In this document: positions 1-64,000 of the stretch, piece after piece
Numbering within the stretch: position 1 is the first letter of the stretch
Layout: each line of letters begins with the position of its first letter
NCBI GenBank assembly: GCA_030690265.1
Contig: JAUYHA010000109.1
Coordinates: 368-64,367 of the forward strand
Direction of reading: 5' to 3'
Source: Dehalococcoidales bacterium
GTDB taxonomy: Bacteria; Chloroflexota; Dehalococcoidia; Dehalococcoidales; UBA2162
DNA length: 64,000 bases
The notes under the pieces: generated by a model
The model's database searches: none
What the model saw: the letters and a program-made list of their open reading frames with translations, nothing else
Told to the model about the DNA's origin: nothing
Program-made: the position numbers and the translations under genes

Positions 1-366
1 ACAGGAACCCTGAATAAGTTAGAGGTCTTGATAAGTGATTCTGCTCCTTCGGGAAATATCAGACTGGGGGTGTATGCGGACAACAATGGCGTGCCGGGTG
101 AGCTCCTGCTTGATGCCGGTGAGGTAAGTATGAAAGACGGGTGGACGGGTATTAGCGGGCTCAGTTTACCGGTGACTGCTGGGGAATATTACTGGCTGGC
201 TTATCTACCAGAGAAAAGAGTAGGTGTAGTCTATCAGAGCACGGGGATGCCGGACGGTTCGCATAATTGCTATGCCTACCGTTACGGGCCTTTGCCTGAT
301 ACACCCCAGGTTAAATCGGTTAATAACACTCCATTTGTAATGAGGGCTACAGTCAATGTCTATTAG
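1..366 (+). CDS. 3' part of a larger protein (5' end outside window); beta-strand-rich, function unknown
   Basis: Frame 1 is open from base 1 (TGTLNKLEVL...) and runs into the listed 28..366 ORF. Gly/Tyr/Trp-rich sequence. No family recognised with confidence. Confidence 0.45.
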   Translation, partial: TGTLNKLEVLISDSAPSGNIRLGVYADNNGVPGELLLDAGEVSMKDGWTGISGLSLPVTAGEYYWLAYLPEKRVGVVYQSTGMPDGSHNCYAYRYGPLPDTPQVKSVNNTPFVMRATVNVY

Positions 367-571
367 CGGTCTGAGAACGGCAATAAAAGAGTGCCCTAAC
401 TGCTCTCACGAAAAAGTATGTGTCCACTGGAAATTTGCTAGAGGGACAGAACTTGACCTGAAGAATAAGGACTTCATTAAGACACTCGAGAAACTTGGGC
501 AAGATATAGCAGTAGGGTGTGGCGAGTATGACCAAAGAAAGATTCTCTCAGAAATAAGTAGTAGAAGATAG
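356..571 (+). CDS. Small hypothetical protein (71 aa, CPNC...C..H motif)
   Basis: ORF overlaps the previous stop by 11 nt and is followed by a strong hairpin terminator. No recognisable family. Confidence 0.35.
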   Translation: MSISGLRTAIKECPNCSHEKVCVHWKFARGTELDLKNKDFIKTLEKLGQDIAVGCGEYDQRKILSEISSRR

Positions 572-600
572 CCATTTTTGCACTTACCATAATATTTGTA

Positions 601-636
601 AAGGGGGAGCGTACGCTCCCCCTTTACTTCGTCTTT
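601..636 (+). terminator. Intrinsic terminator-like hairpin
   Basis: aagggggagcg/cgctccccctt perfect inverted repeat (601-624), followed by T-rich tacttcgtcttt. Lies 30 nt after the stop at 571. Confidence 0.6.
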
Positions 637-706
637 GACTGATAGATTATGGTGAGTTATACTGAGCTTAACCCCGGAAGCAAACCTGCATAATGCGAGA
701 ACAGGC

Positions 707-1600
707 TTGAAAATCAGAATACTAAACTGGCTCTTAATCGTTGATATCTATACCATCCTCCTGGTTCTGGGTATTCAACAAATTCCATCAACAATCATTC
801 GTTTCATTCTTGGCATACCACTGTTACTATTGTTCCCCGGTTATTCTTTGTTGAAAGCTCTCTTTGCCGGTCAGAGTGAAATGGGTTCCATCGAAAAGAT
901 AGCAATAAGTAGCATCATGAGTGTTGCTATCGTGGCTCTTATTGGACTTGCCTTGAATAATACGATATGGGGAATATCTCTAGAACCAGCTCTATACATT
1001 ATCGCGGCTTTTACTATAATGGCTTCTATCATTGCACTTATCAGACAGGCTTTGTCTTCAGGCGGTATAGAATGGTTAGTTGAGTTTGACGTTCGATGGT
1101 CTGCTATTTTTGTAATGTTAGCTGTGGTTTTAGCAATTATCGCATTGGGATATGCCGCGACGAAATTCAGACCTGGCGAGGCTTTTGCGGAATTTTATGT
1201 TCTGGGTCCCGCAGGGAAAGCGCAGGGCTATCCTTCCGAATTCTTTATGGAAGACGGTCAAATTGTCCGGATACTGTACAGCGACGGTAGGGAGACGGCC
1301 AGCCAATGGGGTGAGGTAATACTGGGTATCGTGAATCATGGACAAACAACGCCTTATTCTATCAAAGTGGTTATAGATGGTGAACAAGTCGGTATTATGT
1401 ATGAAGATACCCTTATGAACCAGCTGAGTAACATTGAACTGCTACCGAACGATAAATGGGAAGGGGAAATAGGTTTTACTCCCGGGCATATCGGTGACAA
1501 TCAAAAGGTTGACCTTTTACTGATTAAAGATGACGGCACCACAGAAGGCTCGCTGAGTTTATGGGTCGATGTAAAGGATTCTGAAACTGGTGCACCATAA
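707..1600 (+). CDS. DUF1616-like polytopic membrane protein with C-terminal soluble domain
   Basis: TTG start. N-terminal TM helices with the LLLLFPGYSLLKALF motif typical of DUF1616, a family common next to archaeal/Chloroflexi glycosylation genes. Convergent with the sugar-modification operon. Confidence 0.55.
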   Translation: MKIRILNWLLIVDIYTILLVLGIQQIPSTIIRFILGIPLLLLFPGYSLLKALFAGQSEMGSIEKIAISSIMSVAIVALIGLALNNTIWGISLEPALYIIAAFTIMASIIALIRQALSSGGIEWLVEFDVRWSAIFVMLAVVLAIIALGYAATKFRPGEAFAEFYVLGPAGKAQGYPSEFFMEDGQIVRILYSDGRETASQWGEVILGIVNHGQTTPYSIKVVIDGEQVGIMYEDTLMNQLSNIELLPNDKWEGEIGFTPGHIGDNQKVDLLLIKDDGTTEGSLSLWVDVKDSETGAP

Positions 1601-1811
1601 TTCCCCGAGCCTGCAACAGGCAGCCAAAACTGCTACCAGTATCTAGTGTAGTGTTTCTAACGCTTCGTTAGTATGCCCGATAACCATACCGACGAAAGTC
1701 GGTATCCAGTTGGGGCGGGACGGCTGGCTTCCGGCTGGAGTTTATCCCGTACCTGATACGGGGCCGGAATGGAATGAATAGGTATACTAACGCTATTTAC
1801 AATACACCACA

Positions 1812-2555
1812 CTAGAGCAGAACTCTATCGGCATCAATTTTTGCGAAATCCCCGACTGTTCCCGAAGTCTTGACCAGTGCCTCGCTTGTCTGGGGACCCA
1901 TGTTGAACAGGAGGTCGATTGTAGACATATTGGGTATAAAGCCAGAATACCGCTGCTGGTATACCGGGTGCTCAAAATTAAAGATTTTAAGTTCTATATC
2001 ATTCTGAGCAAATCTTTCAATCTCCAGATAGTTTCTTCCACTGGGGCCGGAAAGGTAAGCGCTGGCCCCGGCTTTCTTCATATAAGCGATAATGGCGTCA
2101 GTTTTTGTCACCTCGGGGTCTATGCCCAGCTCGCTCGCTCTTAATACTTCTACGTTAATGCTGAAACATTCCATCAGGAACAGGAGCAATGTCTCGTTCA
2201 ATTTCCATAGAAAGCCAAAATCTTCCTGATATACACTCTGAAAAAACTCCCGGTAGTCTTTCAGGTACGGCGTTTTGGCGTAATTCTGCGAGATGGTTTT
2301 CCAGTGGTCTTCTTGCCAGCTCCTGTTTTCCGGTAAAGGCACATCCATAATGCGGTCCAGATAATATTTTCGGTTTACAGGTATCGTCAGGTAGCACCAG
2401 CCATTTTGTGTTCTTACTTTATTCCGGTTAATGACACTATTGGTGGTGTATTGAGCGTTATCATATATGATTAGACTATCGGCATGAGCTATCTTGCTGA
2501 ACAATCCCAGCCAGGGAAGATAGTTCGGTTGATGCATGGTTACCATTTTCCCCAT
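1812..2555 (-). CDS. WbqC-family protein (O-antigen/glycan cluster protein of unknown chemistry)
   Basis: N-terminal MHQPNYLPWLGLFSKI matches the WbqC-like signature (MQPxYxPxxGYF). Last gene of a four-gene sugar-modification operon. Confidence 0.7.
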   Translation of the reverse strand: MGKMVTMHQPNYLPWLGLFSKIAHADSLIIYDNAQYTTNSVINRNKVRTQNGWCYLTIPVNRKYYLDRIMDVPLPENRSWQEDHWKTISQNYAKTPYLKDYREFFQSVYQEDFGFLWKLNETLLLFLMECFSINVEVLRASELGIDPEVTKTDAIIAYMKKAGASAYLSGPSGRNYLEIERFAQNDIELKIFNFEHPVYQQRYSGFIPNMSTIDLLFNMGPQTSEALVKTSGTVGDFAKIDADRVLL

Positions 2556-2564
2556 TTTAATACC

Positions 2565-3707
2565 CTATACTGTTATTTTCTCCCGTTTGCTTTCCTGTAG
2601 TACAGACTTGAAGGACTTGATAACGTAATCGATTTCCTCCGGGGTTATTTGCGGAAACATGGGCAAACAACAGATGTGTTTGAGAGTCTCATCTGCTCTG
2701 GCATACATCCCGAAACAGTAGCCGAACAATCGCTGGTAAACCGGCTGTAGATGGCAGGGCGGGTCATAGATAGAACCCAGTTCAATGTCATATTCCTCCT
2801 TCATTCTTTCAGTGAGTTTTAATCGGTCGATAAATGGAGACAAAAAAGTGGCATACTTATAGTAGCTGTGCCGGATGTTGGATGGAACGTAGAATAAGCG
2901 TACTCCTTCTGTACCTGCAAGCGCTTCGGAATACCGCCGGGCTATCGCATTTCTCTTTGCCAGGTTGGACTCCAGCGCCTTCAATTGATAAAGACCCAGC
3001 AAGGCGGTTACTTCGTCCATTAGCCAGTCGTTGCCCAGATTGATTATGTGAGTTAGTCCGTTGCCGACCCCATGGTGCCTCAGGCTGACTGCGTAATCGG
3101 CGAGGTTATCATCATCGGTTGTTATCATTCCACCGGTGCCAGTGGTCATTACCTTGGTAGGATAAAATGAAAAGCATCCGGCATGCCCGAGGCTTCCCGT
3201 CTTTTTACCATTAATCGTAGCTCCGTGGGCATGAGCTACATCTTCGATTAAGAAAAGTCCTCTCTCTTTACAGATCGTCTGTATCTCATTTATATCCGGG
3301 CAAGGTAAACCGGCGATATGGACGACAATGACTCCCTTCGTCAGAGGTGTTATCCTCTGGCGGAGGTCTTCAGGGTCAAGACACAGGGTATCAGGCTTGA
3401 TATCCGCCAGTACCGTTTGTCCACCGGCGTAGAGGACGGCGTTGCTGGTGGCGATGAAAGTGTTGGTTGGCACAATTATCTCTTTCCCGACCACGTCGTA
3501 GTATCTGAGGGTAATTTCCAATGCGGAGGTGCAGGAGCTTACGGCAACCGCCCGCTTGACCCCGCAGTACTCTTGAAACAGGGTTTCAAATCTACGGGTA
3601 TATGGCCCCAGGATTAGCCTGCCGCTTCTCAATATTGAAGGTATCTCCCTGGAAATTGACTCTATATCCTCTTCGCTAAAAAATGGTTTTGCTGATGGTA
3701 TGCCCAT
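2565..3707 (-). CDS. DegT/DnrJ/EryC1/StrS-family PLP-dependent sugar aminotransferase
   Basis: Full-length similarity pattern: FFSEEDIESI...LGPYTRRFE...VSSCTSALE...FSFYPTK(V) with the PLP-lysine region. Confidence 0.9.
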   Translation of the reverse strand: MGIPSAKPFFSEEDIESISREIPSILRSGRLILGPYTRRFETLFQEYCGVKRAVAVSSCTSALEITLRYYDVVGKEIIVPTNTFIATSNAVLYAGGQTVLADIKPDTLCLDPEDLRQRITPLTKGVIVVHIAGLPCPDINEIQTICKERGLFLIEDVAHAHGATINGKKTGSLGHAGCFSFYPTKVMTTGTGGMITTDDDNLADYAVSLRHHGVGNGLTHIINLGNDWLMDEVTALLGLYQLKALESNLAKRNAIARRYSEALAGTEGVRLFYVPSNIRHSYYKYATFLSPFIDRLKLTERMKEEYDIELGSIYDPPCHLQPVYQRLFGYCFGMYARADETLKHICCLPMFPQITPEEIDYVIKSFKSVLQESKREKITV

Positions 3708-3716
3708 AATATTCTC

Positions 3717-4355
3717 CTAGTAGATTAATCTTATAAGCTCAAAAGTCTCTGCGTATTCAGTATCCAGCTGCGCTCCCCGGGTGCAGCAGAGTGACCTGGT
3801 ATTCTTCTCATTCATATAACCTCTTTCTTTTTGGGAAGCGTACTCCTTTAATGCCAGGAGTTTCTTCTCAAGGTGCTCCGGCTTCAACCTGACAAAGATT
3901 TCGGTGGTAAAAGAAACATTATTCCACGGCAGCTCGTATCCCCAGATAGATGCCTCTCTTTTGAATGCTCTCAACGCTTCGTGATAAATGGTGCCGTGGT
4001 CCTGGTGCACATCCTGCGATGACGGTACCAGCACCAGCTCCGGGTTAAGCTGATTCTTGAGTTTGACCAGGTCCTCCAGGATTTGCTGTCTGTGGTCCGG
4101 AAATGTTCTTACCTGGTAGAACAGCAATGTTACTTTTTCCGGAGGTATGCCCATGACCTTTGTTGATTTCATACATTCTTTTCTCAGGATGTCTTTGGGC
4201 AGGCCATTCGGTACAGAAGTCTCGCAGCCGGAAAAAGCGACATAATATAAATCTTTCCCTTCTTCCAGAAGTCTGGCAATGGTGCCTCCGGCGCCAAGTT
4301 CCCCATCATCGGTATGCGGGCTGAGCACCAGCACTTTCTTTAAATTCATTAGCAT
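3717..4355 (-). CDS. PIG-L/LmbE-family N-acetyl-sugar deacetylase
   Basis: VLVLSPHTDDGELGAGG (the PHxDDxxxG zinc motif) and a downstream HQDH motif. Confidence 0.85.
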   Translation of the reverse strand: MLMNLKKVLVLSPHTDDGELGAGGTIARLLEEGKDLYYVAFSGCETSVPNGLPKDILRKECMKSTKVMGIPPEKVTLLFYQVRTFPDHRQQILEDLVKLKNQLNPELVLVPSSQDVHQDHGTIYHEALRAFKREASIWGYELPWNNVSFTTEIFVRLKPEHLEKKLLALKEYASQKERGYMNEKNTRSLCCTRGAQLDTEYAETFELIRLIY

Positions 4356-4373
4356 ACTTTAGCTCCAGTCTAA

Positions 4374-5513
4374 TCAGACGAGTAGTTTGCTCGGCACTCT
4401 CGATTCAAACCGTCTTACGCTGTCAACGACGTAACTAATGTCTTCATCTGGCAGCTCAGGATACATCGGCAATGAAAGAACCTGCTCCTGGGCTAATTCG
4501 CTCTCAGGAAAATCTCCTACCCTGTAGCGTAAAGTTTTAAAAGCTTCTTGAAGGTGCAGGGAGAGCGGGTAATATACATTGGTTTCAATGCCTTCGGAAG
4601 TCAGGTAATTGCGCAGCTGCTCACGGTTTAGATGATGATTGCGTAGACGTACCGTATAGTAGTTTGCCGAAGTCGTGTTATATTCGGCGGTAAAGGGTGG
4701 CTCGATGCCGTCCATCTGGCTGAGCAACTCTGAATATAATTCGGCCTTTTGACGGCGGATGCTGCTCCAGCAGTCTATGTGCTTCAGTTTTACATTGAGT
4801 ATTGCGGCCTGTATGGCGTCGAGGCGGCTATTGAAGCCGGGTAAAATATGATGATAAGCTGCTCTTGCTCCGTGATTCCGCAGCATTCTGACCCTTTCGG
4901 CTATCTCGGCGTTGTTGGTTACGACCATCCCGCCGTCCCCGAAAGCGCCAAGGTTCTTGGAAGGGAAGAAGCTGAAACAGCCCGCGTCTCCGATTGACCC
5001 AACCTTCCTGCCTCGGTATTCGCCGCTAAAAGCCTGTGCAGCATCTTCGATTACTTTCAGGTTGTATTTCTTTGCCAGAGCAAGAATTTCATCCATATCG
5101 GCTGACTGTCCGAAAAGATGGACCGGTAAGATTGCTCTCGTTTTCGAAGAAATCTGAGGTTCGATAAGTCCCGGGTCGATATTGTAGGTCAGGGGGTCGA
5201 TATCGGCGAATACCGGTACAGCCCCGCAATGCGCTATTGCCATAGCCGTGGCGATAAATGTGAACGGCGTGGTGATTACCTCATCACCCGGTCCGATGCC
5301 GCAAGCCTTCAGACTGAGAATAAGTGCATCTGTTCCGGAAGAAACACCGATGGCAAACTCCGTATTGCAATAGTTAGCCATTTCTATTTCGAATTTTTCC
5401 ACCTCGGAGCCGAGAATGAACCTGCCTGATTGGACTACCCGTTGAATGGCGCCGTCTATCTCGTCCTTCAATGAGGTATACTCTACGGTTAAATCAGTCA
5501 TTGGAATACGCAT
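4374..5513 (-). CDS. Second DegT-family sugar aminotransferase
   Basis: Typical DegT sequence (GSEVEKFE...SSGTDAL...FSFFPSKNLG). Start placed at the ATG at 5513, preceded by GGTGGAGG plus 6 nt. The track ORF extends to 5555. Confidence 0.9.
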   Translation of the reverse strand: MRIPMTDLTVEYTSLKDEIDGAIQRVVQSGRFILGSEVEKFEIEMANYCNTEFAIGVSSGTDALILSLKACGIGPGDEVITTPFTFIATAMAIAHCGAVPVFADIDPLTYNIDPGLIEPQISSKTRAILPVHLFGQSADMDEILALAKKYNLKVIEDAAQAFSGEYRGRKVGSIGDAGCFSFFPSKNLGAFGDGGMVVTNNAEIAERVRMLRNHGARAAYHHILPGFNSRLDAIQAAILNVKLKHIDCWSSIRRQKAELYSELLSQMDGIEPPFTAEYNTTSANYYTVRLRNHHLNREQLRNYLTSEGIETNVYYPLSLHLQEAFKTLRYRVGDFPESELAQEQVLSLPMYPELPDEDISYVVDSVRRFESRVPSKLLV

Positions 5514-5814
5514 TCTTAACCTCCACCAATTGTTCTTACTTATGGATGACCTCACTAATCTTCATACTCAATTACTTAATTAAATTATTAAACCAGGTCT
5601 TTTTGGCACACAAGTGATACAACCTAACTATTCCGACCGAATTATTCCGGTAGAAACAGACTCATCAGATTCAGATAAGTATGTCGCAAAGGCAGGAAGC
5701 TGCTTCCTCCAGGAGTTCATTTAAACCGGAGGTACCCTGAGATGAAACGTAGCAGCTAACAGCCCTGCTAACGCTCATCGGGGCAGTCCTTTTACGTGAA
5801 CAGAGTTGCACCGG

Positions 5815-6024
5815 TCACGGTTTCCATACCTTGTAGCCATAACTCTGTGAGTTAAGAATCTGTACAACGTCGTCCCTCATAAACCTTCTGTCGCCTCGCG
5901 GGCCGATTCTGTATGCCTTTAAAATCCCCTGATTGCTCCAACGCCTGACAGTGTTAATATGTACGTTAAGCATATTTGCCACTCCACTACTGGTCATCAT
6001 TTTGTTTCGTATTCTGGTTACCAT
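5815..6024 (-). CDS. Small excisionase/MerR-type helix-turn-helix DNA-binding protein (69 aa)
   Basis: Core LNVHINTVRRWSNQGILKAYRIGPRGDRRF. GGAG site upstream. Paralogue at 22289..22516. Confidence 0.7.
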   Translation of the reverse strand: MVTRIRNKMMTSSGVANMLNVHINTVRRWSNQGILKAYRIGPRGDRRFMRDDVVQILNSQSYGYKVWKP

Positions 6025-6236
6025 TTTCGGCTCCTTTTTCTGTTATTAGCTTGCTTAACCTGCAACTGGAGATTAGTCGGTGAACTGTACCCCTATCCTC
6101 CAGGTGTTTCCCTTTCGTCATTAACTAACGCTTAAAATGATTAAAGGGATTTACCTTTTCCTCCCCCTTTTTCTTCTATTACATTTTTCTGACCTCCTTT
6201 CTAACTGGTAAATGCCTCTTACTCTTTTTCCGAGTA

Positions 6237-6266
6237 TTGACAATAATCTTGGCGAGGTTATATCAT
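6237..6266 (+). promoter_or_regulatory. Candidate sigma70-type promoter (TTGACA-18 nt-TATCAT)
   Basis: TTGACA at 6237-6242 and TATCAT at 6261-6266, in a 650-bp non-coding gap. It would start a transcript at about 6273. Confidence 0.35.
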
Positions 6267-6294
6267 AAAAAAGTGTTGGGTTCACTCCCGACAC
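6267..6294 (-). terminator. Intrinsic terminator for the minus-strand glycan operon (hairpin + T6 on minus strand)
   Basis: gtgttggg/cccgacac stem (6273-6294, one G-U pair), preceded on the plus strand by AAAAAA (6267-6272), which reads TTTTTT on the minus strand. Confidence 0.45.
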
Positions 6295-6295
6295 A

Positions 6296-6338
6296 GGAGA
6301 CCCCTGATGGCTTGCTGGCTGCGGGGGTCTCCCTTTTT
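6296..6338 (+). terminator. Plus-strand intrinsic terminator (9-bp GC stem + T5)
   Basis: ggagacccc (6296-6304) pairs with ggggtctcc (6324-6332), followed by ctttttattatt. Confidence 0.5.
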
Positions 6339-6681
6339 ATTATTTATTTATTCTTCGAAGCCCGGTGGGGGACGTAACGTTATCAGGGCCTCAAATTTGT
6401 TTTAGAGCTGTAAAATTCAAACCATAAAGACTCCTCGAATAAAAATAAACGCTCTCATCCATAAAGACTCGGGGGAATTTGGTTTGAAATAGAAGCAAGG
6501 CAACGTATATGTATCTCTCCTCACCGCAATACCCCTTGTGTAACTTCTCTTGACTAATATTAACTCTAAAGGTCTTAAAAAATCATAAAATCAGCCGTGA
6601 AAAGATTACAATAATATAACATTTTGAAGAGTTTTCATCTTGCGTGGTTTAAGATTGAGTGAGAGGAAAACGGAGAGTGAA

Positions 6682-7098
6682 CTATACGGGAAGTTGCAGT
6701 AGTTTGATTGCTAGAATTGCCAGGAACACGGCGAACATAACAGTGCCTGTTATGTTGAGCCCTGCTTTTTGCCCGGGGCTAATATCAATGTAGGCGGGTG
6801 TGATAGATAAGAAGGCAAGAAAATTTACTACAAAGTAGGCAGATATGTCGGTCTGCCCGAAAAAAGCGAAGAGAACGTTCAGAGCGCTAAGAGCCAAAAA
6901 AAGAGAGAAAATTATTTTATCAGCCGTGCTCAAAGAACCTGCTCTTCCACCCGCTAAAATAGCTGCCGTCAGGCCTATAATTGATAGGGACAAACCGGCT
7001 GCTTCCAGCAGCACTGAGCCGAGATACAGATAAGAGACCAACCCGATCGCTGCTCCTGCCGGTATCAGAAGAATGCCTGAAATCCGGTAAGCTTTCAT
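6682..7098 (-). CDS. Small integral membrane protein (about 4 TM), unknown function
   Basis: Hydrophobic throughout. ATGA overlap with the upstream gene. Last gene of the long minus-strand operon. Confidence 0.55.
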   Translation of the reverse strand: MKAYRISGILLIPAGAAIGLVSYLYLGSVLLEAAGLSLSIIGLTAAILAGGRAGSLSTADKIIFSLFLALSALNVLFAFFGQTDISAYFVVNFLAFLSITPAYIDISPGQKAGLNITGTVMFAVFLAILAIKLLQLPV

Positions 7099-8801
7099 AA
7101 ATCCTCCTTCATCTTTCTCTGGAAGCTTGATGATGACCAGTTATTACGGCGCAAGCGCCTGCGTGTGAATACTATTACCGGAACTACTGCTGCAACCAGA
7201 ATACCCGCGCCGAAAATGATGGAGCCTACCGGGAGACCGCTGCTCGGGTATTTGCCTGGCTCTGCTGGCAGAGTAGGAGGCTGAGTTGCTGGTGTGGACA
7301 GAGGAGGTTCATAGATTACTGTTATAGTCACGTCTTCTGAAGCGCTCATAATGCCATCTGAGGCTTTGAACTGGATGTGATGAGGTCCTGCCTGATTGGG
7401 CTCCGGTGTCCACGAGAAAATATGCGTGGACGGGTCGAAACTGGCTCCCTCAGGAAGATTGAAAGCTGAATAGGTCACAGGCTTACCATCAGGACTTACG
7501 GCTGATACGTATAGCGACAGATTATTTCCTACTCTGACTGTTTTTCCCCCGGACAGGCTGATTTCCGGAGGTTCGTTCTTAAACGGGGTCAGGTACACCA
7601 GAGAATCGCTTTCCGAGTAGTAGCTGGCGGTTATCCAGGAGTCTTGCCTGGATACGTTTGAAATACGCACTTCTCGTATCCGTCCCTCGAACCAGTTTTT
7701 CATATTTCTGGTTCCTATCCGTATTGGCTCCGTTCCGTTCTCGGGATAGATTTCGGCAAAAGCGTCAGGACCTTTGTAAAAATCAGCCCTGACAAACTTG
7801 CCGTTACGATAAATGTAGGTCTGCTGACTATCAACTTTAGCGGTAATATATACCCACTCGTTCTCTTTAATAGGTTCCTGCGTGTATGACCCGCTTCCGG
7901 CTCCACCCTGAAGATTGTCAAGATAAAAGGATATTCTTTGCGGCCTTTGACTGTCCCTGCTATAAAACACAAACGACCACTCATATTGACCAATATCACC
8001 TTTTCCCATGAAGTTTATGTAACCGTCAGTCGAACTATCAAAGTTCAAAGTTGAGGGGCTGAGCCAGAGACTTATCGTAAGCTCGCCGGTGGTGGTTACC
8101 GAAAAATCATCATTATCAGGTACCTCCAGATATTCAGAACCGTCAAAGGTTGTCCAGTCGCTTGTTGTAAAGAGTTGAGAGGGATTTGGACCGGCCAGAG
8201 CATTGTTATGATGAGCTGCCGAATCCCTGAATATGCCGGGTGTTAAGTTCCTGCTTCGTTTCAGGTGCTGTACCATAACGAAATTGCTGTCCCACACTTT
8301 TTCAGCCGCTACGGAACCGGAGTCCCCGACCATATCGTTGTTGTCAACCTGAGTGTTATCGTAATACAGATAAAGTATAGTGTCCGCACTGGTAGATAAG
8401 ATGGGCACCTTTACCCATAGAAATGCCTCTTTCTTAAACGTGTCCCATTCTTCAATCTCAACATAGAGTTGTGTCACCCCGTCTTCAGTGGTTAAGGTAA
8501 TTTTACGCCGGTTATCGTAACTACCAAGAATTGTGAATATCGATGAGACGTCTGCTCCGCTAATACCGGAAGATGAGCTCAGATGTATTAGAAGAGGAAA
8601 ATCAAAAAGAGTAGCCTGAATCCTGGTATGGTCAACAGTGATTTTGATTCTGTAATCCCAGCCGGCGAGCCAGCTCTCCTTGGCCGCCCGCGCTTCTGAA
8701 TTCGAAATTCCTTCGAAGGGTGCAAAAAGCGCAAGCAGCACTACGAAAATGCTTACCAGCGTCTTACCCATTCTCTTTAGTTTCCTTTTGGTGTTTATCA
8801 T
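7095..8801 (-). CDS. Secreted, C-terminally membrane-anchored DUF2341 + LamG (concanavalin-like) + putative Ig (He_PIG-like) domain protein
   Basis: Signal peptide MINTKRKLKRMGKTLVSIFVVLLALFA. WLAGWDYRIKITVDH...LFDFPLLIHL is the DUF2341 signature. A LamG-like middle region follows, then FNLPEGASFDPSTHIFSWTPEPNQAG (Ig-like), then a C-terminal TM plus RRRLRR. Start moved to ATG 8801; the track start at 8918 overlaps the flippase gene. Confidence 0.7.
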   Translation of the reverse strand: MINTKRKLKRMGKTLVSIFVVLLALFAPFEGISNSEARAAKESWLAGWDYRIKITVDHTRIQATLFDFPLLIHLSSSSGISGADVSSIFTILGSYDNRRKITLTTEDGVTQLYVEIEEWDTFKKEAFLWVKVPILSTSADTILYLYYDNTQVDNNDMVGDSGSVAAEKVWDSNFVMVQHLKRSRNLTPGIFRDSAAHHNNALAGPNPSQLFTTSDWTTFDGSEYLEVPDNDDFSVTTTGELTISLWLSPSTLNFDSSTDGYINFMGKGDIGQYEWSFVFYSRDSQRPQRISFYLDNLQGGAGSGSYTQEPIKENEWVYITAKVDSQQTYIYRNGKFVRADFYKGPDAFAEIYPENGTEPIRIGTRNMKNWFEGRIREVRISNVSRQDSWITASYYSESDSLVYLTPFKNEPPEISLSGGKTVRVGNNLSLYVSAVSPDGKPVTYSAFNLPEGASFDPSTHIFSWTPEPNQAGPHHIQFKASDGIMSASEDVTITVIYEPPLSTPATQPPTLPAEPGKYPSSGLPVGSIIFGAGILVAAVVPVIVFTRRRLRRNNWSSSSFQRKMKEDL

Positions 8802-8820
8802 ATTTAAGCAATCCTGAATT

Positions 8821-10338
8821 TCACGCCTGTTCTCTGGAGACGAGGCTAACGAATGTTTTCCCGATAAATCGCATATCCTGGCTTGAAAAGGCTCTTGACA
8901 TAATGAGTCCGGTACCAAATACAGCTAAGCCGACCAGGGTATCCAGGACTATGCCCCAAGCAGAATCAAACTTTAAATACATCAGCGCCAGCAACATAGC
9001 TGATGCCGATACGGCGACTTTGCTCAAATGCACAAAGTTAAGACTGTAACTGGTGGCTCTTTTCGCCCATAATGTCGAGATGGTCGCCAGTAAGAAATAA
9101 GATGAAAAGTTAGATATGGCTGCCCCGATAATGCCGGTCCGTGGTATCAGAATAATATTCAGAGTAACACTGGTTACACAGGCGGAAGCTGTAACGATGG
9201 GCAAGAGCTTTGCCTTTTTTTCGACCAGTATCAAACTTATGTTGATGTTATAAACTCCCAGAAGAATGGCGCCAAACGCCAAAAGAAAGACGATTTCTTC
9301 CCCTGCCATAAATTCGGAGGTGGTAAGAAGTCTTAATAGAGGTTGAGATATCACTGTTATGCCTATAGCCGCTGGAATAGCCATTGTCAGGAAAAATTTC
9401 ATTGAATTTTGAAGATAGCTCTTTACCTCATCGGGACGGTTTTCTTTTTTAAGTTTCGAAAGCATTGGGAATAGAGCAAAACTGATAGGCATGTAAATAA
9501 GTGAGGTAAGACTGCCAATCATAAAGGAGGATGAATAGATGCCGTTCTCCGATAGTCCCAGAAAATGGGTGATAAAATAGCGGTCACTCATACTGATTAT
9601 CCATAGCAAGGTGATGGCTGGTATCTGAGGCAGGCTGAAAGCAAGGAATTGGCGCAGCCCGAAAAAAGTCAGCACCGGAAAGCCGACCTCTCTGGTTATT
9701 AGTACCAGGATAAATACGGCGAACGCTGCCTGGAGCAAAATCATTCCGGCTATTATTGTCTCCAGGCTCAGTCCGTTGTAGGCAAGACTCAGGATAGCTA
9801 TCATTTTCAAAACGATGAGGCTCACCTGAATAATCGATACTTCTCTTATCCTTGACCGGGCTCGGAGATAAGATATAAAAAAGTTGAAGAGGGCATTAAA
9901 AGAGACCCAGCCTATGAGGAGGGAAACGTAAGAAACATATTCTGGGCTGTTAAACAAAAATATAGAGAGCTGCCTGGCAAAGATAACTCCCCCCGCAGAC
10001 ACTGCTATGGCAAAAAGAGCGATGGCTGAAATCATCGCTCCCAGGGCGCGGCGCCTTTTTTGGCTTTCCTGTTCGCCTGCCAGGAATTTTACTGCCGCCA
10101 GCCCAAGTTGCAGAGATATAATCGGGCTTATCAAATCTACTGTTACGCTCACCTGTATCCATATACCGTATATTTCCGAGGCATAAGATTTGGTTAAAGC
10201 CGGCAGGGTAATAACTCCAAGTATCACCGAGATAAATAATTGCGCCACGCTAAACCAGATAATGTCACTGGCAAATTTGTGATTTTCCTGAGCTGTCTCC
10301 GCTGGCGCTGTAGTTTTGTTTTCGCTTCCGAGTGTCAT
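8821..10338 (-). CDS. Wzx-like oligosaccharide flippase (MOP/polysaccharide biosynthesis protein family)
   Basis: About 12-14 TM helices, 505 aa, in a glycan-locus context. Confidence 0.75.
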   Translation of the reverse strand: MTLGSENKTTAPAETAQENHKFASDIIWFSVAQLFISVILGVITLPALTKSYASEIYGIWIQVSVTVDLISPIISLQLGLAAVKFLAGEQESQKRRRALGAMISAIALFAIAVSAGGVIFARQLSIFLFNSPEYVSYVSLLIGWVSFNALFNFFISYLRARSRIREVSIIQVSLIVLKMIAILSLAYNGLSLETIIAGMILLQAAFAVFILVLITREVGFPVLTFFGLRQFLAFSLPQIPAITLLWIISMSDRYFITHFLGLSENGIYSSSFMIGSLTSLIYMPISFALFPMLSKLKKENRPDEVKSYLQNSMKFFLTMAIPAAIGITVISQPLLRLLTTSEFMAGEEIVFLLAFGAILLGVYNINISLILVEKKAKLLPIVTASACVTSVTLNIILIPRTGIIGAAISNFSSYFLLATISTLWAKRATSYSLNFVHLSKVAVSASAMLLALMYLKFDSAWGIVLDTLVGLAVFGTGLIMSRAFSSQDMRFIGKTFVSLVSREQA

Positions 10339-10381
10339 TTGCGTATATCATCCTGTACATAATTCGGGGTAAATTAAGTCC

Positions 10382-12334
10382 TTATGTTTCTGGCAAAATA
10401 TATATTTGTACGTCATTATCAAAATATATTCTGTTTCCCATAGGCGTTCCGGCTAGAGTATTAAGCTGAGGTGCAAGTGTATCTATGGAATATCTAACCG
10501 GGTAGTAGCGGCCGGTAGTCTCGGGGTAACTGCTGAGAGATTGTTTCCGTTCCAGTTCCGCAGTTCTGAGAATCAGATAACCTCCCGCAATATCCAGAAG
10601 TTCACCATGTCTGATAACAACTCTTTTCGGGAAACTGGTAAAAGAATAAGCATTTCTTGTTGTTACATAATCAGAATAAATCGGCATCTCAGGATCGCCT
10701 TTATTATTAAGAAATGAGAAAGACACCAGTTCGGGCCTGGTAAAATACGGTGAGTCCACCGTACTTGTATGCAGGAAGTAATTCGTATCTTTGGCATTTC
10801 CGATACTAATAACAGAGAAAAAAGTCATTACCACCATCAGAATCGCAGGTAATATGGATGAATATGCTCTCGCATTAGAATTAGAATCGGGGACTGTCTT
10901 GATACGGTAAAGATATTCCATTCCCCATGCCATCAAGAAAACGACAAATGGCGATATCATTAATACGAGTCTGTCCGTTAAAATAATGTCCGAGAACGGG
11001 AATAGGTACAGAAAACCGGGTATATAGACTGCCAGGGCAACGAATCCGGCCAAAGCAAAGGTCCCTGCGGTTTGACCTTTTTTAGTAAAGTAGTCAAAAA
11101 AGAGTTTGAAGCCCAGCAAACACAGGAAGAGAACAAAAGAATAATAAAGGGTCCCCAGCATCACTGAAGGTCCGAATCCATGGGTAAGGGTAAAGCCGCT
11201 CTTGATATTGAGGTCAGTGCGAAGTATGGCGCGTAAGGTCTCAGGCAAATCGTTGCTCAACATACTTGAGGCAATCCAGGTCAGGTACGAAATCGAGCTT
11301 ATGATAAAGAGGTACACAAACCTGAGTTCAATCAGACGCTCCCGCCTGAACTTGTTGATTAAGAACTGGCTGGCATATACCAGGATGAGAACCGGAATCG
11401 CGTATAAAACATTCAAATGATGAGTCATAACCATAGCAGCCAGAATTACAAGCGATAAAGGTAAATAGCGCGGGTCTTTCAGCGCTTTGATAATCAGATA
11501 TAACCAGGCGATGAAAAACACGAAAGCCAGAGACCGCGCTATTGAATAGCTCCCGTAAAAAATAACCTGTGAACTTAGAGCAAAAATGAGACAGGCAATA
11601 CCGGCGAAACGCGACGAGTTGCTTAAATGCCGAAATATAAGAAAGGCAAATATAATGCCGATTTGCCAGGTCAGTCCCATTAGTACAAAGAGAGCCTTTT
11701 CAGTCGGTACACCGGAAAGTTCAACTCCGAGCGCTGTGAATATGTGGTAAAGCGGGTAATACTGATATTCAAGATAATATGTGGCAACATGGCCGGTTTT
11801 CAGGATGGTATCAATCAGGTCCATGTGAACAAGGATGTCCGTATCGCCAAAATAAAGCGGGTATTTCAGGTTTAGTCCCCAAATTAAATTTAAGGACAGG
11901 ATAACAATTTGAAAAATGACCAGACCGTCCGTCCACTTCGCTCTTTGTGATACAACCTGCATCAGTAAAACACCCGAAGAAAGCGAAACAAGAACGAAGT
12001 AAGCCGGAGGGCGGGTAGCACTTGAGATAAGGGCTATAATACTCAAGATGAAAATAAGCATGTTTATTAAAGCTAAATGGCCAAAAGTGAGCTTGCTTGA
12101 ACGGGCAGCCAGGTCATCTGCTCCAACGCTTTTCCCGGTTCCCAGGAGAACGATAGCAGCGAGTATCAATGGTACGACCAGGATTAAACTGAAGAAAGCC
12201 AGGTCGGTTCTTTGTAATAGTATTGTTATGCCAACGCCTAGAAGGGCGAAAAGCAGCAAAAAGTAGGGTAATAAATCCCCAACTCTATTTTTTCTCATAC
12301 CTTTTTCGGTCATTGTCTGCCTCTGTCCAACCAC
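10382..12334 (-). CDS. Large polytopic membrane protein with C-terminal soluble domain; candidate glycan polymerase / GT-C-type transferase
   Basis: 650 aa with more than 12 predicted TM helices followed by an approximately 130-aa soluble tail. No WWDYG motif seen. GTG at 12334; an alternative ATG at 12313 has AGAGG plus 6 nt. Confidence 0.5.
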   Translation of the reverse strand: MVGQRQTMTEKGMRKNRVGDLLPYFLLLFALLGVGITILLQRTDLAFFSLILVVPLILAAIVLLGTGKSVGADDLAARSSKLTFGHLALINMLIFILSIIALISSATRPPAYFVLVSLSSGVLLMQVVSQRAKWTDGLVIFQIVILSLNLIWGLNLKYPLYFGDTDILVHMDLIDTILKTGHVATYYLEYQYYPLYHIFTALGVELSGVPTEKALFVLMGLTWQIGIIFAFLIFRHLSNSSRFAGIACLIFALSSQVIFYGSYSIARSLAFVFFIAWLYLIIKALKDPRYLPLSLVILAAMVMTHHLNVLYAIPVLILVYASQFLINKFRRERLIELRFVYLFIISSISYLTWIASSMLSNDLPETLRAILRTDLNIKSGFTLTHGFGPSVMLGTLYYSFVLFLCLLGFKLFFDYFTKKGQTAGTFALAGFVALAVYIPGFLYLFPFSDIILTDRLVLMISPFVVFLMAWGMEYLYRIKTVPDSNSNARAYSSILPAILMVVMTFFSVISIGNAKDTNYFLHTSTVDSPYFTRPELVSFSFLNNKGDPEMPIYSDYVTTRNAYSFTSFPKRVVIRHGELLDIAGGYLILRTAELERKQSLSSYPETTGRYYPVRYSIDTLAPQLNTLAGTPMGNRIYFDNDVQIYILPET

Positions 12335-12339
12335 TAATA

Positions 12340-13422
12340 TTATCCAGAAAGAGCCGCCTCTTCTTTATCAATAATCTGAGCAATCTTTTTACAGGCGCCC
12401 GTACCAAAATAATTGAAATACTTATTGCTTAGCTCATTACTCCGTGCCGTTTTAATAATTTTGTTCACGTCAGTTCCCACCAGAATATTCCACCCATCTT
12501 CTACCGTTTCGACCCATTCCGTATTCTCCCTGAAGGTAATGCACGGGACGCGAAGAATGTAGGCTTCTTTCTGAACGCCACCTGAGTCTGTCAGTATTTT
12601 TTTCGCATGATTCATGAGCTTCAGGAATTCGAAATAACCTTGAGGTTCCAGCAGTCTGCATCTCTCTCTCAGCCCGTCATATAGCCTGAAATCCTTTAAT
12701 ATTTTTTCTGTCCGGGGATGAACGGGAAATACAATATTTTCGCCCATCTCACCAAGTGCCTTGAGAGCTGTAACGATATTTTCCAAACTCTGCCTGTTAT
12801 CTGTATTGAATGACCGGTGTACCGTAACTAACAAGTATTGCCTGTCGGTTAGTCCGAGGTTCTCCAGTATGTATGATTTCTCGGCTATCTCTTTGCTCAG
12901 GTTTAGTTCATCTACCATAACGTCCCCCGTCAAATAGACGCCTCTGGTAATGTTCTCCCTTCTAAGATTAAGTACTGCGGTTTGGGTCGGGCAAAAGAGA
13001 AGGTCTGAACAATAGTCAGCCACAACGCGGTTGACCTCTTCAACAGTTGACTTATCAAAACCTCTTAATCCAGCCTCAACATGGGCTGCTTTAATATGCA
13101 GCTGCACCGCTGCCAGTGCCCCCGCCAGAGTCGAGTTTGTATCACCGTAAAGCATAATCATGTCCGGATTGTGTGCTCTAAATATGTCCGAGATGCCTTT
13201 CAGCATTTCAGCAACCTGAAAATCGTGTGTGCCTGAGCCTACTCCGAGGTTGTAGTCAGGTTCCGAGATACCTAATTGTTCAAAAAAAACGCTGTTCATC
13301 TGGTAGTCATAATGCTGACCGGTATGAATCAATATATCTGAATGAGCTTTCTGAAGCTCCTTTGATAAAGCTCCATATTTAATAAACTGCGGCCTTGTCC
13401 CGATTATTGAAGCTATTTTCAT
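12340..13422 (-). CDS. wecB: UDP-N-acetylglucosamine (or UDP-GlcNAc3NAcA) 2-epimerase, non-hydrolysing (WecB/WbpI family)
   Basis: MKIASIIGTRPQFIK, HTGQHYD, and DSGG(V)QKEA motifs. Confidence 0.9.
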   Translation of the reverse strand: MKIASIIGTRPQFIKYGALSKELQKAHSDILIHTGQHYDYQMNSVFFEQLGISEPDYNLGVGSGTHDFQVAEMLKGISDIFRAHNPDMIMLYGDTNSTLAGALAAVQLHIKAAHVEAGLRGFDKSTVEEVNRVVADYCSDLLFCPTQTAVLNLRRENITRGVYLTGDVMVDELNLSKEIAEKSYILENLGLTDRQYLLVTVHRSFNTDNRQSLENIVTALKALGEMGENIVFPVHPRTEKILKDFRLYDGLRERCRLLEPQGYFEFLKLMNHAKKILTDSGGVQKEAYILRVPCITFRENTEWVETVEDGWNILVGTDVNKIIKTARSNELSNKYFNYFGTGACKKIAQIIDKEEAALSG

Positions 13423-14507
13423 GATTTAACCCCAATCTGCTGGTAATTGAGCCCTGTTTCTTGATACTCGCGGAGACTTTCAGGAAAATTTTGTATGAAG
13501 TCCACCATAAAACGAGTTAAATCTATTTTTTCCTCGAGTAGTCTTAATCTCTTCTGAGCCCATACCTCTTTTAAGTCCGCCTTCTTTATAAGTTCCATAG
13601 CTTTCCGAATAGCTTGTCCCGGCTCACGCAGGGAATAAATCAGGTCATACTTCTGTTCCAATTCAATAAAATTACTCATATCGTTAGGGCCAACAAAACT
13701 ATTACTGCGAACTGCCGGTGTGCCCAGGATGGCTGCTTCGGTTGCCATAGTCTGGGTATCTGTAACTAATAATTGGGCATAATGAAGAGCGTGGTGTATC
13801 CGGTTATACGGAATAACCAGCCGATATTTTTCAAGCTCCTCCGGCAAAGCACCTTCCGGTGAAATAAAAACGCGACTGTATTTCTCCAGTTCTTTCACCA
13901 GCTCAAACTGGTCAGAAACCGAAAAGCCGCGCTCCCCTATATCATGAACGGCATCCCACACGTTAATTCTTACGATGGAATATTTTTCTCCCTTTTCTAT
14001 TCCCAGTTCATCGAATATGGTTACATCCGGCTCGAAATACTTAGGGTGGAGATAGGCTAACTCCTTGTAACTGTTCACAAGGACGTGTTTTTCCCCGAGC
14101 CCTTGTTTAAAGTTGTCAGGGCTTATTACGGCATTTGCCAGCAGACCGGTCACACTATTCTGGAAGTGTGTCGGCTCATCATCTATGAATACGATGCAGG
14201 GTGTCCCAAGACGTGTGGCTGTTATAGCTGCATCCAGACCAAAACCGGTTACCATTGTCGGCTCAAATCCTTGAGATAACCGGTAACATTTTTGCAGGTG
14301 GCCCAGCACTCCGAAAAGACGGGAAGAGCGGGCACCGAATGGCTTAAAAACATCACATTGAAAACCTGATTCCTCAAGGATTTTAGGTGTCGACCCGTAG
14401 TCTCTGGCGATTACTTTAATAACGCTGCCATTGAAGCGGAACTCTTTTAAGATATTTTTCCAGGTATGGGCTTGAGCAGGGGTATTAATTATCGATAGCA
14501 GTTTCAT
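13419..14507 (-). CDS. DUF354-family protein (copy 1)
   Basis: N-terminus with a ...HTWKNILKEF...VIARD pattern like DUF354. Shares SYKELAYLHPKYFEPDVTIFDEL with the next gene. Confidence 0.6.
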   Translation of the reverse strand: MKLLSIINTPAQAHTWKNILKEFRFNGSVIKVIARDYGSTPKILEESGFQCDVFKPFGARSSRLFGVLGHLQKCYRLSQGFEPTMVTGFGLDAAITATRLGTPCIVFIDDEPTHFQNSVTGLLANAVISPDNFKQGLGEKHVLVNSYKELAYLHPKYFEPDVTIFDELGIEKGEKYSIVRINVWDAVHDIGERGFSVSDQFELVKELEKYSRVFISPEGALPEELEKYRLVIPYNRIHHALHYAQLLVTDTQTMATEAAILGTPAVRSNSFVGPNDMSNFIELEQKYDLIYSLREPGQAIRKAMELIKKADLKEVWAQKRLRLLEEKIDLTRFMVDFIQNFPESLREYQETGLNYQQIGVKS

Positions 14508-15578
14508 TTATTTCTCTCCCGCAGTATTTTGTAGTACGTGGCTACGGCTGCTGGCAAAGCCGCCGTAATTCTCAACAAAATCAGCCAGAAAAAGGCAAAT
14601 ATCGATTTTTTCAGCCAGCATCTTTCTTCGTCTTTTTGCCCAGTCGTCTTTCAAATCGGGTTGTTTAATTAGCTCAAGAGCCTTATTAATAGCCAGACCC
14701 AGGTTGCGATAGCAAAACAGCAGACCGTAATTATTCAGGTCTTCGATATTGCCTGAATCAAATACGTTTTCATTGACTAATATGGACGGCGTACTCAGGA
14801 CAGCCGCTTCGACCGCTGAAGTTCTGGTATCTCCTACCAGCATTTGGGCGTAATAAAGGGCATGGTGGAATCTTGTATAAGGAATCGAGAGCCGATATTT
14901 TTCGAGCGGTGCGGGCAGCGGACCTTCCAGTGAGATAAAGACATGAGCATATTCACCCAATCTACTAACCAGCTTGAATTCATCGGAATACAGAAAGCCG
15001 ATACTCCCGAAATTATGCCGTGTGTTCCATTTGCTAAGACACAAAATAATGTATTTTTCTCCTCTGGCTATTTTTAACTCATCAAATATGGTAATATCCG
15101 GCCTAAAATAGTTAGGATGCAAATAAGCCAGTTCTTTATAACTCCTTATGCGGGTTTGCTTTTTACCCAGTTCCCCCTTAAAAACGTCAGGAGTTAGTAT
15201 TGCGGTTCCGAGTAGAGATGCTAATCGATTCCGAAACCGGCTATGCTCGTCATCAATAAATAGGATAGCCGGCTTTTTCAATCTGGCCGCCGTGATTGCT
15301 GCGTCTAACCCGGAGCCAATAAACATTGTTGGGGAAAACAGGCGGGATAGACTATCGCACCTGTTAAGATGCTCCAGCCCACCAAATAGACCAAAATGGT
15401 CTGAATTGTCAGCCTCTGAGAGGTCAAATTGAAACCCGCATTCATGCAGAATTGCCGGGGTAAACCCGCAGTCTCTGGCGATAAGCTTGACCTGGTGCCC
15501 TCTGTTCCCTAGTTCAGGGATAACATGCTTCCAGGTATATGACTCTGTTTCATTATCAATTATGAAGATTAATCTCAT
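14508..15578 (-). CDS. DUF354-family protein (copy 2, tandem paralogue)
   Basis: Collinear similarity to 13419..14507 (SYKELAYLHPNYFRPDITIFDEL, RLSIPYTRFHHALYYAQ). Zero-nt gap to copy 1. Confidence 0.6.
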   Translation of the reverse strand: MRLIFIIDNETESYTWKHVIPELGNRGHQVKLIARDCGFTPAILHECGFQFDLSEADNSDHFGLFGGLEHLNRCDSLSRLFSPTMFIGSGLDAAITAARLKKPAILFIDDEHSRFRNRLASLLGTAILTPDVFKGELGKKQTRIRSYKELAYLHPNYFRPDITIFDELKIARGEKYIILCLSKWNTRHNFGSIGFLYSDEFKLVSRLGEYAHVFISLEGPLPAPLEKYRLSIPYTRFHHALYYAQMLVGDTRTSAVEAAVLSTPSILVNENVFDSGNIEDLNNYGLLFCYRNLGLAINKALELIKQPDLKDDWAKRRRKMLAEKIDICLFLADFVENYGGFASSRSHVLQNTAGEK

Positions 15579-16401
15579 TATTCATTACCTTCCGAAAGGT
15601 AAATATAGCCACTTTGCCCCAGCTAAAAGCCGTATCAAGCAAATAACGCCCCAAAAACCCAGGCACATCTGCGCTCCAGCGTTCCGGATGAGTCAGAATG
15701 CAAATATTCGGCAAGGCTCCCTCTTTAACTATCTTGATGACATCATCCGTTCTAACGGGTCTCACTTGTTCAAAAGCGGTTGTGACCGAATCTTTCCCCG
15801 GCATTTTCTGGCTTTCGTTTTTTTGCCAGGTCCTCCCGCTGTCCGAAAAATAGGCGAACTGATTGAAGTCCAGGGACAAAAATGCTTCGCCGAGCAGTCC
15901 AAAGTCCGAAAGTCTTGCTGTCTTCCAGATATCTTTATTATCGTAACCCGTCAATGGATTGCCATGGGCGCAAACAGTACTGACTTTATATCTACCCTTG
16001 AAAGCTTTTAGTTCTTGCTCAAAAAGCATAATGGCGTCCTCGAAATGTCCTTTACATTTATCGATGGTCTCGTAATGGTAGCCTATTTCATGCCCTGATA
16101 AAGCAATCGCATCCAGTATCTCAGGCACGAAGGTACTTTTTCTGTCCCGAAAATAATATGTTGCCTTAATCCCGTGTCTTTGCTCTACCTGCGCCGTGCC
16201 AAGAGCCCGCCCTGGCATTCTGTCGACATCATGCCTCATAATCAAATACTTACCATCAGCTTGATGCCCTCTTTCCAGATAATCAGCAAGGGTAATTGCC
16301 GTATAACTGGATTTAACAATTGCTTTACAGAGCTCCTCGTATTTACAGAGAGTAAAATCAAAATTAGAAAGCAGTCCGTTTGGTAAATCATTTGATTTCA
16401 A
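15556..16401 (-). CDS. Putative polysaccharide deacetylase-like (glycoside hydrolase/deacetylase beta/alpha-barrel) protein
   Basis: The IMRHDVD...ATYYFR...HEIGYHYE pattern resembles divergent CE4-like deacetylases found in glycan loci. Confidence 0.45.
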   Translation of the reverse strand: MKSNDLPNGLLSNFDFTLCKYEELCKAIVKSSYTAITLADYLERGHQADGKYLIMRHDVDRMPGRALGTAQVEQRHGIKATYYFRDRKSTFVPEILDAIALSGHEIGYHYETIDKCKGHFEDAIMLFEQELKAFKGRYKVSTVCAHGNPLTGYDNKDIWKTARLSDFGLLGEAFLSLDFNQFAYFSDSGRTWQKNESQKMPGKDSVTTAFEQVRPVRTDDVIKIVKEGALPNICILTHPERWSADVPGFLGRYLLDTAFSWGKVAIFTFRKVMNNEINLHN

Positions 16402-17176
16402 TTTCGTTCTCCGCTAATTCGTCATCAGGATTTCTATCTCTATGATTAACCAGGTATTTCACCCAGATACGCCAGAAGGTATCCTTGAACAGGACCCAAC
16501 TTGTCCTCACAATAAAACCCGGATATCTTATTTTTGAGTTTTGCCCGCGGTAGATAGCCGGATGCTGAATATCTATAACTCTTGCTCCTGCGGCATTGAG
16601 TTTGACCAGCATATCATTTTCAAAAGCGAAGCCGTGTTCAATTTTATCCATATCCAGTTTCCGTAATGTGTTTGCGGAAATGGCGGTATAGCCATTCTGG
16701 GGGTCAGAGATATTCCAGTATCCCGAAGCAACCCTGGTAAGATTGGTCAACAGAAAATTGCCCACAATGCGCCCCATGGGCATTTCTTTAATATCCTGGT
16801 GGTTGGACAGGCGGTTTCCTTTGACATAATCGGCCTTGCCATTTATGATTGGCTCGATAAATCGATTCAGATGTGCCGGATCCATCTGTCCATCTCCTGC
16901 CATTACCACCATTACATCTATCCCGTCTTTCAAAGCCTCAGAGTGACCGGTGAAAATAGCCGCTCCGACCCCACCTCTGGCTTGACGATTGATTAGAGCC
17001 AGCTTACTATTCCGAACCACTTCTCCTGAGACCAGCTCGAGTGTCCTGTCAGTACTGGCGTCATTGACAACGTAAATTCTGTCGACATAGTCAGGCATAC
17101 TACCGACCACGCCTAATATGAAATTCTCCTCGTTATGGGCTGGGACAATTACCCCTATTTTTCTCTTGAAATACAT
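16388..17176 (-). CDS. Family-2 glycosyltransferase (polyprenyl-phosphate sugar transferase-like)
   Basis: IGVIVPAHNEE...VVNDASTDRT...MAGDGQMDP motifs. Confidence 0.85.
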   Translation of the reverse strand: MYFKRKIGVIVPAHNEENFILGVVGSMPDYVDRIYVVNDASTDRTLELVSGEVVRNSKLALINRQARGGVGAAIFTGHSEALKDGIDVMVVMAGDGQMDPAHLNRFIEPIINGKADYVKGNRLSNHQDIKEMPMGRIVGNFLLTNLTRVASGYWNISDPQNGYTAISANTLRKLDMDKIEHGFAFENDMLVKLNAAGARVIDIQHPAIYRGQNSKIRYPGFIVRTSWVLFKDTFWRIWVKYLVNHRDRNPDDELAENEIEIK

Positions 17177-17188
17177 AATTTCTCCGGT

Positions 17189-18142
17189 TCAAATAGAGAC
17201 GATGCTCCTTGTGGGATTTTTTGCCAATTCGTAAAGCGTGCGATAATTATTCTGGCTTGATTCGAGAGATATCCTGAGAACTTCTTTACCTTCTACCCCG
17301 TCAACCAGCGGTTTTCTTTTTTCATCAATACTGTTTAAAAAATCCTGGAGCTCAATCTTTAACGGTTCCTCTTTTTTAATATTGATTATCTTGGTTAAAT
17401 CAGGGTATTGTATTAGCAGGCTTTGTTCGATATAGTTCAGGTAGGCAACGCCTTCGCTGCCGGTAGCCACCAGCGTACGTGCTTTTTGAGGGGTGAACCA
17501 GTTAACTTCAATACAAGCAGTGGTACCGCCAAAATCCAGCACAACGACGGCGTAATCCTCTTTTATATGCCTTTCGCTGCCAACCCGGGAAAAAACGCTG
17601 AGCGGTTCCCTGCCTACCAGATATTTAACTACTCCGATATCATGAATCGCTGTATCAATTACGGCACCAACATCAGAAATTCGCGAAACAAACGGGCAGA
17701 CGCGTCGCGTGGAGATAATCAACAGGTCACCAAGGAGGCCTTCATTGATGATTTGTTTCAGCTTTATTGTGGCCGGGTTATATTGCTCAATATGGCCCAC
17801 CGCCAGGTTAGCATGGCTCTTTTCGGCCGCGCCTATCATTTCTTCAGCTTGCTCCACTGTGAAGGCAATCGGCTTTTCTACCAGACAATGAACTGAGCGG
17901 GCAAGAAAATCCATTGCTATGGCATGATGTTGAATGGTAGGAACGGCAATACTGACTGCCTGCACCTTCTCCAACAACTCGTGGTAATCAGAGTAATACC
18001 TGGTTTTATACTTTTGGCCGATTTCTCTGGCCCGTTCAAGATTGACATCAGCTACTCCCGCCAGATAACAATCGAGTTGAGAATATAGGCGGGCATGATG
18101 CTGCCCCATGGCACCGAGTCCAACTACGCCCACGGAAATCAT
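17189..18142 (-). CDS. Gfo/Idh/MocA NAD-dependent oxidoreductase (WbpB-like sugar 3-dehydrogenase candidate)
   Basis: N-terminal Rossmann motif VGVVGLGAMGQHH and an EKP motif. Zero-nt gap to the upstream fused gene. Confidence 0.8.
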   Translation of the reverse strand: MISVGVVGLGAMGQHHARLYSQLDCYLAGVADVNLERAREIGQKYKTRYYSDYHELLEKVQAVSIAVPTIQHHAIAMDFLARSVHCLVEKPIAFTVEQAEEMIGAAEKSHANLAVGHIEQYNPATIKLKQIINEGLLGDLLIISTRRVCPFVSRISDVGAVIDTAIHDIGVVKYLVGREPLSVFSRVGSERHIKEDYAVVVLDFGGTTACIEVNWFTPQKARTLVATGSEGVAYLNYIEQSLLIQYPDLTKIINIKKEEPLKIELQDFLNSIDEKRKPLVDGVEGKEVLRISLESSQNNYRTLYELAKNPTRSIVSI

Positions 18143-20125
18143 TTACTTCCCCTTTCTGCCCTTTGGGCTGGAGTTACCTTTCCCTACTCCCCGGTATATG
18201 AAGCCCTCGGCAACAAATTTGCTGGAGTCAAAGATATCCCTCCCATCAACAATCACATAGTCTTTCATGAGGCCCTTCAGCATCGTCGGTTCAATAGACT
18301 TATATTCATCATGCCCGGTCATCAAGACGATAGCATTACAGCCATCTAATGCCTCCAGGATATTCTGGTTAATTTCAAAGTCACCGTCCCGTTCTATAAA
18401 TGGGTCATGAATTTTGTAATTGGCTCTTCTCTTTTCCAGCTCCCGTACCAGGATGACAGTCGGGCTGTTTCTGGGGTCATCTGAGTTTTCAAGGAAAGCA
18501 TAGCCCAGGACACAGATTCTTGAGCCTCTCAATTCCTTGCCGGCTTCTTTAAGGGCTGAATCGAGAAGGTCCACCATATGGACCGGCATCCAATCATTCA
18601 AATTTCTCGCATCGGATAATATCGACGCAGGATAGGAATTCTTGGAATTTGCATACTCGTTATATCCGTGCAGCAAAAGCCAGGTATCTTTGGGTAAACA
18701 ATGACCTCCCACACCGGCGCCCGGGTAATGCATATTCCTTACCGGGTTTGAGTGGGGAACTGACGGGTCGTCAGGCAAGCCATTTACCAATTTTCTTACG
18801 TCATAGACATTTACCCCGAGCGACTCACATAACAGGGCTACTTCATTGGCGAATGCTATTTGAACATCCCGATAGGCATTTTCCACGGTTTTTGCTACTT
18901 CAGCGGTCATTATGCCCGTGACATATACTCCGCCCTTTACAATAGACTTATACATTTCCTCGGCAGCTCTGACACTTTCTTCATCTATCCCGCCCACAAT
19001 CTTGGGGTACTCTCTGATGTTATGGATGAGTCTACCGACCATGACACGCTCGTAAGAGAAACAGAGACCGAACCCCTGGGGAAGTCTGGCTTTGAGACCG
19101 GATTCTTGCTCCAGAATTGGCTTAACCAGGTGCTCAGTTGTGCCGGGGCTGACTGTAGATTCAACGATTACCGTTTTCCCCGGCCGAAGGTGCCTGCCGA
19201 AGCCATAACAAGCCTCTTTTAATGCTTCGTATCTGGGAATGTTATCGCTATGGATATCAGTCTGAACATCCACTAAAATGATGTCAGCATCCTGGATAGT
19301 AGAATAATCGTCCGTCACCCTGAATCTCCCGCTTTCTGTAACTCTTTTTAGCACTTCCGGGAGCTCTGGTTCATTAGTGATAGGACAGTGTCCTTCATTC
19401 AGCCAATCTATTCTCCATCCTGACCTTTCTGAACGTCTCTGGATGCCAGTAACGTTGTACCCTGCGTCAGCCAGAAGCACCGCTGCTGGAATCCCGACAT
19501 AGCCCATCCCTATCACAGCAATCTTGCGGTTTTTCCCTGTGATGCTCTTCTTTAAAGGTCTGGCAGGATTACCTGCTACCATTGCACCCGGTGGAACATC
19601 ACGGGTAACCACGGAGCCAGAACCCACGATGGCATCTTCCCCTATCTGAATCCCCGGAAGAATAGTTGCGTTCGCGCCTATTCTGGCGCCTTTCTTTATG
19701 GTTGGACCGATTAGCCGGTTACCATACGCCATATACTTATCATTGGTTGTCACCACACGAGGGCCGATGAAAACATCGTCTTCTATAGTAGTGAATGCCG
19801 TTATATAAGCATCTGTTTGGATACTGACATTGTTACCGAGTTTACAGTGGCCATCTATCACTGAATCTGTGCCCACGAGCACGTTATCACCTATTTCGGT
19901 ATCTTCTCTAATTAATATTCCGTGGCCGGTCTTGAAATTATTTCCAATTTTTACGCCGGAATATATCACCGAGCCTGAGCGTATGAAGGCGTTGTCACCA
20001 ATGATAAGCTGACCGTCAGCGGAGCTGCCTAAAATAACATTGTCCTGTATCTCATAGCCGCTACCCAGCTGAATGTGTTCTGACCTGATTATGGCATTGA
20101 TAGGTTTACTATTGCTTGTAATCAT
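18143..20125 (-). CDS. Fusion protein: N-terminal left-handed-beta-helix (hexapeptide) acetyltransferase + C-terminal UDP-N-acetyl-hexosamine 6-dehydrogenase (WbpD-like + WbpA/WecC-like)
   Basis: Residues about 1-195 carry hexapeptide repeats (IGDNAFI, IGNNFKT, IGDNVLV, ...AGNPARP). Residues about 200-660 carry [20 protein letters not shown] and the C-terminal UDP-binding domain. Confidence 0.85.
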
Positions 20126-20398
20126 ATAAGCCTTTTCCTCCGCGTAATAATGCTTTTTTACTCGGTCTCTTTTTTAACTCCTTAAGATTTATTTAACCTT
20201 GCTCACGAATAGTCATCAAGTGTCTTAACCTTACTATTCCAATCGAAAACAGATTTAACTTAAGCTTTTCCAATTAAATCCCGGGAACGCTTTTTTATAA
20301 GCCCCGGACAGCAATACATAAATGACCACGTTTCATCACTGGTTAAAACATCGGCTGGTTGAGAGAGAAAGATTGTATCTAAAGGTAGTTTAAGAATA

Positions 20399-20427
20399 TT
20401 GACGCTATGCGAAGCTCAATCTATCTT
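20399..20427 (+). promoter_or_regulatory. Candidate glmS promoter (TTGACG-17 nt-TATCTT), only about 10 nt upstream of the ATG
   Basis: TTGACG at 20399-20404 and TATCTT at 20422-20427. glmS ATG at 20437. No Shine-Dalgarno sequence in between. Confidence 0.3.
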
Positions 20428-20436
20428 TAAATTGTT

Positions 20437-22221
20437 ATGTGCGGAATAGTGGGTTATGTAGGTCTTAGAGAAGCACAGGGTGTTTTGCTCAACTGCCTCA
20501 GCAGATTGGAGTACAGGGGTTATGATTCGTGCGGCATCGCTGTGTCAAACGGACATATTGCCCAATTCAAGGACGCTGTCAGGGTAGGAGCTTTGAAAGA
20601 GACCTGTCCGATATTTGAAGGCACGGCAGGCATCGGCCACACGAGATGGGCAACTCACGGCCTCCCAACCGCCATTAATGCTCACCCGCATTTTGATTGC
20701 TCTCAAAGAATAGCCGTTGTCCATAACGGCATAATTTCCAATTACGACCAGCTCAGGAAGCTGCTTATCGACGAGGGGCATCTTTTCGTTTCTGATACGG
20801 ACACAGAGGTAATCCCTCATCTTATTGAGAAATACCTGGATGATGAGCCGATTACTGCTGTAGAAGTGGCATTGAGTAAGCTGGAGGGAAGTTTTGCCAT
20901 AGCTGTTTTAATTGACGGATATGACAGGATAATAGCGAGCAGGAAGGAAAGCCCTTTAGTAATTGGAATTGGTGATAATGAAAAAATTATCGCCTCTGAT
21001 GTTCCGGCTATCCTTGATTATACTAACAGAGTGATATACCTCGAAGACGGGGATATCGCAATAGTATCAAACAACGAAGTACAGGTGAAGCAAAATCACG
21101 GCGGTGGCACGGTTAACAGGGAAATACATCTGATTGATTGGGACAGAAAACAGATTGAAAAAGGGGCTTATGACCACTATCTCATAAAGGAAATTCATGA
21201 GCAACCGAAGGTAATAAGGGACTCACTGGCAAATTACTTCGAGCGTGAAACATATGACTTTCAGTCCCTGATAGATTCCGAAACAAGCAGTTTGGTTATT
21301 CTGGGGTGCGGCACTTCATATCATGCTGCTCTTGTTGGAAAACATATAATAGAAGAACTGCTTGGAATCCAGGTGCGGACCGAACTGGCATCTGAATTCG
21401 TCAACCGCGGCCGTGTGATGCCAGCTTCGGCAGCAATAGCCATCACCCAATCAGGTGAGACTGCAGATGTACTATTATCTTTAAAAAAAATGAAGCAGTC
21501 CGTTGCCAGAATATTCGTAATCACCAATGTTCCCGGCAGCTCGGCCAGCCGTATGGCCAACCATACGATTTTTACCAACGCAGGGCCTGAGGTAAGTGTG
21601 GCAGCTACAAAGAGCTATACTGCTCAGTTGATTGAGCTTTATAAACTGGCCCTGTCATCCAATTTGCTTGAGCATTCTATACGGAAGCAGATGCAGGCTG
21701 AATTGAGGCAGTTGCCTGCATTGGTGAAACAGGTACTTGATAGCGAATCGGAAATTGCTAATTATTCCAGAATGTTGAGTGATTGCAGTACCGTATTCTA
21801 TGTAGGCAGAGGTATTAATTTCCCGGTGGCGCTTGAAGGGGCTTTGAAATTAAAAGAAATTTCTTATATACACGCCGAGGGATACGCAGCCGGTGAGTTA
21901 AAACATGGACCATTTGCGATGCTGGATAAAAGGACACCAGTAATTGCTATGATTGCCAAAGACGATGTTTATGACCCAATGATAAGCAGTATAAAAGAAA
22001 TAAAAGCCAGGAGTTCTCCGGTCATTGCAGTGGCAGACGAAAGCGATGATTCAATTGGCTCATTGGCAGATGTAACCATCAGGGTGCCACATACTTCAAG
22101 TATATTTTCCCCGGTTATAAACGGAGTAGTTTTGCAGCTCATCGCTTATTATACCGCTAAATACAAGGGTTGCCCTATAGATTTCCCACGAAACCTGGCG
22201 AAAAGTGTAACCGTAATTTAG
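20437..22221 (+). CDS. glmS: Glutamine--fructose-6-phosphate aminotransferase
   Basis: MCGIVGYVG N-terminal nucleophile, two SIS domains, and a C-terminal ...NLAKSVTV(I/E). Confidence 0.95.
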   Translation: MCGIVGYVGLREAQGVLLNCLSRLEYRGYDSCGIAVSNGHIAQFKDAVRVGALKETCPIFEGTAGIGHTRWATHGLPTAINAHPHFDCSQRIAVVHNGIISNYDQLRKLLIDEGHLFVSDTDTEVIPHLIEKYLDDEPITAVEVALSKLEGSFAIAVLIDGYDRIIASRKESPLVIGIGDNEKIIASDVPAILDYTNRVIYLEDGDIAIVSNNEVQVKQNHGGGTVNREIHLIDWDRKQIEKGAYDHYLIKEIHEQPKVIRDSLANYFERETYDFQSLIDSETSSLVILGCGTSYHAALVGKHIIEELLGIQVRTELASEFVNRGRVMPASAAIAITQSGETADVLLSLKKMKQSVARIFVITNVPGSSASRMANHTIFTNAGPEVSVAATKSYTAQLIELYKLALSSNLLEHSIRKQMQAELRQLPALVKQVLDSESEIANYSRMLSDCSTVFYVGRGINFPVALEGALKLKEISYIHAEGYAAGELKHGPFAMLDKRTPVIAMIAKDDVYDPMISSIKEIKARSSPVIAVADESDDSIGSLADVTIRVPHTSSIFSPVINGVVLQLIAYYTAKYKGCPIDFPRNLAKSVTVI

Positions 22222-22227
22222 GTAGCA

Positions 22228-22251
22228 TATTCAGCATAACAATGCTGAATA
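22228..22251. repeat. Perfect 10-bp inverted repeat TATTCAGCAT-N4-ATGCTGAATA
   Basis: Read directly from the sequence. Lies between the glmS stop and the HTH gene start. No U-tract follows. Confidence 0.6.
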
Positions 22252-22288
22252 GAGGTAAGAAAGAGTAAAGATAGATGTAGGAAAGGGG

Positions 22289-22516
22289 GTGGTTATGTTG
22301 AAGAGGATTGTGCAAAAGAAATCTTTTGAAGAATTTCCGGAGCTGATGACAACAAGTGAAGCCGCCCGCTTACTTAACGTTCATGTCAATACCATCAGGC
22401 GCTGGAGCAATAGCGGTAAGTTAAAAACTTACCGGTTAGGACCGCGGGCTGACAGAAGGTTTGATCGCAAAGACCTGAGTAATCTGTCTCATAGAGTCAA
22501 ACGTAGCCATAATTAA
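22289..22516 (+). CDS. Small excisionase/MerR-type HTH protein, paralogue of 5815..6024
   Basis: Core LNVHVNTIRRWSNSGKLKTYRLGPRADRRF. GTG at 22289, or ATG at 22295 after AAGGGGGTG. Confidence 0.7.
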   Translation: MVMLKRIVQKKSFEEFPELMTTSEAARLLNVHVNTIRRWSNSGKLKTYRLGPRADRRFDRKDLSNLSHRVKRSHN

Positions 22517-22603
22517 ATCTTTTATATAATCCTCGCATGCCTGCCAAAACTTTAGGTAACTCGGAGGGCTGGTTAATCCACTCTACATTAGAAAGCTGAA
22601 AAC

Positions 22604-22876
22604 CTATTCACTGGATATTTTGCTCCTGTGCCTGGAATGTCCTTCTTCTAAATCTTGCAAAAGCCCCAATTCACGAGCAAAGTCCACCAGCTGCTTAAAT
22701 CGTGGTTTTAAGTTGAGCTTACGCATCAGGTTAGCTCTATGAATTTCCACTGTTCTCCTGCTTATGAAGAGCTTCTGAGCTATTTCGGCATTGGAAAAGC
22801 CGCTCGCCACGAGTTTCAGCACCTCCTTTTCCCGGTTGGTAAGGGTATTGTATAGTTCCAGTTTAGTCTTGTCCAA
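22604..22876 (-). CDS. Stand-alone LuxR/GerE-type HTH transcriptional regulator (90 aa)
   Basis: [43 protein letters not shown]. Confidence 0.8.
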
Positions 22877-22978
22877 AATCCAACTCCTGCTATTAGCTCA
22901 AGAAGTCTCAAATATCTCCCGATATTAATAATAGCTTTACAAAAAGGATAATCGTGTCTGGAAAAGTCAGAACATCAT

Positions 22979-23131
22979 TCACATTACAGCTATAAGTCCC
23001 AGGATGCCAACGATGATGAGGTAGATGCCAATTATATAGGCAATAATGTGAGGCCAGATTATGGTTATTATCCCTGCGATAATGCTTAATATTGCTACGA
23101 GTATCCCTCCCGATGGCAGCCACATTTCCAT
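22979..23131 (-). CDS. DUF3096-like small membrane protein (50 aa; below the ORF-track cutoff)
   Basis: GGAGGAaccaaaaATG start context. Translation is MEMWLPSGGILVAILSIIAGIITIIWPHIIAYIIGIYLIIVGILGLIAVM. The two-TM pattern resembles DUF3096. Confidence 0.6.
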   Translation of the reverse strand: MEMWLPSGGILVAILSIIAGIITIIWPHIIAYIIGIYLIIVGILGLIAVM

Positions 23132-23522
23132 TTTTGGTTCCTCCGTTTTATCTATTTAAATTATTTCTTTTCGTCTCCTCCTTTCTGTGTACGAGGTTCT
23201 GCGGTCACAGATTGGCAGGTAACAATATTCATTTTTGCGACGCTTCAGGCTCAGGTCAAGCTACTTTTCCCCACTTATCCCACACCAAGCTGGGATACCC
23301 CGGGTATGTGAAACCAAAATCATAAAAAGGGACTATGGTTTTCTAAGTAAATAACTATCAGGGGATTGTTCTTTAATAGGATACTTTGCTCCGAATATAG
23401 ATGATAACCTAGTTTGAAAGTAGACAGGGATTATCCGATAGCAGTGTTCTTGTTTCATAAATCCGGATTAAGGGGGATATCGTTCTAATTTGGTGGAAAT
23501 TAAAAGAACGATGCCGGGCTAA

Positions 23523-24092
23523 ATGAAAGGAACCATACTTATCATAGTAGCAATAGCCATCGCTGGTATTACCAGTCTGGCTGGTAACTACTATCTGAGT
23601 AAAGAGCTAGACTATACTCGCTCTCTGCTGGAGATAGAACGATTTAATACCGGGCAGTTAGCTTCAGACCTCCAGGCACAATCCTTCATTAGTAACACGG
23701 AAATGTTAAGCCAGCCGGCACCTGTCAAGACCGTCTACATAGAGAAGCCTGTAGATAGACCTGTACCCTTTCCTGTCGAGACAATTGTGGAAAAGGATAG
23801 GCTCATTAAAGTATCGGCAGTAGCTACCCGTGGAGAGCTAATCCAGGCTTACGAGACGATAGAGCAGGGTATTTACTCCCACCAGTTCTATCTCGATAAC
23901 CCCGAGCTCCAGAATGAAATATCGGGAGGCACTGAGTATAACCGGCAATGGGTAGAAAACTACCGCTTATTAAGCAGGCTGATTACCAGAGCCTACGGTG
24001 TTTTCCCTGCCTGGAGCTATCTGGCTGACAATACCACAACTATCCTGCCTTACGACTGGGGACTTCCAGAAGATACTGAGATTTCTGAATAA
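23523..24092 (+). CDS. N-terminally membrane-anchored hypothetical protein
   Basis: A single N-terminal TM helix followed by a soluble region. No family recognised. Confidence 0.45.
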   Translation: MKGTILIIVAIAIAGITSLAGNYYLSKELDYTRSLLEIERFNTGQLASDLQAQSFISNTEMLSQPAPVKTVYIEKPVDRPVPFPVETIVEKDRLIKVSAVATRGELIQAYETIEQGIYSHQFYLDNPELQNEISGGTEYNRQWVENYRLLSRLITRAYGVFPAWSYLADNTTTILPYDWGLPEDTEISE

Positions 24093-24102
24093 GGAGGAGG
24101 AA

Positions 24103-24306
24103 ATGATCAGTTTATGGTTGGACGAGAAAGCCAAAGAGATAGCACTTCAGGAGACCGGGTGTCAGCTGAGAGAGCTAAGCCCGCATCTCCAGCTCACATG
24201 CTACATTAAGGCAAGAGAGATGAATCTTGAGTACTGGATGGAACAGGAAGAAAGGGATGAAGTCAGGAGTTACCTGATGATTCCGGCGAAGATAAACAGC
24301 GGATGA
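24103..24306 (+). CDS. Small hypothetical protein (67 aa)
   Basis: ATG at 24103 preceded by AAGGAGGAGGAA. This is the internal start of track ORF 23998..24306. Confidence 0.4.
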   Translation: MISLWLDEKAKEIALQETGCQLRELSPHLQLTCYIKAREMNLEYWMEQEERDEVRSYLMIPAKINSG

Positions 24307-24319
24307 CTCTAGGTGCTCT

Positions 24320-24514
24320 TTACGGCGAGTAAGAGCCTGCCCAGAGTCCGGTAAGGAAATGGCGGGCATTTATGCCGAGCACCCGGGTATCATAACCACC
24401 TTCCTGGACAACCAGCGTGGGAAAATGGAGCGAACCAATCATTTTACCGATGGCTTCGAAGTCCTTAGCCTCCAGGGTCCAGCTGCCAGTCGGGTCTTCT
24501 CTTATTTCTTCGTA
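24320..24514 (-). pseudogene. C-terminal remnant (about 64 codons) of a histone-deacetylase/acetylpolyamine-amidohydrolase-family gene
   Basis: Minus-strand translation is YEEIREDPTGSWTLEAKDFEAIGKMIGSLHFPTLVVQEGGYDTRVLGINARHFLTGLWAGSYSP*. It carries the DP.G...L and EGGY hallmarks of the HDAC-fold C-terminus. There is no start codon or N-terminal catalytic part. It begins directly after the GNAT stop, in the same frame. Confidence 0.5.
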
Positions 24515-24997
24515 TTAGTAGCTCAGCCTTTTCTGCAAAACCAACTTGTCGTCGCCGGCCGAGTAGAAATCGGGGATACGGGCAATCATCTCATAGCCGC
24601 ACCCGAGGTAAAAACGAATGGTCTCCTCATAAGCCGGCGTAGAAGATGTCTCGATAATAACCAGCCTTCCTTTTGCATGCCTGATTTCTTTTTCCGCCGC
24701 TTTAATGAGAGCACTGCCTATGCCGCTCCCCCGTTTTTCCGCTGACACGGCTATCCAGTAAATATCCCAGGTATTTTCCGTCAGCGGTGTTGGCCCATAG
24801 CAAAGGTAGCCCGCAATGGACGAGGCAATCACGGCTACAAAGATATAATATCCTGAACCTTCAGGGTTATCCAGGTAGCTCTCAATGACTTCTTCGGCAA
24901 CTGTTACTTCAGACGGCTTGAATTCGGGTGTATTCCGCAGTAGCTGCATCAAGGCCGGCCTGTCTTCTTTCAGCATTTGGCGGATAGTAATTGTCAT
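24515..24997 (-). CDS. GNAT-family N-acetyltransferase
   Basis: IAVSAEKRGSGIGSALIKAAE is the acetyl-CoA motif A (R/Q-x-x-G-x-G/A). Start at ATG 24997 after AGAGGGA. It overlaps the 3' end of the upstream ligase gene by 89 nt. Confidence 0.8.
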   Translation of the reverse strand: MTITIRQMLKEDRPALMQLLRNTPEFKPSEVTVAEEVIESYLDNPEGSGYYIFVAVIASSIAGYLCYGPTPLTENTWDIYWIAVSAEKRGSGIGSALIKAAEKEIRHAKGRLVIIETSSTPAYEETIRFYLGCGYEMIARIPDFYSAGDDKLVLQKRLSY

Positions 24998-25997
24998 GGT
25001 ATTCCCTCTCGAGTGCCAGTTGCACGATTTTATCAATGAATCGGTTATAGACAATCCCGGCTTCTTTAGCCTGGCGCACCGAGCCAGAGTCAGGAGATAT
25101 ATCCGGGTTGGGATTCACCTCGATAACGTTTAGCTGTCCTTCTTTGTTCATCCGCATGTCTACACGCGCATAGCCCCGATAACCGAGGGCGCGACAGGCG
25201 GCAAGAGCTGTTCCAGTAAGGCATTCCTGCTCGTGTATTTCTGTTTTAGCCGGGCAGGCCACTTTCGTATTCTGAAAATACTGGCTATCCGGCTCCCACT
25301 TGGCGGCAAAGGTGAGAATTCTGGGCATTCCCGGAGGTAATGAGTAGACTATTTCGGATACCGGCAGTACTGTGCAGTGTGAATTACCCAGTACCGTAGC
25401 GTTAAACTCTCGCCCATCAATGAACTCCTCCACCAGAGCGCCACCACCGTAAATTTCATTTATCAGCCTAACCTGTTTTTCCAGTGAGGCGAAATTGCTG
25501 ACCACACTATTAATGGTTAAGCTGTGGCTGGCATCCTCACTCCGGGGCTTGATGATGCACGGATAGCTAAGCCGGAACAGGTGCAGCGTTTCAGCATCGA
25601 GCAGTTGGGAGTCCGGCGTCGGGATGCCGGCAGCTTTCAATATTACCTTGGTTTTTGCCTTGTCCAGAGCCAGGCCTATCATATTTCCCGGACAGCCGGT
25701 ATAGGGTATCCCCGACTCCGATAAAATCTCCGTCACAAGGGCTTCCGTCTCCGGATAGCCACAAAAACCTTCGAAAAGGTTGAACACAACATCCGCATCC
25801 AGAGAGCTCAGGTTCCGTTTCACCTGCTCAAGAGGCGGCGTCAGGGGGAGGCAAATAGCATCATAGCCAAGCTCAAGCAATGCCTGATGGACGGCGGCTA
25901 CTGCCTTAATGACACCCAGTTCCGCCATGGCTTCACCAGCGATGTCGTAGCGGGAATAACATGGCTCATTGTAGATAATGGCTACATGTGTCCGCAC
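24909..25997 (-). CDS. D-Ala-D-Ala-ligase-like ATP-grasp amide ligase (copy 2)
   Basis: Pre-ATP-grasp plus ATP-grasp pattern: PCIIKPRSEDASHSL, LVEEFIDGREF, YARVDMRM...VIEVNPNPD. Confidence 0.8.
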   Translation of the reverse strand: MRTHVAIIYNEPCYSRYDIAGEAMAELGVIKAVAAVHQALLELGYDAICLPLTPPLEQVKRNLSSLDADVVFNLFEGFCGYPETEALVTEILSESGIPYTGCPGNMIGLALDKAKTKVILKAAGIPTPDSQLLDAETLHLFRLSYPCIIKPRSEDASHSLTINSVVSNFASLEKQVRLINEIYGGGALVEEFIDGREFNATVLGNSHCTVLPVSEIVYSLPPGMPRILTFAAKWEPDSQYFQNTKVACPAKTEIHEQECLTGTALAACRALGYRGYARVDMRMNKEGQLNVIEVNPNPDISPDSGSVRQAKEAGIVYNRFIDKIVQLALEREYHDNYYPPNAERRQAGLDAATAEYTRIQAV

Positions 25998-26986
25998 TGC
26001 GGGTACCTCTCAAGGGCAGCATCAAGCACGGCACCTATCAGTTCTTGATGAGTCCAGCCTATCATCTTGGCCATAATAACCATATCGCTATAGCTTCCCA
26101 GTCCGGGTAGCGGGTTCACTTCAAGAAAGTATGGTGTTCCCCCCGGGCTGACTCTGAAGTCCACGCGGGCAAAATCCCGGCACCCCAGAGCCTTAAAAAC
26201 CTTGAGACTGGAATCCGATATCTTATCCAGTATCTTTTGTTCGAGAAGGACGGGGCACTCGTATTCAACCAGATTCAGATAATCGCGTTTTACTTCAAGT
26301 GAATAGACGAAATGCTCATCTTTAGTTTTGGGCAGTATGCGCATCATGCCTAACATCCCGGGTGGTGAGTTACCGATAATGCCTACCGTAACCTCATCGC
26401 CATCAATGAATTCCTCGACCATTACCGGCTGCCGGTAACACTCCAGTATTCTTTGTGCTTTCTCCTGTGCCTGGCTTACGCTGTATGCCAGGGAAGTAAG
26501 ACGAATTCCTTTACTTGAGCCTTCGTAGGCGGGCTTGATAATAGCCGGCAAAGGGAAACCATCCCAGGAAGTCTGATAAAGCTCTTCCTCATCAGCTATC
26601 TTCAGCCACCCGGGGGTGCTGATGCCATCAAGCGCCACCAGCTTTTTAGTTACCGGTTTATCTAGGCATACCGCCAGACATTGCGGGTCTGAACCGGTAT
26701 AGGGTATGCTCAGCATCTCCAGAATAGAGGGCACCTGTGCCTCCCGGCTGCGGTGGTTACCCTTGCCCTCAGCGATGTTAAAGACAATATCTACCTTCTC
26801 CCGCCGGATATTGTCGAGAAACTCTTTGCCCCCGCCTAATTTGACCACCGAGCGTCCTTTCGCCTCCAGAGCCGCCGATATTAGCTCTACTGTCTCCGGG
26901 GAATCATACTCCTCAGAAGCATCGTTGAGGCCATCTTGTTGTGCTGGTGTAGCTTCTTTAAGGTCATAAGACAACCCTATTATCAT
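25982..26986 (-). CDS. D-Ala-D-Ala-ligase-like ATP-grasp amide ligase (copy 1)
   Basis: EEYDSPETVELI..., PAIIKPAYEGSSKGI, MVEEFIDGDEV, FARVDFRV...FLEVNPLPG. ATGA overlap with the KamA stop. Confidence 0.8.
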   Translation of the reverse strand: MIIGLSYDLKEATPAQQDGLNDASEEYDSPETVELISAALEAKGRSVVKLGGGKEFLDNIRREKVDIVFNIAEGKGNHRSREAQVPSILEMLSIPYTGSDPQCLAVCLDKPVTKKLVALDGISTPGWLKIADEEELYQTSWDGFPLPAIIKPAYEGSSKGIRLTSLAYSVSQAQEKAQRILECYRQPVMVEEFIDGDEVTVGIIGNSPPGMLGMMRILPKTKDEHFVYSLEVKRDYLNLVEYECPVLLEQKILDKISDSSLKVFKALGCRDFARVDFRVSPGGTPYFLEVNPLPGLGSYSDMVIMAKMIGWTHQELIGAVLDAALERYPQCGHM

Positions 26987-28314
26987 TTTTTCACTCCTGC
27001 TGGCAAGACCAATTGTCTGCTGTCATACGATGACCTTCGGGAATTAGAGCTTATCCGCCTGCCGTTTCGGTGACCATTGCCAGGCAAATTCGAGCTATCA
27101 GGGTTACGGTAGTTGAACAGGCGGCCTTCATAGTTTCTGAGTATCAGTTCTTCCCTGGTCTGCGAAAGCACATAGTTCGGCTGCAAAGGTACCTTGCCGC
27201 CGCCCCCGGGAAGGTCTACCACATATGTCGGTATTGCCAGACCGGAGGTGAAGCCGCGCATTCCCTCGATTATTTTTACACCGGCTTCTACCGGAGTTCG
27301 GAGGTGCTCGGTTCCCTGCACCTCATCACACTGAAAGAGATAGTAAGGACGCACCTTTATCCTGAGCAAGCTCTGGCACAGCTTTAGCATGGTTTCAACG
27401 CTATCATTGACGCCACGCAATAGCACTGACTGGTTGTTTACCGGGATGCCGCTGCGCAATAGCCGGTCACAGGCTTCCGCTGCCTCCGGAGTTATCTCAT
27501 TGGGATGGTTGAAATGGGTGTTAAGCCATATCGGGCTATATTTTGATAACATGGCACATAACTCATTATCGATGCGCTGGGGTAACACCACGGGAAAGCG
27601 GGTACCGATGCGTATAATCTCTATATGCTTTATTCTTCTGATTTTTGAAATAATGCTTTCCAGACGGTGGGTGGAAAAAGTCAGAGGGTCACCACCGGAG
27701 ATAATGACATCTCTAATATTTTTGTTCTGTTGCAAATACTCCAGCATGGCTTCTATCTCATTGTCGGGGCGCACCCAACCCCCGTGCCGCCATTCCCGCT
27801 TGCGGGTACAGTGACGGCAGAGCATGGCGCAGATATCGGAAAGCACCATCAAGGCTCTATCCGGGTAACGATGGACCAGACCGGGAACGACTGAGTCTTC
27901 TTTCTCCGCCAGGGGGTCCTCAAGACCCATGCAGCTCATGGTTATCTCAAGGACAGAGGGTACTGCCTGTTTTCTTATCGGGTCATCAGGGTCATCAGGG
28001 TTAATTAGAGACAGGTAGTAGGGGGTTATCGACAGAGGGTAGCGCCTGATTACCAGTCTTAGCTGCGCCTTTTCTGTAGCCGAGAGGGGGACGAATTCGT
28101 TTAACCGTTCAATAGTGTTAATTCTATTTCGGAAGTGCCACTTCCAATCATTCCAGTTGCTCTCGGATATATGCCCGAAGAACCTATATCGGTTTGAAGC
28201 TCTACTATCTGGAGGGTCTTCTTCAATATCGCTGCGAGGAGCAGATTTACCGGGGGGTTCTTCCTCCTTTTCACTTGAGGTCTGATTTTCTATTGTGGTG
28301 GTTTGCTTTTCCAT
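26983..28314 (-). CDS. kamA: KamA-family radical-SAM/PLP amino-acid 2,3-aminomutase (lysine 2,3-aminomutase-like)
   Basis: WNDWKWHFRNRI N-terminal signature, CAMLCRHCTRK (CxxxCxxC), IISGGDPL, and size 443 aa. Substrate (Lys vs Glu/Arg) was not determined. Confidence 0.85.
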   Translation of the reverse strand: MEKQTTTIENQTSSEKEEEPPGKSAPRSDIEEDPPDSRASNRYRFFGHISESNWNDWKWHFRNRINTIERLNEFVPLSATEKAQLRLVIRRYPLSITPYYLSLINPDDPDDPIRKQAVPSVLEITMSCMGLEDPLAEKEDSVVPGLVHRYPDRALMVLSDICAMLCRHCTRKREWRHGGWVRPDNEIEAMLEYLQQNKNIRDVIISGGDPLTFSTHRLESIISKIRRIKHIEIIRIGTRFPVVLPQRIDNELCAMLSKYSPIWLNTHFNHPNEITPEAAEACDRLLRSGIPVNNQSVLLRGVNDSVETMLKLCQSLLRIKVRPYYLFQCDEVQGTEHLRTPVEAGVKIIEGMRGFTSGLAIPTYVVDLPGGGGKVPLQPNYVLSQTREELILRNYEGRLFNYRNPDSSNLPGNGHRNGRRISSNSRRSSYDSRQLVLPAGVKK

Positions 28315-28362
28315 TTCATCCTTTCTTTAATGTTATTATCTTTAAATAGTCTGGAAAGTACT

Positions 28363-28689
28363 CTATGTAGCTTTAATTTCGACACGCGGGGTTCGCCGGT
28401 CAGCCACATAAGCATCCCCGGCACTGTCAATATATCCTTCATAGAAGAGCAGTTCGTGATGCTGCTCCAGGTCCTGCCTGCTTCTTATAGAGAGGTCTTT
28501 CTCACGGGCTTTAGCGGGACTAAAAATACTGACTCGTCTCACCTGTTTGTCTTTAACCTGACCATCATATTCAAAACACCTGAGCAGCTCGAGGTACTGA
28601 GGCAACAGGCCGAACCGGCGCCGCATATATTCCTGGATAGGTTTAGGTAGCCGCCTGGCTCCATTTTTGTTTCGCCAGTACAGGTGCAT
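28363..28689 (-). CDS. Hypothetical basic protein (108 aa), first conserved-looking gene upstream of kamA
   Basis: ORF in operon position, 48 nt upstream of kamA. No family recognised. Confidence 0.45.
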   Translation of the reverse strand: MHLYWRNKNGARRLPKPIQEYMRRRFGLLPQYLELLRCFEYDGQVKDKQVRRVSIFSPAKAREKDLSIRSRQDLEQHHELLFYEGYIDSAGDAYVADRRTPRVEIKAT

Positions 28690-28704
28690 CTCAGGTGTTA
28701 CCTT

Positions 28705-28851
28705 TCATTTCATTGTATTGGCTTTGCCAGGATGTGCCCAGTCAGTATGCCTCTTCATTGTAATAAGGTCTCTACAAGTGAAAGGGCATCCTGCAGCAAG
28801 ACACTTCAGTTCGGTAGTAGTCGTGGATTGCTTCTTTTTGAATAAACCCAT
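28705..28851 (-). CDS. 48-aa ORF with classical C2H2 zinc-finger spacing (below the track cutoff)
   Basis: AAGGAGGtaagaaaATG start context. Translation is MGLFKKKQSTTTTELKCLAAGCPFTCRDLITMKRHTDWAHPGKANTMK, giving C-x4-C-x12-H-x4-H. Confidence 0.45.
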   Translation of the reverse strand: MGLFKKKQSTTTTELKCLAAGCPFTCRDLITMKRHTDWAHPGKANTMK

Positions 28852-28888
28852 TTTCTTACCTCCTTATTTACCAGCTATTTGTTCCCGG

Positions 28889-29317
28889 TCAAGCCTCCAT
28901 TCTCTCTTTGATATTGGTCAAGGCAAAGCTTGCCACGCGTTCGTTCCTTCTCAATATGAGCAACTCACTGACTTTCCCTAGCACCGGTATAGGGATGGTA
29001 TAATCTATTACCCATCTTAATTCAGTCCCAACATCCACACGTCTAAATTCCCAAAACCAGCTGGCATTCATACCACCCTTGCTCTCTACACGGCGTTCAC
29101 CATTGATTCTGCTGCGGGTTACCTTTGCTTTCGAAGTAAAGTGTAACCCCATCATTTTGTAGTCAAATGTCCAGCTCTGCAGTTCTCCGTGCCCGGTGAT
29201 ATCCCGAATTGCAGTTACATTTGACCACCATTCCGTCATGTTTTCAGGGTTACTTATGTACTCAAACACTTTTTCTACCGGAACATTAATTGTAATGCTT
29301 TCTGTAATCCTTGGCAT
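28889..29317 (-). CDS. SRPBCC (START/Bet v1/polyketide-cyclase-like) ligand-binding protein
   Basis: ITESITINVPVEKVFEYISNPENMTEWW is a typical SRPBCC N-terminus. ATG at 29317 after GAGGAGGAAAAAGGAA. Confidence 0.7.
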   Translation of the reverse strand: MPRITESITINVPVEKVFEYISNPENMTEWWSNVTAIRDITGHGELQSWTFDYKMMGLHFTSKAKVTRSRINGERRVESKGGMNASWFWEFRRVDVGTELRWVIDYTIPIPVLGKVSELLILRRNERVASFALTNIKERMEA

Positions 29318-29394
29318 TTCCTTTTTCCTCCTCAAGTTCTATCTAAGCCAGGATTAACTCCAATTAATCTCCTTGTGTCCCCATCTCTAATAAC

Positions 29395-29423
29395 TTGACA
29401 AACCTTTTTTATCCCAGTATGAT
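29395..29423 (+). promoter_or_regulatory. Candidate promoter for the wHTH gene (TTGACA-17 nt-TATGAT)
   Basis: TTGACA at 29395-29400 and TATGAT at 29418-29423. Confidence 0.4.
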
Positions 29424-29479
29424 TCTTCAGGATGTTTTATTGTAGACATTATCTTCCAGAATTTTAGTTCTTGTAGAAA

Positions 29480-29507
29480 ATTATACAATGCCATTGGAAT
29501 TTGTCAA
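29480..29507 (-). promoter_or_regulatory. Candidate promoter for the SRPBCC-kamA operon (TTGACA-16 nt-TATAAT on the minus strand)
   Basis: Plus-strand tgtcaa at 29502-29507 and attata at 29480-29485. Both hexamers are consensus. Confidence 0.4.
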
Positions 29508-29548
29508 GAGGTCTTCTTAAAATTCCTCGGGTTTACTGGAGGGTTGCA

Positions 29549-29860
29549 ATGAATGAATGGAAATTCATTACAAATCACGGTTTAGTACTGGCTTCTATTG
29601 CCACAGGGCATGGTAAAACAGCCAGAGACATTGGTGATGAGGTTGGTATAACAGAAAGGACTACCCACAAGATAATAGTTGACCTTGAGAAGGATGGCTA
29701 TATTACAAAAACCAGAGTTGGCAACAGAAATAGATATAGAATCCTTCCAGAAGTACTCATGAAAACAACTGATATCGCGGTCGGTGAGCTTCTGGAACTA
29801 CTCGGCTGGAAAAGGCGAAAAAGGAAAAAGACGGTCGATATCCGCAAAAACGAAGATTAA
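29549..29860 (+). CDS. Winged-helix (MarR/ArsR-like) transcriptional regulator
   Basis: ARDIGDEVGITERTTHKIIVDLEKDGYITKTRVGNRNRYRI. ATG at 29549 after GGAGGG. Basic C-terminal tail. Confidence 0.65.
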   Translation: MNEWKFITNHGLVLASIATGHGKTARDIGDEVGITERTTHKIIVDLEKDGYITKTRVGNRNRYRILPEVLMKTTDIAVGELLELLGWKRRKRKKTVDIRKNED

Positions 29861-29912
29861 AGATGTAGACCCGTCAAGTACTTCGTATCATTAAATAATT
29901 CCCAATTTCCTT

Positions 29913-31292
29913 TCATCTAGGGAGGTTCCTGTCTCCTGTCTTCAAAAGTATGCATTGTTCTGGCCTGACCGGTTTCGCAGCTAATATTTGCTCAGCGATG
30001 TTAAAGTGTCTCCTGGATTGGTTTTTCCAGGAAAACTCTTCGGCAAAATTTAATACTTTCTCTTCTATCATTTCCCCAATCTCTGGATTGCAGATGAGGT
30101 TTTTCACTTTGAGTAACAGACTATCTAAATTTATGTCGGTCAACTCTCCAGCTTCTTTCAGGGTCTCGCCGACGCCTTCCATGTCACGCCCGGCAATTAA
30201 AGCTCCGGTGCCCAGGGCGTGTGACAGGACTCCACTCTGGGTGCACTCACTGGGCCAGTAGAAATTGATATCAAAGGCTCTCTGAGCAAGGGGCAAAATG
30301 TCACCATTTACCCAGGTCTCACAGAGAAATTTATCTTCGCCATTACACATTCTCAGGAGTTTGTCAGCATACTTCTTTTGAGATTTATCCCTGGGTTTAC
30401 CAATCCTTACTGCCACAATTTTTCTGTGAGGAAGGTATCGTTGCAAGCTATCTCTGCTGTGATAAAGAAATTTTGTATCCTTGGAATGGGCCATAAATCC
30501 TGTCTGCCCAAGCACAACAGTATTCGGGTCAGTGAAGACACGCTGCTTATATAAAGCTTTTTTTACCTTCATACTGAGGTCTGATTCATAAAGCAGGTAA
30601 TCGTTTAATTTTTCCTTGGCTTCCTTCCGGCTCAGATGGGTTATCTCGGGATAAGAGTGAATACCGTGCCTTATGAGATGCAGTTTTCCGGAATGCTGGG
30701 GGAAAGCGGCGCTGACTGCATTGTAGACACCCCGGCTGAAAACGGTGATTGCGTCAACATAAGGCAGCAATATTTGCAACATGTAATACTCGTTATTGCG
30801 CAGTCCCATCACGGATTCATCGCTCTGGAAATGAAGGGTGTGAAAACTAACTACCTTCGGTATATTCAGATTTTTCAGCATAGAGATAAACTGAAAGTTT
30901 CTCGGCCAGATACCGAATTCATGCTGGAACCAGAGGACAGCGTTTTCTCTTCTTGAACTCAAAGTGCTAAGCCCTTTTTCAATCGTTGATGAAGTAAAAT
31001 CACGGCGACTTGGTATGCCATACCAGACATTATGTTTTGCTTTTTCTTCGTCTGTCAGGGGGGCCCCATAATTTTCCAGGTTGAAGGATATTACCCCCCA
31101 TCTTGACTCAGGGTTTTTACGGATAATGAAGCTGGTATAATCGGCAATGCCGCACATTATGGGTGGGTATGGTCCGACAAAATATATAGATGCTGCTTTA
31201 TCAACGGGCTTTAGTGTTTCCTGTGAAAACGGGATTAGAAGTGTCTCTTTATAAATATTGGGGTTCGTACCCCCAATTATGCTGCTTGCCAT
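29913..31292 (-). CDS. GT-B-fold (family 4-like) glycosyltransferase
   Basis: YFVGPYPPIMCGIADYTSF N-terminus and a C-terminal E-x7-E-like region. ATG at 31292 after GGAAGGAG. Confidence 0.6.
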   Translation of the reverse strand: MASSIIGGTNPNIYKETLLIPFSQETLKPVDKAASIYFVGPYPPIMCGIADYTSFIIRKNPESRWGVISFNLENYGAPLTDEEKAKHNVWYGIPSRRDFTSSTIEKGLSTLSSRRENAVLWFQHEFGIWPRNFQFISMLKNLNIPKVVSFHTLHFQSDESVMGLRNNEYYMLQILLPYVDAITVFSRGVYNAVSAAFPQHSGKLHLIRHGIHSYPEITHLSRKEAKEKLNDYLLYESDLSMKVKKALYKQRVFTDPNTVVLGQTGFMAHSKDTKFLYHSRDSLQRYLPHRKIVAVRIGKPRDKSQKKYADKLLRMCNGEDKFLCETWVNGDILPLAQRAFDINFYWPSECTQSGVLSHALGTGALIAGRDMEGVGETLKEAGELTDINLDSLLLKVKNLICNPEIGEMIEEKVLNFAEEFSWKNQSRRHFNIAEQILAAKPVRPEQCILLKTGDRNLPR

Positions 31293-31363
31293 AGCTGCTC
31301 TCCTTCCTACTTCCACCAGTACCAAATTGAATTGGCTCTATTGAACAGTTGTCATCCTTTTGT

Positions 31364-31546
31364 TTAAAGATTCTCAGAGGAGGTATCCGTAGTTAATTCA
31401 TGTTCTGTCTGACTAGGCTCAATAATGATGCTTCCGAGTAGAGTGCGGTAGCCACATCGGAAACATTGCTCATGCTCATTTCCGGATATGGTCTGATAGA
31501 TGAACGTATCTGCTCCACATTTCGGGCAGTTCTTTAATTGCCACAT
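31364..31546 (-). CDS. Small zinc-ribbon protein (60 aa)
   Basis: CPKC...x20...CFRC four-Cys ribbon. Confidence 0.45.
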   Translation of the reverse strand: MWQLKNCPKCGADTFIYQTISGNEHEQCFRCGYRTLLGSIIIEPSQTEHELTTDTSSENL

Positions 31547-31771
31547 TTACCTTTCCATTCTATTCCTATTACTTAGAACTTGTCCAGAGATATTAATAGC
31601 TCTGGTCTGCGGTAAGGATTGCTTTCCCGGGCTTTTTGAATATATTTGATTCTCCCGGCTTACTGCCAAAATACGGGTAAGGGAAGCCTTTGAATACGAC
31701 TCCTGTCCCATTTTACCAGGGTACCGATATCTTTAGGATGGGGACGCATTAGACTTAAGCCATCCTGAGAG

Positions 31772-32266
31772 TCATCTGGTTCTAGCGGGCAGCAATTCTA
31801 CTTCTTCCGTAAAGTCTTCCACCGTGGCAATTGCCTGCTCCATCAGCCTGGCAAGGCTTTCCCGGTCCGGAGCCTGTACAGCAAAGATGAGGTCAGCAAA
31901 TCCTTCCAGCTGGTCAATCATCATCACGCCAGGCTGGCGTTCCACGATTGCTGCGGCTTGCTCTAAATCAGTATTCTTGACTCTGAGTAATGCATAAGCC
32001 TTGGCTTTCATAATGTCCATCGCAGTTCCTTCCAGTGCCTTTTTATTGATAATCATCCGGTGGCGCTCAAATCTGATAGCACCTTCAGCCTGGAATGATT
32101 CCAGACAGCCGTTCACCATCTCCCGGGATGTACCCAGCATCATTGCCATCTCCCGCTGAGAAAGGCGCGGGCGGCTGGCTTTCTCAGTCCCGGCATACTG
32201 AAGCAGAACTCCAGCCAACCGCCGTCTGAGGTCTTCAGGTTCTACCAGCAGGACATGACTTGACAC
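31772..32266 (-). CDS. Regulator with a Crp/Fnr-type HTH fused to an Lrp/AsnC-type RAM (ligand-binding) domain; no cNMP-binding domain
   Basis: The N-terminal part LSQREMAMMLGTSREMVNGCLESFQAEGAI is Crp-like HTH. The C-terminal part AYALLRVKN...PGV...LEGFADLIFAVQAPDRESL is AsnC-type RAM. The start lies 4 nt after the DUF1540 stop. Confidence 0.6.
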   Translation of the reverse strand: MSSHVLLVEPEDLRRRLAGVLLQYAGTEKASRPRLSQREMAMMLGTSREMVNGCLESFQAEGAIRFERHRMIINKKALEGTAMDIMKAKAYALLRVKNTDLEQAAAIVERQPGVMMIDQLEGFADLIFAVQAPDRESLARLMEQAIATVEDFTEEVELLPARTR

Positions 32267-32270
32267 TGAC

Positions 32271-32552
32271 TCAGCTCCTCACCTGATATGTTTCGCAATC
32301 GGCATGTCGATTGTGACTGGCAACATCTATGTTTGAAGCCCGGCATTCAAGCTGTTCATTAAACTTGCAGTCCGCTGCCAGACAGGCACCCACCCCAGCG
32401 TTAGCTTCCGGGACCCCGCCTTTACCGCTGGCATGGGTATAGGTATTGCATTCCGCGTGTGAGCCTACATTAATGCCTGGGGTATGACAACGGTTGGTCA
32501 TATTGTAGGCACAAGCTGACATGTTGCACTCAAGTATTCGGGTCATATCCAT
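32271..32552 (-). CDS. DUF1540-like Cys-rich protein (93 aa, copy A)
   Basis: ATG at 32552 after GGGAGGTGGAGAA. Two repeats, C-x4-C-x7-C-x12-C then C-x4-C-x7-C-x15-C (CNMSACAYN...C...C). Paralogue at 33572. Confidence 0.7.
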   Translation of the reverse strand: MDMTRILECNMSACAYNMTNRCHTPGINVGSHAECNTYTHASGKGGVPEANAGVGACLAADCKFNEQLECRASNIDVASHNRHADCETYQVRS

Positions 32553-32677
32553 TTCTCCACCTCCCAAAACTTTTTTGTATTCTAGCCAATGAAATGTGGA
32601 AAAGTCATAAAACTGGCGGTTAAAAAATAACAAAAGTATTACATTTGGGGGGGGGTATAAAGAAGCAAGTGAGAGGT

Positions 32678-33430
32678 TTAGATGGGGACCTCTTCGGAGA
32701 CTGGTTCAGAAACTGGCAGGTCTATCATATAGCCAGTTTTGGCTACGGTGCGAATGAAGGCAGGATGACTATCGTTGCGTTCTATTTTATTCCTGAGGCG
32801 GCTGATCCAGGTTCTTAATATCTGCACGTCATTACGGTATTCAGGTCCCCAAATCTTGCTGAGCAGGTCTTCGTATAGCATCAGCTTACCGGCATGCCGG
32901 GTAAGCTCGCTTAGCAAAAGCCATTCAATCCGAGTAAGGGCTATTTCCTCACCGTCCACGATGACCAGATGTTTCTTCCGATTCAGGGTAATAGCTCCCA
33001 GCGTAATGGAGTCAGTAATCTCGCGTTCCTGGGCAGGCATCAGACGCCGTCTTAAGGCTTCGATGCGGGCTATCAGTTCGTCAAGGCTGAAAGGCTTAGC
33101 CAGATAGTCATCAGCGCCCAGTTCCAAGCCTTTTACTTTATCTATGCTGGCTTCCCTGGCGCTGAGAATAATAATCGGTAATGAAAAGTGAGTTCGCACC
33201 TGCTTAAGGGTTTCAAAGCCGTCCATCCCGGGCATAATCACATCGAGGACAAGCAAGTCTGGCTCCTGCGATTGCACTATCTCCAGGGCTTCCCACCCAT
33301 TATAAGCCGTTAGTACCTCATACCCTGATGCCTTGAGTTTTAGCTCGAGGAACTTGACTATGCGCGGCTCATCATCAGTTATCAGTACTCGGTATTGCTT
33401 CACTATCCTGCCTTTCGACCGCAAAGTCAC
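32678..33430 (-). CDS. OmpR/PhoB-family response regulator
   Basis: Receiver (VLITDDEP...LLVLDVIMPGMDG...KP) plus a winged-helix trans_reg_C domain (LTRIEWLLL...RTVAKTGY). Confidence 0.9.
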   Translation of the reverse strand: MTLRSKGRIVKQYRVLITDDEPRIVKFLELKLKASGYEVLTAYNGWEALEIVQSQEPDLLVLDVIMPGMDGFETLKQVRTHFSLPIIILSAREASIDKVKGLELGADDYLAKPFSLDELIARIEALRRRLMPAQEREITDSITLGAITLNRKKHLVIVDGEEIALTRIEWLLLSELTRHAGKLMLYEDLLSKIWGPEYRNDVQILRTWISRLRNKIERNDSHPAFIRTVAKTGYMIDLPVSEPVSEEVPI

Positions 33431-33456
33431 ACTTAAATGATATTTGGAAACAGGCA

Positions 33457-33490
33457 GAATGTCAAACTTTAGAACCGAATGTCATAGTTT
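33457..33490. promoter_or_regulatory. Direct repeat GAATGTCA(A/T)A(C/G)TTT x2, 20-nt register; candidate response-regulator box
   Basis: Copies at 33457-33470 and 33477-33490 match at 12/14 positions. They lie in the divergent RR / DUF1540 intergenic region. Confidence 0.3.
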
Positions 33491-33571
33491 TGTAATATTT
33501 CCTCCCTTTATTTTATGACTTTTTGATGCTTTCCAGTTTAGGATTAGAGCAAATGAGGAGGTAAGAAGATT

Positions 33572-33850
33572 ATGCAAATGGTTCAGATTAGCAGATGTAA
33601 TATGAAAACTTGTGCCTACAATATGGATGGGCTGTGCCACACTCTGGCGATAACGGTAGGGCCCCATGCCGAGTGTAACACATATGTTCACGCCAGCAAT
33701 AAAGGCGGCTTCGGCCATGTTACAGCAGGGATAGGTGCCTGTCTGGCAGCGGACTGTAAGTTCAACGATAGGCTGGAGTGCCAGGCATCGAGGATAGATG
33801 TGGTCGGTCACGGTAAACACGCCGATTGCGAAACATTTCAAGAAAGATAG
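33572..33850 (+). CDS. DUF1540-like Cys-rich protein (92 aa, copy B)
   Basis: GAGGAGG Shine-Dalgarno site. 60 of 92 aligned residues are identical to copy A by hand alignment, and all 8 Cys are conserved. Confidence 0.7.
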   Translation: MQMVQISRCNMKTCAYNMDGLCHTLAITVGPHAECNTYVHASNKGGFGHVTAGIGACLAADCKFNDRLECQASRIDVVGHGKHADCETFQER

Positions 33851-33951
33851 AGCGCCGGCTCGGCGTTTCAAGATACTACAGAGTGTGTTCGGAGCAGAGG
33901 GTGAAGAGGTTCGTGTGTTTTTCTTTGTGATGAATAAGAGGTATTGTTATT

Positions 33952-34377
33952 ATGCATATAGCTGTTACCGGGGAAGTGGTGAGCGGGCAGGTGAATACAG
34001 AAAAGAAGAGCCAGTGCATACTGGTGGTCGATGACCATCCGAAGGTGCTGAGATTCATTGAAATAGATTTGAAACTTCACGGCTTCGAGGTTATTACTGC
34101 TACTTCAGGTGAGGAAGCCTTAAGGCTTGTTGAGTTAGCCAAGCCGGATATTATGCTCCTTGACATAATAATGCCAGGGATGAGTGGTTTTGAGGTACTC
34201 AGGAGGCTGCGGAGTTTCACACACTTGCCAGTTATCGCCTTTAGCGCCAGTCCCGGTGAACGTGATGGTGTCCTGCGACTTGGTGCCAACGATTTTGTTG
34301 CCAAACCATTTTCCTCCGAAGAGCTTGCCATGAGAATCAAGGTGCTTCTAAATCCGAGTCTCAGCATACTTCAGTGA
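33952..34377 (+). CDS. Single-domain CheY-like response regulator (receiver only)
   Basis: ILVVDDHP...IMLLDIIMPGMSGFEV...VAKPF. Confidence 0.85.
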   Translation: MHIAVTGEVVSGQVNTEKKSQCILVVDDHPKVLRFIEIDLKLHGFEVITATSGEEALRLVELAKPDIMLLDIIMPGMSGFEVLRRLRSFTHLPVIAFSASPGERDGVLRLGANDFVAKPFSSEELAMRIKVLLNPSLSILQ

Positions 34378-35789
34378 ATTGGTAAGGCAAAGGAAAAGGT
34401 TGAGCCTTTTCCTACCTCTGATTCCACCTTAATCCATCCGCCCTGAGCCTCGACCAGACGTTTGCAGACTACCAGACCCAGACCAACTCCTCTGCCGGAT
34501 TGTTGCAGCATCAGTTGTTGAAATTGCTCGAAGAGCCTCTTCTGGTCATCGAGGGATATGCCTATTCCCTGGTCGATTACCTCTATTATGACGAAGCCAC
34601 CTTCTTCCCCGGCGGAGACTTTTATTTCGCTTTCCTGGGGGGAATATTTGGCAGCGTTTTCCAGCAGGTTATAGAGTATCCTTCCTACCCTGGTCGGGTC
34701 AGCTTTAACCTGTGGCAAATCGGCTGGTAAGTCAGCGAGGAAGCGCTGGCTGACGCCCTGGACTTTCAGTTTCTGAATCACATTGTATGTCACATCAGGG
34801 ATGCTCACCGTTTCCGTGTGGAGATTGAGGCGGTCGGCCTGGAATCTTGACAACTCCAGCATGTTCTCCAGGATGGCGACTAGTGATTCCGCACCTTCAG
34901 CCGCGTTTTGAAGAAGCTCGCTCATATCTTCGGTCGATATTCCGGCGGACATCGCCGAACGCAGCGAGCCGATGATTAACGCAAGAGGTGTGCGCAGTTC
35001 GTGGGAAACGAGCCCGATGAACTCATCCTTCATTTCATCTATCTTCTTGAGTTCAGTGATGTCCTGTACCTTGCCAAACCCGCCTTTAAGCATACCCCGC
35101 TTATCGAACTCCACCTCGGCCCTTTCACGAACCCACTTCACTGCATCCCCCACCATGATGCGATGTTCGATATCATAGTCTTCGCCCTGAAGAGCCGCCT
35201 GCCATGCCCTGTCAACATTTTCCCGGTCGTCAGGGTGCACACAGGAGAGAAATGTCTCATAAGTCATGGGTGTTTCTTTAGGGATACCGAACATACGGTA
35301 AGTCTCATCCGACCACAATAGTTCGTCACGCTGGACATCCAGTCGCCAGCTGCCGGTTTGAGCAACGGCTTGAGCACGGTTCAGGTCTTGCTGATTCTCC
35401 CGCAACGCTTCCTCTGCCTTCTTCCACGCGGTGATATCGCTGCCATATATATTTACGTAACCCGCAGTCGTTACAGGAACGAAGTTCAGTGTAAATATGC
35501 GTCCTTTGCCCGCTGCTTCGATTACCTGAGGGGAGCCCTTGTCCAGAACCTCAGCAACTATTTTCCGGTAGCGGGCAGGCAGAAACTGCCCTGGCTGGCA
35601 TTTTAAATCCAGTATGGCACAGGCAGCATTGGCAAACATTATAGCCCCACTTCTGTCCACTCTCAGCACCGGATTAGGATTCTCCAGCGGGAACCCGCTC
35701 AAATCTTCAAGCTGCTTATTGGCTACGGTAAGCCTTTCTGCTGCCAGCTTCTCTTCTTCAGCCATTACCACATCTTTACGAAGTATCAT
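34371..35789 (-). CDS. Cytoplasmic PAS-domain sensor histidine kinase (HisKA + HATPase_c)
   Basis: FIGLVSHELRTPL is the H-box, and the N, G1 and G2 boxes are present (NLLENAAKY, DQGIGI, GVGLGL). PAS region WSDETYRMFG. No TM segments. Confidence 0.9.
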   Translation of the reverse strand: MILRKDVVMAEEEKLAAERLTVANKQLEDLSGFPLENPNPVLRVDRSGAIMFANAACAILDLKCQPGQFLPARYRKIVAEVLDKGSPQVIEAAGKGRIFTLNFVPVTTAGYVNIYGSDITAWKKAEEALRENQQDLNRAQAVAQTGSWRLDVQRDELLWSDETYRMFGIPKETPMTYETFLSCVHPDDRENVDRAWQAALQGEDYDIEHRIMVGDAVKWVRERAEVEFDKRGMLKGGFGKVQDITELKKIDEMKDEFIGLVSHELRTPLALIIGSLRSAMSAGISTEDMSELLQNAAEGAESLVAILENMLELSRFQADRLNLHTETVSIPDVTYNVIQKLKVQGVSQRFLADLPADLPQVKADPTRVGRILYNLLENAAKYSPQESEIKVSAGEEGGFVIIEVIDQGIGISLDDQKRLFEQFQQLMLQQSGRGVGLGLVVCKRLVEAQGGWIKVESEVGKGSTFSFALPIH

Positions 35790-36000
35790 TATGTTAATTT
35801 GCTATTGTAGGTATATTCCCTTTTCTTTTAATAGTCAATTTTAAAACAGATAAGGCAGGTCTTCTGTTACCTTTTCGGATGATTTTGACAACGGCTTTTT
35901 GTGCGCATAGAATGTCCGTAGTAACAAGTGGGTTTAGTCGCAAAAGATTAGCGGGCTGATGAAAAAGGGAGTGCAGAGGGGCGAAGCCTCTTTGCCGGGA

Positions 36001-36053
36001 GTCTGAGGGTGTCCCTCAGATATGAATTTCACCCCTTCCTTACCAGGAAGGGG
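36001..36053. repeat. Pair of GC-rich palindromic hairpins (intergenic repeat family, copy 1)
   Basis: tctgaggg/ccctcaga (36002-36020) and ccccttcc/ggaagggg (36032-36053). Same architecture as 59425-59468. Confidence 0.5.
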
Positions 36054-36111
36054 GCAAGGGGGATGGTCGAAAGAGTTTTTCAGAGCCCTGTTAGAATGAG
36101 GAAACAGCACT

Positions 36112-37431
36112 GTGGAAATCGATCTTGACACCGAATATGCCAGCCGGGATGAAATTTATGCTCTCCAGAGTCGAGAACTCAGGGAGCTGGTGATGCGCTG
36201 CTGGGAGCACGTCCCTTTTTACCGGAGAATCTGGGAGAAGGCAGGTATCACCCCGGCCGATATAAAAGAAGCCTCGGACATCAAGAAACTTCCTTTCGTT
36301 ACCAAGCAGGATATAATTGATAACATAGCAGAATACCCACCGTTCGGTGATTTTCAAGGGGGCTATAACTCCGTGCGTATCCAGACCAGCACGGGGAGTA
36401 CGGGAATGCCCAAGCCCATTTTTCACACGATGTCTGACTGGGATAACATTGCCCTGTTATGGAAAAGAAGATTCAGGACCCAGGGGATTAAGGAAGGTGA
36501 TATCGCCCAGGTAGCTTTTGCCTACACCCTTTTTATTGTCGGGTTTTCAGCTACCGAGGGGCTGATGCGAGCTGGCGCCCTGGTTATTCCGGCAGGGAGC
36601 GGTGCCGTGACCTCTTCGGAGAGACAGCTGGAGATTGCCAGAAACTGGGGCACCACCGTTTTTTGCTGTACCGGCTCTTACATGCTCCATCTGGCTAATG
36701 TAGCCGAACAGGCCGGAATGGACCCGGGCAAAGATTTTAAAATCCGTATTTCTATCCACGCTGCAGAACCGCTAACTGAATCTATGCGCCGGGAGATACA
36801 GAGCAGATGGCACTGCAAGACCTATGACACCTACGGAAGTGTGGAGACCAGTGCTCCTATGTATGAATGTCAGTTTCAAAATGGCCATCATATAAATGAA
36901 GACGCTTATATCTACGAGATACTCAATCCTGAAACCGGCGAAGAAGCCATGCCCGGTGAGGATGGTGAGGTAGTGGCGACTACCCTTTTCAAAGAAGCCG
37001 CCCCTTTGGTGAGATATAAAATTGGGGATATTGCCGGCTTTTTGCCCGGAAACTGCCAGTGCGGCAGTAACTTTGTCAGGATGAGCAAGGTAAAGGGAAG
37101 AATTGACGAAATGATGAAGGTCAAGGGCGTGGGACTGTATCCTACTGACTTTGAAGCAGCATTAAAGAAGTTTCAAGTTTTTGGTAGTGAGTATTTGATA
37201 GTGATTAACCGGGAGAATAGCCAGGACACTGTAAAGTTAAGAGTCGAATACACCGGGGATAATGAAGCAACTGATTTTTATAAGCAGGACTTAATCAGGG
37301 AGCTAAGGAGCAAGCTGGGCCTGGGTTGCGAGGTAGAACTGCTGCCGAAAGGGGCACTGGACAAAGAGCTGAATGTCGAAGAGCGAATAAAATACAAGCG
37401 GGTTTTAGACTTGAGGAAGAAAGAGGACTAA
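36112..37431 (+). CDS. Phenylacetate-CoA ligase (PaaK)/coenzyme F390 synthetase-family adenylate-forming enzyme
   Basis: GTG start. Motifs: LQSRELRELV...VPFYRRIWEKAGI...KLPFVTKQDI, TSGSTGMPK (AMP motif), YGSVE. Confidence 0.8.
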   Translation: MEIDLDTEYASRDEIYALQSRELRELVMRCWEHVPFYRRIWEKAGITPADIKEASDIKKLPFVTKQDIIDNIAEYPPFGDFQGGYNSVRIQTSTGSTGMPKPIFHTMSDWDNIALLWKRRFRTQGIKEGDIAQVAFAYTLFIVGFSATEGLMRAGALVIPAGSGAVTSSERQLEIARNWGTTVFCCTGSYMLHLANVAEQAGMDPGKDFKIRISIHAAEPLTESMRREIQSRWHCKTYDTYGSVETSAPMYECQFQNGHHINEDAYIYEILNPETGEEAMPGEDGEVVATTLFKEAAPLVRYKIGDIAGFLPGNCQCGSNFVRMSKVKGRIDEMMKVKGVGLYPTDFEAALKKFQVFGSEYLIVINRENSQDTVKLRVEYTGDNEATDFYKQDLIRELRSKLGLGCEVELLPKGALDKELNVEERIKYKRVLDLRKKED

Positions 37432-37468
37432 AAAACTACTATAAGCATAAAATGGAGGGGGTAGCTTT

Positions 37469-38935
37469 ATGGCATTTCGAGACCTTCGGGAATTCCTGGG
37501 CGTACTGGAAGAGAAAGGTGAACTAATTAAATTAAAGAAAGAATTGGAAGACGGGTATGAAGTATCAGCCCTTGCCTGGGAGTTGGCGGAAAGAAGCGGA
37601 CCGGCTGTTCAGTTTCACCTGAAAGGATATGATATTCCCCTGGTGATGGGGCTTCATGGCACGCTGCGAAGAAACTGCATCGCTCTGGGCCTGGAGCCGA
37701 AAGAAAGCGATAAAGAGAATTACTACCAGATTCGGAATTTCATTGCCGGGCTGCTGGAGTCTAAAGATAAGTGGATAAAACCGGTCAAGGTTGATAAAGC
37801 CCCCTGCCAGGAAGTGTCCCTGACCGGGGCTGAAGTCGACCTGGGTAAGTTGCCGGTAGCAAAGTGGAGCCCTATGGACGGCGGCCCCTACATTACTCTC
37901 ACCAATATCATTACCCGGAACATGGCAAGCCAGCAGTGGCGAAGGAACACGGGGATGTATCGGGTGATGATAAATGATAAGACAACTACCAATGTAATGT
38001 GTTGCGCCACTCAGCACATCGGTATACATATTGCTATCGCCCGGCAGAAAGGGATGAAAACAATACCCCTGGCTATTGCCCTGGGGGTTGACCCGGTGAT
38101 AAATATCGTCTCTACGACCAAGACAAGCTTCGGGGATGACGAGTTTGATTTTGCCGGCGCCATCAGGGGTGAACCGGTAGAAATGGTGACTTGCAAGACG
38201 GTAGACCTTGATGTTCCGGCGAATGCGGAGATTATTATCGAGGGCAATCTTGATATAGACCCGGAGGGTGCCACTATCGAGGGGCCCTTCGCAGAGTGGA
38301 TGGGGTATTATGAGGAACCAATGATGTTACCCCGGTTTCATGTTACGGCTATTACTCACCGGAGAGACCCGTTATACGCTACCTGTATTGTGGGGCATCC
38401 TAAAAATGATGGAGAGGTAATCCGGTTTCCGGTAATTCAGGCTAACAATTATAACATTCTCAGGCGCGTAGTGGCTGGCTTCAGAGATTTCGTGGCACCC
38501 TGGAACACGCGGGGTTACAAGGTAGTGGTTCAGGTAAACAAGCGCTATCCGGGGTGGGGCATGCAGGCAGCCCTGGCGGCCCTCACTACCAGCCAGGGAT
38601 TTGCCTCGGCTAACATAGCCGTTGCTGTCAGTGAGGATATTGACCCCTGGGACCAGGACCAGGTTGACTGGGCTATTGCTACCAGGGTTGACCCGGCATT
38701 AGATGTGGTTATCCTGCCTCCGTCAGGCGTATATCCCCTGAATCCTGCGGCATCACAAAGAGTGGACGTCGACAGTGAAACGGGGTATACCGAATATTCT
38801 TTTGTCGGCAAGATGGCGATAGATGCTACCAAGAAATTAGCCTCGGAAAATCGCAGACCTACAGGTACCACCGTAGAACCTGACTACCAGGCACTTGAAT
38901 TTGTCAGAAAAAACTGGCAAAGTTACGGGCTATGA
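37469..38935 (+). CDS. UbiD-family (prenyl-FMN-dependent) decarboxylase/carboxylase
   Basis: MAFRDLREFLGVLEEKGELIKLKKE N-terminus, with collinear UbiD-like length (488 aa). Confidence 0.85.
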   Translation: MAFRDLREFLGVLEEKGELIKLKKELEDGYEVSALAWELAERSGPAVQFHLKGYDIPLVMGLHGTLRRNCIALGLEPKESDKENYYQIRNFIAGLLESKDKWIKPVKVDKAPCQEVSLTGAEVDLGKLPVAKWSPMDGGPYITLTNIITRNMASQQWRRNTGMYRVMINDKTTTNVMCCATQHIGIHIAIARQKGMKTIPLAIALGVDPVINIVSTTKTSFGDDEFDFAGAIRGEPVEMVTCKTVDLDVPANAEIIIEGNLDIDPEGATIEGPFAEWMGYYEEPMMLPRFHVTAITHRRDPLYATCIVGHPKNDGEVIRFPVIQANNYNILRRVVAGFRDFVAPWNTRGYKVVVQVNKRYPGWGMQAALAALTTSQGFASANIAVAVSEDIDPWDQDQVDWAIATRVDPALDVVILPPSGVYPLNPAASQRVDVDSETGYTEYSFVGKMAIDATKKLASENRRPTGTTVEPDYQALEFVRKNWQSYGL

Positions 38936-39454
38936 TAGAGAACCAGACATGAAAATGCCTTGAATCTATTCAGGCCGGTTATTGTTTAGAAACATTTGTA
39001 GTAATGACTCCGAGCCCCAGTAAATCGGCATCCGGGTCAAATCCGAACGGCCACCCGTCCGTAGTTTCGTTAGCTGAGTTGGCTGCGGCTGGGCGGGGTC
39101 ATAGTCAGGGGCAAAGTTTTCAGCCAGTCAGTCTATTTCTCAAGCCTTCAAAGGGCAGCCTCTCACCAGGTCGCCTTATTTTAATCCGTAATATTCTATA
39201 GTTACTCGGTTAGCTATTTATGGTAAGGTTAAGTTATCTTCTGATATGTTAATGAATAGCCTAACCAGTTTGTTACATTTCCTTGATTAGCTCTATTTTC
39301 TACTTCCTGCAATTTGCTGGAGAGCCACCCACGTTTCAGATACTCTATGCAAATTTAACTGCTATTGTAAATCCCCGAAAGGTCATAGAACTACGGTGGA
39401 TGGTATCAAATTGAGACTCAAAGGAGTCAGCGGTCTTTAGATAAATGACTTAGG

Positions 39455-40897
39455 TTAGGTGGGAACTACAAGGCTTATTCTGGTGCCCGAGTTATCTCGT
39501 GACTGGATATCCAGGCTTCCACCAATCAGTTCAGCTCGTTCCCTCATCCCTATAATGCCCATATGCCTGGTAGTAAAATTTTTGCTGTTTGGCCGGGGGA
39601 TAATGAAGCCTGAACCGTCATCAAGCACCTCCAAACTGAGTTCTCCCCTGGAAATCTGTAGAGTAACCGTTATTGTTTTTGATTTTGAGTGCTTTTCCGC
39701 GTTGCGTAATGCCTCTTGAGCAATGCGGAATATACCCAGTTCTAAATCTGATGATAGTCGCCGGTACTTTCCCTTAACTGTAAAACCGGTCTCAATTCCA
39801 GTTCGTTTTTTTACGTCCCGCAGAAGACCACGTATTGCCGAAATGATGCCAAGGTCGTCAAGGTAGGGGGGCCTGAGTAATGTAGTAAATACTCTCAATC
39901 CATCGACAATTTTCCCGCTGATGCTCCGTGCTTCATTTAACTCGGCAATATTGGGAGCATCACCGGAGTCCCTGGCTTCATCAAGGAGACGACATAATGT
40001 TACCATAGATTGAATAGTATCATCATGCAGTTCGCGGGCTATTCTCTGTCTCTCCTCCTCCTGTGTACGGATGAGTAAAGCTGCGTAGGCTTTCAGACTG
40101 GCCTGTCGATGGTAGTCTTCGGTAATATCCCTGAAAGCAACCTGAATAATCTGTTCGCCAGCACTGTTAGTTGACTGGTTAACGCTCGGCTTCAAATTTA
40201 CGCTCAGCCCAGTGGGTAACTCAACGGAAACTCTTTCTATGGGTTGAGAACCGTTCCTGGCAGTGTCAATAATTCTCAGGGAACTTTCCTCTCCTATCAG
40301 TTCAGCAAGGTTCACCGCTCTTTTCCCGTTTATCTTTGTTCCAAAGAGAACTTTTGCTTCCGGGTTTAAGTCTAAAACTTTGCCAGTAAGGTCGAGAGCC
40401 AGGATAGGGACGGGACTGGAAATAAAAAGGTCCCGGTATCTCTCCTCAGAGACTCTGAGACTCTCTGCCGCAACCTCCGCATTATGGCGAGCCGTCATTT
40501 CCCGGTCGATGTGAAAACCGATATACATAGCAAGGCCGTTTACCACCAGTAAGAAGAAAATTACTCCCAGCCTTGCATCGAGTGAATAATGCCAGAGAGC
40601 CCAGTCCGGGATTGTAACTATCATAACCCAGATTGCAGTTGCTGAGGCTCCTGTGAATCCATAGCTGATGGCGGCATATACTACCGGCAAGAAGAAGAGA
40701 AAGATGGTAAGGTAATACAACAAGCCCAGATGTGATAATACGCCTGAAACTTCTCCCAAGCCGTGTAATATAGCTAAGATGATAACCAGGCTGAATATTA
40801 TGCGGAAAGCCCGCTCATTGAATCTTAAATGGAATGCCAGAAACTGGTGCCAGAAATGAATTAACTGGTCTCTAGTCAATTGAATCACCGCTATCAA
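39455..40897 (-). CDS. Membrane-bound PAS sensor histidine kinase, NarL-partner type (HisKA_3 + HATPase_c)
   Basis: About 5 N-terminal TM helices and a PAS-like segment. RIARELHDDTIQSM is the HisKA_3 H-box. C-terminal ATPase domain. Confidence 0.85.
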   Translation of the reverse strand: MIAVIQLTRDQLIHFWHQFLAFHLRFNERAFRIIFSLVIILAILHGLGEVSGVLSHLGLLYYLTIFLFFLPVVYAAISYGFTGASATAIWVMIVTIPDWALWHYSLDARLGVIFFLLVVNGLAMYIGFHIDREMTARHNAEVAAESLRVSEERYRDLFISSPVPILALDLTGKVLDLNPEAKVLFGTKINGKRAVNLAELIGEESSLRIIDTARNGSQPIERVSVELPTGLSVNLKPSVNQSTNSAGEQIIQVAFRDITEDYHRQASLKAYAALLIRTQEEERQRIARELHDDTIQSMVTLCRLLDEARDSGDAPNIAELNEARSISGKIVDGLRVFTTLLRPPYLDDLGIISAIRGLLRDVKKRTGIETGFTVKGKYRRLSSDLELGIFRIAQEALRNAEKHSKSKTITVTLQISRGELSLEVLDDGSGFIIPRPNSKNFTTRHMGIIGMRERAELIGGSLDIQSRDNSGTRISLVVPT

Positions 40898-41525
40898 TCA
40901 TTTTCTGGGAAAGAGCGTGCATAGCCGCCTCAATTCGGGAATTCACTTTCAGTTTGGTTAGAATATTATTAAAGTGGCCCTCTACGGTCCTTATGCTTAT
41001 ATTGAGCTGCTCAGCAATTTCTTTATTTCGTAACCCCTTTGAAGCCAGTTCCAGAATCTTGCTCTGGCGAGCAGTAAGAGGGTGGGTGATTTTTTGCCGG
41101 GTATCCATCCAGATTCGTCCAACCTTCATAACAAGGTCCGGAGTAAGCACCGTATGACCACGGTGAACGCTCCTGACAGCATCAACTAATTCCTCTGGGA
41201 GGCAAGTTTTTAAAAGGTATCCCGATGCTCCGGCTTCCATCCAGGTCAGAACATAGATATCATTATCATAGGCTGTAAACACCAGAACCCTGGTATTCGG
41301 GGAAAAATGCTTGAGTTGCTTTATAACATCAAAGCCGTTTAGTTTTGGCATACGTATGTCCAGAATTATCACATCAGGTTTGAGGCTTTTAGCCAGCTCT
41401 AAAGCACTTTCACCGTCACTGGCATCACTAACTACGCTTAAGTCATGATGCTCTTCCAGGATACGTTTTGTCCCGGCACGAACTGTTGGATGGTCATCAG
41501 CGAGTAAAATTCGTATCTGTTCCAT
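40872..41525 (-). CDS. NarL/FixJ-family response regulator (REC + LuxR HTH)
   Basis: ILLADDHP...VIILDIRMPKLNG plus LTARQSKILELASKGLRNKEIAEQLNISIRTVEGH. Confidence 0.9.
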   Translation of the reverse strand: MEQIRILLADDHPTVRAGTKRILEEHHDLSVVSDASDGESALELAKSLKPDVIILDIRMPKLNGFDVIKQLKHFSPNTRVLVFTAYDNDIYVLTWMEAGASGYLLKTCLPEELVDAVRSVHRGHTVLTPDLVMKVGRIWMDTRQKITHPLTARQSKILELASKGLRNKEIAEQLNISIRTVEGHFNNILTKLKVNSRIEAAMHALSQKMIDSGDSID

Positions 41526-41586
41526 TTCTTTGTCTCGATTATATACTATCCTGTGTCATAGTTTATCTAAAAAGTAGTCAGGTATT

Positions 41587-41610
41587 TACACCTGAGTTTG
41601 TCTAGGTGTA
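41587..41610. promoter_or_regulatory. Inverted repeat TACACCT-N10-AGGTGTA; candidate NarL-type regulator site
   Basis: Perfect 7-bp arms at 41587-41593 and 41604-41610. Lies in the divergent region between the RR operon and the cytochrome c gene. Confidence 0.3.
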
Positions 41611-41682
41611 TACCCGCTTGATACGATGTTGTATCTTAACATATTCTTTGTCATAGGGAAAAATTTTGACGGAGGGCAATCC

Positions 41683-42456
41683 ATGATAAAAAAATTATTA
41701 TTCCTTTCCTTTATTATAGCAGGGGCGCTGATTACGGCACTGGCCTGTGGTGGACCGGAAACGCCGCCTCAGACAGAGACTCCCCCTGTCCAGACAGAGA
41801 TGGAACCTGCTCCGGCAACCTTAGCTCATGCCGGACGGTTGTATGATAAGTGGTGGGGTGAAATTGGGCAAGATGTTCCATCGGGTGACAACCCGGTATG
41901 GGCCCGGCAGACTACCAACACCCGCTCAGGTGCCGGTACCTGGCGCTGTAAAGAATGTCACGGATGGGACTATAAAGGTGTCAGTGGCGTCTACAGTTCC
42001 GGCTCACACAAGACCGGTTTCACTGGGCTTCTACAGGCGAGCGGCAAGTCACGGGAAGATTTAGCTAAGCAGCTTAAAGGCGAGATTGATTCACAACACG
42101 ATTTCAGTGCTATGACTGACCTGCACGTGGGGCACCTGGTAGATTTCCTGAAGTACGGGATGATTGATGATAGTAAATATATTGATTACTCTACCAAGAA
42201 AACGATAGGTGCTGATGTTGCGCATGGTGAAGAACTATATACCAGCACCTGTGTACCCTGCCACGGTGCTGATGGCAAAACCATTGATATCGAGGGAGCA
42301 GGAATAGGTGCCATAGCTAATGGGAATCCTTGGGAGACTTTGCACAAGATAAGATTTGGCCAGCCGGGAACTGCTATGCCGGCAGCGGTGGCTAGTGGAT
42401 GGAGTACTGAAGAGGCGGTTGACGTGTTGGGTTACGCGCAGACTCTTCCCGAGTAA
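41683..42456 (+). CDS. Secreted (lipoprotein-type signal) dihaem c-type cytochrome
   Basis: ATG after GGAGGG plus 6 nt. Signal MIKKLLFLSFIIAGALITALAC. Two CxxCH motifs (CKECH, CVPCH). Confidence 0.8.
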   Translation: MIKKLLFLSFIIAGALITALACGGPETPPQTETPPVQTEMEPAPATLAHAGRLYDKWWGEIGQDVPSGDNPVWARQTTNTRSGAGTWRCKECHGWDYKGVSGVYSSGSHKTGFTGLLQASGKSREDLAKQLKGEIDSQHDFSAMTDLHVGHLVDFLKYGMIDDSKYIDYSTKKTIGADVAHGEELYTSTCVPCHGADGKTIDIEGAGIGAIANGNPWETLHKIRFGQPGTAMPAAVASGWSTEEAVDVLGYAQTLPE

Positions 42457-42497
42457 AAAATAGTCAATTTCTTAAAACAGGTGTCTTTGGACTAGTT

Positions 42498-42534
42498 AGG
42501 TCCCCTTAGCTTGGCGAGGGGACCTTTCATTTCT
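42498..42534 (+). terminator. Intrinsic terminator after the cytochrome c gene
   Basis: aggtcccct/aggggacct 9-bp stem, followed by ttcatttct. Confidence 0.55.
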
Positions 42535-42721
42535 ACGGTGGACGCAGTCCCACTTTGTTCATATGCCATCTGTGAAATCTGCCGAACGCCAGTTATCTAT
42601 TTAAATCCAGCTAAAGAGATTTTTGGGGTGCCCTATAAAATGGGACAAAAGTCATATTCAAAGGGCTTTTCTTACCTGTATAGTATTTGTTAACTGTATA
42701 AATGGAAGGAGAAGACAGCAT

Positions 42722-43321
42722 ATGAATTACGTAGCAAAAGACCACAGCGCTCTTATCGGAATGGAAGGCTTAAGTCAGCAGTTACTGACGAACCATTTCA
42801 CTCTCTATCAGGGTTATGTCACCAATACCAATAAACTGATGGAGCTACTTACCACCATGCTTTTGGAAGAGAAAACTGCTACTCCCGAATATGCCGAACT
42901 TAAGCGGCGGCTCGGCTTTGAGTTCAACGGTATGCGGCTCCACGAGTACTACTTTGAAAACCTGGGCAAGAAGGGCACGCCTGATAGTGCCGCCAATCTG
43001 AAAGAGAAGCTGACCGAAGACTTCGGCAGCTACGAGAACTGGGAGAAAGACTTCAGGGCAACCGGTGCCATGCGCGGCATCGGCTGGGTTGTTCTCTATC
43101 AGGACATTGTCACTGGCCGGCTTTTTAACCAGTGGATTAATGAGCATGAGACCGGTCATCCCGCCGGTTGTCTCCCGATTCTGGTGATGGATGTATTCGA
43201 GCATGCTTATATGCTTGACTACGGTCTGAAGAGAGCCGATTATATCAATACTTTCTTCCAGAATATAAACTGGGAAGCTACCGAAGGTCGATTCAAGGCG
43301 GCAATTACTCTCTGTCCGTAG
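42722..43321 (+). CDS. Fe/Mn-family superoxide dismutase
   Basis: The NHFTLYQGYV...HEYYF...GWVVL...VMDVFEHAYMLDYG pattern preserves the D-x-x-E-H-A-Y metal-ligand motif. ATG at 42722 after GGAAGGAG. Confidence 0.8.
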   Translation: MNYVAKDHSALIGMEGLSQQLLTNHFTLYQGYVTNTNKLMELLTTMLLEEKTATPEYAELKRRLGFEFNGMRLHEYYFENLGKKGTPDSAANLKEKLTEDFGSYENWEKDFRATGAMRGIGWVVLYQDIVTGRLFNQWINEHETGHPAGCLPILVMDVFEHAYMLDYGLKRADYINTFFQNINWEATEGRFKAAITLCP

Positions 43322-43346
43322 TGTCGAACAGTTATCACCGAGTTGG

Positions 43347-43628
43347 CTATTTTCTGTTAGTGAAGCGTCCGACTACCCCTACCAGTTCGTTAACATAGTC
43401 ATCACTACGTTCGTCTCGGGTCAGGGCATCGCGGACGCAGCCCCGTATGTGGTCTTGCAGGATGATAGCGGCTACTTTCTGGGTTGCCGCTATAACGGAG
43501 GAAAGCTGGTTTAGCACCTCAACGCAGTACCTGTCTTCCTCAATCATCTGGCGGATACCCTTGAGCTGTCCTTCCACTCTCTTTAAGCGTACTACGATAT
43601 CTCGCTTATCTTTTACATAGGATGGCAT
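43347..43628 (-). CDS. csoR: CsoR/RcnR-family metal-sensing repressor
   Basis: RLKRVEGQLKGIRQMIEEDRYCVEVLNQL...HIRGCV with the Cys/His/Cys ligand pattern. ATG at 43628 after GGAGG. Confidence 0.85.
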   Translation of the reverse strand: MPSYVKDKRDIVVRLKRVEGQLKGIRQMIEEDRYCVEVLNQLSSVIAATQKVAAIILQDHIRGCVRDALTRDERSDDYVNELVGVVGRFTNRK

Positions 43629-43662
43629 ACTCCATACCTCCAGACGAAATTTTCTGTTCAAT

Positions 43663-43681
43663 ATATCCCTATGGGGGGTAT
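43663..43681. promoter_or_regulatory. CsoR-operator-like GC-rich pseudo-palindrome (ATATCCCTATGGGGGGTAT)
   Basis: ATA(C/T)CC...GGGGTAT architecture, as in characterised CsoR operators. Lies 35 nt upstream of the csoR start. Confidence 0.45.
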
Positions 43682-43737
43682 CAAAGTTAAGTTTAACAGG
43701 GATTCTTCGAATATGTCAAGAAACCTTCTATTTTCTC

Positions 43738-43766
43738 TTGACACGGATTATTGCCTTGTTTATAAT
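43738..43766 (+). promoter_or_regulatory. copA promoter, perfect consensus TTGACA-17 nt-TATAAT
   Basis: TTGACA at 43738-43743 and TATAAT at 43761-43766. Confidence 0.6.
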
Positions 43767-43774
43767 AGGAACAA

Positions 43775-43790
43775 TACCTGGTGGGGGTAT
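43775..43790. promoter_or_regulatory. Second CsoR-operator-like palindrome (ATACCTGGTGGGGGTAT) at the predicted copA transcription start
   Basis: ATACC/GGTAT arms flank a G-tract, 9 nt downstream of the -10 box. Confidence 0.5.
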
Positions 43791-43852
43791 AGGGTATATT
43801 CACCTTTGGTTTTGTGGTATTAGCCGAAAATAGCTGTAAGAAGGAGGTCGGT

Positions 43853-46426
43853 ATGATGGCTGCAAAAGATTTGAAAAAGGCATCGCTATCTATCGGTGGC
43901 ATGACCTGTGCCGCTTGCGTGGAACACAACGAAAAGGCGCTGGGTGACCTGCCCGGCGTGGAAAAAGCGGTCGTTAACCTGGCTACGGGTAAGGCGGCCG
44001 TGGAATATGACCCGAACCGGGTCTCTCTGGCTGACATGAAAGAGGCGGTGGATGAAACGGGCTATGAAGTTGTATTGAGCAAAGCTACTCTCGATATTAC
44101 GGGGATGACCTGTGCCTCCTGCGTGGAAAACATCCAGAAGGCAACAACCAGCCTCCCCGGAGTTTTCAGGACGGTGGCAAACCTGGCGACAAATACTGCC
44201 CTGGTTGAATACGAGCCGTCAATTACCTCGCTTGCCGAAATTAAGAAAGCGATTAAAGATATTGGCTACGAGGCTTCGGAGCGCGCCGAGGGGCAGGAAG
44301 CTATGGACCGGGAGCAGGAAGCACGCCAGAAGGAGATTCGCCGCCAGCTTATCAACCTTATTTTTTCTGCCACCCTGGGAATGCTGGTGATGATAGGCAT
44401 GTTTCAGCCTTACTGGATATTCCCTTCTTTTGTGCCGGCGTGGCTGAACAATAAAGTCGTCCTTTTCTTTTTGACCACGCCCATAGTTTTTGGCCCGGGC
44501 CGGCAGTTTTTCATTAATAGCTGGAATGGCTTGAAACGCGGGCTGACCGATATGAACCTGCTTTATGCTACCGGAATCGGCGCCGCCTACGGTATTGCCG
44601 TGGTCAACACTTTCTGGCCCGATGCCGGTTTCGGGGGCAAAGAAGTTACCTTCTATGAAGCCGCTGCCCTGCTTACCTCTTTCATCATTCTTGGCAGATA
44701 CCTGGAGGCGGTTACGCGCGGGCGGACCTCACAGGCAATCCGCCGTCTGATGAAACTGCAACCCAAACGCGCCAGAGTATTGCGGGAGAATGAGGAAGTA
44801 GAAATTCCCGCTGAAGAGGTGCTGATAGATGACATTGTGGTGGTGCGCCCGGGGGAAGCTATTCCTGTTGATGGACTGGTTGAAGAGGGATATTCTTCAG
44901 TAGACCAGTCTATGATTACCGGGGAAAGTATCCCGGTGGAGAAAAAAGTTGGCGATGAGGTCATCGGCGGCACTATGAACAAGACCGGGGCTTTCAAATT
45001 CCGGACTACCCGCGTCGGTAAGGATACCGCCCTGGCACAAATCATCAAGCTTGTCGAGGATGCCCAGACGACCAAGGCGCCCATACAGAAGGTTGCTGAC
45101 AAGGTAGCTGGGAATTTTATCCTCGGCGTTCACCTTCTGGCGCTGGCAACCTTTCTTTTCTGGTTTTTTGTTGGTTTCAACTTGTGGTTTACGCCGGAAA
45201 GCCGCCTCCTCTTAACCCCCTACCAACTGACGGCAGTAGGCGCTTTCGGGCTGGCTATTATCATCTCCGTGACCGTGCTCGTTATCTCCTGCCCGTGTGC
45301 CGTTGGTCTGGCAACACCCAGCGCCATCATGGCCGGGAGCGGCAAGGGGGCGGAGTATGGCATCCTCTTTAAGGGAGCTGATGCTATGGAAGCCACTGCC
45401 AGGCTGCAGTCAGTTATCTTTGATAAAACCGGCACCTTGACCAGGGGAGAACCCTCAGTAACCGATGTGATAGCAGTGGAGCATCTGTCCCGTGATGAGG
45501 TGCTGCGTCTGGCGGCGGTGGCGGAGAAGAACTCGGAGCATCCGCTGGGTGAAGCGATAGTCCAGGGTGCCGGCGCTCGAGGACTTGAGCTGGAAGAGGC
45601 GCAGAGTTTCAATGCCATCCCCGGTCATGGCATCGAGGCCAGCCTCAACGGTCGCACTATCCTACTGGGCAACCGAAGGCTCATGGCAGAGCGTAAAGTA
45701 ACTTTTGACGGTCTCCTGCCGGAGGCGGAGCGCCTTGAAGGCGAAGGCAAGACAGTCATGTTCGTTGCTGTGAACGGAAAACCTGCCGGTATTGTGGCCG
45801 TGGCTGATACTCTAAAAGAGACCTCGGCTCTGGCTGTGGAAGAACTCCACCGTATGGGGCTTCAGGTAGCCATGATTACCGGAGATAACCGGCGCACTGC
45901 TGAAGCTATCGCAAAACAGGTAGGAATCGACCGTGTCCTGGCTGAAGTCCTTCCTGAGGATAAAGCCAGCGAGGTGAAGAAGCTCCAGGCTGAGGGCTTC
46001 AAGGTAGCTATGGTGGGCGATGGCATCAATGATGCTCCAGCACTAGCCCAGGCCGATGTAGGTATGGCTATCGGCTCCGGCACGGATGTAGCCAAAGAAA
46101 CCGGTCATGTTATCCTCGTTAAAGATGACCTGCTGGATGTTGTCGCCGCCATACAGGTGGGGCGGGCTACCCTGCGAAAGATAAAAGAAAACCTGTTCTG
46201 GGCATTTGGTTACAACACCCTGGCTATACCGCTTGGTATGGGGATACTTTATCCCTTCTTTGCTCAGGTGGTGAGCCCGGAGCTGGCGGCGCTTCTGATG
46301 GCTACCAGCTCGCTCTCGGTTACCCTGAACACATTGAGGATGCGTGGCTTCGTGCCGGCGATACGGCGTCGTATTCAACCGGGGGCACCACAGGCGGCAT
46401 CACTTGCTACGCAGATGAGCCACTGA
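43853..46426 (+). CDS. copA: Cu(I)-translocating P1B-type ATPase with two N-terminal HMA domains
   Basis: GMTCAAC and GMTCASC metal-binding motifs, CPC in TM6, [18 protein letters not shown] at 43853 after AAGGAGG. Confidence 0.95.
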
Positions 46427-46448
46427 TATTGGCAAAGGAGACATTGCT

Positions 46449-46646
46449 ATGCAGAACATAGGTTTGATAAGTGCTCTCATCAGCGCCGCCATCTCGGTGA
46501 CGGTGGCTGGTCTTTTCTTGCTGGGGACGCTGGCTGGTGAATATACCCTGGTGGAACGCATTGGCGGGGTCGCCTGGGTGCTGCTGCTGTCAATGATAAT
46601 TCTAATGCCCGTGGTTACTCCGATAGTTAAAAAGAGGCAGCGGTAG
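46449..46646 (+). CDS. Small two-TM membrane protein downstream of copA
   Basis: Hydrophobic 65-aa ORF 22 nt after the copA stop, with GGAG upstream. Confidence 0.45.
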   Translation: MQNIGLISALISAAISVTVAGLFLLGTLAGEYTLVERIGGVAWVLLLSMIILMPVVTPIVKKRQR

Positions 46647-46666
46647 CAGAGGATAAGTCTCTGGTC

Positions 46667-47365
46667 TTAGGGTGTGGTATTCTTGATAAACTGGAGCAGT
46701 GCGTCTATCTCTTCGGGGCTGAGGGTTCCCTCAAATCCGGGCATTGCCGTGCCCGGGACTCCCTTCGCTATTGCCTCTCTTGTCCCGGCATCACTTAGTT
46801 CTGCCAGGCTATCCGGTGTTAGAGCCGGGGCAAATCCGGCTACCCCTTCCCGGTTCACTCCGTGACAGGCGGCGCATCTGGCAGTATATATTTCTTCAGC
46901 TGCTATTGTTGCCTGGGGAGTCTCCTCCGTAGCTGGTGGGGTTACTGCTGTTGTCTCTTCCATCGTCCCTTCAGGCTGTGCCGGTGTTGTTTCGGAAATA
47001 CTACCTTCTTCGGTATCAAAATAGGGAAACGCTGTTCTATCCAGTAAGGGTGTTTTTGACAGTTTATTATCTTCTTCGCCAGCAACTGCCGGTTGATGAC
47101 AGGCATGGCAGACATCGCTGGGGCGCTCGCTGTGAGTTTCCACAGGGAATTGAGGTGCCCCGCCAATACCCTGGGCATGACAGGCGCGGCAATCATCACG
47201 CCCTTCTGTTGAGTGAGGTATTTGCGGCACCACAATTGTTGCCGTGGGCGGAGGTGGTGAGGGCGGTTCAATCATTCCGCAGGAAATAGCCAGACTGCTC
47301 AGGCCGATTAGCAGTAGTCCTCCGACTATGTACCAGACAGATTTTGCACCCGCATTTATTTTCAT
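46667..47365 (-). CDS. Membrane-anchored/lipoprotein trihaem c-type cytochrome (dihaem N-domain + acidic linker + class-I monohaem domain)
   Basis: CRACH, CHACH and CAACH motifs. N-terminal hydrophobic segment ending in ISCG. C-terminal ...GTAMPGF... has Met-ligand-type cyt c features. Confidence 0.8.
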   Translation of the reverse strand: MKINAGAKSVWYIVGGLLLIGLSSLAISCGMIEPPSPPPPTATIVVPQIPHSTEGRDDCRACHAQGIGGAPQFPVETHSERPSDVCHACHQPAVAGEEDNKLSKTPLLDRTAFPYFDTEEGSISETTPAQPEGTMEETTAVTPPATEETPQATIAAEEIYTARCAACHGVNREGVAGFAPALTPDSLAELSDAGTREAIAKGVPGTAMPGFEGTLSPEEIDALLQFIKNTTP

Positions 47366-47386
47366 TTTTCTGATGATATTCCTTAA

Positions 47387-47605
47387 CTATTGAAAAAAGA
47401 CGAATTTTATTACCATACTGAGTATATATAGCCCCCCCCACAACATTACTATCATTGCCAGCATATATACCAGTCCGCGCAGAGCCATAAGGTGATTACG
47501 CGGTTTGCCCAGAAACCATGCCGCCAGCATACCGTATATCGGTGCCAGGATAATACCGAGTATGAGCCACAGACCAACCGGGGTACCGCCTATCCATTCC
47601 AGCAT
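47387..47605 (-). CDS. Small two-TM membrane subunit
   Basis: 72-aa hydrophobic ORF between the NrfD-like and cytochrome genes, 3 nt after the NrfD-like stop. Confidence 0.5.
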   Translation of the reverse strand: MLEWIGGTPVGLWLILGIILAPIYGMLAAWFLGKPRNHLMALRGLVYMLAMIVMLWGGLYILSMVIKFVFFQ

Positions 47606-47608
47606 TTT

Positions 47609-48913
47609 TTATTCCTCATGCTCACTTTCTGCTTCAATCATTGGAATTATCTTGGAGACGACGGTAAAAAATAAGACAAATATTGCCACCGAGCCAATGA
47701 CGGAAGAATATTCGACCCAGGTGGGAACATAGTGCCCCGGTACACCTTTGTAAATAGAAAACTCGGGATGAGCAAGCCCTTCCACAATGAAGAGGGTTTT
47801 CTCAAACAGAGTCGCAATCACCGGTAATGCTGCGGCAGCAACGACCAGCTTTACGTTGAATAAAGCAGGCCAGATTGTTTGTGCCCCGAGGTAGATGATG
47901 GAAGCTCCAACCAGCCCGATGATAGTCCAGAAGAGAGGGTTCTCCATTTTGGCTTCAGTGGCTTCGAGCAGCCCGACCGGTGGGGCAAAAGAGCCGGTAA
48001 TAATCTGTTGAAGCTCGAACCACAAGAAGAAAAAAGATACTATTGCCAGCACGGTTCCCAGCTTGGCAAAGACCTTGTCGGTAAGAAATTCCTCCCAGCC
48101 GAAGACCCGGCGCAGAATATAAGAAACAACAGTAACTGAGCCGAAAGCCGAGGTCAGGGCGATACTGAGGAAAGTCGGCGCCTGGATGGTACTGAACCAT
48201 CCGGGCATAGAGGCTATAAGCTGAAAGAGCCAGGGGATAACTCCGCCGTGCAGAAGGAAAGGAGCCAGCACAAATACGGTGAGAGCCAGCCACCAGGCCA
48301 TTCTGGATACCTTGGCATCTTCGTCAGGGCTGTATCCCTGAGTCAGTGCCCAGTATAGAGGAGAAAGATAAGGCGGCAGCCGGTCACGCAGTTTATAAAT
48401 ATCGTGTCGCAATGTCAGCAGCAGGTAAGTTGCTGTCAGAATAAAATAGAGGGTAATAACCGTTACATCCCAGACTAAGGGGGAAGTCTGAAAGGTGGTA
48501 ATATAATTAAAAAGAACGCTGGTCACTACCCGGTCGGGCCGTCCCAGGTCAACGATAATGAATAGCCCGGCTATAGAAAGCCCGCCTATCGTCAGCAGTT
48601 CGGCTATACGGGCAATCGGATAGAAAACTCTAACCTTGAAAAGTCTGACTGAGGCGGAGATAAGAATTCCGCCGTGGGAGATTCCGACCCACCAGATGAA
48701 GGAACCAATATATATTCCCCAGGGGACCCCTCCGGTTGTTCCCCAGTCTCCCAGACCGGTAACCACCAGTCCGTATCTCAGCTGCCAGGCCCAGGCGGCA
48801 AAGAACCAGATTAAGAGTGCTCCGCTAATTGCCAGAGTAAGTAAATATTTTATAGTGGGGGGTGCCATAGGTTTGAGGATTTTGTCTTCCCTGGATTCAG
48901 TTCTAATTCTCAC
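47609..48913 (-). CDS. NrfD/PsrC-family polytopic quinone-interacting membrane subunit
   Basis: About 10 TM helices. GVPWGIYIGSFIWWVGISHGG motif typical of NrfD/ActC/DsrP. ATGA-type overlap with the Fe-S subunit gene. Confidence 0.85.
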   Translation of the reverse strand: MRIRTESREDKILKPMAPPTIKYLLTLAISGALLIWFFAAWAWQLRYGLVVTGLGDWGTTGGVPWGIYIGSFIWWVGISHGGILISASVRLFKVRVFYPIARIAELLTIGGLSIAGLFIIVDLGRPDRVVTSVLFNYITTFQTSPLVWDVTVITLYFILTATYLLLTLRHDIYKLRDRLPPYLSPLYWALTQGYSPDEDAKVSRMAWWLALTVFVLAPFLLHGGVIPWLFQLIASMPGWFSTIQAPTFLSIALTSAFGSVTVVSYILRRVFGWEEFLTDKVFAKLGTVLAIVSFFFLWFELQQIITGSFAPPVGLLEATEAKMENPLFWTIIGLVGASIIYLGAQTIWPALFNVKLVVAAAALPVIATLFEKTLFIVEGLAHPEFSIYKGVPGHYVPTWVEYSSVIGSVAIFVLFFTVVSKIIPMIEAESEHEE

Positions 48914-50052
48914 TGGCTACCTCCAAAAAGCTTCAGGAACCAGGGTTCATTGCCTCCCAGGAGAGGCAGGCGCTTCTCCACCAATCCCCAATCGGCGTAA
49001 GAGACCGGCCCATCTACCGGCTCTGCTTTCTCCGAAGGCTGCTGGCCAATGTAAATGATGTTCGGTTTGGTGCCGTGGTCTTCCAGCAGGCGGAAAGTGG
49101 AAATTTGTCCGCCCTTCTCCCTCCTTTTTTGTTCCAGGTATTTGTTAGGCCGGCTGTTCAGATCGTTCATATCACCAAAGTGCAGAGCGTTATGCGGGCA
49201 GCTCAGCTCGCAGACCAGGTTTTTCCTGCCATCATCCTGCCTTTCCGGACAGAATTCGCATTTGCCCATAACACCTTTCGGCGGGTTACCTATAACCCAG
49301 CGACCCCTGGCGTCAGTGAATTTAGTAATAGCACCGGGGTTCCTTGGCGGCGGGTCATCCCACTGGAAGTAATTGACTCCGTAAGGGCAGGTGACCATGC
49401 AATAACGGCAACCGATGCACAGATTGTAGTCAGTGAGGACAAGCCCGTCAGAATCGCGCTTGTGCCGTGCTCTCACCGGGCAGACCTTAACGCAGGGCGG
49501 ATTGGAACAGTGATTGCAGAAACGGGGTAGGAAGTTCGGTTCGTCCCTGTTCGTGTCCTTGAATGCAAAAACATACAGCCACAGAACTCCCGGAGCAAGA
49601 GAATTATGATGGGAACAGGCATAAATGCATTCAAGGCAGCCATCACAATTCTCCATATCAACAACCATACCCATCTGTACTCTGCCGGCTTGCTCGAGTT
49701 CGCTACCGTCTTCCTGCAGCAGTAAACCTTCGTGGTTGTTCCCAATAAGGCTCTTAGCGGCCAGAACCTTATTGCCTAAAAAGGATGCTCCCACAATCCC
49801 GGCCAGGCCGATACCTCCCAGTTTAAGCAGTGTGCGGCGGGATATGTATTTTGCGAGGACGGATTCTGGCGATGGGCTACCGTTACCGCCACCCGGATTT
49901 ATCGGGCGGTCGTCAATGCCAAACTCTTTGAGGTATGCCTGGTGGTACTTCTGGTAGAACTCAGCTTCGGAAAGATGACCGGTAATGAGCCTCTGGGCGT
50001 CTCTGGCTACTTGCTTAGGCAAGTCAGGATTAAATTGTGTTGGCTCCGGCAA
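48910..50052 (-). CDS. Tat-motif-bearing 4x[4Fe-4S] ferredoxin-type subunit (NrfC/PsrB/DsrO/ActB2-like)
   Basis: SRRTLLKLGG twin-arginine motif at residues 71-78. Cys clusters: CDGCLECIYAC, CNHCSNPPCVKVCP, CIGCRYCMVTCP, CEFC...C...C. Confidence 0.85.
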   Translation of the reverse strand: MPEPTQFNPDLPKQVARDAQRLITGHLSEAEFYQKYHQAYLKEFGIDDRPINPGGGNGSPSPESVLAKYISRRTLLKLGGIGLAGIVGASFLGNKVLAAKSLIGNNHEGLLLQEDGSELEQAGRVQMGMVVDMENCDGCLECIYACSHHNSLAPGVLWLYVFAFKDTNRDEPNFLPRFCNHCSNPPCVKVCPVRARHKRDSDGLVLTDYNLCIGCRYCMVTCPYGVNYFQWDDPPPRNPGAITKFTDARGRWVIGNPPKGVMGKCEFCPERQDDGRKNLVCELSCPHNALHFGDMNDLNSRPNKYLEQKRREKGGQISTFRLLEDHGTKPNIIYIGQQPSEKAEPVDGPVSYADWGLVEKRLPLLGGNEPWFLKLFGGSQ

Positions 50053-50606
50053 TTACTCGGCCTCCCTTCTCTGCTTCCTTTACAAACTTATCTGCTATGA
50101 GCATCAACATATAACACTAAAACCCTGGGTATTTGTCCCTAGATTTGCTGGTAATGACTAAAGTGGAAAGAAACCGGGAAAGAGGGACTTTATCAAATAG
50201 CTAATGAAACTGATATCCATTTTGACTTTTTGGAGTAGTTATACCCAAGTATTTCTACTCATCGGCTCTCATTATACTGAACCAAAACAATTTTATCAAG
50301 TGTTTTTTTGACAAATTTTATTGTAACGGGTCAGAATAAGTTTATCAAGTGGGGAAGCGCAAACCCTTTATCCATTATATACCCCCTGCCCCTATAGGGT
50401 ATCAGGATAATTATATCGCTCATTTCTGGTAATGTCAACTGCTCGATGGGAAGGCGGGAAATACCTACTCCGGCGATAGAGGCCGCCCCATCTTGCCTAC
50501 CCATACCATACCAATAGTGGGGCCTATTGTTGTGACCAACTGGGTTCATCATAGTCCAGGATAAATCCCAGAGGTTACGAATGATGCTGCCCTTTGTCCA
50601 ATCCCT

Positions 50607-50657
50607 ATCAAATCTGGAACATCTCCTGCCGCCACACTTCCTGGAAAGTGTTCCAGA
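50607..50657 (-). terminator. Hairpin immediately after the folC stop (minus strand), followed by TTTGAT
   Basis: tctggaaca (50613-50621) pairs with tgttccaga (50649-50657), with an inner acactt/aagtgt stem. Confidence 0.4.
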
Positions 50658-52028
50658 TTATCCATTGAGTTCTCCATCCGGTTGGTTAAACTGTATTGGC
50701 CACTCTATCAAATTGAGATGTTTCGCCTGTTCGATGGCTCCGGCAACAACAAAGAGAGAGCCGGTAACACAAATAAGGTCTTTCTTTTCCGCCTGGCTTA
50801 AAGCCAGGGGCAGGGCAGTTGAAATATCATCTATTGCCTGGGCTTCCACTCCCTGCTGTCTAAGCTCGGCGACAAGAGAAGCAATGGGCATTGCCCGGGG
50901 GTGAATAGAGTGAGTGACAATTACCTCATCAAACAGAGGTAGCAGCTCTGAGAGTATGCCGGCAAAATCCTTATCAGATGAGAATCCAATAATCAAGATA
51001 GCCCGGTCAAAATCAAAGTATTGCTTAAGAGCCTTCCTCAACTTGCGGGCTGAGTCCGGGTTATGAGCACCATCGACTACCACCAGAGGATGACGGTTCA
51101 GAACCTGGAGTCGCCCCGGCCAGTTCACTTCTGTCAAGCCCCGGCTGATGTTATCGCCGGAGATATGGGAGCCATTCTCAGCCAGAACCTCCAGGCTGGC
51201 TACTGCTGTGGCCGCATTCTCCATCTGATGCTCACCCAGCAGGGGAATTGATAGTTCGTAACTACCCAGGCGCCCCTTTACCTGGAGTGATTGCCGTCTG
51301 GAATTAAAACCGAGGCTCTGCCAGGTAACATCTCTACCCACCTTTATCCACTTTGCTTTCTGCCTAAGGCAGGTTTGCTCAAAGACCTGATTCACCTCTT
51401 CAGCTTGCGATGAGGTTACTACAATGGTATTGGCTTTGATAATGCCGGCTTTTTCAGTGGCAATTGCGGTTAAGGTATTACCCAGAACCTCGGTGTGGTC
51501 AAAGCTGATTGAGGTGATAACACAGACCTCGGGCTGGACTACATTGGTAGCATCCAGCCTGCCCCCCAGCCCGGCTTCAATTACCTGAAAGTCTACCCCT
51601 TTTGAATCAAAGCAGGCAAAGCCCAAGGCCGTTATCAGTTCGAAGGTAGTCAACTGGCCGTAGGCAGCTTTCTTATTTACCGCTTCCACCTCTGGTTTAA
51701 GCTTCTCCACCAGAGCGACAATGTCCTGGTCGGAGATTAACCTGTTGTCAATCCGGATACGCTCATTGAAAGTGTGCAAATGGGGTGAGGTATAAAGCCC
51801 GGTGGTGTAACCTGAGGCAGTGAGTGCCGAGGCTATCATAGCCGCTGTACTTCCCTTCCCCTTGCTGCCGGCGATATGAACTGTTCTGGCTTTCAGATGG
51901 GGGTTGCCTAACCGGGACAGCAGTTCATCCACACGTCTCAGGTCGTAACGAGCCGGTTCCCGGGGCCTGGCTTGTCTCTCATAGTCAATAAAACTGTAGA
52001 TGTAGTCCAGGGCTTGCTGAATATCCAT
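50658..52028 (-). CDS. folC: Folylpolyglutamate synthase / dihydrofolate synthase
   Basis: HIAGSKGKGST P-loop and Mur-ligase-family middle and C-terminal domains. Start moved to ATG 52028 (MDIQQALDYIYSF), because the track's N-terminal extension runs through a repeat element. Confidence 0.9.
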   Translation of the reverse strand: MDIQQALDYIYSFIDYERQARPREPARYDLRRVDELLSRLGNPHLKARTVHIAGSKGKGSTAAMIASALTASGYTTGLYTSPHLHTFNERIRIDNRLISDQDIVALVEKLKPEVEAVNKKAAYGQLTTFELITALGFACFDSKGVDFQVIEAGLGGRLDATNVVQPEVCVITSISFDHTEVLGNTLTAIATEKAGIIKANTIVVTSSQAEEVNQVFEQTCLRQKAKWIKVGRDVTWQSLGFNSRRQSLQVKGRLGSYELSIPLLGEHQMENAATAVASLEVLAENGSHISGDNISRGLTEVNWPGRLQVLNRHPLVVVDGAHNPDSARKLRKALKQYFDFDRAILIIGFSSDKDFAGILSELLPLFDEVIVTHSIHPRAMPIASLVAELRQQGVEAQAIDDISTALPLALSQAEKKDLICVTGSLFVVAGAIEQAKHLNLIEWPIQFNQPDGELNG

Positions 52029-52101
52029 TGAGACTCGATGCCTCCCAACCAAGATAGAAATTATAACACTGCTACTACTCCGCAACAACTCGGGGTCGTA
52101 T

Positions 52102-52220
52102 GTCGTTGCGAGTCCTTCTGAGAAGGACGTGGCAATCTCTTCGAATGTCATTGCGAGAGTAGCGTGGCAATCTCAATAAATCTTATAGATTGCTTCGTCA
52201 CTAGCGTTCCTCGCAATGAC
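52102..52220. repeat. Composite intergenic repeat: GTC(G/A)TTGCGAG...CGTGGCAATCTC twice direct, then an inverted copy (AGATTGC...CTCGCAATGAC)
   Basis: gtcattgcgag (52147-52157) is the exact reverse complement of ctcgcaatgac (52210-52220), and gcaatct pairs with agattgc inside. A related unit lies at 52102-52139 with its own hairpin tccttc/gaagga. Confidence 0.6.
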
Positions 52221-52318
52221 AAATATGACGGAGTATTCCTTATATAGTAAACGCTCTCGTATAATATGAAATTTTGGAACTTATCCCGTGTTGGTGGTGA
52301 TACGCCTGTTATGCTATT

Positions 52319-54058
52319 ATGCTAAAAACTATGAATCAAATGGACCCGGTTATTGGAATTGCTATTTTACTGGCAGCAGCCCTGGTAGGCGGAATGATAG
52401 CCCACCGGCTGAACCAGCCAGTTATACTGGGCTACCTTGTAGTCGGGGTGGCTGTTGGTCCCTACGCCCTTAGTCTGGTGGATGACCTGGAACTAATCGA
52501 AGCTGCAGCAACTATGGGGGTTGCTCTATTGATGCTTACTCTGGGATTGGAAATTTCCATCGGTCAACTAAAGCAGGTGGGGAAAGTGGGGCTGTGGGGT
52601 GGCATAATTCAAATTCTGGTTACCTTTGCCCTGGGCTTACTGGCGGGTTTTCTTTTATTCAAATGGCCGTTAGTCCAGGCATTCTTATTCGGGCTGGTTA
52701 TCTCTCTTAGCAGCACCATGGTTTGTCTCAAGGTATTGATGGAGAGGGGCGAACTCGATTCCGTGCACGGCCAGATTATGATTTCGATTCTTATTCTTCA
52801 GGACATTAGCGTGGTTTTGATTGCGGTATTAATACATCTCCTGGGCGGCAGCGTAGAAAACCTACCCCTCACGCTGGCTTCAACCGCAGGGGCGATAGCT
52901 CTTTCTGTTGGGATAGCTATTGTCTCCGGACTCTGGGTGCTTCCCTGGCTGATGGGTAGGGTTGGCGGAATCCGGTCTCGCGAGCTGTTTCTGCTAATCG
53001 TTCTGGTACTGGGTTTAGGAACCGCCCTGGCTACCCAGATTTTTGGACTCTCGGTAATCTTCGGGGCTTTTATAGTTGGCCTGGTGCTGCGGGAGACAAG
53101 ATTTGCTCACCAGGCACTGGCTGAAATTACCCCGTTGCGGGATATTTTCGCCACTCTATTTTTTGTTTCTCTGGGTATGTTACTAAGCCCGAGATTTGTA
53201 CTTGAAAACTGGGGAGCAATCGCCGCAACAGTAGCCCTTATTTTCCTGATAAAAACTCTGGTTGTTTTTGGCGTCGTTTACTTCTTCGGCTATAGCAGGC
53301 GGATAGCCGTCTTCACCAGTGTTGGTCTTTTCCAGGTCGGGGAGTTCAGCTTCATTTTAGCCCAAACTGGAGTTAACGAAGGCATAATTACAGACCAGTT
53401 CTATTCATTGGTTCTAGCCAGCGCCATTGTTAGCATGATACTGACGCCGTTATTAATGGACTTGGTTTCGTGGTTGTATCCCAGGTTAACGCAGGCTCTG
53501 GCTGGCGGTGAAATAATAATAGAGGATGCCGAGACTTTGCCCTCCGCCAAGCCAGCACAGGCCGTAGGCTCGGTGGTAATCGCCGGCTACGGGAGAGTGG
53601 GACAGAATATAGCCAAAGGCCTGCAAGATGCTCGAGTACCTTTTACTGTTATCGAGATTGACCCTGAGCGCATTTTTGATTTACGCTGTGAGCAGGTATC
53701 CTGTGTTTATGGAGATGCCAGTAATATTCATGTCCTTTCCAGAGTTGACCTGGCAAAAGCTAAGGTATTGGTGGTGACCTTCCCTGACCCGCAGGCAGTG
53801 GTGACGACCGTTACCACTGCCTTAAAAAAGAACCCAAAACTCAAGATTGTGGCACGGGTTCACCGGGCGAGAGATGCTGAACTGCTTAAAAGTCTGGGAG
53901 TAACCGAGCTGGTAAGTCCAGAGTATGTTGCCAGTCTGGAATTTCTGGACAGAGTTTTGTCTCTCTCTGGCTGGAAAGAGGCTAAAATTGAGCATACTTT
54001 AGATGAAGTGCGGCAGGACAAGGAAATTGCTGAATTCAGCTCCGAGGAGGAAGTATAA
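52319..54058 (+). CDS. CPA2-family cation:proton antiporter with C-terminal RCK/TrkA-N domain (KefB/KefC-like)
   Basis: 12-13 TM Na_H_Exchanger region plus a VVIAGYGRVGQNIAKGL Rossmann motif. Confidence 0.9.
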   Translation: MLKTMNQMDPVIGIAILLAAALVGGMIAHRLNQPVILGYLVVGVAVGPYALSLVDDLELIEAAATMGVALLMLTLGLEISIGQLKQVGKVGLWGGIIQILVTFALGLLAGFLLFKWPLVQAFLFGLVISLSSTMVCLKVLMERGELDSVHGQIMISILILQDISVVLIAVLIHLLGGSVENLPLTLASTAGAIALSVGIAIVSGLWVLPWLMGRVGGIRSRELFLLIVLVLGLGTALATQIFGLSVIFGAFIVGLVLRETRFAHQALAEITPLRDIFATLFFVSLGMLLSPRFVLENWGAIAATVALIFLIKTLVVFGVVYFFGYSRRIAVFTSVGLFQVGEFSFILAQTGVNEGIITDQFYSLVLASAIVSMILTPLLMDLVSWLYPRLTQALAGGEIIIEDAETLPSAKPAQAVGSVVIAGYGRVGQNIAKGLQDARVPFTVIEIDPERIFDLRCEQVSCVYGDASNIHVLSRVDLAKAKVLVVTFPDPQAVVTTVTTALKKNPKLKIVARVHRARDAELLKSLGVTELVSPEYVASLEFLDRVLSLSGWKEAKIEHTLDEVRQDKEIAEFSSEEEV

Positions 54059-54078
54059 CCAGACTAGAGGAGGTAATA

Positions 54079-55119
54079 ATGGCTAAAACCAGGGTAGGTA
54101 TCATTAATGTTACCGGTTACGCCGGCGTGGAGCTGGCAAGATTGCTCTATCAGCACCCGCAGGTAGAGCTTAGGTCAGTTACGGGAAGAAGCGCCGCCGG
54201 GCAGAAACTGGGCACGGTTTTCCCCCACCTGGCTGGATTAGACCTCACCATTGAAGCCGAGCTGGGAGAGGTGGATTTAGCCTTTTCGGCTATGCCTCAT
54301 AAGGATAGTGCCGGAGAAGTCATCCCGCTGCTCAATCGCGGCATTAAGGTGGTGGATATTAGCGCTGATTTCAGGCTGAAAGATGCTGCCGAGTACCCGG
54401 CTTGGTATGGCTTTGCTCACCCTGCTCCGGAACTGTTGAAGCAGGCGGCATTCGGCTTACCGGAACTGCACAAGCCTGAGATTGCCTCGGCTCAACTGGT
54501 GGCAAATCCCGGTTGCTATCCTACCGGGGCGATTCTGGCTCTAGCTCCGGTAGTTAAAGCCGGACTTATTGAACCTGACATTATTATTGATAGCAAGTCC
54601 GGTATCTCCGGAGCCGGTAGAACCCTCAGCCTGACAACCCATTACTCGGAGGCTAATGAAGATGTTACCGCCTATGCCCTGGAAGGGCACCGCCATTTAC
54701 CCGAGATTAGCCAGGAGCTAAAGCTGCTCTGTCCCGAACAATCACTCTCGGTAACTTTTGTCCCCCACCTGGTACCGATGACCCGGGGAATACTGACCAC
54801 CGCCTATGGCAGGCTATCTTCGGGCAAAGTTGCTCCGGGGGAAAAGGGGAAGAAAGAGCTGATGGACCTCTACCGGGACTTTTACAGGGATGCACCATTT
54901 GTCAGGGTGGTGGACTTCTCTCCCCATACCAAGCATACCTGGGGGAACAATAATTGCTTCATTTACCCCACCCTTGACCCTAAGGGTGAGAAGCTGATAG
55001 CTATCAGTGCTATTGACAACCTGGTTAAAGGGGCAGCCGGGCAGGCAATCCAGAATATGAACCTGATGCTCGGATTACCTGAAACCGCGGGGCTTGAGGC
55101 AGTGGCGGTTTACCCTTAA
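54079..55119 (+). CDS. argC: N-acetyl-gamma-glutamyl-phosphate reductase
   Basis: VGIINVTGYAGVELARLL and the catalytic NPGCYPT motif. Size 346 aa. Confidence 0.95.
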   Translation: MAKTRVGIINVTGYAGVELARLLYQHPQVELRSVTGRSAAGQKLGTVFPHLAGLDLTIEAELGEVDLAFSAMPHKDSAGEVIPLLNRGIKVVDISADFRLKDAAEYPAWYGFAHPAPELLKQAAFGLPELHKPEIASAQLVANPGCYPTGAILALAPVVKAGLIEPDIIIDSKSGISGAGRTLSLTTHYSEANEDVTAYALEGHRHLPEISQELKLLCPEQSLSVTFVPHLVPMTRGILTTAYGRLSSGKVAPGEKGKKELMDLYRDFYRDAPFVRVVDFSPHTKHTWGNNNCFIYPTLDPKGEKLIAISAIDNLVKGAAGQAIQNMNLMLGLPETAGLEAVAVYP

Positions 55120-55316
55120 AATTTCCTGAAGTTTATATGATTCGACGCTTATCAACCGTCCATCGCTGCCACATCCTCTCATGTTGTGAGTTGTTGCTTC
55201 TTCTTTACCATGATGTTAGTCGTACTACTTTGACATAGCTACCCATTTTAGAAAACAGAGTTTTCCCTATGCCGTAATAAATAATGCTAAAATTAGCCAA
55301 AATATTCAGGAGGTGT

Positions 55317-56390
55317 ATGATGCCTGTCAAAGCATACTATCTGGCGCCAGACGGTCAGCTCAATCGTAGCCTCAGCAAAGAAGAAATTAAAGCCGCCTTT
55401 GAATCTAAAGAAGGCCTGCTCTGGGTGGATATTGCTGAGACCACAGAAGACGATGGTAGATTTCTGGAAGAAACCTTTCGTTTTCACCATCTTGCCCTAG
55501 AAGATTGCGTGAGTCCACTTGTCCACTCCCCGAAGATTGACGACTTTGGTGACTACCTGTTCATCGTAATTCACGGCATTAACTATGCTGTGGCATCAGA
55601 GATAGTAGAAACGGCAGAGCTGGCGATATTCCTCGGTCAGCACTTCGTGGTCAGCAATCACAATTTCCCGCTGTTCAGCGTTGACGCCGTCAGACAGCGT
55701 GTGGAGGATGATGGCAGGCCAATGAGGCGCGGGGCTGATTTTCTTGTTCATGCCTTATCCGACTTGCTGATTGACAATGTTCTACCTACCGTAGATAAGA
55801 CGACCGAGATTGTCGGGGAGATTGAAGAGGAGACAATTCGTAACCCGCAACCCGAGGTGCTGGAGGCAATTCTCAAGCTCAAGCGTTCCACGCTACGGAT
55901 ACATCGGGTGATGGCTCCCCAGCGAGAGGTATTTAATCGGCTGAGCCGGGGCGAGTTCCCGCTGATAAGGAGCGAGACCCAGATATTCTACCGTGATATC
56001 TACGACCATGTAGTGCGTATTGAAGACCTGAATCAGACCATCGGAGACAGAGCTGACAATGCCCTGGCTACCTATCTTTCATCGGTAGCCAACCGTCAGA
56101 ACGAAACAATGAGAACGCTTGCCATTGTGGCTACTGTCTTCATGCCGCTTACCCTGCTGGCCGGTATTTACGGTATGAACTTCGAGAATATGCCCGAGCT
56201 GAACTGGGAATGGGGCTATTTCGGTGTCCTCGGGCTCATGATTACCACTGTAGCAATCACAGTGTGGCATTTCTGGTCAAGGGGCTGGATTGGCTGGGGG
56301 AGGCGCCAGATGCGCCGGGTAATCAGCCTGGCAGTTAATCCCGAGCGACTCATTGGCTATGTTAAGCCTGTTACAAGGAGAAATCACTAG
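55317..56390 (+). CDS. corA: CorA-family Mg2+/Co2+ transporter
   Basis: YGMNF (GMN) motif between two C-terminal TM helices. AGGAGG at 55308-55313. Start is ATG 55317 or 55320. Confidence 0.9.
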   Translation: MMPVKAYYLAPDGQLNRSLSKEEIKAAFESKEGLLWVDIAETTEDDGRFLEETFRFHHLALEDCVSPLVHSPKIDDFGDYLFIVIHGINYAVASEIVETAELAIFLGQHFVVSNHNFPLFSVDAVRQRVEDDGRPMRRGADFLVHALSDLLIDNVLPTVDKTTEIVGEIEEETIRNPQPEVLEAILKLKRSTLRIHRVMAPQREVFNRLSRGEFPLIRSETQIFYRDIYDHVVRIEDLNQTIGDRADNALATYLSSVANRQNETMRTLAIVATVFMPLTLLAGIYGMNFENMPELNWEWGYFGVLGLMITTVAITVWHFWSRGWIGWGRRQMRRVISLAVNPERLIGYVKPVTRRNH

Positions 56391-56452
56391 CTCTACAGGG
56401 TAGACGTTTTTCAATAATAACTACTCAATACTATGGAGGAGGAGACCTGGCT

Positions 56453-56551
56453 ATGAAAAAATTATCATCAATAGTACATATTCCGGATGCATCACGGCGG
56501 GAGGCTATACTGCACAAGATTGATATAATAATCACAGGAGGTTTTCAGTAA
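56453..56551 (+). CDS. 32-aa upstream ORF, translationally coupled (TAATG) to the MscS-like gene
   Basis: GGAGGAGGAG plus 8 nt plus ATG. Translation is MKKLSSIVHIPDASRREAILHKIDIIITGGFQ*. The stop overlaps the ATG at 56551 by one base. Confidence 0.3.
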   Translation: MKKLSSIVHIPDASRREAILHKIDIIITGGFQ

Positions 56552-57051
56552 TGGACATGACCTATTTTCTCAAAGTGATACTGCCGACCATCATCGTTAT
56601 CGTGTTGGCGGTAGTGGCTGAACGTATTCTATCGAGTCTCATTTCCCGGTATAGCCGGACCAGAGGGTTACCTACCTCACATGCTTATCTCATCAAGCTT
56701 GTTGCTAGATGGTCAGTGGTCGTGGTGGTGATAATCATGGTTGCCAGCATCTTTGGCGCCGGCGTAGGCAGTCTCTGGGCGACAATAACCGGCATTTTAG
56801 CCATGGTCATCATCGGTTTCTTTGCCATGTGGAGCGTGCTATCCAATGTACTGGCTACGGTCGTCGTACTGGTCGCCCGGCCGTTTGTTATCGGCGACCG
56901 CATAACCATTTTGCCGGAAAACATCTCCGGCAAGGCGATTGATATTAACCTGCTCTACGGTAAGCTGAGAACAGACGATGGACAGATTATGATTGTCCCG
57001 AATATCACTTTTCTGACCAAGTTCGTTTCCGTCGCATCATCCAAAAAGTAA
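56551..57051 (+). CDS. Small MscS-family mechanosensitive channel protein
   Basis: Three TM helices, followed by ARPFVIGDRITI...GKAIDINLLYGKLRTDDGQIMIVPN (the MscS beta-domain motif). Confidence 0.65.
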   Translation: MDMTYFLKVILPTIIVIVLAVVAERILSSLISRYSRTRGLPTSHAYLIKLVARWSVVVVVIIMVASIFGAGVGSLWATITGILAMVIIGFFAMWSVLSNVLATVVVLVARPFVIGDRITILPENISGKAIDINLLYGKLRTDDGQIMIVPNITFLTKFVSVASSKK

Positions 57052-57423
57052 CCCCCTGTTTCGGCTGGCAATAACCATTTCTTTAGCTTGAAATAGATTA
57101 GCCTAACTATGTCTGCCGCGGTTCTCAAGCTCATGGTATACTGTGTGAACAGGAAGTCCATCTTTGGGGATGGCTTCATTTGGTGTCTTCATGGCTGGCC
57201 ACTCTGGACAGCTCCCGAACTTTCATTCGAGAAGAGGGAACTCATTCCGCAGGTGCAACAGCTGCTTCGCAAGCTGGTTTCCCACGGGCTATTGCTGGAA
57301 CCTTTTGAGCGGGCGGCAGTGGGTCTGCGGGAGGTCTACAAGGGAAAGATCTCTACCTCTCCACAGAACGGTCAGAAAGCTTGAGCGCGCTGACCGGCAA
57401 CATGAAGGTTACACTGATAACCT

Positions 57424-59277
57424 ATGGCTAAAGAGCAACAGGACGATAAGAAATGGTGGCAGACGAGAGACGGTGCTGTGGAGTCGAGGGCGCACTGGCT
57501 AGCGGTTTTCCGCCGCAGGCTACCTATTCAAGAGCACGACCCAACCACGGCTGACTATGCCCCCTGGACGCTCACTTGTTGTCAACAGGTGGAGTAGGTT
57601 TGGCAGATATTCTGTCCGGAGGCCTGCCCGTCTTTCCAACCAATAACCTCTTCGCCAATCAGACTATAGAACCACTCAGAGGGTCTGTTTCTTTGGCTGG
57701 TGTTCTGCTGAATGAAGATTCTCCTCAAACGACTATTCCATTCACATCCACAGCAGAAGACAGGATGTGGGAATTGCTCAAGATGAAGAGCGCTGAGCCG
57801 GAGATTCCGCTGGCCAAACGGCTGGCCTACCTGCTTCAACCGCCAAAGGAGTGGCTACTCTCACCTGAAGGTCCTCTTGAATGGCCACATCAGCCTTTCC
57901 CCTACCAGTTGGAGGGTATCGAGGTGCTGATTTCCAGGGATAGTCTGCTGCTGGCAGATGATATGGGATTGGGTAAGACTGTCCAGGCTATTGCCGCTCT
58001 GCGTATACTTGTTCATCAGCACCACGTACAGCAGGCGTTAATAGTAGTCCCGGCTAGCCTAGTAATTCAATGGCGAAAAGAATTGCGCCTCTGGGCACCG
58101 GAGTTGCGCATTTCCACAGTGCAGGGTCTGGCCCACAAAAGGGCTTATCAATGGAGCACTCAGGCACATGTATTCCTGACTGGCTATGAAACCCTGCGGG
58201 AAGACTTCACTAACAATCCCCAGTCGCCGCCCCATCGCCTGACCTGGGACCTAGTAATCCCGGACGAAGCCCAGAAGATAAAGAACAAGGATACCGAAAT
58301 CAGCCAGAAATGCAAGCGCCTTCCTCGAAGACGGGCATGGATCCTCACCGGCACCCCACTGGAGAACACTCCCGATGACCTGGCTTCAATACTGGAGTTT
58401 ACGAGGCCTCTACGCGAGGGCGAACACCTGCCCACGCTGACCCCTGGCCCAAACATGAGAGAAATACACCCAGGGACTTCAACTCCGCAGGAAAAAGGGC
58501 GACGTCCTCAAGCAGCTACCACCCAAAACCATTGCCACCATTGCTTTGCCCTTGGAGCGTGAGCAACGGGAGACTTACGAAAAGGCGGAAAGAGAAGGCA
58601 TCCTGCAGTTAAGGGGAAAAGGGCAATACCTACGCATCTAGAACGTCCTGGAGCTGATTCTGAGGCTCAAGCAGATATGCAATTTCTGTCCCAGGACAGG
58701 TCAGCCCAGCAAACTTGAGGATATACAAAATCGGTTGCCTACACTGGTGTCGGAGGGTCACAGGGCCATCTTATTTTCTCAGTTCACAGATAGTCAATAT
58801 GGCGTCCAGGCAATTGTAAGTAGGCTCAGGTCATTTTCCCCACCCGTCTTTACAGGCGCATTATCCATTCAGCAAAAGAATGTTGTGCTCCATAGATTCA
58901 AGTCAGATTCGAGCCGGAAGGTTCTGGTACTTTCCTTGCGTGCTGGAGGTCTGGGGTTGAATCTCCAGGAAGCCTCTTACGTTTTTCACTTTGACCGCTG
59001 GTGGAACCCAGCCGTAGAGCATCAGGCCGAAGACCGCACATACCGCCTGGGGCAGACCTCTCCAGTACACGTGTATCAGTATACCTGTGAGAATACGATT
59101 GAGGAAAGGATTGAGCAAATTCTCATCGAGAAGCAAGCTCTCTTTGACGAGCTTGTGGATGACGTCTCGATTGATTTGAAGTCCCGACTGACTGCGGAAG
59201 AGTTGTTTGGCCTCTTTGGTCTGGCCCCGCCCGATAGGTCAAAGGGAGCGGACAAGGGCGAGGGCAATCTGAAATAG
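57424..59277 (+). pseudogene. Disrupted SNF2/RAD54-family helicase (at least two frameshifts and one in-frame TAG)
   Basis: The frame-1 N-terminus MAKEQQ... stops at 57595-57597. The SNF2_N part (DDMGLGKTVQAIA, DEAQKIKN) lies in another frame, 57576-58562. RRKKGDVLKQLPPK...ICNFC...helicase-C (LSLRAGGLGLNLQEASYVFHFDRWWNPA..QAEDRTYRLGQ) lies in frame 1 from about 58459, with TAG at 58639-58641. Confidence 0.75.
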
Positions 59278-59424
59278 CTGTAAACTTCCACTACTTAAAT
59301 TGAGACTTTCGGAGACCTTATGAGCGGCACAGAGACCAAATTGTACGCTTGTCCAACGAAAGCTTAACCCGTTTACTTTGCACATTAGCAGACTGCTGAA
59401 ATAGTCATTGTGAACCCCCTAAAT

Positions 59425-59468
59425 CCCCCAGTCTTGGGGGAGTTTATGTCTGGGGGACACCCCCAGAC
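59425..59468. repeat. Pair of GC-rich palindromic hairpins (intergenic repeat family, copy 2)
   Basis: ccccca/tggggg (59425-59440) and gtctggggg/cccccagac (59448-59468). The second hairpin matches 36001-36020 at 15/20 positions, with a compensatory A:T to G:C change. Confidence 0.5.
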
Positions 59469-59635
59469 CCCCGAAAGGAGGTATCCTTTACCTCTTTTTC
59501 GGCAATCTCATTAGGGCGGATTGTGCAGCGAGGTTCGGGTCTCATAGATTGCATTACTAAATAATCGGATATAAAATCTATTCAGTTAGATGATGGCAGC
59601 TTAGCAAGTGTCTTAGCCTGAGTAAGAGAATAAAA

Positions 59636-60412
59636 ATGGGGAAAATCATCGCTGTAGCCCAGCACAAGGGCGGAACAGGGAAGACTACCACTTGCATTAA
59701 CCTGGGGGCAAGTCTCTGCGATATGGGCAAGACCGTCCTCGTCGTAGACCTCGACCCTCAGGCATCATTTACGGTCAGCATGGGGATTAATCCTTTGCAG
59801 GTTGAGAAATCTATCCACCAGGTACTGGTTGACCCCAATGTGGATATGAAGAGCACCATATTAAGGAGGCCAACCCTCAACTTCTTCATAGTCCCATCTC
59901 ATGTGGATTTAGCTATGGCAGAATCAGAGCTGGCGGGGAGGATAGGGCGTGAGAAAGCTCTGCACAAAAAGCTAGCCCCTCTAAAGGAAGGTTTTGATTA
60001 TATCTTCATTGACTGCCCGCCCACATTAGGTATCCTTGTTGTCAATGCGCTGGCAGCTGCTGATAGTGTCCTCATACCCATCCAATGCGAGCCCCTTACT
60101 TTATACGGTGTAAAGCACCTCCTGCAGGTAATCAACCTCATCAGTGAAGAGGTGAACCCAGCTCTCAAGATAGAGGGTGTGCTCAGGACTATGTATGATA
60201 GGCGGACAAAACTGAGTGAGGAGGTGTCCGATAGCATCCAGCAGACCTTTGGCAACCTTGTCTTTTCCACAATCATATATCGGCACGTAAAGTTTGCTGA
60301 GGGACCGATTCATGAGATGCCGATAAACTTCTATGCCTCAAGGTCAGTAGGGGCTGACGAATACCGGAATCTGGCAAAGGAGATTCTTACCCATGAAACT
60401 CAAAAAACCTGA
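59636..60412 (+). CDS. parA: ParA/Soj/MinD-superfamily partition-type ATPase
   Basis: Deviant Walker A motif AVAQHKGGTGKTTT, VVDLDPQ, and FIDCPP. Confidence 0.9.
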   Translation: MGKIIAVAQHKGGTGKTTTCINLGASLCDMGKTVLVVDLDPQASFTVSMGINPLQVEKSIHQVLVDPNVDMKSTILRRPTLNFFIVPSHVDLAMAESELAGRIGREKALHKKLAPLKEGFDYIFIDCPPTLGILVVNALAAADSVLIPIQCEPLTLYGVKHLLQVINLISEEVNPALKIEGVLRTMYDRRTKLSEEVSDSIQQTFGNLVFSTIIYRHVKFAEGPIHEMPINFYASRSVGADEYRNLAKEILTHETQKT

Positions 60413-60926
60413 CAGAAGCGTTTCCAATATGGATGTGCTCAAAGATATCAGAGGGCTATTGTCTGTGACTCGAGAGCGAGAGGACGCAACGGCAGACGGA
60501 GTAAGAGGCGAGAGTGGTTTGGAAGCTGAGACGGCCAGGCTTGAGGCACAGATTAGAGGCTATAAGGAACTGGTTCAAAAGCAGCAGGAAGAGCTACACA
60601 GGGTAGAAAGTGAGAAAGAAGAATTTGCCGCAAGGTTAAAGGTGCTGGGCTCCGGTAAGGACAAACTCATATCTCCAGCGTCAAAGTCTGCGGCGCTGGG
60701 CGAGGAAGCTGCTCAACTTGAGGCAAGGATAGCTGAACTATCTTCGGCCTTGTCTCAAGTTGATGACTTACTTAAACTCAGAACCCAGGACCTGTTGAAG
60801 AGAATAGCCAGGCTTTTCCAAGAAGCCGGACAAAGCGATGTAGCTATAGAATTTAGAAAAGGAGCCGGCGAATTGGAAGACGTTGAGAACTTCGCCCACT
60901 TCCTGCGAGTGCTTCTTGAGCAATAA
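60393..60926 (+). CDS. Coiled-coil protein with a basic N-terminal tail, coupled to parA (not a recognisable ParB)
   Basis: 20-nt overlap with parA. AAGGAG lies 10 nt upstream. Heptad-rich, Glu/Gln/Leu-rich sequence. No ParB-N or HTH motifs seen. Confidence 0.5.
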   Translation: MKLKKPDRSVSNMDVLKDIRGLLSVTREREDATADGVRGESGLEAETARLEAQIRGYKELVQKQQEELHRVESEKEEFAARLKVLGSGKDKLISPASKSAALGEEAAQLEARIAELSSALSQVDDLLKLRTQDLLKRIARLFQEAGQSDVAIEFRKGAGELEDVENFAHFLRVLLEQ

Positions 60927-61051
60927 CGAAGACTCCTGACACGGCTAAACCAAAAGGGTAGATTAAAGCAACATTCCTACAGTCAGTTTTTGCACTTTTG
61001 CTTGTTTCAACTACCTGTCCTTCCTTTGACCGCCACTAAAGACAGCTTCTC

Positions 61052-61351
61052 TCAGTTACCTACTAAGAAGAGGAATCGCTCAGGGTTTTCAGAGCAGAAC
61101 AGGCGTTTCTCCTGGGCAGTCAGATGCTCCGTTCTGGAGAAAATATCCAGGTAGGCGTTGTACGAATCGATTGACATCAGGTTTACGGGAAAGTCCGTAC
61201 CGAACAGTATCCGATGCTGCAATTTCTGCTTGCGTGCTCGGTCAGGAAAACCGTCAATGACGCGCCTCAGGAGGCAATAGTAGTTGTCGCTCACGCTCCG
61301 GATGGAGAAGTCAACATAGACGCTCTCATTGTTGAGGACAAGTCTGACCAT
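61052..61351 (-). pseudogene. C-terminal fragment of an amidohydrolase-2 (TIM-barrel metal hydrolase) family gene
   Basis: RILFGTDFPVN...FCSENPERFL is the typical Amidohydro_2 C-terminus. Only 99 codons are present, and only 57 nt separate it from the upstream gene. Confidence 0.45.
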
Positions 61352-61408
61352 AGTTTTGAGAGCCTGAACCCTGGCCGGATTCAGGCCTTTGTCTTTTAGT
61401 AGGTAAAA

Positions 61409-61837
61409 CTAAAAGCTTTTCTCCACATGTAGACAGAGGAAGGTTTCGGTACCTTTTATCCCTTCTATCCCGGCTATATCCTTCTCCATAAAATTGAAAA
61501 GCTCCTCGGTAGAAGAAAACCACATTATAGCTATCGCATCAAAGCGTCCACTCGTAACATAAAGGCTTTTAACACGGTCCATTTTACGAAGCGTCTTACA
61601 AAACGAATTTAGCTGAGCGTGCTCTAACTCAAATGCTATAACGGTTATCAAGGGAAGGCCAATCTGCTTTGGCTCAGGGATTGCGACGACTCGTATTACC
61701 CCATTTTTAATAAGCTCTTTCATCCTTCGCCGGACTGTAGCAGAGCTTATAGGAAGCTGTTCAGCCAGTTTATTACTGGTCTGAGCGGCATTTTTCTCAA
61801 GCAGTGCTATTAATTTTGTATCGAGCAAATCAATCAT
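61409..61837 (-). CDS. Lrp/AsnC-family transcriptional regulator
   Basis: LDTKLIALLEKNAAQTSNKLAEQLPISSATVRRRMKELIKNGVI HTH plus a RAM domain. Confidence 0.85.
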   Translation of the reverse strand: MIDLLDTKLIALLEKNAAQTSNKLAEQLPISSATVRRRMKELIKNGVIRVVAIPEPKQIGLPLITVIAFELEHAQLNSFCKTLRKMDRVKSLYVTSGRFDAIAIMWFSSTEELFNFMEKDIAGIEGIKGTETFLCLHVEKSF

Positions 61838-61964
61838 ACTATGCCCTCTAATGCTGACAAAATAGCATTAATTGTGAGACTTTGCAAGTAAATCCGCCAA
61901 ACTATTGACTTTTAGTGTTTTATCATTACTGTTTCAAATATTCCTTTTCATCTTTCCCCTTTTG

Positions 61965-61998
61965 CCCAAGACCGGACCGTGGAGAGTCCGGTCTTGGG
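61965..61998. repeat. Perfect 13-bp GC-rich hairpin (cccaagaccggac / gtccggtcttggg)
   Basis: Read directly from the sequence. Lies in the Lrp / SBP divergent intergenic region. No U-tract on either side. Confidence 0.6.
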
Positions 61999-62121
61999 TG
62001 CCATGGTAAGGTAAACTGTTGTTAAAAAGGGATAAAGAAAGATTTTTGTAATGACGAGACATGATGTGAAAGGAAATAATGGCATAGGTGTGTCAAATAT
62101 TAAAGCGAAGGAGGGAAACAA

Positions 62122-64000
62122 ATGAAAAGGGAAATTATTTGGGTGGTGGTGAGTGGCTTGATGGTGCTATCCCTAGTGGCAACCGCCTGCGCTCCGGCAG
62201 TCGTGGAGCAGCCTAAGGTTGAGCAGCCAAAGGTAGAGACACCAAAAGTGGTAGAAGAGCCAAAGGTGACTGAGCCGACGGTTGAGAAACCAAGGTATGG
62301 CGGGGTGCTCAGGGTTGTTCAGACAGATGATACAACCTCCTGGGATGATATTGTTGGCTCTACTCATTCCGGTCGACCCAAAATGCTAACTAACGAGCCG
62401 CTCACTAGTGGCGACTGGGCTAAAGGACCCGCCGGCGGCTACGGCAGCAACGAGACTGACTGGGTGGAGAGGGGCCTGGCTTTTGAAAATAATCTCAGAG
62501 GTGGCTACCTGGCGGAAAGCTGGGAGTTCCCCAAGAGTATGGAGGGAGACAAAGCCACCCTCATCTTTCATATCCGCAAAGGGGTGAACTTTGCTCTCAA
62601 CCCGGAGAGCGAAGCCAGCCGTCTGGTCGGCGGGCGGGAAATGACCGTTGATGACATCCTCTACAACTTGAACCTGCAGATTACCGACACCCGGTCTTTC
62701 GTTTACCGGACCAACCCCGAGCTACTGGATGCCAAAATAACCTCCCCGGCGCCGTGGACGATTCAGATTGAAGTCAAATGGGAAGCCTTTGAGTCAGCCG
62801 TAACCCGCTTTGGCGGTCATGTCCACACTTTCCCAAAGGAAGTGTATGAAAAATGGGGACCTCTTGCTTTCACTGATTGGAAGAAATCTGTCGGCACCGG
62901 TCCCTTCATACTTAAAAACAATGTCCCTGGCAGTTCCGCGACTCTGGTGAGGAACCCCAGCTATTGGATGAAGAATCCCGTTGGTCCGGGCAAGGGCGAC
63001 CAGCTACCCTATCTGGACGGGGTGAAGTATTTTATCATCCCTGACAAATCTACTCGAGTGGCGGCCCTGCGCACCGGGCAGGTTGATGTGCTCGCCGAAA
63101 AGGACTACCTTGCCTGGGAAGAGGGCCTCATCCTGCAACAGACGGCGCTGGACTGGATGACGGTGCAGGCATATAATCAAAGGACGGGAGGAGGACGCCC
63201 GGTTCAGATGAACTTAACCAAAGCACCCTACAACGATATCCGGGTGCGGCGGGCACTGTTTATGGCTATTGATTTTGAGACCATCAATGAGCACTTATAC
63301 GACGGCCGGGGCTTCATCTACTCCCAGCCAATACCTGACCCTATGGATTTTCCTGCTGCCTACTTCGGACCCGACCCGAAAACGGGCGCTTGGCCCTCGG
63401 ACACTCCCCAGTCGGTGAAGGAGATTTTCACCTACAGCCCGGAGAAGGCAAAACAGCTCCTCGCCGAAGCCGGCTACCCCCAGGGCTTCAAGTCCACCCT
63501 GACAATCAGTAACGATGACGAGACAATTGACTACTTCTCGATATATGTGGATTACTGGCGGAAGATAGACGTTGAGGTCGAGCTTAAACCTATGGAGAGT
63601 GCTGCCTTAACTACCTTTCAGAGAAGTGGGGCGAACGATGCCATGGCCCAGATGACCTCCGCATCCAGGGCTCGTTCTTACGAACTGCAATTCTGGACGG
63701 GACACGCTGGCTATAACACGATGGGAGCGGACCCCGAACAGCTGGCAGTAGCTAATGAGGCATTTGGGAAAGTACAGAGCGCTCTCTTCTTTGATAAACC
63801 GGAAGCTGACCGTGTCTGGCGGGAGTTGAACAAGTATGCTATGGACCATGTCTGGGGCATCAATGTGATTGCCAAGCCGCAATGGTTTACCTGGCCGGCC
63901 TGGTTAAAGAACTATAGCGGTGAGAGAATGGTGAGTTTTGGCGTTGCCAAAGACTTCTATCGCTGGCTCTGGATTGACCAGGAGCTGAAGAGGAGCCTGG
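62122..64000 (+). CDS. Family-5 (Opp/Dpp/Nik-type) ABC transporter substrate-binding lipoprotein, 3' end outside window
   Basis: AAGGAGGG plus 6 nt plus ATG. Signal MKREIIWVVVSGLMVLSLVATAC with a Cys lipobox. An (E/T)xPKV tandem linker follows. RYGGVLRV..., GTGPF, PYLDGV, and RTGQVDV motifs. The frame is open to base 64000, which explains its absence from the ORF track. Confidence 0.85.
   Translation, partial: MKREIIWVVVSGLMVLSLVATACAPAVVEQPKVEQPKVETPKVVEEPKVTEPTVEKPRYGGVLRVVQTDDTTSWDDIVGSTHSGRPKMLTNEPLTSGDWAKGPAGGYGSNETDWVERGLAFENNLRGGYLAESWEFPKSMEGDKATLIFHIRKGVNFALNPESEASRLVGGREMTVDDILYNLNLQITDTRSFVYRTNPELLDAKITSPAPWTIQIEVKWEAFESAVTRFGGHVHTFPKEVYEKWGPLAFTDWKKSVGTGPFILKNNVPGSSATLVRNPSYWMKNPVGPGKGDQLPYLDGVKYFIIPDKSTRVAALRTGQVDVLAEKDYLAWEEGLILQQTALDWMTVQAYNQRTGGGRPVQMNLTKAPYNDIRVRRALFMAIDFETINEHLYDGRGFIYSQPIPDPMDFPAAYFGPDPKTGAWPSDTPQSVKEIFTYSPEKAKQLLAEAGYPQGFKSTLTISNDDETIDYFSIYVDYWRKIDVEVELKPMESAALTTFQRSGANDAMAQMTSASRARSYELQFWTGHAGYNTMGADPEQLAVANEAFGKVQSALFFDKPEADRVWRELNKYAMDHVWGINVIAKPQWFTWPAWLKNYSGERMVSFGVAKDFYRWLWIDQELKRSL

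Follow-up and report, generated by a model that had tools for sequence, protein, structure and literature searches.

The closest described systems to the locus considered here are AblA/AblB and KamA/YodP, in which a lysine aminomutase is paired with an acetyltransferase and the product is N-epsilon-acetyl-beta-lysine; in Bacillus subtilis, kamA sits with acetyltransferase and deacetylase genes. Clostridial lysine fermentation also begins with KamA, and beta-lysine oligopeptide antibiotics are known. A different route to small solutes is represented by NAGGN and mammalian NAAG, where acetyl-CoA-dependent N-acetylation together with an ATP-grasp peptide bond yields a small N-acetylated di- or tripeptide. 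In the window (the whole stretch of 64,000 nucleotides that was analysed), genes of a KamA-family enzyme, two ATP-grasp ligases and a GNAT acetyltransferase lie together on the minus strand. With a probability of about 0.6, judged from sequence comparison, we propose that this operon directs the biosynthesis of a small peptide or amide that is N-acetylated and contains beta-lysine, the best reading of the product being an N-acetylated beta-lysine di- or tripeptide.

All seven minus-strand ORFs that a previous sequence-only reading had arranged into one head-to-tail unit were found again at the same positions. Four of them encode a radical-SAM/PLP lysine 2,3-aminomutase of the KamA family (26983..28314, 443 aa; Radical_SAM and LAM_C domains), ATP-grasp ligase 1 (25982..26986, 334 aa) and ligase 2 (24909..25997, 362 aa), both matching Dala_Dala_lig_C in Pfam and also recognised in NCBIfam, and a GNAT of the PDB 2R7H family (24515..24997, 160 aa; Acetyltransf_1), of which a longer form from TTG at 25054 is possible. 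The two overlaps described earlier are correct: the TGA stop of KamA shares bases with the ATG of ligase 1 in ATGA at 26983-26986, and the ligase genes overlap by 16 nt (GTGCGGACACATGTAG, 25982-25997). To these we add an overlap of 89 nt between the end of ligase 2 and the start of GNAT. The four-enzyme operon is real and tightly packed, and its arrangement is not due to chance, since the order KamA-ligase 1-ligase 2-GNAT recurs, intact at the ORF level, in 63 of 77 related loci; in almost all the others the contig breaks off within the cassette.

Hundreds of uncultured Dehalococcoidia have the same gene order, as do cultured Desulfovibrio, among them Desulfovibrio mangrovi, and the association survives both reordering of the genes and divergence to 33-51% identity. 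Some loci contain KamA and ligase 1 alone, while ligase 2 and GNAT are naturally fused in two others (L155 and L135), which indicates that the parts of the cassette are functionally linked. The neighbourhood, whose conservation the sequence-only reading had made decisive for its proposal, is thus strongly kept across phyla. Neither the literature nor the NCBIfam curated models provided an assigned product for the cluster, another point on which that proposal could have failed. The conserved genes near the related loci include none for lysine fermentation, no mur genes and none for a precursor peptide.

The remaining three ORFs seem to be co-transcribed with the enzyme genes here, and in this respect the seven-gene unit stands; they are not, however, conserved parts of the system. 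The SRPBCC (Polyketide_cyc2) gene (28889..29317, minus strand, alternative start at 29335), which is first in the operon of this genome, has no homologue in 80 related genome loci and is, from this distribution, a lineage-specific passenger. Two small minus-strand ORFs match no Pfam or NCBIfam family. That of 108 aa (28363..28689) has homologues in six related loci (L046, L048, L050, L055, L062 and L063) and is a sporadic accessory between regulator and KamA, whereas the 48-aa Cys/His ORF (28705..28851), found again in L055 only, is not a conserved part. A consensus scan predicts a sigma-70-like promoter for the operon (TTGACA-16-TATAAT, 12/12 positions; 29480..29507, minus strand), 163 nt upstream of the SRPBCC start, and another (11/12; 29395..29423, plus strand) for a divergent winged-helix regulator gene (MarR_2/HTH_24; 29501..29860, plus strand), translation of which probably starts at the ATG in position 29549 (MNEWKFITNHG...).

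This regulator is one of three partners that had not been described before, the others being MarC and a deacetylase of the acetylpolyamine amidohydrolase (APAH) type. In 52 related loci, KamA and an orthologue of this regulator (approximately 50% identity) are divergently arranged; in the Desulfovibrio cassette, a sigma-54 activator (EBP) takes the place of the regulator. Neither regulator gives a hint on the signal, and we count this against the proposed model. The window lacks the membrane protein MarC, which is frequent in related loci; no transporter is common to all of these, another point against the model. As for the deacetylase, tblastn revealed a remnant at 24320..24502 (minus strand), corresponding to the last 59 or so codons of a GNAT-like/acetylpolyamine-amidohydrolase fusion (71% identity to residues 520-578 of L055:8745-10484); the rest of the gene, to judge from this match, is deleted in this genome. 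D. mangrovi and 25 related loci have the full-length gene, placed after GNAT; the proteins that it matches best, acetylpolyamine amidohydrolases (E 1.5e-71), act on small molecules.

The identity of KamA is the best founded element of the proposed pathway. The protein contains the motifs CAMLCRHC (aa 162-169) and WNDWKWHFRNRI, and it matches Clostridium subterminale lysine 2,3-aminomutase (LAM; 2A5H) with 476 bits (E 7.7e-142). In LAM, D293 and D330 bind the epsilon-ammonium group of lysine, and they are replaced in glutamate 2,3-aminomutase. Their equivalents, D330 (FQCDEV) and D367 (YVVDLPGGGG), whose inspection had been recommended, are invariant in 68 of 68 orthologues, and so are the radical-SAM cysteines of CxxxCxxC (C162, C166 and C169) and the PLP lysine K374 (K337 of LAM); even a divergent Syntrophales KamA keeps all these residues. 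Since they are kept, beta-lysine formed from L-lysine is the probable product of KamA. Among NCBIfam models, the score for the subfamily TIGR00238 is 338.5, above the cut-off of 199.2, and the top match, the AblA equivalog, is just under its cut-off (503.6 against 525.4), while scores for glutamate and arginine mutase models are far under theirs.

In the case of GNAT, the final core gene across the related loci, the results are different. No match to the AblB model was obtained at E<=0.01, and the best NCBIfam match is RimI, with 36 bits against a cut-off of 86. The nearest relative, an orthologue-level match (E 5.5e-33), is PDB 2R7H, an uncharacterised structural-genomics entry named 'putative D-alanine N-acetyltransferase of GNAT family'. 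We therefore reject an AblB/YodP-like assignment, a result that also speaks against the proposed model, and the term 'abl-like pair', used in the sequence-only reading, is valid for the pathway logic alone. The 2R7H gene itself lies within a KamA-ligase-ligase-GNAT cassette, with a sigma-54 activator there, a context on which we found no literature.

Both ligases bear the motifs quoted for them previously (VEEFIDGDE and LEVNPLPG in ligase 1, VEEFIDGRE and IEVNPNPD in ligase 2), and they are paralogues with 32% identity. The AF2 model of ligase 1 (pLDDT 95.9) has only Ddl proteins as its top Foldseek matches (TM 0.75-0.80, 20-26% identity), and equivalents of the ATP/Mg residues K97, K144, E180, E187, K215, R255, D257, E270 and N272 are kept in both ligases. 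The D-Ala pocket is different. In ligase 1, Y216 is replaced by R234 and L282 by D301; in ligase 2, Y216 by W234, S150 by A156, G276 by D299 and L282 by G305. These replacements are invariant within each family and leave charged or large residues in the D-Ala2 pocket; the mapping of the N-terminal domain (equivalents of E15, H63 and E68) comes from a weak alignment, in which the equivalent of E15 is uncertain. Scores of ligases 1 and 2 against curated Ddl models are also under the cut-offs: 180.0 and 140.5 bits against 243 for NF002378, and 155 and 108.5 against 245.65 for TIGR01205. Orthology to genuine cell-wall Ddl, which would have spoken against a peptide pathway, was thus not found: on the grounds of these scores and the rebuilt pocket, and with no mur/fts neighbours, we conclude from sequence and fold that both proteins have the Ddl fold and yet are not cell-wall Ddl. 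In several distant loci the sole ligase neighbour of KamA is ligase 1, which is likely to be the one working directly on beta-lysine.

In the pathway that we propose, KamA would convert L-lysine to beta-lysine, a step strongly supported by its residues. Ligase 1 would then activate a carboxylate as an acyl phosphate and make the first amide bond involving beta-lysine, as the loci with KamA and ligase 1 alone and the new charged pocket residues suggest. The natural fusions of ligase 2 with GNAT suggest that these two proteins act together, adding a second residue and/or an N-acetyl cap. The acetylpolyamine type of the deacetylase found with the cassette would make an aminoalkyl (epsilon) amine the most likely site of acetylation; the deacetylase and MarC, where present, may serve turnover and transport of the product. 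Expression in this genome would be under the divergent MarR-like regulator. Of the possible roles of the product the most likely, by analogy with N-epsilon-acetyl-beta-lysine and the N-acetylated dipeptide NAGGN, is that of a compatible or protective solute in the cytoplasm. The samples that yielded many of the carriers were peat, fen, aquifer and lake material, where a need for salt protection is not obvious; this counts against the model, although it leaves room for a solute role. If this reading of the product is true, hundreds of Dehalococcoidia as well as Desulfovibrio build a small acetylated beta-lysine peptide that has not yet been described.

An unlikely alternative is that the product is a bioactive beta-lysine peptide which is secreted, by a streptothricin-like logic, with GNAT providing self-protection or a pro-drug form, the deacetylase activating or recycling it, and MarC acting as exporter. 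In about one third of the loci an acetyltransferase/deacetylase pair and a membrane protein do stand beside the ligases, the window GNAT weakly matches the streptothricin acetyltransferases Sat3/Sat4 (E 0.002-0.007, far under the cut-off), and the known antibiotics mentioned above provide a precedent. Nevertheless, antibiotic clusters are patchy, whereas the synteny of this cassette is stable and seemingly vertical across hundreds of Dehalococcoidia species with small genomes. MarC and the deacetylase are optional, the latter being deleted here, and the conserved genes include neither a dedicated export pump nor a resistance target.

A separate problem is the N-terminal extension of approximately 38 aa in cassette KamA, which is absent from solved LAM. 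This disordered, Glu-rich tail carries conserved E-P-P-G/S motifs, in the window EEEPPGK (aa 17-23; 28246..28266, minus strand) and a degenerate second copy, EEDPPD (aa 31-36; 28207..28224, minus strand), found essentially nowhere else within these loci. PPG motifs are of the classic EF-P-dependent, ribosome-stalling type. The tail falls outside our best explanation and is counted against it. It is quite unlikely, but conceivable, that the operon makes a class of acetylated beta-lysine peptide metabolite new to science and widespread in anaerobes, whose synthesis is self-regulated through these repeats at the start of KamA, or that the repeats form an acidic tail on which the ATP-grasp ligases dock or which they use as acceptor. 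For self-regulation, the model would be the PPW element through which eukaryotic antizyme-inhibitor mRNA senses polyamines: a polycationic product might modulate EF-P-assisted translation of KamA, the first enzyme of the pathway.

Somewhat less probable again is that the ligases have a protein, and not a free metabolite, as their target. Beta-lysine or another residue would be joined either to an acidic stretch, by a RimK/TTLL/LysW logic and perhaps in the EEEPPG tail of KamA itself, or to a translation factor, as in the beta-lysylation of EF-P; GNAT and the deacetylase would also act on protein. Conservation of the Glu-rich motif is in favour of this idea, as are the two ATP-grasp enzymes and GNAT of microviridin RiPP clusters and the role of the KamA paralogue EpmB in EF-P modification. 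On the other hand, the ligases belong by sequence and fold to the small-molecule Ddl branch and not to RimK/LysX, the deacetylase is of the acetylpolyamine type, and the short type of KamA, devoid of the tail, still keeps ligases and GNAT. Neither a precursor nor a carrier gene is conserved, the gap between regulator and KamA being about 200-400 bp in most loci, and the EpmB score is too low, with no EpmA present.

That the ligases are envelope enzymes, making D-Ala-D-Ala or a related wall-polymer dipeptide merely beside an abl-like osmolyte pair, is very improbable. Their best Pfam and NCBIfam matches are indeed Ddl/Van, and public annotations read D-alanine-D-alanine ligase, but against this stand the low scores and identities given above, the family-invariant alteration of the E15-S150-Y216 triad (with the caveat on E15) and of L282, and the tight linkage to KamA and GNAT across phyla, gene fusions included, with no adjacent mur/fts genes. 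Hardly credible is a catabolic cassette, in which KamA would start the fermentation of lysine or the breakdown of beta-lysine, with the remaining enzymes salvaging intermediates: the clostridial and B. subtilis precedents point that way, but ATP-consuming amide ligases are anabolic, and genes of beta-lysine 5,6-aminomutase, dehydrogenase, cleavage enzyme or CoA-transferase are not conserved nearby.

Each of the known systems resembles the cassette in some features and differs from it in others. With DdlA/B and VanA it shares the fold and identical ATP/Mg catalytic residues, and it differs in sequence, in the pocket and in its KamA/GNAT context. Microviridin and other graspetide operons likewise combine two ligases (MdnB and MdnC) with a GNAT (MdnD); the substrate of their RimK-like ligases is a precursor peptide made by ribosomes, whereas the cassette has Ddl-branch ligases and a lysine aminomutase. 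Such a RiPP cluster was rejected here, the best Pfam match being Dala_Dala_lig_C, no small ORF being conserved and the gaps being too short in most loci. In EpmB/EpmA, too, the beta-lysine that enters an amide bond comes from a KamA-family enzyme; in the cassette, ATP-grasp ligases stand where EpmA would. An EF-P beta-lysylation system was dismissed, with a TIGR03821 (EpmB) score of 246.3 against a cut-off of 369.3 and no LysRS-like (EpmA) gene in or near the cassette. The likeness to AblA/AblB and KamA/YodP consists in a lysine-type KamA co-transcribed with a GNAT. A two-gene abl unit was nonetheless rejected, for the aminomutase and GNAT genes are in every case separated or flanked by two ligase genes, and this GNAT is short and of the 2R7H type; the deacetylase, MarC, the regulator and the E-P-P-G/S tail are further additions. 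To NAGGN (bifunctional GNAT/ATP-grasp Ngg with AsnO) and NAAG (NAT8L with RIMKLA/B) the cassette is similar in logic. It has no amidotransferase such as AsnO, its ligases are of the Ddl branch and not RimK- or cyanophycin-like, and its building block would be beta-lysine from a radical-SAM mutase; the union of GNAT and ATP-grasp domains in Ngg, on the other hand, may have its counterpart in the ligase 2-GNAT fusions of the cassette relatives.

The most probable function of the cassette, to which we would assign a probability of about 0.6, is biosynthesis of a small acetylated β-lysine peptide or amide. Its genes belong to seven head-to-tail minus-strand ORFs spanning 24515-29335, which the ORF check reproduced exactly as the sequence-only reading had drawn them. 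These are the SRPBCC gene (28889-29317; Pfam Polyketide_cyc2), ORFs of 48 and 108 amino acids (28705-28851 and 28363-28689) with no family match in Pfam or NCBIfam, the gene for KamA, a member of the lysine 2,3-aminomutase (LAM) family (26983-28314; Radical_SAM and LAM_C), the genes for ATP-grasp ligases 1 and 2 (25982-26986 and 24909-25997; Dala_Dala_lig_C in each), and the GNAT gene (24515-24997; Acetyltransf_1). Both overlaps proposed earlier can be read in the DNA: at 26983-26986 the ATGA joins the KamA TGA stop to the ligase 1 ATG, and within the 16 nt at 25982-25997 the GTG start of ligase 2 precedes the end of ligase 1. A third overlap was found there as well, with the GNAT start (24997) 89 nt inside ligase 2. 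Upstream of the SRPBCC gene, a candidate σ70-type promoter on the minus strand (29507 to 29480) matches the consensus perfectly; a second candidate, matching at 11 of 12 positions, stands back to back with it and faces a divergent winged-helix regulator gene (29501-29860), both being consensus matches only. A riboswitch or other RNA leader was ruled out, as scanning 23000-31000 against Rfam (E ≤ 1) gave no family match. The GC content of the cassette (taken over 24001-28000) is 0.51 versus 0.43 in the immediate flanks, and reaches 0.50-0.55 elsewhere in the window. Around a response-regulator gene (32678-33430) lie two paralogous Cys/His-rich ORFs (32271-32633, minus; 33572-33850, plus) with the pattern …CAYNM…C…HAECNTY.HAS.KGG…GACLAADCKFN..LEC.AS.IDV..H..HADCET.Q, which may resemble DUF1540.

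The order of the cassette genes is conserved. Ligase 1 has thousands of close metagenome relatives, and a scan of species-representative genomes with it yielded at least 589 confirmed relatives. The best 80 of these, which we examined, are nearly all Dehalococcoidia/Dehalococcoidales MAGs, with a few Syntrophales or 'delta-proteobacterial' bins. At the ORF level, the order KamA, ligase 1, ligase 2, GNAT on a single strand recurs in 63 of 77 loci from this set, so that the neighborhood sought elsewhere does exist; nearly all of the others are contigs ending within the cassette. Among these related loci, the winged-helix regulator diverges from KamA in 52, and downstream of GNAT there is a MarC membrane protein in 27, a CitMHS transporter in eight, and a 579-aa protein joining a GNAT-like domain to a PF00850 deacetylase in 25. 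The loci contain no counterpart of SRPBCC, one of the 48-aa ORF and six of the 108-aa ORF; being not conserved, these three genes were rejected as pathway parts and regarded as local additions. The deacetylase half of this fusion protein (the whole being 579 aa in the related locus L055 and 585 aa in Desulfovibrio mangrovi, L166:8629-10386) has its nearest matches among acetylpolyamine amidohydrolases (E 1.5e-71), whose substrates are small N-acetylated amines. The genome of the window has lost the deacetylase by deletion: its last ~59 codons remain directly after the GNAT stop (24320-24502, minus strand, 71% identity), while the other ~520 are gone. In the complete Dehalococcoidales MAG chromosome CP070645.1, the cassette looks decayed, with KamA and ligase 1 intact, ligase 2 detectable merely as a short fragment, and GNAT not found. 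The trio of acetylase, deacetylase and MarC would also fit a secreted antibiotic-like β-lysine peptide, with acetylation serving as self-protection, but such a product seems unlikely considering the stable, near-universal synteny.

The N-terminus of KamA could point in another direction. Cassette KamAs bear an extension of 40-90 aa, absent from the solved LAM and weakly conserved (column majority 0.50 vs 0.79 in the KamA core), except for the motif E-E-E-P-P-[G/S], present one to three times. The window KamA has EEEPPGK (aa 17-23) and EEDPPD (aa 31-36), encoded at 28207-28266 on the minus strand. At least one copy is present in 67 of 68 KamA orthologues, and 115 copies were counted in total vs 0.16 expected from shuffled tails, a ratio which, for related sequences, is not a probability. 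The motif recurs in KamAs of just 44-51% identity, is almost confined to KamA among ORFs of the loci, and occurs once across the six frames of the 64-kb window. Its third codon positions vary synonymously, therefore the constraint acts on the protein. The tail-bearing related loci are L001-L084, L141, L142, L157, L158, L164, L166 and L167; Desulfovibrio tails have MEPPSL/AEPPSL, a minimal E-P-P-G/S, and a short KamA subtype lacks the motif. PPG is the textbook example of a motif at which ribosomes stall and depend on EF-P. The tail may regulate translation by feedback, or it may be a site where the ligases dock. It might also suggest that the cassette enzymes modify a protein, by analogy to microviridin, RimK and EF-P; however, the ligases are of the Ddl branch, precursor and EpmA genes are missing, and the deacetylase is of polyamine type, which makes this explanation improbable. 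A RiPP/graspetide system was ruled out, as there is no conserved precursor and the ligases come from the wrong branch.

The two ligases share 32% identity with each other and only 20-26% with solved Ddl/Van enzymes. An AlphaFold2 model of ligase 1 (pLDDT 95.9 with a deep alignment, 62 with a shallow one) returned in Foldseek Ddl structures alone, with TM 0.75-0.80. In alignment with E. coli DdlB, both keep all ATP/Mg residues (K97, K144, E180, E187, K215, R255, D257, E270 and N272), the mapping of E15, H63 and E68 equivalents in the N-terminal domain being uncertain. The second-substrate pocket is changed, Y216 to R234 and L282 to D301 in ligase 1, and Y216 to W234, S150 to A156, G276 to D299 and L282 to G305 in ligase 2, and these replacements are invariant within each family. 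The proteins look like active amide ligases of the Ddl branch, but not D-Ala-D-Ala ligases. Genuine cell-wall Ddl, the identity which was to count against a peptide pathway, was rejected as very improbable: the scores fall well under NCBI Ddl cut-offs, and pocket residues and gene context contradict it.

KamA aligns end to end with LAM of Clostridium subterminale (PDB 2A5H; 476 bits). The three cluster Cys, the PLP Lys and both Asp residues binding the ε-ammonium group (D293/D330 in LAM, D330/D367 in the window), whose comparison the sequence-only reading had proposed, are invariant in 68 of 68 collected orthologues, and the same catalytic residues are kept in a divergent Syntrophales copy. 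The protein passed the KamA subfamily model, narrowly missed the AblA equivalog (503.6 vs cut-off 525.4) and scored far below the cut-offs of glutamate, arginine and EpmB models. On account of the conserved residues, β-lysine is the expected product. Lysine catabolism is the least credible explanation, contradicted by residues and context, and lysine fermentation was ruled out by absence of the downstream genes at examined loci.

More distant relatives indicate that the association resists rearrangement. A Syntrophales genome has the order ligase 1, ligase 2, GNAT, KamA, with a shorter, different KamA subtype; in metagenome relatives of 33-51% identity, KamA, both ligases and GNAT occur together in several orders, while in some loci KamA is paired with a ligase-1-type gene alone, and in one it is accompanied by ligase 1 plus the deacetylase. 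The sole strong solved-structure relative of the window GNAT is 2R7H (E 5.5e-33), a structural-genomics entry titled 'putative D-alanine N-acetyltransferase', and a search with its sequence led to cultured Desulfovibrionaceae, where a protein 99% identical to 2R7H lies in the arrangement σ54 activator, KamA, ligase, ligase, GNAT. In Desulfovibrio mangrovi (CP104208.1, 3553749-3570258) the GNAT-like/deacetylase fusion follows as well; Desulfovibrio cassette proteins reached no NCBIfam equivalog cut-off. These relatives show that the cassette is old, spanning at least Chloroflexota and Desulfobacterota, and that its parts are linked by synteny, rearrangement-resistant association and gene fusion. 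In three Desulfovibrionaceae loci (L166, which is that of D. mangrovi, L167 and L168) a σ54-dependent activator is found upstream in place of the MarR-like regulator, and in the distant L151, L152, L160 and L163 a PAS histidine kinase and a σ54 response regulator lie between ligase 1 and KamA.

A separate problem is a common sister family of ~650-720-aa proteins on metagenome contigs (L086-L134), with two fused ligase-1-like ATP-grasp modules. A Peptidase_S58 (DmpA/β-aminopeptidase family) gene is their neighbor in 23 loci. The family may represent another β- or D-amino-acid peptide system; since it usually lies beside this peptidase and not KamA, it was set aside as a clue to the product.

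Neither curated family libraries, including NCBIfam, contain a model specific to the cassette, nor is the gene set or product described in the full-text literature covered, including negamycin, the Pelobacter genome and σ54 regulons and leaving aside the ATP-grasp amidoligase survey of Iyer et al. 2009. Building blocks and logic alike have precedents, unlike the combination and the product. A conserved, evidently selected lysine pathway, costly in ATP, acetyl-CoA and radical SAM chemistry, points to an unrecognised major metabolite of Dehalococcoidia, which may serve as a solute, for nitrogen storage or in signalling. These bacteria abound in aquifers, sediments and peat, yet to our knowledge hardly any have been brought into culture. 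The cassette is widespread and ecologically relevant, and because it occurs in cultured Desulfovibrio and includes a protein whose solved crystal structure is without assigned function (2R7H), the question is directly testable in the laboratory. Identification of the product would open a new branch of β-amino-acid and ATP-grasp (L-amino-acid-ligase-like) biochemistry, mend hundreds of 'D-alanine-D-alanine ligase' annotations, some in organisms perhaps without peptidoglycan, and could provide ligases for β-peptide synthesis.

In the proposed pathway to an acetylated β-lysine product, KamA would supply β-lysine and ligase 1 would form the first amide bond with it, as it is the sole ligase in minimal loci and its gained pocket Arg and Asp suit a charged substrate. 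Ligase 2 and GNAT would then extend and N-acetylate the intermediate; we place them in one step because they are fused in some lineages, a ligase-2-type ATP-grasp and the cassette GNAT forming one polypeptide in two related loci (L155:9006-10541 and L135:9027-10700). Deacetylase and MarC, where present, might act in turnover or transport of the product. This proposed pathway shares the logic of N-ε-acetyl-β-lysine synthesis by AblA/AblB (cited in PMC3543383). The GNAT, however, is not of the abl type assumed by the sequence-only reading: it gave no match to the AblB model, and an AblB-type enzyme was rejected; no homology was detectable between it and the GNAT-like part of the protein fused to the deacetylase. 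By analogy, a compatible-solute (osmolyte) role is our leading guess, taking perhaps half of the probability given to the acetylated product. Peat, aquifers and lakes are the main sources of the genomes carrying the cassette, and expression is not tied to salt by any result of this analysis. NAGGN and NAAG are N-acetylated dipeptide solutes, and the proposed logic of the cassette also resembles their synthesis; the ligase 2-GNAT fusions recall the bifunctional NAGGN synthetase.
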